Positions 1-55,005 of a stretch of 55,005 nucleotides of DNA are shown here, one piece after another. The translations under genes were made by a program, and so were the position numbers. This DNA comes from Girardia tigrina (lineage: Eukaryota), in NCBI GenBank assembly GCA_001938485.1, contig MQRK01244079.1, positions 8,338 to 63,342 on the forward strand, read 5' to 3'. Position 1 is the stretch's first letter, and each line of letters begins with the position of its first letter. The notes under the pieces are model-generated. The model had not been told where the DNA came from, did no database searches, and saw only the letters and a program-made list of their open reading frames with translations.

Positions 1-185
1 AGTAAGTGGAAATACTTATATGCGGGTGTGCGCGTGTGTGTGCATCTTACAGAGGGACAGATGGCGTTGTGGCGTGATGTACTTACCAGCCAATAGAAAT
101 CGAGCAAAAGTGGCATTGGCCCATGCAACATGTGAGCAGCATAGAGGAAACTGTCATAGGCAGTGTTTTCATTTTTGTATAACAC

Positions 186-600
186 ATGGAAGACGCAGTA
201 CGTTCTCAGCGTGCCATCCTCTTTTAACTTTGGAAAGATGATACTCCAGTGTCTGACATTGTGCGCCGCTTATCAAATGTGTTTCAAGGAAGAGCCCTGC
301 AAAAGTCTGCCGTCTACAATTGAGTGCATCAATTCGAAAATGGACGTGAATCCTTGGACGACGAGGACAGAAGTGGACGTCTAGCAACGACGAGCACGGT
401 AGAAAATGTGGAAAAAGTGTCGGAGACCATCAATGCAAATCGCTGCCTTACCATTCGCGAGTGGGCGGAGATGACAGGCCTATCTGCAACACGTGTACAT
501 GCAATTGTTACGCAGCACCTGAATATGAGGAAGCTGACAGCCAGATGGGTGCCAAGACTTCTCAATGTGGAGCAAAAAGGAAACCTCGTGAAACCATATG
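186..600 (+). mobile_element. Mariner-family transposase, N-terminal HTH fragment (frameshifted, truncated)
   Basis: ORF 324-689 reads GRESLDDEDRSGRLAT...RCLTIRE...VHAIVTQHLNMRKLTARWVPRLL, which is the mariner HTH plus the WVP linker motif. The likely start ATG is at 186, and no catalytic domain follows. Confidence 0.85.
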
Positions 601-2167
601 CAGGAATAAGTGCATTCGCATTTCTGGTGAGTATCTTGAAAAGTTTGACAGTGATGAGGATGATGAATAACATTCTATTCCTTCAATAAATGCTTTCTTG
701 TGGTGTCGTCTCCCTTTTTGCCATTTACTTTCGGAACGCCCCTCGTATATAGCTCTATTTTTACCGCCTTAAACATAATTTGTTTCAAATATTCGAGGAC
801 TTCAAAGGCCCATTTCTCCAACTTTTCTCTTTCAAGACAATTACCAGTCCACTTCTCAGAATGGATTATACAGTTGTTGTAAAAAGTTAGAAATTGAAAA
901 TTAATTGTTTTTGATTGTGCGGAGAAATGATTATAAAATTTGTTATACCGGAATTTTGGATTGAAAATATTGTGGAATACAGAGAAATTATTTTGTTGAT
1001 AAAATATGTAAATTTCGTGAATAAATTCTTTGGAGAAAAATATTTTTTAGAATAAAATACAATTTATGGCTGGCGTTAATATTGAAATGTATACAATTGT
1101 TCAATATATGGATACGATAGATCGCACAATCACAAATTTCTGGTTCAATTAGTTCATAAATTTCATTATAAGATTTTTCTCATATTATTTTTTTTAATCT
1201 AAATAAGTAATCAATAGATCGCTAGACAATCAAAATTAATAATAATTATATGAATTTATACTAATTTTACTACTTCCCAATTTCTTCGCGACTACAACAA
1301 AAATTGAGTTTTACCCTCTATCCTTTTACATAAAAGGTTGCGATACAATATTTTTATCGCTCTGATAATTTGCTAACTTCTAATTCTATCGAATATTAGC
1401 CATCATATTTCCGACTCCAAAATGGGGTAGTCTAATTATCTTTTGACTACACATCAATTTGATTGAAAATATACCCAATAATATTAGATTGAGATTCAGT
1501 AGAATTTACATTTCATTTATTTAATTGAAAAACGAACTATATCGAACATTTGAATAAAGGTATTTTAATTTCCTAATAATCTGACCATATTGTACTCTGT
1601 TTCTTTAAGATCAAAATTTGTTTGATCCACTACTCTGTCTTTCATTTTATTATTATTGTTGAAATAATATTTTAAAATGTATTTTATTGTATATATTTGT
1701 TGAAAACAATAAAAAATAATAAACATTTATTCGCGGCGTTTTTAAAACGCAGCGTTTTGTGGTGATACCTAATTTATTGTTGTGCTTTATGATTTTTAAT
1801 TGAATTGTGCTTAAGGTTTTATTTGGATTCGGTTAGCTGTGAAAAGTTTGAAAGCTATAGATGAAAAATTAAAACTTATGGCTAATTTACTGGATATTTG
1901 AGCGAATATCGGCGAATCGTTCAGTTTCCATTAGATGAGTTTCATATTTGATAGCCTTATTCTTAAATATTTGGTGGTACAAAAGTACATTTTCCGATGA
2001 GTTACTTGTTTCATGTCTGTTGTGATGCTTTTGATATTCTGTTTGATTTTTATTTTTTTTAGAATGAACAAATTACTTTTAAAGTTTTTTTTCGATTTCG
2101 ATCTTCTCCAGCTTATAAAAATTCTTTGGTAAAAGAATTTCCCGGTTATTATTGGAGGTATTACTAT

Positions 2168-2913
2168 TGTTGAGTATATAAAATGTAAATATCAAGAATT
2201 AATATTTGTTTTAATTAAATGGGTATAAAAATTATTTACCTTTTTTATTATATTAAATATAAATTATATATAAATAATTAAATTAAAATAAACAAAAGAA
2301 ATAAAGAATGCAATTTAAATAGAAGAATATTTTCATAGAAAGATATCTAAATCATTTTAGAAAGTAAATAAAAAGAATTTAATTTGAAAAGAATAATATA
2401 AAGAGAGAAGGATTTTAAAGAAAGGAGATTATTTTTTGTGACAGTTATTTCTAAGTTCAAGGACGAAGTAATTAAAAAGTACAGATTCAAAGAGATCGGC
2501 TTATATTTCGAGTGTTTACGAGAATTTGGTCGCATTAATTAGAAAGTTATCTGTATCTCACACAAAGATAATTAATTCGAAATTAAGCCTATAAAAAGGT
2601 GTCGATTATTTGAAAAGCATCGCACAGAGACAGAAGTTGAAAATTGCTAAAAGGTACGGAGAACCTGAACATTGAAATTATATAAATTATATATTTGGTT
2701 AATATATTTTTATTTATATTTTGTAAACAATTTGGAGGCAAGCGAAGATTCATTTCCTCCGCTATCCAAAATCTAAATTACTAAATAGGGTTAATAACAT
2801 ACTTTTAACTTGTAATTTGAATTTGTAATTGTGTATATAAAGAAATAAATATTTTTATAAAACTAAATCCTTGTTTAATTTTCATTTTTATTTATCACCT
2901 AGATATCCCAACA
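2168..2913. mobile_element. Solo LTR (Ty3/Gypsy-type) with 4-bp TSD
   Basis: It begins TGTTGAG (2168) and ends CCCAACA (2913). CTAT flanks both sides (2164-2167, 2914-2917). Confidence 0.75.
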
Positions 2914-5649
2914 CTATTTTGTAAGTTATGAAAGGTTACTTGCATTTTTTGGATCTAATGACTCATTAGTAATGAGACGGATTTCTAATTTTTTATTCTA
3001 TCTTTTCTATCTGCAAATTCTTCAAATATTTCTGTGTTTTTGTTTACAGAGATTAAATGATGCGTCATTATATATTCTGACTTGGCTTTTAGGAAATGTT
3101 AACTCTTTCGCGGACACCGTCTACACTTGCAGTCATTTTCGTATTTTTGATAGGGACATGTATGCATAAGCAGGCATTGAAGATTTGCTTATTAACATCG
3201 CGTCTGCATTTGCAAAAATATTGACTATTAAGATATACATTCCTGTTATATTTGTATCCCCAGAAATCACAGAGCCTTTCTGTAACTTAGCAATAAGGGA
3301 CAGTTTCGCCTATTTATATATTCGGATTCATATACCGGTTGGAGAATGTATTTGTGTATTTTATTTTTATTTTTTGTTTCAATTAAATAAATTTTTAAAA
3401 TAATAATAGATTATTATTATTCATTTTATTTATATATTAAAAACAAATAAATAAAAAATATTCTTAATTATAAATATTATTATTTATATTAAAATCAAAA
3501 ATTTTAAAAGTATTAATTTTTATTAATCAAGAAAAGGCCTGGAGGCCAAAGTAAATTTTTATTAAACAGATAAGTAATTCATTAGGATTCAAAGGTCGAC
3601 TATCTAGTAAGTTTAAGATAAAGTCCATGAGGACTAATTAGGTATAAAGAGGTGGTCGAAGATTAAATCAAGGATAAAGTTTTAATTTTATTAAAGGTGA
3701 TCAACAGTGAGCGGTAAAAATTAAATTATTCAAGGAACATCAAAGATAAATTTTAAATTTATTGCCAATTTTATCGAGATCCAAAAAGATGATTAATTTG
3801 AAATATTTGAAAAAAGGAAATTATTCGTGGACAAGTTAAATTATAAATTCTTATCTATTGAGAAGATTTTGAGTAAATTAATTTAATTGGTAAAACGCGA
3901 AGACTGAAGTTTTAAATTTGAGCCGGAATCTGTCCATTAAAATTGGAATATTTATTTTTAAGATATTTTCAAAAAAGAAAAATAACATTTTTATTTTATT
4001 TCATTTATTAATCTTCCAATCAAATTATTTAAATTTTATTTTATTTACTAAAATTCCAGTCAAAAATAACTGATCAATTTAATAATTTTTGACAAAAATA
4101 TCTGATCCAATAATATAATTTAACTTTATTTCATTTATTTACCTTCTGACAAAAATGCCTGACCAAATTATTTTACTTTTCTTATCTTACGACCAAAATA
4201 AACATTACGTTTAATCAAATTTATCATTTATTTAATATTCAATAACTTTAATAATTGAAAAGATTCAAATACATGTATTTAATAAATAAATCTTTTAATT
4301 GTAATTTACTGTAGGTGAAGGCGGTTGAATGTATATTTGGCGTAGTTTTTTTGTTATATTTGTAGATAGAATTGTGGAAAGAATTATTGTTAAATCGCTC
4401 TGATTGGTTGGTCCAATCAAAGTAAGTTGTTGACTCGATCGATAAAATCACAATTAAATTTCTGACATTTTTGATATTTTGGTGACAATTGAGTTTTCTG
4501 AATATTGTCGAGCTTTTTTTTGAGTAACAATTTGTAATCCAGCTCCGTTGTCAAAATTAGTGTCATTGCTGAATTATTATTATATGAAAACATCTCTCAA
4601 CCGTACAAGATTCTGAAATCACATTTTCTCGAATTTTGATAGTTCGTTTTTATGAAAGATGGAACTATCTTTTCTTGAATTGTGATTTTCGCAATAACAT
4701 TATTTCTTGATTAACGATATTTGAAAAACAAAAATTTGGCTCGATTGAATTTATTCAGTGTAATTTGGCTAGAACCCTGTTAATTTTGTCAATTATAATA
4801 AAATAAAGAAAACAAGTAATGTGGAATTTATTTTAATATTCAGAATTTGAATTGACAAAGTTGTGATACAAATATATTTGAAAGGAAATTATTTCTTTTA
4901 TTATGAAAGGAAACATCGATATTGTGCATGATTTCGCGTTCAGAAGACTGGTAACAGTTATAAATTACAAAAATAAATATTTTATTGCAAGGAGGATAAA
5001 GAAATTCAACACCTTATTAATTCGTTTGACGACGTTCCCACACCATCAGAATGATTGGGATCAGAAACCAGGCGTATTTAGTTCTGATGACCTTGTAGAT
5101 CCTGATTGTGATGCCAAAAGTAATCTTACAAAAATTGATATTGAAAGTGAATTGAGTGAAAACAAAATTGATACTATATCAGAGAAATGATCTGAATTTT
5201 TTGAATTTGATGATTTAATCGTACAATCTATCAAATGATAAATAGTTCTTTGGAATAATTTTTCCTATGATAAATTTTGTCCGTATCGTAAAGAATGTAT
5301 AAATTTTTCACTTTGAAAATTCCAATTTTAATCGATCAATTAGTAAAATTTTTCAATATTAACTATTTTGAATTATTATATTACCTAAAAGCAAATATAT
5401 GGTAATGTTTAATTATAAATAATAATGATTAAAATTACAAAATATACATAAAATATGTATGTAATATAAATACTAATTTATGTAAAATAAGAATATAAAT
5501 AAGATGTTTATTAGTTGGGGGCATGTAGAAAAAAGAAGAATATATATATATATATATATGAAATGCAAATAAATCTCATATATAGCTATTTGATTGAAAG
5601 GTGTTTACCGGAGTTTGACTATACGAATCTTTGTAGGTTTTTACTGAGT

Positions 5650-6260
5650 CGATCACCGCTAAGATTACAGTGTTTTTTTCCATTAATCAAGATCGCATAT
5701 GGTCCTGAAAATCTTTCTTCTAAGTTGCGTGCTGATTGATTTTTCACGCAACCACTATTGAAAATATTATTAGGGACATCATCTGATGATTATTGTCTGT
5801 GGTTTTGAAAATTTGAAATATATATTTTGTATTTGTTAGATTTTTGAAAGAAGTTAGAAATATGCTGTTGGATTTTCGTTTAAGGCTAAGACAAGTTTCC
5901 TTCAACGCTTCTAACCAATTTGTATTGGTAATTTTTGTTTTTAAAGTTTCTTTCAGATATCCATTGAATATTTCTATTTTGCCGTGACTTTAAGGATTGT
6001 ACGATGTTCTGATTTTGAGGATATTATACTTTCGGCTTAATATTTTAAACTGTGAAGACTCGAATTGCCTTCCTTCATCTGTGGTAATTCTTTTGGAGGG
6101 TACCTAAAAAAGCATTCTTTTTCCAAGGTTGTACAAATATCATCTGAAATGATTTTTTTGAAATGGAAAAACTTCGAACCAACTGGTTGACTGGACTATT
6201 ATACAGAATAGACATTTAAAACCTTGATTCTGTGGTAATGGTCCGGTTATGTCTAAAAAT
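5650..6260 (-). mobile_element. Ty3/Gypsy integrase remnant
   Basis: Minus-strand translation with frameshifts and stops gives LDITGPLPQNQGFKCLFCII...ITTDEGRQFESSQF...YNP*SHGKIE.FNGYLK, then a GPY motif near 5700. Confidence 0.85.
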
Positions 6261-6426
6261 TGTCTTGTAATATTTGAACCTATTGAGATAACATCGTAAT
6301 AATTATGTTGTCGTTGGTTTCGATAAGATTAGATAGTCTTATTTTATTTTCTTTTTTATTTGAAACGGAAAGTAAGTTATTTCATTATGATTAAGTTTAC
6401 ATTAAGATTTACATTCAATTAATTAA

Positions 6427-6778
6427 ATAAATACCAAACAATTTAATATAATCTGGAAAGAAGTTATCGACTACATCTACTATTATCACTTTAACCTCAG
6501 TAAGGTTTTCCCGGACTTTTCACCGGGTTACCAAGGCCCTTACTGCCAGAAAATCCACCCAAAGAGGCCGAAAGTTGGAAAGAAATAATGAAGGACGTAG
6601 AGCACCTGATAATACCAGGGGTAATATTTATAATAATTCAGTATATATTATTTTTTTCGTATAGGTAACACATTGGTAGCACAGAAATTTTCATGGTTAC
6701 TGTTCGACCGCATGCTCGTATCCCACCATGATATGAGATATGATGGCGGACGTAATTGGATGCCTGGGATTCTCCTGG
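6427..6778 (+). pseudogene. Aromatic L-amino-acid decarboxylase (DOPA/tyrosine/histidine decarboxylase, group II PLP-dependent) 5' fragment, disabled
   Basis: Exon 6427-6620 reads (I)NTKQFNIIWKEVIDYIYYYHFNLSKVFPDFSPGY/RPLLPENPPKEAESWKEIMKDVEHLIIPG, with a 1-nt frameshift after GY. A GT-AG intron spans 6621-6664. Exon 6665-6778 reads [36 protein letters not shown], followed by a GT donor. This matches the AADC motifs PGVTHW and GxxGFSW. Confidence 0.9.
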
Positions 6779-7359
6779 GTATATATTTATTTTCTTTACG
6801 ACATATATTTAATTATTTATATCTTATATATGACTTTTTAATGCAAATTTATAAATTTCAAAAAATAATTTTTTAAGGCTTTTTTAAAGAAATCGAATAT
6901 TGTTTCAAATATTCTTAAATATTTTAGTGGTAATTTTTATAATGTTATTTTTAAAGGGAACAAATTACTTCTTTAATTCAAGATATAATTGGATATTAAT
7001 AGCTAAATGTTTTTGAAATAGTTTTACAATTGATATTATTATGAATACTATATTATCATTACTTAAAGTATTATTTTATTCTTTTGAATGCTAATTTAGT
7101 GTTGTAAAGATAATTTGATGTATGTAAGTATTTATTATAACATATTTCTATTTATAATTATAATATATTATTGGATCCAAGGTATTCTTAATAAAATTTC
7201 CTGTGTTTCGATATTCAGAAAATTTGTGACAAATTCAAATTATTGTGCTATTTGTTATTTTAAATAAATGTTGGAAAATTCTTATATGGCGACCACGCCG
7301 AATGTTGCAATTAATTTAACTCCAAATACATTCAGCGGTATAGAAGATATTGACACTAT

Positions 7360-8828
7360 TGTTGGTGGTTTAATAAGTTTAATGCTGGGTTTAGATGATT
7401 TGAATTGATATTTGAAATAATTATGTTCAAACAAATATATAATTCTGAGTTAATTCCACTTTATTGGAAGGTTGTGTTACTTGTTCGTAGCTCGAACCCA
7501 GCTCGACAATCGATACTCTTAACTTTACTGCAATTGAGATAAGTAACCAATATTATAAAAATTGTATTTAATAATCACAGAGTACACTCTTCAAAATATT
7601 GTACATAGATCTTTAAATAATGATTGAGGTTGAATAATTGCACAACTTTGTTTTGGTACTATTTTTGTATTTGAATTATTGTTTGGTTTTATTATTATTT
7701 ATTTTTTTTGAATTTTTTAAAGGGTATTTATACCCAATTTGAATACACAAAGTTAAATAAAAATTAAAAAAAACAGAATTTTAAAATTATAAAACTTAAT
7801 TTAAGTTTAAAAAAAATCACATTAGATAAAAAATTAAATTTACATAAATTTCTAATTTAAATTTACATATTTCATATTTGTTTTTAAATTTCCAATTTGC
7901 TTTTAATCCCCAATTTGTTTAACTGGGCTCCAATGCCCATTAATTTGAATTTTTTTGATTTTTTTAAATCCAATTGGATTTTCCATCTATCCAATAATAA
8001 TTGGATTTTCATTGTAGGGCATAATTGCCCACTTTCATTTTTTTGGGAATCAAAAAAATAAACACGGTAAGTTAAATTTTTTTTTGATTTTGATTTTTTT
8101 TTATAATAAATTTTTTAATGTTTTTAAAATAATATAATAATAAAAAAAATAATAATAATAATAATATAATAACATGACATAAAAATAAATAATAATGATA
8201 AATTAATAATAATAATAATTTAATAATAAGAATAAAATTATGATAATAATAATATAATAAAAATAATAATAATATAATAAAAATAATGATACAAAAATGA
8301 TAAAAATACTAATACAATAATAATAATAATATTGATAAAAATAAAATAATAATAAAAAGCACAATAAAATAAATTAATATAATAAAAATAAATTACTAAT
8401 AATAAATAAATAATAATAAAATATAATAATAATAAAATAATAATAGTAATAAATTAATATTAGTAATAAAAATAATAATCACACAAGCCTACAACGGCTT
8501 TTTCTAACTAAGCAGGCGTGCCCGCTAAATGAACGGGTCCCCTGCAAAGGAGGAAAAACTCGTTGAAGAGGAATTAACAATAAAATACTAATAATATAAT
8601 AAAAATAATTATGACAGTAATTAATGACTGATATTAATTTAAATCTTAATAATAATTATAATAATGATGTCATTATAAAGTTGCTAGACGATCGACCATC
8701 GTCCCTGAGCAAAATGCTCAAACCATGGACGACCGAGAAGCAACTTAATCATCTCAACTTTTATTTATTTATTCTAAAAGTTATTATTAGTTAAAAGTTA
8801 TTAATTATTAGTTTAGGGAACCCCAACA
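7360..8828. mobile_element. Solo LTR with 4-bp TSD (CTAT)
   Basis: TGTTGG lies at 7360 and CCCCAACA ends at 8828, with CTAT at 7356-7359 and 8829-8832. The interior is AAT-rich low complexity with two GC-rich hairpins. Confidence 0.8.
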
Positions 8829-8875
8829 CTATTATTGGAGATTGTAAACGGTTCTACGAAGTAAGGCAAATCAAT

Positions 8876-10058
8876 TGTTGGGGTAATGTGAATATGAACC
8901 TTTTTGTTATAAATATGAACCTTTTTTTTATTTTGCTTATTTTGAAACTTTCATAAATAAACTGAATTTCTTATTTTGAATTTTGTGAATTTTGTATTGA
9001 TATTTCTTTATTTTTATTTTGAATTTAGTGAATTTGAATTATATTTTGTTTTGTATTTTTATGTTTATTTATTATTTATAGTTTTATATAAAATAACTTA
9101 ATTTAAATATTTCATTATTTATTAATCTTAAAATATCTAATCATTATTATATTTCCACGCATGATGCGTCTTTACCTTGCGTGGCCTTACGTGTTTATCA
9201 CGCACTGCGGTTTTCTGAGCCACGCATTCCTTGCGTTCTCGTTCTGCGTGGCCGCGCGTGTTTGCTTATTTGGATTTGAACCACGCATCTTCTCACGCGT
9301 GCGTCGCTTACACAGAAAACTGTTTAAAATTAAGCTACGCATCTTTCTCACGATTTGGTCTTCATTTTTGTTTGATTAAAGCCACGCGATTTTACTTTAT
9401 TTGTCACGGATATATGATTTTACGGATAGTATAAAAAACGTCATTTCTTTTTCTCAAAATGTATTAGCTATAACTTCCTACAGATTTCGAAATTACTCGG
9501 CGAAATTTCCTAATTCTGATCATTTGAGATAAGCCTCGGAACTGATACCAGTTCGACCGTGTGGAGATTTTCAACAAATACTTCGGACAGAGCTTCTTTT
9601 GGTGAAAGGTTAAAATTAAATTTTTCTTTTCTCGAAATAATTCGCTTTAAAATTAACATATTTTTTAAAATCAATAATTTCTCGTAATTATATTAAATTA
9701 ATAATTTTTATTTATAAATTTAAACTTTTGGTAACTGGAGAACGGTGTTTCCCAGTTCCATAATATTCCTACATCACACACAGGGATATTGTTATATTTT
9801 CTATTACCATTAAATTGTAATTTGTAAAAAATTTTGTAAACATTTTAATAAATATTTTTAAAAGAAAAAAGTCTTACGTTGTTTTTATTCATTTATTGAT
9901 TTATCAATTCTAAAAAGTTGTATTTCACTCATTGATTTATTTTTAAAGTCGATTTTCATCCATAAATTTAATTTATACAACTCGATTATCAGGAGACTTA
10001 CCTATTTCTCCTTTGTTACGACGTTTGGGGAATATAAAATTGACCCTTGAGCGTAACA
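8876..10058 (+). mobile_element. Solo LTR family A, copy 1 (TSD CAAT)
   Basis: Termini are TGTTGGGG...GCGTAACA, with CAAT at 8872-8875 and 10059-10062. It is colinear with the copy at 35313-36547. Transcriptional orientation is not established. Confidence 0.9.
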
Positions 10059-12489
10059 CAATGAAGAAATCGAATGAATCGTCCTCAAAGCATTCAGAAG
10101 TAAAGATTTAATTTTATATATCAATTAGTGGATCCGAAAATTTCAAATTTCGAAGAAAGATCGAAGAAAGCTTTTAGTCATCCAACATCATTAATTCAAG
10201 ACTTCCAAGATTTAATATCATATCGAAGATACAGATTCTTCAACTACCTATTTCAATAAGATCGAGAAAAGGATTGGCAAAGTTATGGTTCATAAATGGA
10301 ATAAATGCGAATTAATGTCATATTTTCTAACACAATGTGTGGAAGATATTGATGTTATAACACAAATTTATATGCAGGATGCTAAATCGCCAGAATCCAT
10401 TATAACAATAATAAAAAAGATGGAAAATGTGAAGTCCATGTCAATGAAACCGCCAATATTAATCAGCCAAGAACATTCGTTAATGTTCTAAAAAAGGAGA
10501 CAGATTTGCATCGCAAACCGGTTATTCGCAATCAAGAAAATCTGTACCTACGTATAAAAACAGGATATCAGAATTAATGAGAGACGGATTGCGAAATGGA
10601 CAAAAAGAAAATAAAACAATTATCTGCTATGGTTGCGGGAAAGAAGGTCATATGAAGACGGATTGTACAGAAAATACGATGGTTTGTTACGGTGGCAGAG
10701 GTGTTTGTCATATCAGAAGAGAGTGACCATATCCAAAAAAAATTGAATGTAAATTTGAATTAAAGTAAATAAAAATTTTTATAAAAAAAAATTTTAATTA
10801 ATAATTCTTAATATTTATAATTTACAAAAGTTTACAATTAAAAAAAATATTTTTGTTTGAAATCACTACATTGGAAAATCTCAAAATCCATGAAATTTTG
10901 TTGGGCATACAATTAAAATCTCGTTTTATTTTAAATTTTTAATCAAATACGAATCTGACCCCAAATGAACAAAAGGTTTCTTCCAACAATAATATATGAA
11001 GAATGAACAAGACCTTTTAATAATAATTTATTCTGCAACCAACAACTTTTTCAGTACACTTCAATTCAAAGATCAAACTTCGATTAAACAGTTACAACAA
11101 CTTTTTAGTTCGAGCGATGCTAAACTATTTTATTTAAAACTTAACTTCTCCTTTAGGATACTGATATTTTCGTAATGTTTCAATTTATTTTATAAACCTA
11201 ACCGTTCTCCTTTACAGGATACTTAAATATTTCTTAATATTAACAAAAATCAAATTTACCGTACATTCAGGTTTTTAAATCTTCTTTGAGTAATAATTTG
11301 TGTGAATTATAACTGAAATAACTATTGCTTATATACTAATTTTTCCTAACCTTGAAAATTGAATAACTAAAAAAATTCTCAAAATATTTACAAATATTTA
11401 TAAATTTTATTAAAATACTATTATAATAATCAAAAAAAAATATTAATTTTAACCAGCGAATTATTTTAAAATTTTTATAGATTTTAAAATTTAGTTTATA
11501 TTTTTCGGAACCCCAACAATTTTAAAAACATTAATTTGGAGACATACAATGTAAATTACATTAATAGTAAACACGCTTGGATGAATTCAAATATTTTTCA
11601 ACTTTGGGTATCTAATCTAAATAAAATGAAGAAAGTCATAAATAAAAAATGAAAATTTTATCTTAGATTGATGCTTTTGCCTAAAAATACAACATCTTTA
11701 ATGCATCCGTTAAATATTGGAATAATAAAAGTATTCATTATTAGGTGAGGTCGAATTTATCACTTCCTCTCCACGACCTAGAGACTCCAATCCAACACCG
11801 ACGTTCCATGACCGCGGTGCGCCCACTCTGTTGCAAGCACCACTTCTGATAACAGAGTGTGGTGTCTGATAATAAAAAACTAGAATTAANNNNNNNNNNN
11901 NNNNNNNNNNNNNNNNNNNNNNNNNNNNNNNNNNNNNNNACAATTTTAAAAACATTAATTTGGAGACATACAATGTAAATTACATTAATAGTAAACACGC
12001 TTGGATGAATTCAAATATTTTTCAACTTTGGGTATCTAATCTAAATAAAATGAAGAAAATCATAAATAAAAAATGAAAATTTTATCTTAGATTGATGCTT
12101 TTGCCTAAAAATACAACATCTTTATTGCATCCGTTAAATATTGGAATAATAAAAGTATTCATTATTAGGTGAGGTCGAATTTATCACTTCCTCTCCACGA
12201 CCTAGAGACTCCAATCCAACACCGAGGCTCCATGACCGCGGTGCGCCCACTCTGTTGCAAGCACCACTTCTGATAACAGAGTTTGGTGTCTGATAATAAA
12301 AAACTAGAATTAAATAAGATGAGGGACAGACGACTATTTTATGTGTTGCAATATCACCAAAATGCAGAGAGAAGTTTGGGGATTCAGGTTGATGAATTGC
12401 AAGTATCGCCTACGTACCGATATTCCCGGCGATTAAAATATTAATTTTAAGCTAACAATGTAACCATTCAATGTTTCACTGAAAATTAA

Positions 12490-12680
12490 TGGAATTTCAG
12501 CCCAATCGAAAATATATGGAAAGTTAAGAAAGTAAAATTGAGAAACATCGACCTGGTAACATTAAAGTCCTGAAGAAAAAATAAAGCATTCTTGGTCTCA
12601 GAAAGTAGCGTCTGGAAGAGTCGATGCTTCACTGTGTAGCCACTGGTATTCAAAACAAAGGTTATGAAACAAAATACTCA
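12490..12680 (+). mobile_element. Tc1-like transposase C-terminal remnant
   Basis: The frameshifted translation FSPIENIWKV...HRPGNIKVLKKKIKHSW...ESML...IQNKGYETKY fits the Tc1 NPIENxW...KG..TKY terminus. Confidence 0.7.
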
Positions 12681-14674
12681 CTGTTTCATTATAATTATAT
12701 ACCAGATGTTCGCAGATGAGCGGGAGGAATTCCCTCTCTCCATTGATTGTGACGACAGTCGCCCCTTTACCCGGTGAATTTATGATGTCATAACCTGCGT
12801 ACCGTCAGCGTTCGGATGAAGAGAGTTAATTTTGAGGTCCATTAATGAGAATTAGTTTTTCATATGATTTACTTTATTTTGTTGAATCGATTAACTTTTA
12901 ATAACTTTTTATCTCTCCTGTGTCTGACTGGTCATTTTAATAAGTTAATAAAAGTGTAATAAATGTTGATTAATTAATTTATAATTAAAAAACAAAGTTT
13001 ATACATTACAAATAATCTAATTAACTACAATTAATTTTCCATTACTTATATTAATATAGACTTTTGCTCTTGACTGCAGATTCACTGTACTTAAATGAAA
13101 ACGATAGTCAAATAACAAAAGATGAAATGCATAGTGTGATGAGTGATTTTTTCATGAACTCGGTCTGTATTCCATGAGTGCTTGATATCACATAGTTTTT
13201 ATTTATATTTTCCACTGTTAACTGAATTTAAATACATTATATAATATTTTACAATCAAAAGTAATATCGTTGAAATCAAAAGTTAAATTTCTTAGTACAA
13301 ACCTTAATGTTTTTATCATATTAATTTAATTATTTTTAAATGAATGCTATTTATTAGAAAAGACCATTTTAGAATACAATTTTTATTAAAATAAATATTA
13401 CTTTATTAAAAAATTGTAATCTAAAATTTCGTTTTATAATTTTTAAAAAATAATTGTCATTGTTTTTTAAATTTCTCAGTAATGCTATTTATAATTATTA
13501 TTTATTTTAGATTCCAATCCTTATGAGTGATAATCATGTCTTATAATTAAAGACGTTTACCAAAATATATCAAATGAAAAAAGATCTTAGCAGACTTGTA
13601 AAGCGGCCTGGAAGTTCTTCACTTTCCAGACCGTAAAATTCGCCAAATAATGTTGGTTCATTCGTCTCCTTTGTTCTATGAGATTGGGCTTAAGCGTATT
13701 CGCCGCGTCGGGATGCCCGTCTGGTCTCGGTCGGCGCCACACTAAGACTGGATAATGATATCGATAAACACCCAACAAAAACCCGAAACGATGAAATAAC
13801 CCACCGGATAAGGATGGTGTTTGCACGAGGAAATGAAACCTGCCATCTTGCCCTCCGAACCAACGAGAACATACGATTGGTAATAAATCGATTATTCGAG
13901 TCAAAATATTATTCATTCGAAGATACATTATATCACATATATTTTTTCATTAAAAGACGTAATTTTTTTTCAAAAATCTTTTTATTAGTACTAACAATCA
14001 GTTATTCAAAGTGTCGCTTTCGATCATTATTTGTTTAATTTATATAAACAAATCATTATGGATAATAATTGTTTTGTTTTTTTATTTATATTTACATTTT
14101 CGCAATTCGTGATTTTTTTAATGACATTTATTCATGCAATAATTTAAGGTTTATTTATTTTTTTATAGGATTTAAGATTCACTACAACTTGGTTTTTGAT
14201 AGATAACTTATTTATTGCAGAGACAGAAAGGATGTTAAATATCAACTATGCTAATGCTATAAAAAATATTAATTAATATGAAACGAGTAATCTAGCAGAA
14301 ACAGTGAAAAGAATGGTGGCGATAAACATGTTAACAATAAATTCTGTTATTAAAATATGGAATTATTACCTATCAAAAGCAGTTGACTTTGAAAAGATTA
14401 AAAAGAAATAAGAAAATCAAGAAAACAGAATGAAAATATCAGAATAAAGCATTATCTATAACAGCAAGGTCTAAAAATAACTCTTAAATTGTCACAGAAA
14501 AATTAAAAAAGTAAATGAACCGGATAAAATAATTATAATTAATATTATTGGGTTCGTGATTAAAATTCAAAGTCATTATTTGCAAACTATATTTCTAATA
14601 CAACTTTCATTATTCAAACAAATTTATGAGAAACAATATTTCAGTTACATAAACCAGATTTTCAAATTTTAAAT

Positions 14675-14705
<31 letters not shown>

Positions 14706-14756
14706 ANNNNNNNNNNNNNNNNNNNNNNNNNNNNNNNNNNNNNNNNNNNNNNNNNN

Positions 14757-14794
<38 letters not shown>

Positions 14795-14797
<3 letters not shown>

Positions 14798-15432
14798 TAA
14801 TTTATTCAATTTTGCATAAATCCTATTTTATTTTTGTTTTATTAATTTTTACAATGTTTATTAATTTGAAATATAAATTTAGATCTTTAAAATTATTTTA
14901 ATAGACATGTCCTATAAAAATTCAGTTCCTAAATAATTTTCCTTTAATTTTAAAAATTCAATTATAAATTATTTTTTAATGAGAATTTTCGTGGACAATT
15001 AACTTCAATAAAACATTATGATTTTTATTTTAAAGTGTTACAAGATATAACAAAATCTTCTTTACAATATTCTTTTACTATGAAACTGTTATTTTAATTG
15101 TGATTTTTTAAACCTAATTTTTTATAGAAGTACCTTCAATTTAATTAATAAAATATTATCATTACACTATAATTTTTTATAAAACTTATTTCATTTTAAT
15201 TAGTAAAAATATTATCTATAAACTTAAATTTTTATATATAATTTCTTTCAAAAGTTCTTTCAATTTAATTTTTTATAAAATAAGTTTTTTATTATAGTGT
15301 AATGATAATATTTTAATAATTATTTCATTTTAATTAGTAAAAATATTATTTTTTAATTTATCTCAAATATAATTATGATTTTTAATTTAAAAATATCAAA
15401 AATTTACAGTTCACCAAAAAGAACCCCTAACA
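14795..15432 (-). repeat. LTR-like dispersed repeat family B, copy 1
   Basis: 14915-15432 is the reverse complement of 53363-53970. The terminus TGTTAGGGG appears on the plus strand as CCCCTAACA ending at 15432. The left boundary is uncertain (TATA/AATA flanks). Confidence 0.7.
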
Positions 15433-16459
15433 AATATAATAATTATTTTAACAATGATCTCGAGAACGTTGTTTGTACTTCAGTTATGGTTCAATTTATA
15501 TTTAAGACGATCATATGCGAGAGCAAGAAAAGGAAGATTGGATAATATAAGATTTCCTACACTTCGTAGTAGATATAAACTTAATTTAAAGCACAATGAA
15601 AAGTGACATGAAATATTGCAAGACAATTACAAACAGTACAATTAATACAAACATATATAGCGAAAATGTATGTGAATTGTGCGTTTATGTAAGAGATGTT
15701 TAAAAACGAGCAGTGTGTATCTAATTCTAGGCAATCATGTAAACAAAAAATACAGATTAGATATCACTAGGCCCCAGCCTCTTTATATCTTCTGATAATA
15801 GAAGAAAATGTTATGTTTTGGTGTTAAACATGATGCAGATTTTTTTTTAACATTTTAAGTTTAGTATTGGAACTAATTCCAATATATCTAAACTAATTTT
15901 TTATATGACCCATGCTAATTTTGTTATTGTAAGTTTAAATTTTGACTCATAATGGTAACACATTTACCATATTTTCACGAATATAACTCGCGGGTCATTA
16001 GTGATTTTATCTACGCCCAGCGCTACTCGCAGGGTATAAAAGTAGGTGGTGTATCCTAAAAATAATTTACACGATAGCAACTAAAATTACACAATGATAA
16101 ATAGTGGATAATATGTGATTCTACATACTCCATTTATAGTTTATTTGGCTTGCTTTTATATTTTAATTAAAATTTATATTTATTTAATTTTTAATTTTAA
16201 ATGATTTTTGCAGGATTTAATGTTGAAAAAGGAATTTTTATAAGTAAAGTATATATAAGGACTTACTACTTAAAATATCTTTTTACAATATAAATAATCT
16301 ATTAAATGATTGAAAATTAGTTATTAAATGTTACTTTCAAGTTATTAACTGAAAGCTACTGTAAATCGTAATCTAAAATTAAATAACCAATTAAAATGTA
16401 GAAAATAAAGTAAATTTTGTAATTACGTTTTTTTAATAGTAAATAATATGAATATAGAG

Positions 16460-16989
16460 TTGCTTGCTGGGGTGCCTACAAGACTTCTTCCGTATGCAAC
16501 TCTTGTGCTGCAGCTTACTCCAAATTCATCAACAAATATTAGCTTTTCATCGTCCTGAAGCATGTAGTCACTGCAATAAGATTCTCGAGTGTTTATTACA
16601 TCAAGTGCGTTTCTTCTTTCTGGAACAAAAGTAACTCTCTTAAGAGAGTAGTTTATGTCCTTTAAGGAGCTATTTATTGTTGTAAGACTTGCTGTGATAT
16701 TCAAATCTTCATATATCTTCTTTTGTAAAACATGCAACGGTACACTAACATCTTCCCTTATAGCATCAATCATCACTTGCTGCGCAGCTTCAGTGACTTT
16801 CTTCTCCCGGCCTGGTAGTGTATATTTTTACATATTCGCCCGGTTTTTTTTATATAGCCTTATGACAGAAGCGACGGAATTTTCATTTAAATCAAGTTCT
16901 TCAGAGATTTTTCGAGGTCCTTTTCCAAATTTATATATTCTAATTAGATTTTCTCTGGTTTCATTTGTAAATTGCTTTTTCTTTTCCAT
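16460..16989 (-). mobile_element. IS630/Tc1-superfamily transposase, 5' half (frameshifted, truncated)
   Basis: MEKKKQFTNETRENLIRIYKFGKGPRKISEELDLNENSVASVIRLYK forms an HTH. It is followed by ...YSLKRVTFVPERRN...LIFVDEFG...YGRSLVGTPA, which contains the first catalytic Asp. Confidence 0.85.
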
Positions 16990-17528
16990 CCTAAGGATAT
17001 GGTTTGAATAGTATTTAAACGTTTAATTTATTGAGTCGTTAAATTAAATTGGACAGTCGTTATTTAAAGTTTTAAACTCGTTAATTAATGGTGTAATTGT
17101 TTAATTTGCTGTTTAATTATAATTGAAAAGTACTTATTAATATTTACATAAAATTATACATTATTTACATTATTTACTGTGAAAAGAAAACAAACCACAA
17201 GATAAAATTATGAACATAATAAAAAATTGAAATTAGTAAGCATTAAATAAAAAATCATTAAGCCATTCAATATCCAAGTAACTTATTGAATACTTATTAC
17301 GTACAACAATTCCAAAATTTAATAAATTTCAATCCTCTCGTGAATTCCAAGCGAATTTTATTACTCAATTTATTGGAAATTCCCTACCGACTGATTTTTC
17401 TTTTTTATTGTTGATAGTATTAACTTCTTTTTCTCCGTTTGTTGTTTCGTTATCAATATAAATTTTTTAACTTAATTTTTATTTATATGTGAATTAAGAA
17501 TTAAATTAATATATTTAATTCACCTCAC

Positions 17529-18810
17529 TGGTGTCAGAATAAGAAAGGAGCCCATCACAAATAACCAAAAAATACTCACTCAGCCACAACAATCTAACAA
17601 CCTCATACATTCAATTTTACAGTAATGTCTTCATACAAATTAAAATCCCCCACTTATAATCAAGCAGTTTACTCAAACATAATACCGAACCATATCAACC
17701 AAATTAGTCTTCTGAACAATTCTCAGAAAACAGAATATTACAGAAAATCTGTATACAACTCATCAATCATCGAAAGCCAATATTACAGAACACTTGAAAA
17801 AATTTCAAATTCACAAATCTTAAATACTTACTGCATAAATTGGAAATCGAAAATGAAAATGAAATACTTGAGTATTTGAAATAATAATAATTGAAATAAA
17901 TATTCTTAAAAAACAACAAAAAAAACAAGTCTCAAACATCTTTTAAAAGGAACTGTTGTCGAGAGAACATCTTATTCGAAAACATCATCTTTCACAGAAA
18001 AAAACATATGCTGGTACCACTCAACTTTCAAGAAGAATGCTTACAGATACCAACAACCTTGTGCGTTTCAAAGTACAAAAAAAGAAATAATCAAACCAAG
18101 AATACGAACTTTCTACAATTCAAAATTCCAAAAAGACTCCAACTTGAATAAAGTTGCAGAAATAACAAATACAACCAAAGAATTAAATAATGCATACCCA
18201 AAAGCCAAATACATAGGAAAAAATACAGAGACAGCTCAAATTGTTCAATCAACAAAAACAGAAGAAAAACAGATTACAAACAAATCAAAGAATACGTAAA
18301 CCCAAACAACAAACACTACACGATTTGAAAACAGAGAAACTCAAACAATTAAAAATCAATCACGGACAAAAACTTCAGGCAGTGAAATGCAGATACAATC
18401 AATATCATTGCAAAAATAAACCAAGGATAAAGAAATACAAACTCAACATATACCAATCACAATATACAGAAATATCCATTCGCAAACCAAAAATACTGAA
18501 GACAAACTAGTCACAAACTTATACAAAACAATTCAAAACCCATGGCATGTAATCATCGAAAAACAGTCCCCAATGGTTTATACATTGAAAACGAAGAAAC
18601 TATATCCAAACCAAACCAAAACTTAGAAATAACTGGATGCTACTACGGCATTAACACAGTGGCTAGAAATGGCGTCCCTCGACAAGAAATAAATACATAC
18701 CTTTACAATGACATCTTTGCATTAGTAAGGGACAACAAAAAACACATTCGATGGTCCTTATAAAATTGTCGATCAACAGAAGAACTCCCTCATCCTAGAG
18801 ATGAACCATA
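17529..18810 (+). mobile_element. Decayed LTR-retrotransposon internal region with primer-binding site
   Basis: TGGTGTCAGAA at 17529 follows ...CCTCA and is a typical tRNA-Leu-type Gypsy PBS. The sense strand is A/C-rich with broken ORFs, and the integrase C-terminal motif FDGPYKIV lies near 18747-18770. Confidence 0.6.
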
Positions 18811-19553
18811 CACCAACCCAGGTAAACAAAAAAGAATCAGATTCTTCCCTAAAAAAACCTCTAAACGAAACTCAAATCCTTCTACTCGACAATGACATAC
18901 AGTCATTAGCATATATATGCATATCATTTAATTTATATAAACCTATTTACTTATTTAATTTCTTTTACACTATTTTTCCCAAACTGGCTAAATGTTCGAT
19001 CAAAATAATAAATTTTCTTCTCCAAATATTATTTACTAGATTTGATCTGATCGAGGCCATTAATTTAGTTGACAACAGAATTGTGATCTATATAGACAGA
19101 TAAAAGAGAAGCATCACACAAAGATTTTGGAATAATATTGAGCTATATTGCGAAAAATTAAAGGTGAAAACCTAATTGAAAAAAATATTGATTATATATA
19201 TATATAACAAGAACAACAATATGACATTTCACATTTTTATTTTTACAACACGTTTGATTGTCCTCAGGACAACCTTTGTTAAAGCTTTCGTAAAGTTGCA
19301 TTAATTAATGACTTTAATCTTATTATCTGAGCAAATGGAGAAATAAATAATTTGTTTAAATATTTACTCAAAATTTATTGGATAAAAAATTAAAATGATT
19401 ATTAATTATTTAAAAATATTAAATCAATTTATTTATTTATAAATTGTAAATAAATTTGAACATTACATATTTTCAGACAATAAGAATTCAAATATTAATC
19501 AACCATCTGGGTAGGAGATACACAATTCCAAATCAACATTCAAAATATTCCAC

Positions 19554-19586
<33 letters not shown>

Positions 19587-19902
19587 NNNNNNNNNNNNNN
19601 NNNNNNNNNNNNNNNNNNNNNNNNNNNNNNNNNNNNNNNNNNNNNNNNNNNNNNNNNNNNNNNNNNNNNNNNNNNNNNNNNNNNNNNNNNNNNNNNNNNN
19701 NNNNNNNNNNNNNNNNNNNNNNNNNNNNNNNNNNNNNNNNNNNNNNNNNNNNNNNNNNNNNNNNNNNNNNNNNNNNNNNNNNNNNNNNNNNNNNNNNNNN
19801 NNNNNNNNNNNNNNNNNNNNNNNNNNNNNNNNNNNNNNNNNNNNNNNNNNNNNNNNNNNNNNNNNNNNNNNNNNNNNNNNNNNNNNNNNNNNNNNNNNNN
19901 NN

Positions 19903-19947
<45 letters not shown>

Positions 19948-21029
19948 TTTTTAAAGACCAGAAATATTAGTTGCCACTACTTGTGTCGACATCATTATTT
20001 TCAGTAAAAGTGGCTTTTCTCTTATAAGCAATCAAAAATTTATTTGTCTGAAAATATAACCATAATTAATATTATCAATAAGAACACAAATCAGAAAGAC
20101 AAAATATATTAATTTCAATTGTAAAATATTCGCCTAAAATGTCGTTAGTTAAACAACAATAAAACACTAGAATTTAAGGCTTAAATTGACTTGAACTTGT
20201 CAGAAACTTAAATTTTAAGTTATAAGAAATTTCTATACCCATATAAGTTAATTTAAAATTTAAAAAAAATAAAAATTATTTAATAATTAAATATAGTTAA
20301 ATTAAGTTTTTGATAATAATAAGTTTTTCAAATGATGATATTTGATACTATTATTTATATTGTTCTTAAAATACTAATCTTTTAAATTACCTACTATTTT
20401 GATCAGTAAGTAATTACGACATAAACAATATTTTTTTATTCTTATTTAGTATTTTATTTATAAAACTTTAGCAATCATTTCGAAAATTGCTCGTTGTGGC
20501 TAATATTCACGCCTGTACTTAGACTAGGTAGCGCCTCACAGTTTAGAAAACGCTGAAATAATGTTTTGAATTTATTGATTTAATATAATAAAGTGAATCG
20601 ACTCATAAAGTGGCAATCGTCACAAAACCATATGAACGTGATATTCATATACATACTTATATATTTTATTTAATTTAATTAATTTTTTTAATGATGTTAT
20701 TTAAATTATTTATTGATTTTATTTATTTAATTTATTTTTTTTCATTTTAATTAGTTTAACTATTTTTTTAATTATAATATTGGGGTCAATCAAAGTGATA
20801 AATAGAATCGCAACGCGACCAATTTGAACTTTCAGATCTTTTTCCTTTAATGAAGTTGTAAAACGAGTCGATTCTGTCAATTTGACAAACGAGATTGGAT
20901 TGGTAATAACGATTATTGTCATTTATAAATTTATTTAAAATCAAGTACGGATGCATTTGACCCATATTGCAAAAACAGGATCATTTTGATAGACGCTTTT
21001 TAATCCACTATCAACCAATTTACGTCAAT

Positions 21030-21191
21030 AGCAAAGTTGGTAGCAGTAACCATGGCTTCAATTTCATAATCAGTAGTCAAGGATAAAGTGGTAAATACAG
21101 TTTCCATAGCTCCAGTTACCTCCCTAAAGAGTTGATTGTATAAAGCAGCAGTCTTTTCCTTCATTAGTGCAAATATACATGGTGCAGTCAA
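21030..21191 (-). mobile_element. MULE/Mutator transposase fragment
   Basis: PCIFALMKEKTAALYNQLF...LTTDYEIEAMVTA resembles the MULE motif P.x(Y/F)AL..K....Y..LF...TD(F/Y)E.A. Confidence 0.6.
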
Positions 21192-24100
21192 ATATAGTAA
21201 ATCACTTTACTTAAACATTAATTATTATTCATTTACCATATTAAAATAATGCTTAAAGGGATTTTTATTGTTTCAGCTAATTGGAGTTGGTCACTTATTT
21301 AGACCATATAGGTGCTAGGTGTATTACAGACAAGTGCGCGAAAATCATGTTAATTACAGACGCATTCTATTAAATAATATATATAACAAGCAGAAAGATG
21401 TCTACAATCTGGAAATCATATATACATTGATGCATCAACAAACACCAGATGAAAATATAAATCTGAAACTGGCAAAATATCAAGTCATATTTAATTTCGA
21501 GAAGAAATTGAAAGCGGTTAGAAATATTTATCTTGTAAAAGTAGCATAGGGCATCACGACAAAACACTGTTTTTTTCCTTTTGGGATATATCATTCCTAG
21601 GGAGCATGTCGACGATGGTTATACTTTGTTGTGCTGTCGCTGTTTGATTCCTGCATCATTGCAATGCTATAAATATTGATGAACAGATGTAGAAGAAAGC
21701 CATTATATATTCTAGTGTAAACTGGCTTACGAGCTTTGCGCAACTCTTACCAAAGAAGGAACCCACCTTCCATATTTGTGTATGTGTTTTAGGCTTTCCT
21801 AATGTGCTTTCCAAAAAGGTAATGTAAGATACTTGGGATGATGAACTTTCTAGTTATTGTGTCTGATATGTTAACATATTTTAGCAGGAAAGGGATTCCT
21901 CAAGTGGCTATAAAGAAGGACCTTGTCACCTTTGCACACGAACTAAAGATGAAAAACAGCGCCTCAGTACCGTCAATGTCGAAAATTCGTATTTACAGCT
22001 GCAAGCATAATATTAAAATCACACCATTATTTCTAATTATTTAAAATCACATTAATTCTAAAAATAGACATTTGGCAAATCAATTTTTACTTTACTGTGA
22101 TGTGATTGACTGATATTCTTATGTCTACATGTATAAGATGTACTTTTCTTTATATGTCATTTTTTTCACACATTTACCAGTTTACATTATGGGTCAAAAA
22201 AGTGACATTTCCAATGATAAAGTTGACCAGATTGACATTTTACATAATATCTTCAAAGATACGTATTTTACAGTCTTCTGTGTGCAAATGCCTGGAAATA
22301 ATAAATGAGCTCGTCAACTTTAAGGCAACACAATGATCAGGACGTCGTTTTGTTAAAAGCCGCAGAACTGATTCTATCATTCGCAGTATTGTTCTTGTTA
22401 ATTCCACAGCCTCAACTATTTTCATTGCAACATGTTACCTGTCTAAGATACTCTTAGTGTTCATACGATTTGTAGAAGGCTCTCAACGATTTTAAATTGA
22501 AGACATACCGACCTAATTCCAAACCCCTGTTATCCAGAAAAAATGTCAAAGATCCATTTCTGTTCTGCTGAGCACATTGCAAATGGACAGTGGATGATAC
22601 GGCGTAGGTGATGTTCTCTGATGAATTAACTATCCGCCAGTTCAATATTTATTCCCCGTATATTCGTCGACCTCCTGGTGATCTGTACAACCACAGATAC
22701 ATTATTCCTATCGTTAAACATAATTCGATATTGGGAGCGATTTCTGTACGAGGGTCATTGAATCTTTGGTTTGTGCCACCGAAAGTGACTGTTCCTTCCG
22801 TTGTGTATGGACATATTCTCGAAGATCGAGTAGTTGCTTGTATAGAAGCGAAACATTGCTCTATTTTTTAACATCGATTTTTTTGCGACCACTTAAGGAA
22901 CAGCTGGACGGAAGGACGATCAACAGTTGCAGTAAATACTTTATAGATTCTTTCGAGCTCTTATTAAAATAGTGACAAATCGAAAATGCACATTTACAGA
23001 GCTGCCCATCCAGTTAACTGAAATTCTTCTTATTAACACTACAATAACCGCAGGGACAAACGTATAATTCTTTGACGAAATTAAAACAAGTCAAATCCGC
23101 CAGAGACCCATAGATCATTTTGATTTCATTAAAACTCTGTGTAAAAGTAACGAATTTGATGAATTAATAGATATATAAATAAATTCATTACTTTATCGTA
23201 AAAAAAAGTAATCAAACAGTGAACAAACTAGGCTAATCAAAAGAAATATTTGATGAACCTAGTTGTGTCTCAATTAAAAGAAAAAACAACAGTCAACCAA
23301 AAAAAATTTAAAAATCCTTCGATTAACAAATTTTTTAATAATCAAAAATAACCTAAATACATGAACCACCGGAGTTATATCATAAAATATTGTTATGATA
23401 TTAATTTTTTGAATTTTAATTTTTTATTGATTTAATTATTGTTTTAGATTTTCATTATTATTAATGCCGACGGCTTTTTGCGCTTTCATATATATTTCAT
23501 ATTTATCCTGATAAAAATATTCAACGCGTGAATCTGACTTCAATTGAGTGAATTTATGAGCACTTTTATCACTAATATAAATCTGAAAAACTTTCGATAC
23601 TTTATCAAATTCTTGGAGTTCGGATTTTGGATCATTTAATTCATAACTGATGCAGTTTATTTTTGATCCAAATATTCGGTTTAAAAAAACGGCAACGGTG
23701 AAAGTATAACCTTTTTTTATTTCGCGCCAAGAAATATCGTCTTTATTAATATCAATCATAATTGGACAACAAAAATAGTTAACGTCTTCAGTGAATGTTT
23801 TCATTTCCATTCATGTTTCTCATTGATAATGGGACGCTTAAATATCATCACATTGATGTCTTTCAATAAACCCACTGAATCTCGTAACATAAAATTACGT
23901 TTGATCTAATCATCTTGCATTTCAAAGACGGTCAAAACAGAATTTTCCAGGGCCGAAAAAAACAATTTAATCTTATCTATAACATCCTTCACAGACTCAC
24001 TCGGACGAATACAAATCACAAACTAATAAAATACAAAAATTCACACCGCTACACGAAATAAAAGACCAACAAAAAAATAAGAAAAACAAATAATCACATG

Positions 24101-24640
24101 CGAAAGTCACAATGCATAGCAAAGAAAAAAACAGTGGAAGAAAGACTCACATTACACTCTGGTTCCTCATACGACTCAAAAACGATAATTGAACCAGTAT
24201 ATCTGTGCTGATGTTATTCAAACTGTGAGTATCTCCCTCATTTGTACATTAATTTGTCGAACAAATCAATCTGCAAACTTCCTCCTGCGTCTCGAAACAA
24301 GTTTTGCATTCGTTAAACTGACCTCTATTATTAAAATCTTTTTAATTGTCCATTTTGTTTTATTCAAAGCAGAATACGTTATGTCACCATTTATTTTTAA
24401 ATTCAGCTAAAACAATACCAACATTGATTTGAATAAACAAATTCGATTAAACCTTTAAAAATTCGTACAAAAAAACCGGTCAATCAGAAAAGGCCTAAAA
24501 ATATCATATTTTGTATTTTAATGCGAAAATCACTATAATGTTGTGTTTTAATTTTATATTTTTTTAATGTAGCAAAAAGCTCTTTGTTACCTTTATTTAT
24601 TATAAAAATAAGAAAACGCCATTTTCGAATACAATTTTTA

Positions 24641-24686
24641 TTAACGCAATATATTTCGACGGAATATCCGTCATCATCAGGTAATT
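24641..24686 (-). ncRNA. Minimal hammerhead-ribozyme motif in a Penelope-type terminal repeat
   Basis: The minus strand reads AUUAC-CUGAUGA-U-GACGGA(UAU)UCCGUC-GAAA-UAUA-UU-GCGUUAAU-AAAA. Stem II is a perfect 6 bp, stem III is palindromic and stem I is imperfect. It is followed by AAUAAA and AAAUGGCGUUU, as at the Penelope end 48934-48978. Confidence 0.7.
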
Positions 24687-24712
24687 TTGATTGTAGCTGT
24701 AAAGCTTATATA

Positions 24713-26470
24713 CAGTAGGAGACAAATTATTACATACACCTCTATTTTTAATGTTTTTCCTTTATAAATATTTTATTAAAATGAATATCTTTCTGATATT
24801 TTTTACAATATTCTTTATGACGATGAACACATTTTCGCAAAATTTCGTATATATATGTTCATTTTTCAAAAAGTTATAACACTTTGAACATAAAATACGA
24901 TGGACAAATTATTAAATACACAAAGACACTGTTACGCAATAAAAGTCGGAAAAGCCAAATAAAACACAAAACACATATATTTAAGGTACAAATCTTTACC
25001 TTAATGTTTCTAATATCTTATATTACCTCCTTTAGCTTTAATTACTGCATCAATCCGTCGTGGCATGCTTTCAATAACGTTCTTTATTGTCACAGTAAGG
25101 CCGACATCTTGAAACCAAACCCGATTAAGTTCGGCGACCAGACCCTCTTTGGTAGTTATGGTTTGTCGTGATAGACGGTCTTTGACCAAGGCCCATATAT
25201 TTTCGATGGGATTCAAGTCAGGCCTGTTACCCGGCCAAGGCAACATCGGAACGTTTTGCGTTTCTAAATATGTCTTCACAATCTTAGCTGTATGGCAGGG
25301 TGCCCCATCCTGCATGAATATGAAATCTTTACTTCTTGGAAACCATTTCTTTATTTGAGGAATTGCTGAATTNNNNNNNNNNNNNNNNNNNNNNNNNNNN
25401 NNNNNNNNNNNNNNNNNNNNNNGAGGAATTGCTGAATTACGTATGACATCTAAATATTTTTCCGAATTCATAATGCCATCACAGACGTGAAGTGAACTAG
25501 GGCCCTTGCAACTGATCATCCCCCACACCATTACCTTAGTTTGATGCTTAGTTCTTGGTCTGGTCGGGGGTGGTGAACCTATAGTTTGCCAAATTCGAGG
25601 CCACTCTGCATAACGGCATTCGAAAGTGCTTTCCTCACTAAAACATACCTTGTTCCATTGATCTTGAGTCCATTTACGATGCAGAAGAGCAAAAGCTAAA
25701 CGTTTTCGTTTCATTGCAGGAGTCAGCTTTGGTACTCGTCTTGCCTTAACTGATCGACAACCCAATTGATTGAGATGGTGGCACACGGTGCGAGTAGATA
25801 CACGAACTCCATAAGAATTCCATTCATTTTGAAGTTGAGCTGCAGTTGCTAAAGGATTTCTTCTGAGGTTGCGAACCAGTATTATATCCTCAATTGTTGT
25901 AGGAGCCTTTTTGCGACCACTTTTTCCTACTCTTATAGCATCGCTAGTCGAATATACAGAGTCATTCTTGCATTTTGTTACTGTCATCACGCTAACATCG
26001 CATCTTCTAGCTATTTCTCGCATTGAAAGTTCAGTATTTTTCAACAAAACCAATATTGTCACCTTCTTTTCTTTTGATATATCTTGAGACCTTCCCATTC
26101 TTTACTAAATACTGTGTTAGTTGATAAAATGATTGTAATTACACAAATTTACACATCAATTATATTACCTAGATTATGTAATAACATTGCATACTAAATT
26201 AAATTACACAATTTAAATCGTAAATCACCTTTCTGACCTTTATTGCATAACCGTGTCTTTGTGTATTTAATAATTTGTCCATCGTATTTTATGTTCAAAG
26301 TGTTATAACTTTTTAAAAAATGAACATATATATACGAAATTTTGCGAAAATGTGTTCATGGTCATAAAGAATATTGTATAAAAATATCAGAAAGATATTC
26401 ACTTTAATAAAATATTTATAAAATAAAAACATTAAAAATAGAGGTGTATGTAATAATTTGTCTCCTACTG
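24713..26470 (-). mobile_element. Full-length Tc1 DNA transposon with long IR/DR-type terminal inverted repeats
   Basis: Termini are TA|CAGTAGGAGACAAATTATTACATACAC...GTGTATGTAATAATTTGTCTCCTACTG|TA. The TIRs exceed 200 bp and are nearly identical, with an inner direct repeat GACAAATTATTAAATACAC at ~24903. Confidence 0.95.
25010..26098 (-). CDS. Tc1 (DD34E) transposase, nearly intact
   Basis: It has a paired-like HTH, VCFSEES (first catalytic D reads E), KVMVWG, FMQDGAPCH, PDLNPIENIW and VIKAKGGNIRY. It spans an N gap flanked by a 16-bp overlap. Confidence 0.9.
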   Translation of the reverse strand: MGRSQDISKEKKVTILVLLKNTELSMREIARRCDVSVMTVTKCKNDSVYSTSDAIRVGKSGRKKAPTTIEDIILVRNLRRNPLATAAQLQNEWNSYGVRVSTRTVCHHLNQLGCRSVKARRVPKLTPAMKRKRLAFALLHRKWTQDQWNKVCFSEESTFECRYAEWPRIWQTIGSPPPTRPRTKHQTKVMVWGMISCKGPSSLHVCDGIMNSEKYLDVIRNSAIPXXXXXXXXXXXXXXXXXNSAIPQIKKWFPRSKDFIFMQDGAPCHTAKIVKTYLETQNVPMLPWPGNRPDLNPIENIWALVKDRLSRQTITTKEGLVAELNRVWFQDVGLTVTIKNVIESMPRRIDAVIKAKGGNIRY

Positions 26471-28445
26471 TATGTTAAAATGATGATTACGTGATCAATT
26501 ATGCAATTACTGCTTCACGAAAATCAACAGGAGATTTAATTTTAATACTTTTTAATTTTATTTCTTTTCTTTTTAATTTATTTAATTTCTCTTTTTTAAT
26601 GTCAAGAATTGAGATCTCAAATAAAGCACTGTATATAAAGATGTTATTTCAACTGTAAATGGATCCAATATTCGACTCATGCAAACAGATAATTTTTACT
26701 CATTGAGCATTTTAACAATTACTTTCAATAAAAAGTAAGTCGTTTGTAGTAAACTTTTCATACCGTTTAATAAATAAACGTTTAGGTTTAATAACAAAAA
26801 AATAAAGAATAAGAAAGTTTTCATCACTACGACTGCGGATTACTGTCCAACGACATTATTAATAAAAGATTGTTTTGAGCTTTCAACAGTGTTCGTCGGA
26901 GAATCCTGATTTCCTTTTCCAAATTTAGTAAATGATTTCTACATTCCAATCGTGTTGCCAGGCTGTTTATTTCTGAATTGTCAAGACATTTGAAGCACAT
27001 CAGATCCATCATGCTCACATATTTCGTTACGCCCCTAATTTCATTTACTTCCACTAATTGGATGACAACCTTTCTTTCTTCATTCTGAGCTATTTTCAAT
27101 TTTTCTTGCATTATTAAATCTTCCGCCATTTTCACATTTTTAACGAAATTAAAATCGCGATTTGTCATGCCATAAAGATTTGATATAACAGATTTTTCAG
27201 GTTTGGAAGATTTGGAAGATAACCATTTGAATCCGAAATTAATTTTTAATTAGAATTAAAACGTCAGTGATTTGTTCAAGTAATCCATATCGGACTACTT
27301 CGATACATGTCATTATTTCAGGTTGAGATTTTCAGGAATCTTTCTCACACGATACTGTTTCTGATGTTCGATATTGATAGTTTATTTTAAGCACTTTATT
27401 TTTTTCTTCATACATTTTAATAAGACTTGTTACATTTGGAGAACGACTACGATGTGGCACTTCGGAGTTACTGTTATTTAACTCGACAACTTCAGAGAGA
27501 GCTATAAGACTGTTTATCCCGTTTTCTTGATTAATTGATGACAATTTGATTGCTTCATAATGATTTGTATTTCGAATGCGAGACGTTAAAATATTGGACT
27601 GGCTTTAAATATTATAGTTCTATGTTGCCCCGTTTTATTTTATGTGAAGTTTAGTGTTAACGTTTCTTTGAATTAAATCTTAATAATTAAATAGTGTGTT
27701 TAATTAACAAATTGTCCTATTATTAGTAGTGGAATTGGTTAAATTCTTTTATTTAATTTTTTCATGTTGTAATTTATAATATCTTTATATAAAATCAAGC
27801 AGAGAAAATAATTCAGCAATTATCATTCAGATATAAAAACTATAAGGTTTTCAAACGATTTGAATTGGAAATTAATTATAATTAATTTACAATGTGGGCC
27901 TACTGAAATATGCGCTTTTCGGACTGTGCGCTTATTTCTGGTTACCAGTTTAATTTTGTATTAATTTTGCGTCAATTTTTAATTTTATATTTATAATTTT
28001 CTTTCATTGTTATTTTTGTTTAAATAATACCACCAGGATGAATTTCTCATAAAGCCAACTAATTTATTTGACCAATTTATTTATATATAACCTACATCTC
28101 AGAGGCGCCCGAGTCGTGAACATATCGTTGTCTCTTTTTAAGTTAATTAAGTTAACTTTAAGTTAACTCAGTCGTTAGTGTAATGTGACGTGCGACGTTT
28201 GTATATATGTGGTAAGTGCAATTTACGACTATTTGATGCGCACTCAAAGCGTATGGTTGTCTTTCCAAGACTCAGTCATATGGTTTTCTTTCTGTGGTTA
28301 AACAGCTGATTGATAAAGTTGCAAAATTACCGTCCAAATCTTTCAATTTCTACAACAATGAAAAATTCAATTATATTGATAGCATGTTGCTCGATTTAAC
28401 AACGAAATCAATATTAACCTACAAAACCGACCGTCCACTTGATGA

Positions 28446-31338
28446 TTTAAAATATGATGATTTTTTCGATTTACAAAAACTATATTATTTAAACAAATTA
28501 GAATTAATCCATTAAATTACACTCCCCCATGATCTACAGATCAAATCACATAATCGTCCAGTTACTGAGGTACCTTCCGTACCTGCATCGGTCGTTCAGT
28601 GGAATCTGTAGCTCTACCTCTTGCGTTGTCGGTCCACTCATTTCGTCTTTACTGTCTGAAATGCGATCATCGGAATCCACTAACATCAGTTGTCGATTGT
28701 CCACTGCTCTCCTGATGTGGCATATATGTCTCGTGATTCCATCGTCGTCCAGCTCCACCCCAACTGCAGACTTCAACGATGTAATTGCATACTGCCCCGT
28801 CCATGGTTCAGCGAATTTCCTGCCGACTCTCAAATAAACATTTTCACCAATACTAAACGGGTTTTTCTCCGTAGCGTCATACTCATCATTCGAGATGCAC
28901 TCCGAGATGAATTTACATTCAACTTGACGCTCATCTCGAATCATTAGTAGTCGAGGCTTGGCATGGAACATCAATTCATAGGGCCCCGCATCCCGGTGAC
29001 CCGTCGTACTGTGGCACCAAAACACACATTCGCTGATAGACTTTGCACATCTCAAAACCATTGTCTTAATGGTGCGGTGATTTCTCTCGCACATCCCATT
29101 ACCTTGATGCCGATAGGCTACGGTGAACCCTTGCTCGACTCTACATTTATCTAACAACCGTCTTACTGGGGAACTTCGATAGACAGCCGCATTATCGGAA
29201 AAGAAACGTTTCGGTAGTCCAAATTCTGAGCATACGCTATCGATATGCCAAATTTATTTCCTCGGCGGATTCACTGCGCAACTTTCTTCAAATACAAAAT
29301 CTTGTTGCTGAATCCACTATGGTCAGATACGCGACACCGTTGAAATAGGTCACATCGCTATAAAGATCTTTGAACACTCAAAATATCGCTTGATAACTTC
29401 CTTAACTTGATCCTACTTTATTGCATTAGTCTCATATTTTTCCCTCAACAGTTATTTCGTCCCATCGACTCCAAAGTGAAAGATATCATGAATTTCTTGA
29501 TCTCATCAACATTTGGATACTGATTTACTTCAATGACGTTTACTTCCACTTTCCTGTTTAGCCATTGTTTTGGAACCATTGTCAAACAATCTGCTATATT
29601 CAATTAAGATTTAACCAATTCCAGTTCAACTTCCAGTTTTTCTTGATCTTTCAACTTTCTCATGATATCAGGTCTTCGACATACCAAATTTTCAGATAAC
29701 GTGCGGGTTCTTGGGTTGTGTGTATTCTTGAATACTGCCATGAGCCATCCATACACTGTTGCTGAGTCCGTCATCAGCTTGAACTTATGAAAACCCCAGG
29801 TTATTGCCAAGTTTATTCCTCTTATGGCCGCATCCAGTTCACTTATATTAATATGGTTTGTATCGTCTTCTTTCGTTAACCAAGCAGTGTCTTCAACGAT
29901 ATTACCGTTAATACACAATAGTACGCTCATTGTTATACTACATGCATCTGTCCAAATGACAACATTATTATTACAATTGCTGGATCTCCATCCATCCTCA
30001 GCCTTTGACAGATTTCATTAACTTTATGATGTCTTTTGGCACTACTTCATTCCAGCCTACCTTGTATTTTGCAGTTAATCTCTGAATGTAGACACAAGCA
30101 ACTCGTAACTATCGTGCAACTGGTACATGGCCTATCCACTCCCCTAAAATTCCATGTACTTCTCTTCTGAAGCTCCTTAGTTATGAGCTTTTGGTCTCTT
30201 CTCTACTGCTAATTGCTTTGAACATTCAGTCCAAGCACCCTAACTTCTTTGTCTAAGACAATCCGTTCTATGGGTTTAGACTCCAACCCAAACCAGCGAA
30301 AAATTCCTGGGATTTGTGCAACCTCTTCTAATAAGAGTGGCATTACTCACCGTGTCGATCATCCCCTTCATCATTTTCCCGTCGATTAGTGCTTGACGAA
30401 TCAATAAATTCGGAATAACAGCTGAACATGAATAAATTAATGGCGATTCCGAATTTTTGAGGCGATTCACGGCCGCCTTGTTGACACAGTTGTCCTCGGG
30501 GCGTTGTGGCTTTTTATAGGCGTAACTATTGCCGTAAGTTACAACACCACCGCCTCTTACTGTGATATTTGGTCCTACGCCATTCACTTGGGAGAAGTTG
30601 GACCCGAGACCCCTTCCCTCTGTCATTTCCCGACATGTTACAGTTTGCTTTTATAAGTCCGACTGCTCCGCATTTAAAGCATTTACCTCTATACGTATTC
30701 TGTGTGTGACAAAGTCGATTACAACTAACACATCGAAATTTACTGTTGGTCGCCGCAATCACTTCTTGAAGACGTTGATGAGGCGATATCGTTTTGGCCA
30801 AGTTCACCACACTCTTGAACATGAATTCGACGTCTAATCTTGACTGCACCTCTATTTTTAATTGATCCGATAAACTGTGAATAAATGTCATTGTACAAAA
30901 CGCATCGATCGGATCCTGGTCCCCAACAACGGTCAGTCAGCTGATTAATCTCGGCCGCCGACACGTCCGATCTGTCACCAGGGAGAATCTTCTTTTGACC
31001 AAGCAACAGCCATGCGTCAAATCTCCCCAAACCAAACACTCGGAGCAACTCACTTTTGATTTCCTTGAAACTTCTCTGTTGATCCAGCGATAAGACCTTC
31101 CACGTGTCGTATGCAGGTCCGTCCAACAGCATGACCAAGCATGAGACTTCTTTTTCCATTAACCCGTCTACCTCGATGGTAAACTCTAATCGGTAGATCC
31201 AACGTTCCACGTCCTCCCCACCATCAAATTTCTTCAAATTACTGATAGCTTTTATAGCTGCGATAGCTTGTAAAATAAGATGATTTTTTTCGATTTACAA
31301 AATCTATATTATTCAAATAAATTAGAATTCATCCATTA
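28446..31338 (-). mobile_element. Ty3/Gypsy LTR retrotransposon, internally deleted (gag-PR-[RT mostly missing]-RH-IN), very short LTRs
   Basis: Domains are gag (KFDGGEDVERW, zinc-knuckle remnants), protease MIDTVSNATLI, RNase H VIWTDAC...NISELDA...LMTDS, and integrase YRHQGNGMCERNHRTIK. The PPT GGGGGAG abuts TGT at 28521. Direct repeats lie at 28446-28521 and 31269-31338. Confidence 0.9.
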
Positions 31339-32550
31339 TGTGAGAAGTGGTTGCAACGTCTATATCAGAATTCATTTTTTTTNNNNNNNNNNNNNNNNNN
31401 NNNNNNNNNNNNNNNNNNNNNNNNNNNNNNNNNNNNNNNNNNNNNNNNNNNNNNNNNNNNNNNNNNNNNNNNNNNNNNNNNNNNNNNNNNNNNNNNNNNN
31501 NNNNNNNNNNNNNNNNNNNNNNNNNNNNNNNNNNNNNNNNNNNNNNNNNNNNNNNNNNNNNNNNNNNNNNNNNNNNNNNNNNNNNNNNNNNNNNNNNNNN
31601 NNNNNNNNNNNNNNNNNNNNNNNNNNNNNNNNNNNNNNNNNNNNNNNNNNNNNNNNNNNNNNNNNNNNNNNNNNNNNNNNNNNNNNNNNNNNNNNNNNNN
31701 NNNNNNNNNNNNNNNNNNNNNNNNNNNNNNNNNNNNNNNNNNNNNNNNNNNNNNNNNNNNNNNNNNNNNNNNNNNNNNNNNNNNNNNNNNNNNNNNNNNN
31801 NNNNNNNNNNNNNNNNNNNNAATTTTTAATTTTTTAAAATATTTAATAAGCAAATTAACATAAAAATATTTTACCCTTTAAATTAAAAAATAATAAACTA
31901 TTCAGGCGAGATAAAAATTTAAATTAACCCCTCATACATTAAATTACAGTTGCGAACCAACTGAATCGATTTGAGATGTGCTGCGAGAAATGGGTGTGTC
32001 AATGGCACCAACCAATGTAATACGAACGACGAAATCGGTCAATAATCAAAAGATTAACCGGTCAACCGACCAACCGACAAGAAAAAGCGAGAAATTATCA
32101 TTCAGACGGAATTTTTCACGATTATTTTACTCAAAAAATGATTTCTAATTAAATATTGTTGATAATTATTTTATTATTCTATTTAATGAATTTATTGATA
32201 ATAAAAATACGTAATTAAAAATAACACTAATACTTTTTTTCAATAATTACTTTATCAATAAAATTAATATGGATAATTTTAATGAAAAACTTAGTAGAAA
32301 TGCTTTTCTAATAATAGTAATAAACATATTTAGAGAAAATTATACCGATTTTTTTTCAAAAGTTTACACAAAAATCGATATTAATGAACCAATATAATTG
32401 GACGACAACAATAGAAATTATATTTTTTCATTCTTTAGAAACAAAATGTTCGATTTTTCTTTAATGAATTTTCTAAATAATGATATCTCAGCAAATAATA
32501 TTGCTAAAAATAATTACTTCATCAATAAATTTTACCATTGTTATCTAATA

Positions 32551-32626
32551 CAGGGTGGTCCAGAATAATAGCAACTGAGTTCACAGGCTATGATGGCAAC
32601 TTTTACTATGATTTTGAGCTACCCTG
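32551..32626. mobile_element. Tiny Tc1/mariner-type MITE
   Basis: TA|CAGGGTGGTCCA...TGAGCTACCCTG|TA: imperfect 12-bp TIRs with a TA duplication. Confidence 0.55.
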
Positions 32627-32701
32627 TATGATTTTTCTTTGTTTTTATGCTTTTTAGATTATTTTCTAATAAAAATCATAATTTGTATCTTTATTTTTAG
32701 A

Positions 32702-34667
32702 ATGGTGAAGAAATCTATTCATCGTGATTCAATCAATGCTCTCTACAAGAAGGGTGTTGCGGCGACCGAGATTATTAATTGATTATGAGTCAATAAAACA
32801 GTCACTTATCGAACAATTCAAAGGCATACTGAACTGAAACAAGTGAAGATCGAAAAGAAAAGGACATGAATTGTTCCGTCAGAACAAAGTAGGCAATTAA
32901 AATAATGTGGACCGAAATCCGAAAAAAAGGTCATCTTTCTATCACGCAAGATGTCAATCCAAAGTTGCATGTCTCGCTCTTCTTTGCATCGAATCATTAT
33001 TGATGATCTTAAATTTAATGCCTGCAAACAAAATGAAGTTCAACTTTTATCAAAAAGAATCGAAAAGGCCAATCAAAGGCTTTGCTTCGACGATTCTGTG
33101 CTCTTCAACATATGCAAATCATTTTCTCCGACGAAAAGATTTTTATAGTAGAAGAATATTTGAATCGACAAAACGATCGAGTTTACACCAAATCAAAACC
33201 AAATATTCATCGAGTTTCTCATCCACAATCAGTCATGTTTTTTACTGCGAAAACTTCAGATGGAAAGATGCCCTGATTTTCCTTGATATGAATGTAAAGA
33301 TTAACCAAGATATCTATCTAGATGTTTTGAAGAATCAACTTATTCCATGGGCTATTTCACATTTTGGAACAAGCATGTTTTCACTGAGATTAAGTCGGCT
33401 ATCATCTTCCCAAGTTCCACATCGATCAGAGTGATATTAGCGAGTTGATACGACGAGTTGAGAAATTCAAGTCTCGATACAATACACTGAAATTTGACGA
33501 TCAAACTTTCGGACATCGAATTCCTGCTGCCCGTGATCCACGATTCACGGTTATTGCTGCCGCCGCTTGTCGTAACGGAACTGATGTTGTTCTCGTTCGA
33601 TGAACAAGATGATATTGAATCTACATTTCTTACATCGTCGTTTAAATTGACAATCATCGAATCGCTTTCAATTTCGTGACATGTTTTCATTTTAATCGCA
33701 TTATCGACTGTTAAAACTGTACAATGATCGGTATCAATTATCGTTTCGTCTTCTTTTAACTGTTCGAATTTTATTATTTTTTGATTCGACAGATTCGTTT
33801 CATTCTCGTTGCTCTCACTCGAATAATCGTTATCGCCAATCGAATCGCGCTCGTTGTCGTTCTCACGCTCATTATCGAACTCGTCACTCTTATTCGATTT
33901 ATCGCCGATTTTCACGTTTGATTGATTGAAGTAGTCGCGATTTCAATTCGTCTTTCAAACTGGTCGTCAATAAAGAACGATTTTCCAGTTCAATAATCAA
34001 TTCAGGTTTGTTGAGTCGAGAAATATTCATTCACCGATAACCAATAATATTCTATTTAATTAATTCAAGTTCGATCTTTTTAATCTTAATATATTCACTT
34101 CGAAAAACGTTTGAAATCAACACTTAACACTGATATAACTTTATTTATATTTTCCACAAATGCTGCCACGTAACATATTATTTAAACACAAAATTTTCTT
34201 GATGTTTCCAGATAACAAAAATAACATTAAATGTTTTTTTAAAACATTTAAAAATTTTTTACACAAATAATATAATTTATTTTACAAATACTGATATATA
34301 TATATATTTTTTACTTTTAAATATTATATATATATTTATTAATCAGTCGAAAACAATGCATATGGATTGCGCACCCGCTCATAAGGCTCGAAAAGTGCAG
34401 ACTTGGTGCCAGCAAATCTGCCTGGTTTTATTAAGTTCTCTAAATGGCTACCAAGCTCTCCGGATTTAAATACCCTTGATTATTTTGTCTGGTCCGTTCT
34501 GGAATCTAAAGCCTATTCAAAACTGCACACAAATGTCAACTCTGAAGAAATCCGTTTTGAAAGCATGGGAAGAGGTCGACACAGCCTACTTGGTCGCCAC
34601 GGTCAACGCATTCCCCAAACGTCTTAAAAGCTGCATTAATATCGATGGGTCACACTTTATATTTTAA
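32702..34667 (+). mobile_element. maT/DD37D-type transposase pseudogene interrupted by a ~1 kb insert
   Basis: The 5' half has IIFSDEKIFIVEEYLNRQNDRVY, HPQSVM and VKINQDIY. After the insert come DCAPAH...WLPSSPDLNTLDYFVWSVLE, with 37 residues between the second and third D once a frameshift is corrected. Confidence 0.88.
33385..34030 (-). pseudogene. SAP-domain plus acidic low-complexity protein fragment inserted in the maT transposase
   Basis: The ATG at 34030 gives MNISRLNKPELIIELENRSLLTTSLKDELKSRLLQSI, which fits the SAP pattern. It frameshifts into the acidic ORF 33352-33915. Confidence 0.55.
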
Positions 34668-35312
34668 TTATTATTTGTGTTTTTTAATCCCTTTTCGTCA
34701 GTATTATAATAAGTTTTGGAATTACCAGCAACACTGTCGTCAGTTTGATGTATCAAACAGGACAATTAAGTGAATAAAATCAACTCATCAAAACGCATAT
34801 AAATGAATCATATCGGATCCAATTGGACATTTATGCATACAATGTAACTATTAAGAAATATAAATTAATAAAGTGGTAGTTAAAAATTTCCTAACCCGAA
34901 ACAAATTATTACACGCCTACATGTGTACATTAATACACGAAAACAAGGTCCTTTTAAATATATATTTGGACAATTAACAGTCTGATCATTTAAACATGTG
35001 TGAAAATATTTCAAATATTTCATCTGCATCATCAAATGCCACAGAGCCTGAAGTCGATGTTACAGCTCAAAAATCTAATACAAACTCAGGAAAGAGCAAG
35101 AAATCCGAAGTACTTCATTGTAGCACATCCAATTTTCATCCTTTCTGTGTAGAATTTCCACCATAGATAAAAAGAGGATCATAAACGCCTATAAGGAAAA
35201 TCAAAACTTTATTCCTTTTGCTTGACCAAGAAAGATAAACAATTCCACTACCAGGGGTTGTATATACATGTACCGTAAATGTCGTAGTCCAACAACTGAC
35301 AAACATGGTGAC

Positions 35313-36547
35313 TGTTGGGGTAATGTTGTAATAATGTAATAATAATGTAAATATGAACTTTTTATTTACTTATTCTTATTTTGAATTTGAAATTTTTATT
35401 TATTTATTTTTATGTTTTTGTGAAATTTCGTNNNNNNNNNNNNNNNNNNNNNNNNNNNNNNNNNNNNNNNNNNNNNNNNNNTGAAATTTTTATTTATTTA
35501 TTTTTATGTTTTTGTGAAATTTCGTTTGTGATGCATGCTTTGTTTTTATTATTATTTATATATTATTTATCAAAATATGAACCTTAATTTATATATTTAT
35601 AATTTTATAAATAAATTAATTTTAATATGATTTATTATTTAAAATTATTATTATTGAACCTTAAAATTATTATTTAAACTTTAAAATTATTATATTGACG
35701 CGTCTGTACTCTGCGTGTTTTGTCACGCACTGCACTTGCATTCAAACCATAAGCCACGCATCTCTCACGCGTAACCTTTGACCATTTTGTCACGCATCCG
35801 TTGCGTCAATTGTTTTACCACAAACTATATAAACACCAGTTTAAACTGAGTTANNNNGAACAAGCTTATTCCTTTGACAGGTAATATTATCCTTTTTTTA
35901 GGCGAACAAGCTTATTCCTTTGACAGGCACAACTTATTCCTTGTACAGTGACGAAATTATTCAGCGAAGCTCCAGATCATTTGAGATAAGCCTCGGATTG
36001 TTCTACGTGACGAAATTATTCGGCGAAGCTTCCGATCATTTGAGATTAAGCCTCGAATTTGTGACCAGTTCGATTGTGTGGATAATTACTATAATAATTC
36101 GAACAGAGCGTCGTTTAGTAAAAGGTTAAATTAAGTTTTCTTTATTCGAAATAATTTTCTCCTTTAAATTAATATATTTAAAATCAATAATCTTCTATAA
36201 TTATATTAAAGTATTAATTTTTATTTACCACTTAAACTTCTGGTAACTGGAGAACGGTGTTTTCCAGTTCCATAAAATCCTCGCATCACACACGTAGGAT
36301 ATTTATTATATTTTCTTGTCATTAACGTGAAATTTGTAAATTGTTGTAAACAGCTTAATAAATATTTTAAAAGAAAAAGTCTGACGTTATTTATTCATTG
36401 ATTAAAGTTGTTAATTGATTTAAAGATTTTAAAGAGTCAATTTCCATTTTTAAATTTTAATTTATAAAACTCGGATTGCAGGAGATTTATTTATTTCTCC
36501 TTTGTTACGACGTTTGGGAAATATAAAATTGACCCTTGTGCGTAACA
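35313..36547 (+). mobile_element. Solo LTR family A, copy 2 (TSD TGAC)
   Basis: Termini are TGTTGGGG...GCGTAACA, with TGAC at 35309-35312 and 36548-36551. It is homologous to 8876-10058. Confidence 0.9.
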
Positions 36548-37479
36548 TGACCATAAGAATGTCATTATTTCTCCGAGATTTATTTACATATTTAAAATAT
36601 TGAAATATATGTAAAATCACCCAACATACATCCTTGCCGAAATAATGAATTTCCTTGTCAGTATGTGTAAAACCTTTATTCATCGTTAATTTCAAATAAA
36701 GGCTTTACAAGCAAAACAAAATAAAATAACGTAGATAACAAATAAAACTGTATTAATTAATTAACAAACAAATACAAAAAAAATAAACACAGACCATAAA
36801 TAAAAAATTTCCAATAAAAGGATTGAGTTGGCAATTGACAATGAATGTTAATAGGAAAGCAATTGTTTTCTGTTGCAGCTTATTTCAATTATCTCTGAAA
36901 ATCCACTAATCCATTGCGTATTGATTTTTTTATTTTAGTTTATTTTTTATATTATATTATTTATATTATAATAAAATTTCAAATCATGCTTGACAAACAG
37001 ATTAATAAAATAGAAGCATCTCCGTCTATCTCATTTTGAAAGCAGAATTTCAGCAAACAATTTATAAATATTTACAATCTTCTTTTTCATCAAGATAACT
37101 CTTTGAAACACTTTTACTCTTTCAGCAGCATTCGAGCAGCATATTCCTATTCGAAATCAGCAAAGAGAAACGTAAGATTTTTCCTTGCTTTTCGACATTG
37201 AACTCTTTATTCGATACTTTCGTCAGAGACAATTTTCTTTCCTTTCTAATAATTCTTGAACAGGAAGAATATCAATAAAAAGTACATTTTCAGAAATAGA
37301 ATCCCGTTCGTTTTTGCAAAATAAATAAATAAACAAACAAACATTCGAAAGCACAATCAACCTTGAAAATACACACATCAAACACGAAAGAAACATCAGA
37401 ACACTCGAAAGTAAACACCAAGGTCAAAAAGCACACAAATAAAGTAATCACGCAGTGTCAGTAGTAGGGCACTACAGTA

Positions 37480-38184
37480 TGGAGATAAAATGTTCCTAGA
37501 AAACTATTTTACGGTTTTTGCACGGGCAAGTAATTACAAATATAAAGCCCCATCACAGCGTTCAGGAGAAAAATAGTGAATGGATCAAAGAATCCCGATA
37601 CCAACAGACATATAGATACGACTCAGAAGGCTGGCAAATGAGCCAATGTATCTATGAAATGACGTTCAACTTTTGAACCAGGAGACCATACGGTAGGTCC
37701 AAGAAAGGATACCAGGTCAATGCCACTGTATTGGCAAACAGTGGCAGCAACATACGTCTCTTAATGTTCATCAGCAGATCCGGTCCCGTACACACTAAGG
37801 TATGTTTAGGAAGTGTCAATCACCAGACATATCAAATAAATTCTTGAAGATGTCAATAAAACTCCAGATGGATAATTATATATTGATCCACGACAATGAT
37901 TCGATTCACAGAAATAAATTAACAGGATATACAAAAATCCTCCTTACTCTGCTTTCATAAACCCCACTGAGGTAGTTTTAGCGAAATTAAAAAGGCATTT
38001 GAGGAATAAATTGTCCAAAAATTCTCTTCTGGACATGACAATGGTGCAACGCACCTCAACATTAAAGAATATAATTGAGAATACCACGGCAAAAGAAGAT
38101 TACCATGATTTGACAAATTACAATCGTCATTGCAAGCGGTATTTGGTCAAATGTGTCACCAAACAGGATATTTTTGGCGATTAA
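37480..38184 (+). mobile_element. IS630/Tc1-superfamily transposase relic
   Basis: The broken translation reads ...TRRPYGRSKKG...SGSNIRLLMFISRSG...LIHDNDSIH...PPYSAFINPTEVVLAKLKRHL. Confidence 0.75.
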
Positions 38185-39221
38185 TTACCATTTTGCGTTT
38201 GTTATAATTAAATGTTTATGATATATTACATTTCTTTTGCATTATCTTTAAAAAATAATAAAAAAATAACACTATAATATTATTATAAATATTTTTTGTT
38301 AATATAAAATACTAATAAACGGAATATTCGACTCACTTAACATTATAAAACATCCATTGTTTCGGCCGATGATCAGGTTGTCCTGAAGACCGGTTGGTGA
38401 TAGCAGAGTAGTGCAATATACCATACGGAAGCTCTATATCAGTGTTAATATGCTTGGTTCATTGATATTTAAATTTCGTGGAGATCATCATTTTTTATTT
38501 AATATTCGTTTTTATAAGGCTTTTATTTTAAAATAAATTACAACACAAATCAAATAAAATTTCAAATAAAATTACGATACGGATCTTTTTTAATAATTCA
38601 AATACAAAATTCGTTTTCAAAAATAAACTTCAACATAAATTTTTTAATAAATTTCCAATTTAGGAAAATAATAAATCGAGCAATTTACAATACACTATCG
38701 TGAGATAATTCATTTCAATCGAGAAATAATTTGTAATCAAATAATTTGTTTTTTTATTTCAGACACTTTACAAAATCTAGTTTTAACACAATATCGTGAA
38801 ATAATAATTAAACTCAATCTAGAAATAAAACAACAATTTCGAGACTTTCCATAGAGAAGCCGAACTGTCACAAATTCAAAATTTCTGAAATTTTCATTGT
38901 CAGCCAAATACTCGTTCTGATTGACAAACAATCAGAACGAATATTTAAATTTTCTGGCCACTTAAAACGGCACACCTTCTTATTCAACACACACACACGA
39001 TTCGAAATGAACTACACTCTCTAACAATTGATCACTCGATAAAAATGTGTACGTTACTAAATGAGTCACGAGTTTAATTGTTTTAAAAGTTCTTTGTTCA
39101 TTCAATGAATAAAAATGCAAACAGTCAAATCAAATGTTAAATATATTTATTATTATTATTTTAGTTATTTAACTTTACTACTTTTATATTAAAATATTTT
39201 AAACCTTATACATATCAATTA

Positions 39222-40755
39222 GGGAGCGGGTCAAAATCCCGACAGGCCAAAATTCCAAATGAATCCCACAAACCCAAAAATAAAAAATGTTTATAGATAT
39301 CGTATAGCTTACAATATTAATTATTACCAGAAAAAAACATGACTATTTTCTCGATTAAGTAATAATTTTAAACTAAAATAATAACTTCAAAATTCAAAAA
39401 AACAAAAATATAAATACGAAATATGTCAATCAAAAATTTTATTTATTACTGTTGTTCTTTCTGAAATTCTGTAATTAACCTGTGAAATCCAACATGTGCT
39501 CGTCCAATAAGGCATCCCAATCTTCGATGCCAAGCTTCGACGACATTCTGAGTACGTCAAATGTCTTGTTTAGAATCATAAACCGTCCATACTGTTGGTG
39601 GAAATAAAGGTGATGCACGAAAAACTGTGCCATCACGCATATGTCTTCTAATTCTTCCATGTATATAATTATTTTGAAACCAATCCACGACATTCTTAGT
39701 TTGTTGTGGTAAATGTTGTTTCAAAATATCAAATGCTTTTGGTATCTCATTCGGAGGAAGAAACGCCAATGCACAAATATGTCTAAGCGGCAAACTAAAT
39801 TCTTCATCATTACCATACTGAGAAGCCAGTCCACTACCTTGGACTTTCCTCCAGAAACTGTCCCAGATGATAAAAACACTTTATTATGAGCTACATGAAA
39901 TTCGCATTTCAATACATTAATGGCAGAAAGTTCGAGATCCATCAAAATCACTTGTGGTTTTAGGTCAATGTCATTTTCCTGGGCAAAATCAATTAGATCT
40001 TGGAATAATCATTTGTAGTTATCTTCGCGCTTGCTTGTCCTTAAAGCATAAACTAATGGGAGAATTCGATCGTTAACGCCACCAAATGGGGCGTGAATTG
40101 TATAACTGAAAAAAAATATTAGGTACAGTTTTAATTTCGTAATTAAATGAACATTTAATTTTATAACTATTAATTAATAGTTATTAATTAACATAATTAT
40201 ATATTACTAAAGAATAATCGATAGTAGATTAAGAAATAAAATTAAAAATAAAGCCAAAGTAATGTACTTAATTAGTTACTAAATTTATGGAAATTTAAGA
40301 ATCTCACTAATATTTAATTCGCATCACAAGAAATATTACTACAATACTATTGTGATCAAGAAAAAGAAGAAGCTCATAGCAATCAAAAAGACAGTCAGAA
40401 GACTTCATAATAGCCTCTACCATTTGTTTATCTTATTCATCAACCAAACTAGAAATAATATCACTAAACAATAAATAAATAAATATTATTATACATCATT
40501 AATTAATTGGGATTCTAGACTGTTAAGATTCGTGAACCGTTTTTTTCCTACAGGCAAAAAACGGATTTTCGTCAAATGTTTGAAAAAACCGTTTTTTTGA
40601 CAAAAATGAGAAAACAGCAACTAAACGACAACAAATTTTAAACAGACTTTCAAAAAATTTTCAATCAAATACTCGATAAAATTTTGTCGGGATTTTTGGC
40701 TGTCGGGATTTTGGTCTGTCGGGATTTTGGCCTGTCGGGATTTCGGGGTAGACCC
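39222..40755 (-). mobile_element. MULE/Mutator DNA transposon, internally deleted, with TSD
   Basis: It has GGG...CCC termini with subterminal repeats AAAATCCCGACAG / CTGTCGGGATTTT, and an 8-bp duplication ATCAATTA (39214-39221, 40756-40763). Transposase fragments include IHAPFGG...LPLVYAL, ILMDLELSAIN, ALAFLPPNEI, WFQNNYI and PLFPPTVW. Confidence 0.9.
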
Positions 40756-43679
40756 ATCAATTATATAACAAAAAGGCAAATCACAGCAATAAAAAATTAA
40801 CAACGATTATCATTCAAAAGATTGTTCATTTAAATTGTTTGAATCTTTGCGGAATTCGGGATGGCAAAGACGAAATAAATTACAATATATAATATGTATA
40901 TTAATTTGAATTCCGAATGCAAAAGTCGTTCTTTGCTAGTTTGTAAATGTGAAACAAATAAAGAGTTTTAACTGTGTACAATAAAAAATTCAACTACAAA
41001 TAATCCTTGATTAAATTAATCAAACTTAGACGAGACTTCTACGGTTCGATTAACTTAATCAGTATAACTTTTATACTTGCAATTAAAATATAAGTGAGAA
41101 TAAATAACTCAAAAATTGTATATTATAACTCAGTAATATGAGAAAAAGACATAACCGTTACAACATCAAATAGTAGTTAACTGTCTGTATAATGTCCTGT
41201 TCAGTCAGTATTGTATAATTAATTCAGAAATTGGGAACTGAGAAATTTCGAGATAATTTGATAAATAATTCTTCAGTAAATCAGTTATTTTGTGTAGTCT
41301 GATAACAAAATAAAATATCCATGTAATATATATTTGTGATCGATATATATATATATATATTGACATTTCGAATTCTTAATATCGTCATTGGAGATATTGT
41401 GAAGTTGCTTGCCAAATTACCAAATTCAACTCAATGTCAAAATATAAAAATAATATGCTGTCACAAAAAAACAAAAAAAAATATGGTAACATCCAAAGGA
41501 AAGATAAAAAAAATATTACAAGGGCCAATAAATCCCTGCATACAAAAGAAATAAAAGGGCAAAATTAAAGTAGGACATTACACCGAACATACATTATTAT
41601 AACATGTTATTTTATTGCCAAAACGGCAGTATAAATAAAATTTTATCCTTACGAAAAGTGACTTTCTATTATTACAAACCGGCTTGACAAAAGACTTATG
41701 AAAAAAATTGTCATTGGTCACTGCCAACTGAATATTGGTACTTATCGTTTTGATACGATGATGACATTCGCAAAACCTTTTATAGTTTTGCATATTTAGC
41801 CTATCACAGCAATGATGAAAATCAATTATTCCATTTGAGTTTTGATAGACATGATAGCATTTCTCGTTTTTTTTAGTTTCCTTTAAAGAGTTTTTCCGTT
41901 CCCGAATTAATTTTAATTTTAATTCCGACTGTTTGTGATCATTCAAAGTGATCTTATTATTATAGATTATCGGTATTATTTCTACATTAGATTTCTCAAA
42001 TTTTTTTCTCAAAAACTCGCGTCATTCTTCAACCAAATTATGAATCATCGGAGATCCAAATAACTGAGACAAATTTGACGAAATAAGACCTAATAAATCA
42101 GTTTCAGCTTCAATTTGGAAATTATTAGTGTCAGTAATTGATATTTTTGAAGCCACGGGAGGATATTCCATCAGATAATCTAATCGATACTCTTGATTGA
42201 AAATCATTTCTAGAAATTTCAGAATTTAAGAGAATCCATAAACAAGGAGCTTGAATTTTTTTTGATATTTTTTAGACGCAGTAATTTGAATTCTTTGTCG
42301 AAAATATTACTCAAAGCTTTGATTTTATCACTGAGTAATTTTGTAATCCAAAGACATGATAACCAAATTCGAGCTTTAATGTGAAAATAATGAAATTTTA
42401 TTCAACATTAAATTTGTAACTAATTAATTCAAAACAATTTTGAATTCGCCAAAATTCATTTTAATACCCTTAATCCATTTAAACAAATCACACACTTGAA
42501 TTTTTTGGTTTGATAATAATTCAATATCAATAAAAATATTTAATAATTTTTATACATATTCGCGTATATATTTTGAAAATTTTTTTTTATAATTATTGTA
42601 ATAGTCTACTGACAACAATGCGTATTTTTTATTTTATCTCATGTAAACATTTCGTTGTTTTTGTATGAGTCTGACAACTTTTTGTTCTCATGTAATTCAT
42701 ATTTTTTCTGTGATATACTTTATGTTTTTTTTGGTGTTAATTCCTGTATCATATTTTTTATTTTAATTTTTACTCAAATTCGATTTTCAAGAAGAGATGG
42801 AAAAAAAGAAAAGAAAGTAATTGGGACAGTTGGCAGTCAAGAGCAGAGTATCTCAGAAATAAGAAGATAATTATGATAATTATATTATATCGTCATCCAG
42901 ATTATGAAAATTAAATTGCCATCAATATTATTGATCGGCGAATTTAAAATTCATAATTTACAAGGCAACAATAATTAATTATCAAATTACCAGTTTTATA
43001 ATCCAATTCTGACATTCTATCCAAACAATCAACGTCGCGTCCAACGTTATTTCCGCCCGAAATTCATTATTTTATATCAATAACTAGTGTGGTGAGTTTT
43101 TCCGGAGGACGTTATAAATAAAGTAACCTATATTTTAAAGACAAATATCTCTAAAGACATATTTCTTGTTCTGTGATATATTATCTTGTTTCTTTTTCTC
43201 TTTCTGTTAAAAAAATAGTTATACAAAGTAGTGTGTTTTGGTTGAAAAGTCGTTTTATAATTAACTTTTTTTGTCAAATTACTAAACTTATATAGCTGTG
43301 CCCTGGTTAAATCAGTTTAGTACATTCATATATTTACTATTTTATTTAGTGTCCCTACGTAAAAAAAAACTTATCTGTTAAAACTCCCCCTTTTTTCTTC
43401 CTCTGTTAGTGGACAAAGAGAGAGTTTTACAATATCTTTAATTTTCTTTATTTAATTACTGATTTAAATGAACTTTATTTTATTATTTAAATTTCATTTA
43501 ATGATTTTATTCATTCACTTATTTTAAATTTAATTAAAATTTCTTTTACTAATTTAATTTAATTTTACTTATTTTTATTTATTTAATATTTTAATTCAAA
43601 TGAGGTTCATGTAAAGGTCAGAGACAATCGCAACGCGAACAGTCCTAAGAAGCCTATCGGCTTAATATCAGAAAGAAGT

Positions 43680-43910
43680 AGCGAAGTTTATCACATATGA
43701 GAGACAAATCGTCCTCTCAAAACCAGAATTAGTGAGCATTCACAATCAAGTCGTCCAAGTAAGATCTTGATTATTTATTATATTGTAAAAATTGAATCTC
43801 TTCAGCTTCAAAGGATGAGTTTGCTAATTAACAGAAAGGTTTTGATTCACACTATGAGCGGCAGTTTTGTGAATCAAATATTAATAAAACACTGCAACCC
43901 ATTAATAGTC
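43680..43910 (+). mobile_element. Penelope-like GIY-YIG endonuclease remnant
   Basis: ETNRPLKTRISEHSQSSR...GFDSHYERQFCES parallels ETNRHLRTRIAEHTQLSR...NFDTYHER in ORF 48446-48790. Confidence 0.7.
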
Positions 43911-45645
43911 CATGCAAAGTGGACAAAGTAAAGCCGTTTCAAATCTTAAAATCTTTAAAGTTTAAAAAACATTTGTTATTATTATCCAATAATATCGTAA
44001 ATAAAATATCTGAAACATTTATTCCCTTTTAAAAAACCTTTTAAAAGTAACATTAAAACAGCAACTAACAAATAGTAAATATAATTGTTGATGTAAAAAT
44101 TTTCCATAACATTTTCAATAATCAATTACTTCATAAAACTTTAATAAAATTATTTTTTCAAACATATGAACATATAATTAAATCCAATAAGAATTTCGAC
44201 TAATATTCTTTATTCGATACAGATTCTCTTTTGGTCTTTATTTTTACAAAATTTGTTCCTTTAATGGACGATTTACCAGATGAAGTTCAAGAAAGAAAAA
44301 TGTCGTTAATTATTCGTAAAATAATAAAAATATAAATACACAAATAATAACCAATATTTCAAATCTCGGGATTCATTTACTTGGAAAAAAATTATCAAAA
44401 AAATATGGTGCTCACCGATTTTGATTTTTCGCCAAATTATTTTAATTATTGACAATTTTGATTCGATTAAACAAATTGTAATTAAATTAAATATTGAAAT
44501 TTATTATTTGTTTATTTATTTTAGGTGTCGAAAATAAAAGGAGGTTTAAAAGTCTAAAATGGTTTAAATAAAAATTGCATGTGTAATGTGTGGAAAGTTA
44601 TATGACTAACGGGTAAAATGAAACTAGTCGTATTCTAAATGCATTTAAGATACCTAAAATACGTTTTTTGCTGAATTTTATTTGTATATTCGAATCAATT
44701 GAAATGAGGCTTACATTCCGCGAATAATTCAACTCAAGTATTCCATTTCGTTTATATATTTAATGAAAAATAGAATTTTCAACTGAAAATTTAATTTTTG
44801 ATTAACAGAGGCAACGCCAAACAGTTTCTGTGAATCGAAATTTTTTCAAACTATATTTAAAAAAATTATTTCACTAAGTAAATTTTATTTTCATACTCAA
44901 TCAATTCTACAGGACATCGAGAATATATATGAATTTTTAATCTGCTTGTGAACAGGACATTGTTCAAATATCAATTATTATGTAATATAATTACGTTTGT
45001 TAAAAATGTATAAAAATAGTAATTTAAATATTTTTATAGAGGCCACTTAATGAAAGTGAGTGTACCAATAAAAGTAGTTTATTTAGTTTTAAACGCACAC
45101 GCTTGTAATATGAACATTAATTCAGAAATTATTACAGTCAAATGTATGATAACAAGGACCTAAATATGGTGTTACTAAAACTTCATAAACAATGACTCTC
45201 CTATTTTTAAATATAAAAGGATAAATTTACTTATAAATGCAATAATTTAATATGCAATAATATTTAGAAACATACTAGTGAAGTTTACTAATCGAAATTG
45301 ATTGTGTTCATATGATAGTGGAACTCAAAAAGGGCGATATTATATGGAAAGGGTAATACATTAAATACACACACAAACCAATTGAAATTCACAACCGCAA
45401 ACATACTAAATTTTATTACCTTTTAAAATGGCAAATGACGGTTAAAAAGAATGATTTTTAAATTAGAATTCAAAGATATTTCTGAAAATAACGATATATA
45501 ATTTTCACTCATGAATGATCCATATTCAAACACGAATATACAATCTGAAAGAACTCAAGTATAAAAAAGATAATTATTCAGACCTCTGACAATATAATTG
45601 TTGTAATAAAACTTTTTTTCATTCGCATATTGGTATACATTATAA

Positions 45646-46900
45646 ATAGGCGTCGACACGTTTCAGTAAAAATGGTAAACGTTTAAACGTAATCTGTTTA
45701 AAGAATTAAACCTTTAACCATCGTTTAACCGACAATTCTACAGATAAAATGAGTAATTTTAATGTATGAACAAAAAGTCGTATAGCTTAAGCAAACTTCA
45801 ACGGCTTTAACTAAATTATTTTTTTTAATTACCATGTATGGTTTACTCGATACAGTCGGTGAATGTCATGTGTTCAAACAATCTCAATTAAGTTTCCGAC
45901 TGAAAGAACGCATTTTTAAACCACGCATATACTTTAAAAATATCAGTTGTGAAACCATATTGTGGGAAATGGATGAGTAATCTTTTCATAATAGAGATGA
46001 TGCATGACTGAATGTCAATTCTGAGTGAACGCTGCTAGCCAGAATAGAATGTACCACTTCAACGATTCGTAACAGTAGATGCAAGGTATTTTCCTTTCGG
46101 ATCACCATTTGACAATGTCAGTTTCAATACTTTCAATAGGGAGCTTGTGATACTGGAGGAGTTCTCTTTTCAAAGAATGTTGGTTGATATTTTGATAATT
46201 ACTGTCTTGAGCTTGAATTCCCTTTTTCATCACGAAACTAAAGATAGGATTAGTTGATTTAATTAAATTGTCAATGGAAACATGTTGGAGTGAAGTTTTC
46301 ATTTCTTCATGTGCCATAGGAATTGCAGAGGACAGCAACTTTATATAATTTTATGCAAAACGCTTTCCAAATGCAATGTAAACTATTTTTTGTACGAGAA
46401 TTCAAGAGTGATGTTAAAAAAGTAGATCGTGGTTAAAAAAAGTCAAACTGTGTCGAAATATTTCTTTAAAAATATACTGATTTAAATCCTCAAATGTCTT
46501 GAGATCGCTTTTGTCTTCCCTAGCCACTAGAGAGTCTTTGAGAAGTCGACGAATAACAAAAACATGAGAGAGAGTTGGATATTTGGCACACTGAGGTCTT
46601 CTGAACACTGTTAAAAATTTTAAAGTTCTCTAACAATGAACTAATGAGCTGCCAGTCAAGATTATTCAAATTGTGGATCAAATAAGAAGCATTAAAATAA
46701 TTAGACAATTGTTCTTAGTTCAATGCATATAGAAGCTGTTGCTTATTGACCAGCATTGATTGACACATCTTGAATGTTAAGTTCCATCTCATCTTGACAT
46801 CGATACACAAGTTCATCTTGATAAATACTATTCAATTTGGACTCTTTATTTACCACCCTCCCAAATTTACCACCTTTTCTTTGCATGTCATATGAATATT
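45646..46900 (-). mobile_element. hAT transposon 3' part (dimerisation domain remnant)
   Basis: The translation reads LDWQLISSLLE...YPTLS...ELLQY...DIVKW...ILASSVHSELTFS...MVSQLIFLK. A TAGG terminus with (T)TAA(A/C)CG-type subterminal repeats lies at ~45646-45735. Confidence 0.75.
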
Positions 46901-47703
46901 ACGAATTATATTATGAACAATGTATTCGAGTGAGATATTAAAATGGAAATTAGACTTTTCTAAGGTTCGAAAAATATTAAACGTTTTTTTTGCCGGACAA
47001 AACACGAAAAAATCAAAAATATAATTGATTATTAAAAAAAATATTTTTTGGATTTTAAGTCTAGATTATTTGGATTTCTTCGTTTTTTGTACTCTTATTG
47101 TGAGGGATAATTGTGAATGTTGTAAGTTTGTTGTTTTTATGCTGTTTAGATTTGTGACTCTCCTACTCAGATGGGATTGATATGTTATTTTATTAATTAT
47201 TTGAATCTAATGAAATTNNNNNNNNNNNNNNNNNNNNNNNNNNNNNNNNNNNNNNNNNNNNNNNNNNNNNNNNNNNNNNNNNNNNNNNNNNNNNNNNNNN
47301 NNNNNNNNNNNNNNNNNNNNNNNNNNNNNNNNNNNNNNNNNNNNNNNNNNNNNNNNNNNNNNNNNNNNNNNNNNNNNNNNNNNNNNNNNNNNNNNNNNNN
47401 NNNNNNNNNNNNNNNNNNNNNNNNNNNNNNNNNNNNNNNNNNNNNNNNNNNNNNNNNNNNNNNNNNNNNNNNNNNNNNNNNNNNNNNNNNNNNNNNNNNN
47501 NNNNNNNNNNNNNNNNNNNNNNNNNNNNNNNNNNNNNNNNNNNNNNNNNNNNNNNNNNNNNNNNNNNNNNNNNNNNNNNNNNNNNNNNNNNNNNNNNNNN
47601 NNNNNNNNNNNNNNNNNNNNNNNNNNNNNNNNNNNNNNNNNNNNNNNNNNNNNATATATATATATATATATATATATATGACATTAAGATTTATTTGTAA
47701 AAA

Positions 47704-48978
47704 AATGAATAACAAACGCCATTTAAAAAGTTTTTATTTGTCAAAACCTGTTTAATCATGAATGGTACATGCAAGTTGATGGAGTGACAATGGGGTCTCC
47801 ATTAGCACCTTTAATGGCTTCAATATTTCTTCAAAGTTTCGAGAAAAAATACAATTTTGTTGAAGGAAACATGCCTTTATTTTACACTAGATATGTTGAT
47901 GATATCTTCTTGATTTTTGAAAATAAAAACCATATAGATAATTTTTTACAATTTAGGAATCAATTTCATCCAAATATGAGATTTACCAGCGAAATCGAAT
48001 CAGGGGACAAGATTTCATTTTTGGATGTATTAATTGAAAGAAAATCGAAGGGCTATGAAACTGAAGTATTTCAAAAGAGTACTGACACGGGTTTATACAA
48101 TAATCCTATGAGTTTCTGTGATCCCCAGTACAATAAACATATGGTGAAAGGATTAATTCACAGAATATGGAATTTATCTTCTACGTATTGTGGTGTGGAT
48201 AAGTGTATTGTTGATCTTAAAAGTAGGTTAGAAAATAATGGGTACAATGAAAATTATTTAAATAATTTGATAAAAAAACAATTGACTCTATTCGTGAAAA
48301 TCTAATAATAAAAATGAAAACATTATAAATAATGATATTGGTAATGTAATAAAAACAATAAATTTAAAATTACCATTTTCTGAAGGCTTGTCTGATTTGA
48401 TGAAAGGCCTAATGAAAAAAGGTTCCTTCGGGTTTTAATTAGCGGGTGATCTTTATAACTAATAAACTATCGAGATATTTCTCAAATAAATCAAAAACTC
48501 CATCGGGTATCCAAGCTAATCTAGTATATCAATTTAAATGTCACAAGTGTGAATCCTTGTACATTAGAGAAACAAATCGTCATCTCCGCACTAGAATAGC
48601 TGAACACACCCAATTGAGTAGGAATAACTCGATTCTAGATCACATTAAAAAATGCAGAAATAGAGATAAAGTTAACTATGAAACTGAATTTACAGTTTTG
48701 AAGAAAAATTTTGACACATATCATGAAAGGATATTTCACAGAGGCATTATTAATAAAGCATTTAAAACCATGCTTAAATGTTCAAAGTGAATTATCCAAT
48801 CATATTAAAATCTTTTAATATTAATTAAAAAAAAAGAAAAAAAAGATTGATTACGTAATAGTCAATGTGCCATATAAATGACTTGTAATTTGAAATTTAC
48901 TTCACAACTGATGATTCCGTAATGGCTAAGCATGTTTTGACAAATAAAAAACTTTTTAAATGGCGTTTGTTATTCATT
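47704..48978 (+). mobile_element. 5'-truncated Penelope-like retroelement (RT + GIY-YIG) with inverted terminal duplication, near (TA)n tracts
   Basis: RT motifs are QVDGVTMGSPLAP, YTRYVDDIF and ISFLDV. The endonuclease reads NLVYQFKCHKCESLYI(R)ETNRHLRTRIAEH. A ~45-bp inverted repeat (47704-47747 vs 48934-48978) is present, with TA microsatellites on both sides. Confidence 0.92.
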
Positions 48979-49195
48979 ATATATATATATATATTAATAT
49001 AATATAAACCTAATCATTGTGAGTATACTATCTAAATATCTTTTTCCTAGTTCTCAACGCAAACAACAGTTATAAAAACACTTATTCAGATATAGCATTA
49101 ATGCAATTAGTATAATATTATTAATTATTATAATAAAATAATTTATATATTTCAATCGATTAATTATTTATCGATACAATATAAAACCATATTTA

Positions 49196-51166
49196 ATGTC
49201 AGAAGCAAATATTGTCATTGAACCAACAAAACCGAAAAAACACGTCACAATCGGCATGATCACGTACATAAGTCTCCATTCGAGCACGAGTGTCATCGCG
49301 GGCCTTCGCGGAAACAAAAGTACGATAAAAGACAGTCAAATCTACGATAATAAGGACCAGAATATAATTTATTTTAGAGTCGATAAAGAAGACGACAAAT
49401 ATAAAGGTCTATATTTACAAGATTCTCAAAACCACTTAGTGTTACCAAAATCCCGAAAACAATGGCACTCACAAATGAGATTTATGTTTTGTTTAATCGC
49501 GATTAATTTCGGTGTCGAAACGATTTACAATTTACCGCTTCGAATAATCAATAATGGCGGTGTGATTTATTTGTTGTGTGTCAGTCTGTTGATGGTGATA
49601 ATTGGGGGGCCCATTTTGTTTGTCGAGATTTATTTGGGTCAGTTTTCCGGGCGCGGTATTCTCCACTGCTGGCGATTCGCCCCGATTACCAAGGGAATCG
49701 GGGTGGCCATGGGTCTGTTGTCGGTGTTCTATTGTATCTACCATTGTGTTTTGTTGGGTTGGATTTTGTTTTACGGGTTGCACGCGTTTAATAAAATAAT
49801 TCCGTGGAATTATTGCTTGAACAGGTGGAATACGCAATTGTGTACCGATACATTAAGTCACACAAAAGTCAACAACACTGAATATTCTGTGGAACAGTAT
49901 TGGTTCCGGCATGTTCTTCTGTTAGATAGGGACAATAGTTTATTTCATTCATTGCAAACGAATGACGAATCTCCACTGAAATTCGCGTCTTTCCTCTTCG
50001 TGTTTCTTCTAATTTGGTTGTTGACGTATTTGAAGTGGTCGTTGATGAGTGTCGTTTTATATTTTCTTGTCTTTTTCCCTGTTATATGCACGGCAGTTTT
50101 AATCGGAATCGGAATCAGTATTCCTGGAACGAAAAACTTTGTCAGTCTTTTTCTTTCGCCAGATTTCAAGAAACTTTATTCGTTGAAAACGTGGCTTGAT
50201 GCTATCGAATTCGTGATTATCGTGTTGAGTTTGAGTTTCGGAGGCGTGATTACGATGTCGAGTTTCTGTCACTTTAAAAACAATATCACTTTTGTTTCGA
50301 TTGTTGTGACTTTAGTTGACTTTTTTTCGTGTCTTTTTCTGTCGATATTTCCGCTTCAGGTTTTAAGTTATTTTACGAACAATTTGGTTGTTACACGAAA
50401 TAATCTATCGGTTAACTCGAAATTGAATCTCATATTTATTTATATTCCTCAAATGCTTGGAATATACGACTGGTCGAATGTCTGGACATTAGTTTACTTT
50501 ATGATGCTGTTTTCGATGGAAATGACAAAATGTTTATCGCTTGCTGAGATTATTATCACCGCCACTTTAGACACATTTCCCTTGCTTCAGATTCACAAGG
50601 GTCTTCGTATATTAGCATTTTTCACTATTTTTATTCTACAATATTCTCTAAGTTTTCTCTACACTGGTCGAAAAGGTTACATTTTTCTATCATTAACGTG
50701 TCTCTTTTCGAGCAGTCTTTGGAACTTGATGATCTGCTTACTGGAAGTCAGTTCCGTTATTTACATTTATGGATGGAATAATTTTTCGAGGGACTTGGAT
50801 ATAATTTCCAATAATCTTCTTTCTTCTCGATGTAGATACATTTTTCTAATATTACTTCCTATAACATTATCAGTTGCAATATTCTTAAAATTATATTTTC
50901 ACGAAAAATTATGGATAAACTATCTGAAAGAAGACATGGAAATCTTTAAACACAGTGACTTCATTTGTCTTGGATTGTACGGAATTTTCTTAATTCCTGT
51001 GCTCGTTTATATAATATATTATATTTGTCGATCACGGAGAACGATTGTATCAACTGTATACAAGGGCTTCAGTCCGGACAAAAGTTGGGGACCATCATTT
51101 AAAAAATACTGGATGGGTGATGAGAGGTACGAATCAAAAATATGTTATTTAAGTCACAATAAATAA
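49196..51166 (+). CDS. SLC6 / sodium:neurotransmitter symporter family protein, intronless and atypical
   Basis: The 656-aa ORF has ~12 hydrophobic segments. SLC6 motifs are RKQW...F, NNGGVIYL, GPILFVEIYLGQFSGRG...W...PITKGIG, the EL2 pair PWNYC...WNTQLC, EQYW, W.DA and YIYGW..FSRDL. AATAAA lies at and after the stop. Confidence 0.92.
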   Translation: MSEANIVIEPTKPKKHVTIGMITYISLHSSTSVIAGLRGNKSTIKDSQIYDNKDQNIIYFRVDKEDDKYKGLYLQDSQNHLVLPKSRKQWHSQMRFMFCLIAINFGVETIYNLPLRIINNGGVIYLLCVSLLMVIIGGPILFVEIYLGQFSGRGILHCWRFAPITKGIGVAMGLLSVFYCIYHCVLLGWILFYGLHAFNKIIPWNYCLNRWNTQLCTDTLSHTKVNNTEYSVEQYWFRHVLLLDRDNSLFHSLQTNDESPLKFASFLFVFLLIWLLTYLKWSLMSVVLYFLVFFPVICTAVLIGIGISIPGTKNFVSLFLSPDFKKLYSLKTWLDAIEFVIIVLSLSFGGVITMSSFCHFKNNITFVSIVVTLVDFFSCLFLSIFPLQVLSYFTNNLVVTRNNLSVNSKLNLIFIYIPQMLGIYDWSNVWTLVYFMMLFSMEMTKCLSLAEIIITATLDTFPLLQIHKGLRILAFFTIFILQYSLSFLYTGRKGYIFLSLTCLFSSSLWNLMICLLEVSSVIYIYGWNNFSRDLDIISNNLLSSRCRYIFLILLPITLSVAIFLKLYFHEKLWINYLKEDMEIFKHSDFICLGLYGIFLIPVLVYIIYYICRSRRTIVSTVYKGFSPDKSWGPSFKKYWMGDERYESKICYLSHNK

Positions 51167-51333
51167 CTCCAAAAAATGTCTAAGTCGTGATCCAATATAT
51201 ATTTAAATAAAATATTGTGTACAATAAAAATATAAATTTCGATTTTTATTATTTTTTTAATTTAAAATTTTTTAACTTTACATTTTATGTAAGATAATGT
51301 CTCAAAAATTATAAATTTTAATGATTAATAATA

Positions 51334-52811
51334 CTTAGGCTGTCCCAAAAGTCCTAAGGTGGCCTTTAAAACACACTAATATTTTACCAAATTTAACCAA
51401 ATTTGGACTGAATATTATTCAGACTGTCATAAATACTGTTAAAATTTGAAACTTACCAAAAAATAATATTATTAACCAACAAAAAAATTAGATGCAGCGA
51501 ATTAAAAAATTTATTTAAAAAAGATATTTTAAAAATTTCTTAAGTAGCAACTTATTCACCATTGTTGTCAATAACCAGCTGACAATAGTTAAAAAGTTTA
51601 TCTAGTTGATTGTTTAATGTTTCTGTTGATAAAGAATTAAAAAAGAATTTACAAGCTTCTTCAATTTCTTCATGTGATTTGAAAACATGATTTTTAAAAC
51701 GTTTCTTCATTTTTGAAAACAAGAATCTGTCACACAGATTAAAATCTGGACTATAGGGCGATTGATAATTTTTTTCAATTTTTCTTCTTTCAAAAAGAGT
51801 TGTTTCTTTGCTAGAATGAGGTCTTGCATTATCATGCCACCACTTAAGTTCCTTTAGCTTGATGCTTTTAGATCTTCGTTTCCGCCTTTTTTCACCGGTA
51901 TCATGAAAAAAGTTCACAATACGCCTCGGAATCAATCTCGGTCCCATATGGCAGTGCTTTTACATTAAAACGTTTGTTGCAGGTAAAGGTTACGAAAACA
52001 AGAGATTTTTTATCAGTCATTGGCGATGGCTTGATCACTTTTGGTGGAACAGCATTAGAAGGAATCCAAACTTTGTGATCTTCTTTCTTTCCTCTACCTT
52101 GGAAAAAGACCCATGTCTCCTCCTCGATCGCTATCTTGGAATATGCTTCATCACCCATCTGTGAAATTACATGGCGTATATACTTTACAGTGTTAATGCG
52201 TTGTTGTTTATTAGCAGCAGAAAGTTCGTGAGGGACCCAAACAGAACAAACTTTTTTTGTAATGAAGTTTTTCACGCAAAATTTTGTGGACTGTGTTTTT
52301 GCCTAAAGAAAGTTCATTTTTAATATAACACAAAGACGCATTTGGAGCTTCATCAATCACTTCTTTGACTGCTTTAATCTTTTCATCGTCTATTAATGAC
52401 GGCTTGCCACTTCTTGATGAATCGTTGAAGGACGTCCGCTTTTCTTTTTTAAAATCACTCAATCATTGTTGAATAGTTTTCAGTGCTGGGTGATTTGCAT
52501 CTTTCCATACCTGCTGAAGTTGCTGAAGAATTTCTGAAGCAGATTTTCCTCTTTTACTTTGAGTTAGAACAAAAAAACGTTGGCAACATTTATTTGGTTC
52601 CATTGTTAAAAACCGCTTGATTTGAATTCGCTGCACTTTTAAAATTTCAATACTTTAATAAAACAAAATTTTACTTTTTTTAATTTTATGCTTTGAAATT
52701 TTAACACAGTATTTATGACAGTTGAATAATATTCAGTCCAAATTTGGTTAAATTTGGTAAAGTATTAGTGTGTTTTTAAAGGCCACTTGATGACTTTTGG
52801 GACAGCCTAAG
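51334..52811 (-). mobile_element. Full-length mariner (DD34D-type) transposon with long TIRs; transposase disabled
   Basis: Termini are TA|CTTAGGCTGTCCCAAAAGTC...GACTTTTGGGACAGCCTAAG|TA, with >100 bp TIR similarity. The ATG is at 52603, followed by WVPHEL, IEEETW, HDNARPH and PYSPDFNLCD, split by frameshifts. Confidence 0.95.
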
Positions 52812-53362
52812 TATTACAATTACATGGGGTGTTCAGAAGGAAACGTAAGAGAAATTAGGTGACTCGTTTAATAAGTATCTGGATTAAGTGCTAAAGGGAA
52901 CCTATATAAAAGGTATATTTTATCATAAAATGTTATATATATATATAGGTTATAATTTCCAATATGTGATCCATTTTGGTCAAAAAATGTCCTTTAATGA
53001 TGCAAAAGTTCCAAATAGTATTTTTGAAGGAAATTAAAGTTCGATATTTTGTCATAAATTTCACTGCAACTTCAAACCTTCTCACAATTAAACACTTGCG
53101 GGTGACCATATTAGAAATGTCTATTATAATCGCAGATTCTAGTACAAGGTGAACATATATTTAAATCATTTATCTGTAACTAATTCATTATTTTCTTATT
53201 GTTAACACCACGTAAAAAGAATTTAATAAAAATAATATTAATAATATTATTCGATGAAAAGGACAAATTACTCCAAACAAGAAAGATGTTTTACAATAAA
53301 TTATATTTGTACTCCCTAGCATGATCTTCACACATACTATATAAATCACACATCACGCACAG

Positions 53363-53970
53363 TGTTAGGGGTTCTTTTTGGTGAACTGTAAATTTTTGAT
53401 ATTTTTATATTATTTTTTTTCAATATTTGAGATAAATTAAAAAAATAATATTTTACTAATTAAAATAAGTTTTATAAAATAAGTTTTTTATTATAGTGTA
53501 ATGATAATATTTTACTAATCAAATTGAAATAACTTTTGAAAGGAATTATATTTAAAAAAATTTAAGTTTATAGATAATATTTTTACTAATTAAAATGAAA
53601 TAAGTTTTATAAAAATTATAGTGTAATGATAATATTTTATTAATTAAATTGAAAGAACTTTTGTAAAAATTAGGTTTAAAAAAATCACAATTAAAATAAC
53701 AGTTTCAAAGTAAAAGAATATTGTAAAGAAGATTTTGATATATCTTGTAACACTTTAAAATAAAAATCATAATGTTCATTGAATTTAATTATCAACGAAA
53801 GTTTTATTAAAAAAAATAATTTATTGAATATTTTAAAATCAAGTTCTAAAAAAAATCATAATGTTTTATTGAATTTAATCAACGGAAATTGTCAACGGAA
53901 ATTCTCATTAAAAAATAATTTATAATTGAATTTTAAAATTAAAGAAAAATTATTTAGGAACTGAATTTTT
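53363..53970 (+). repeat. LTR-like repeat family B, copy 2 (truncated)
   Basis: It starts TGTTAGGGG and is an inverted homologue of 14915-15432. Similarity stops where the TTCGACAC array begins. Confidence 0.7.
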
Positions 53971-54082
53971 GGTTCCATAACAATTCGACACAAGACAATT
54001 CGACACACGACATTTCGACACACGTACTATTCGACACATTTATTAATTCGACATATTTTCGACATATTTTTCATTCGACACA
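53971..54082. repeat. Tandem TTCGACA(C) array, probable MULE-type transposon terminus
   Basis: Seven copies of TTCGACA occur at 11-17 bp spacing after a GG start. The architecture is the same as the MULE end at 40683-40755. Confidence 0.6.
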
Positions 54083-54224
54083 AAATTTAATATGAACAAA
54101 TGTTTTAAAAATTCATGCGTTTACAATACAGTCTACCATATTATTTTGAACATAAATTTCAATTTTTATATTATATGTATATATACATTGTAAAGTAAAA
54201 TCGATATAATAGGGATGAAAATAA

Positions 54225-54265
54225 GACGACGCGTTTCGAGATAATAATAATCCCATCATCAGGTC
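54225..54265 (-). ncRNA. Minimal type I hammerhead ribozyme with a complete catalytic core
   Basis: The minus strand reads GAC-CUGAUGA-U-GGGAU(UAUUAUU)AUCUC-GAAA-CGCG-UC^GUC. Stem I is GAC/GUC, stem II is 5 bp including one G-U, stem III is the palindrome ACGCGU, and the cleavage triplet is GUC. Confidence 0.8.
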
Positions 54266-54782
54266 ACAAAATGCACTAAGCAAGTACACTATATGGAAAC
54301 TTGCCGAAAATAAATAAAATTTATCCAATAAATTATTGAATGAAAATAAATTTATTTCACTTTTCCTTAAAACTAAGAGAAATGCACTAAATGCAATCAA
54401 TCTCATTCTCGCAAACCAACCATTGGCAGCTATCAAATACCATTTGAGAAAACGATATGTTTTTTCTATCGTTCCGCATTTTACAAGGTAACGGAGACAT
54501 ATGATAAAGATGACAACTAACAGCACACCAAAAGCTAATCTTTGAGATGAAACTTCTCACACTCAATGCAATCAACTCAATTTTAGCCTTCTCATCAAAT
54601 CCAAAACAATCCTAAATCTCATCGATGCAATTTGACTGAAATGTCTGACCAAATGGAAATCTGAGAGAACGTTGTGTTCTCTCAACTGTGGGCCTCCCAT
54701 CTCTTTCGAATGCTACTGAGCCTCTAGGCTCTTTAGAGGGTCCACCCAAAATAAAGAATCACTAGCAGCCCCCCGATAGGCC

Positions 54783-55005
54783 TCATACGGGGACGGATAG
54801 TTTCGGTCTCCGAGATCTTTTCGGCTTCCCTGTGAGAAACGACCACCCATGGGTTGTATAGCCATGGTACTGCATACCTTTGGCTATATTCGTGGACTTC
54901 GTACAGCCGCGAAAGGGACATCTGAACTCCCCCCTTGCAGTTAGATCTGCAATCCTAAAAGTCAGATGTGTTTCTTCAGTACCTATCGCTTCTTCCACCG
55001 CCGTC
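54783..55005 (-). CDS. C-terminal end of an ORF with a C2H2-type zinc finger, probably a retroelement ORF running off the window
   Basis: FRCPFRGCTKSTNIAKGMQYHGYTTHG (C-x4-C-x12-H-x4-H) is followed by a basic tail. The region is GC-rich relative to its surroundings. Confidence 0.45.
   Translation of the reverse strand, partial: TAVEEAIGTEETHLTFRIADLTARGEFRCPFRGCTKSTNIAKGMQYHGYTTHGWSFLTGKPKRSRRPKLSVPV

Follow-up and report, generated by a model that had tools for sequence, protein, structure and literature searches.

Introduction

Minimal hammerhead ribozymes are treated as a signature of Penelope elements, and the ribozymes of LINEs (non-LTR retrotransposons) have been described as 5′ HDV-like or twister motifs. 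One review assigns minimal hammerheads to Penelope elements and Terminons, locates the ribozymes of RTE elements 5′, and describes the role of the minimal hammerheads as unknown (PMC7761336). The Penelope-type consensus includes families with 6-nt palindromes, and a tested S. mansoni motif showed no activity as a monomer and weak activity as a dimer (Cervera and De la Pena, 2014; PMC4209133). For a Penelope element studied in vitro, uncut RNA was the main template, reverse transcription started downstream of the ribozyme, and cleavage required protein (PMC11167929). Terminons are giant telomeric elements with Athena-type reverse transcriptases (RTs), in which a hammerhead fold near the 3′ end is followed by a short simple-sequence stretch able to pair with the target (PMC6431247). 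Metazoan non-LTR retrozymes are non-coding repeats of low GC content with a type I hammerhead, organized as tandem units of 170-400 nt (PMC7229834; bioRxiv 10.64898/2026.07.22.740005). Some elements of the RTE clade carry 5′ HDV-like or twister ribozymes (PMC6765202, PMC7761336, PMC8501958), and LINE 3′ ends are often microsatellite-like runs, (AT)n included (PMC6007223).

Here, we analyzed a 55,005-nt stretch of Girardia tigrina DNA (contig MQRK01244079.1; hereafter the window, to which all coordinates refer), near the end of which a first-pass annotation had proposed an intact hammerhead downstream of a zinc-finger ORF. A search of the literature by title and abstract opening, which covered few subscription papers, returned no report of an RTE element or any other LINE with a hammerhead at its 3′ end, and a search of the same scope returned no RTE elements with three zinc fingers. 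It should be noted that one review sentence credits some LINEs and SINEs with hammerhead or HDV-like ribozymes (PMC6765202). This sentence tempers the novelty of the present case; the two works that it cites seem to deal with HDV-like ribozymes of LINEs and with a SINE-like hammerhead of schistosomes.

A minimal hammerhead motif of the Penelope type

A minimal type I hammerhead of the Penelope type was found on the minus strand at 54225-54265. Read 5′ to 3′, it consists of the helix I 5′ strand GAC (54265-54263), the core box CUGAUGA (54262-54256), a single extra U (54255), helix II (54254-54238; 5 bp, one being G.U, with a loop of 7 nt), the GAAA box (54237-54234), the palindrome ACGCGU of helix III (54234-54229), C17 (54228) and the helix I 3′ strand GUC (54227-54225). 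The core, the stems and the palindrome described in the first-pass annotation were all present, and the predicted cut, between 54228 and 54227, falls exactly where it had been placed. There were 23 CUGANGA sites on the two strands of the whole window, of which this one alone passed our hammerhead descriptor; block-wise dinucleotide shuffles of the window (n=150) gave two descriptor matches in all and a palindromic helix III in none (0/150). Judged against the Penelope minimal-hammerhead consensus in the supplement of PMC4209133, the motif has the core CUGANGA-H / GAAA / UH with G10.1-C11.1, a short helix I (3 bp only), a helix II of 5 bp where at least 4 bp are expected and a palindromic helix III. 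Type I topology, the extra base between positions 9 and 10.1, U-rich 5′ and AU-rich 3′ flanks and a copy that ends downstream of the cut are further features shared with the Penelope motifs of that study. From the descriptor match, the published consensus and the peptide identity of a second copy (P0026, see below), we conclude that this is a real hammerhead motif, with self-cleavage predicted from its sequence.

Folding predictions suggested that one copy is insufficient. The 76-nt hammerhead region did not adopt a hammerhead fold as a monomer (z +0.32), and the energy of the hammerhead-type fold was -3.5 kcal/mol vs -9.8 kcal/mol for the best fold; the palindrome paired with a second copy gave a duplex of -7.5 kcal/mol. 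Helix III of this hammerhead would need a second copy to form. At E<=5, Rfam yielded four weak matches in the window and none at the hammerhead. The tail at 54216-54206 (minus strand) could also form a predicted 10-bp helix with the core and helix II (54259-54250), which would block the monomer ribozyme. An AUG occurs at 54256-54254 (minus strand), at the start of helix II and 29 nt before the predicted cut. In an anole Penelope element the start codon lies 26 nt before the cut (PMC11167929); this likeness is weak, because the AUG is partly forced by the hammerhead consensus.

The window holds a single hammerhead motif, as neither a second one nor a tandem array was detected by the descriptor, the repeat search or blastn. 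With 54100-55005 as query, blastn against the window gave low-complexity matches only and no other copy among the matches listed. The DNA motif scan of GTDB gave no matches, the protein-alignment scan of GTDB gave 20 pattern matches of which none was confirmed, and no match to the hammerhead region was obtained in the plasmid and phage collections. The motif sequence was absent from the two searched supplement files of PMC4209133 and from the supplement of PMC8557442, and a full-text search for it returned 19 papers with titles on unrelated subjects. No tRNA genes were predicted in the window.

A non-coding repeat with copies on other contigs

Further copies were sought by protein searches with the stop-free, non-coding frames of the region, and they are known as spurious ORF peptides only. 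One of 499 candidates, P0026, matches 54520-54203 (87% over 106 codons) and spans the whole ribozyme; the sole candidate of the other search, P0027, matches 54689-54390 (92% over 100 codons). The two peptides come from different contigs, and since their matches overlap we regard them as parts of one repeat, which runs on the minus strand from 54689 to about 54204, has a length of at least ~486 nt and carries the hammerhead near its 3′ end. Three implied substitutions relative to the window are common to both peptides, so P0026 and P0027 may be almost the same copy and not count as independent evidence. Both long stop-free frames across the repeat lacked a Pfam or NCBIfam match and were treated as non-coding.

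The peptide of P0026 fixes 7 of the 12 conserved core bases of the hammerhead and is compatible with the other five, synonymous changes being invisible at this level. The sole change inside the motif is an Arg in P0026 vs a Gly in the window, located in helix II, which fits a replacement of G.U by A-U; the alternative Arg codon would break the pair. After about 54204 the match to P0026 stops and its peptide reads YIYIY, which, back-translated, would represent (TA)n. This point marks the 3′ boundary of the repeat, whose tail after the cut (54204-54227, minus strand) is thus ~23 nt long and ends in a short TA-rich run. Both copies readable past the cut, those of the window and of P0026, continue for these ~23 nt and retain the helix I 3′ strand, and their templates were therefore not simply cut RNAs. 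The proposal of a ribozyme-terminated retroelement other than Penelope can be retained with regard to another type of retroelement (see below) and is inexact with regard to termination at the ribozyme. A spacing of 42 nt between the hammerhead and a TA tract, close to the 41 nt in a local Penelope-like element, was considered and dropped since P0026 sets the end at ~23 nt.

A retrozyme had been another suggestion. The repeat resembles metazoan retrozymes in being non-coding, with a type I hammerhead and low GC content; unlike their tandem 170-400-nt units, it occurs once in the window and measures at least 486 nt, with one minimal Penelope-type motif, and the tandem form expected of a retrozyme was not seen. 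Compared with Penelope elements, no second direct or inverted copy of the repeat was found within the window, which ends 740 nt upstream. On its 3′ flank (53980-54070) there is a short tandem array of 15-16-nt units, with another such array at 40685-40743; both resemble subterminal repeats of DNA transposons.

The upstream ORF is the end of a LINE reverse transcriptase

The nearest ORF upstream of the repeat (54762-55005, minus strand) continues past the edge of the window. It ends ~520 nt upstream of the hammerhead on the same strand, close to the ~500 nt noted at first, and includes the C2H2-like finger reported there, a C-x4-C-x12-H-x4-H motif at 54849-54920. A search with the 73-residue ORF end returned two longer proteins among 15 candidates. 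The ORF end proved to be 95% identical over 80 codons to the C-terminus of one 695-aa protein (P0002), provided that it is read through a premature TGA at 54785-54783, six codons before the stop codon of the family (54764-54762, by comparison with P0002). The window copy is dead as a coding element. P0002 combines an RVT_1 domain (Pfam, E=4.9e-36) with C2H2 fingers in one ORF, and a wider search gave 22 proteins, with RVT_1 in 4 of the 15 representatives scanned. The finger in the window is the third and last of the ORF; its ligands are invariant in 6/6 aligned relatives, and each of these six keeps all twelve ligands of the three fingers. The Atlas search returned a zinc-finger cluster at 0.92, plus transporter clusters.

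The best solved-structure matches of a profile of the six relatives were R2 and LINE-1 ORF2, and no telomerase was present among the 37 sequences listed for this profile. Because the same ORF contains an RT domain with these closest matches and no listed telomerase, the sequence comparisons assign the zinc-finger ORF to a LINE, and neither to a Penelope element nor to a host gene. The suspicion that the ORF does not look like Penelope was therefore well founded: Penelope elements combine a telomerase-like RT with GIY-YIG, unlike the LINE RT with zinc fingers found here. P0002 and the RT of the Penelope-like element in the window did not match each other at E<1. As had been noted, no GIY-YIG domain was detected just upstream, nor did Pfam find one in P0002 or P0006, which do not include the N-terminal part of the full ORF; this negative is weak, since the GIY-YIG-like end of the Penelope-like element at 48.4-48.8 kb likewise escapes Pfam. 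Within the LINEs, we take the RT and thumb motifs to be RTE-like. No endonuclease was found in P0006 by Pfam, and the SDH motif at its start is presumably the end of an AP endonuclease. A non-LTR RT is shared with the RTE clade, as is probably a microsatellite-like 3′ end; the difference from described RTE ribozymes is that the present one is a hammerhead located 3′ of the ORF, and that the ORF ends in three C2H2 fingers.

A GC-rich hairpin is predicted over the last ORF codons (54768-54794, minus strand). The peptide encoded over it, PVGGLSGG, is kept in relatives that are otherwise 59-70% identical there. The hairpin is probably under constraint at the RNA level and probably forms the start of a structured 3′ region of the LINE, as far as the predicted fold indicates.

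With this assignment, the idea that self-cleavage forms the 3′ end of a gene is not supported, because the ORF is that of a transposon. A host zinc-finger gene with a self-cleaved mRNA 3′ end, or a chance look-alike of a hammerhead, would agree with a motif that Rfam does not score and whose monomer does not fold into a hammerhead. The finger is nevertheless the end of an RT ORF, and the motif is rare in shuffled sequence and kept in another copy; we consider both versions very improbable.

The junction between LINE and repeat

The central question is whether the LINE and the repeat belong together. We favor the reading, with about an even chance of being correct, that the final ~800 nt of the window form the 3′ end of a single dead RTE-like LINE, with a ~560-nt 3′ UTR that contains the hammerhead and was copied from uncleaved RNA. 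The repeat lies on the strand of the LINE and begins within 72 nt of the family stop codon, which we counted in favor of this reading. The 72 nt from the stop codon to the start of the repeat match (54690-54761, minus strand) are bridged by no other copy, and contain no simple-repeat tail, no (TA)n, no target duplication and no inverted tail; the only (TA)n, a kind of run in which LINEs often finish (PMC6007223), would follow the hammerhead. In the 430 nt before the hammerhead, no trace of Penelope coding sequence was found (best tblastx E=0.21, no Pfam or NCBIfam match), a weak test, unlike in the local Penelope-like element, in which the hammerhead-like motif lies ~90-120 nt past the ORF end and an inverted 5′ tail is present. 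The helix II change in P0026, which fits kept pairing, the palindrome duplex energy and the role of uncut RNA as the main Penelope template in vitro were also counted in favor.

Several observations were counted against a LINE 3′ UTR. The ORF and the hammerhead are spanned by the window sequence alone, and the other copies are two in number and available as peptides. The P0027 match starts at 54689, and a separate element could have its natural 5′ boundary there; the first 22 residues of P0027 match the window in no register tested, and a four-residue match of its N-terminus near the ORF end (E=9.7) was taken as chance. GC content is 53% in the ORF and 48% in the gap, and falls to 37% or less within the repeat, although in 50-nt bins across the junction the change is a gradual slope. 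Predicted pairing across the junction varied with the window folded. Similarity between gap and repeat did not exceed that of shuffles (64/500), nor did their duplex energy (246/300), and internal repeats at the junction were equalled in 10 of 100 shuffles. The minimum of the sliding fold z-scores was -2.5 among 23 windows. The UTR could also be short, as the conserved hairpin over the last codons may indicate. Reviews, moreover, assign this type of hammerhead to Penelope elements and Terminons, and RTE ribozymes to the 5′ side (PMC6765202, PMC7761336).

The main competitor is a pair of unrelated repeats, namely a LINE with a short UTR and a separate Penelope pseudo-LTR fragment or retrozyme-like monomer of ~490-560 nt inserted next to or into it. 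It would explain why the P0027 match begins at 54689 with a step down in GC nearby. The motif fully matches the Penelope minimal-hammerhead consensus, most such motifs are dispersed single copies (PMC4209133), and at a distance of 5 kb there is a Penelope-like element whose hammerhead-like motif has decayed. Penelope-like elements also prefer (TA)n targets (PMC8557442), and the one in the window is flanked by (TA)n. Chance adjacency is plausible since the window is dense with transposon fragments. Such an insertion would, however, need the orientation of the LINE and a position no more than 72 nt from its stop codon, and the gap shows neither a LINE tail nor 5′-side (TA)n, target duplication or inverted tail; nor is there a Penelope coding remnant, within the limits of the weak test above. 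We consider two unrelated repeats possible, though rather doubtful. By a rough weighing, abutment within 72 nt by chance would be rare, and so would a LINE-hammerhead pairing not described so far.

Non-LTR RTs are able to switch templates. In a one-off chimera confined to this locus, the LINE RT would have copied a non-autonomous hammerhead element of ~486 nt up to 54689 and then switched to LINE RNA, which would account at once for the missing tail or spacer and the sharp start of the P0027 match. This requires two rare events vs a single truncation if the hammerhead belongs to the LINE 3′ UTR; no other copy sharing this 5′ boundary was observed. A chimera thus appears decidedly unlikely.

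A possible role of the hammerhead in the LINE

If the hammerhead is part of the LINE 3′ UTR, the UTR would be continuous across the 72-nt gap and P0027 would be a 5′-truncated copy. The element would close with a TA-rich tail, with the hammerhead 23 nt from its end. A lone hammerhead would be silent, helix III forming only when two palindromes pair. As the lone motif would be silent, target-primed reverse transcription by the RT could begin at the TA tail of an uncut RNA, and the ribozyme would be inherited whole. Cutting would occur only when two copies meet, either in read-through RNA of adjacent copies or when two RNAs come together, and it would trim read-through RNA to unit length. Retention of the ~23-nt tail and the helix I 3′ strand agrees with a motif that does nothing by itself and cuts only upon pairing with a second copy. 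A resident Penelope element would be the probable source of the module. Should the motif be the LINE's own, trimming of read-through RNA is its likeliest job; alternatively, it may serve in a Terminon-like presentation of the simple-sequence tail (PMC6431247), although the present locus has a LINE RT and a TA-rich end in place of the telomeric setting and Athena-type RTs of Terminons.

A stronger proposal is that an RTE-like LINE family whose ORF ends in three zinc fingers adopted a dimer-dependent Penelope-type hammerhead as a working 3′ module, which is kept across its divergent members P0004, P0005, P0006, P0008 and P0015. This module would either act as proposed for Penelope, turning the read-through RNA of neighboring copies into templates of unit length that may be circular, or present the TA tail to (TA)n targets, as in Terminons at telomeres. 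We regard this stronger proposal as unlikely. A hammerhead in a LINE 3′ UTR would mean that the module moves between retroelement classes and would point to LINEs as carriers of some of the many dispersed motifs without an assignment; its job would become testable in an element with a well-understood copying mechanism. If LINE and repeat are only neighbors, the motif would be an ordinary Penelope remnant.

Other elements in the window

The window is AT-rich (21-42% GC in 2-kb bins), contains assembly gaps and is populated by many transposon fragments. A 5′-truncated Penelope-like element lies between (TA)n runs at 47680-48978 (plus strand), with an RT fragment recognized by Pfam as RVT_1 and a GIY-YIG-like end assigned by eye. 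It has a decayed hammerhead-like motif at ~48904-48939, with the first core box intact and two mismatches in the second, and an inverted copy of its last 45 nt at 47704-47747, which ends 2-3 nt from the predicted cut. This position hints that the cut site shapes the inverted tail of this element. An intronless frame of 674 codons at 49142-51166 (plus strand) encodes a divergent SLC6 (SNF) transporter (Pfam E=1.3e-65). A Tc1-like transposase frame (DDE_3) is located at 24710-26473 between long inverted repeats and is broken by an assembly gap. Fragmented ORFs resembling those of an LTR retrotransposon (28460-31340, minus strand) include an RNase H match and, by eye, gag- and integrase-like parts, flanked by two similar 54-nt direct repeats. 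Finally, an AT-rich repeat of ~430 nt occurs in two inverted copies that are 87% identical (53423-53842 and 14944-15370).
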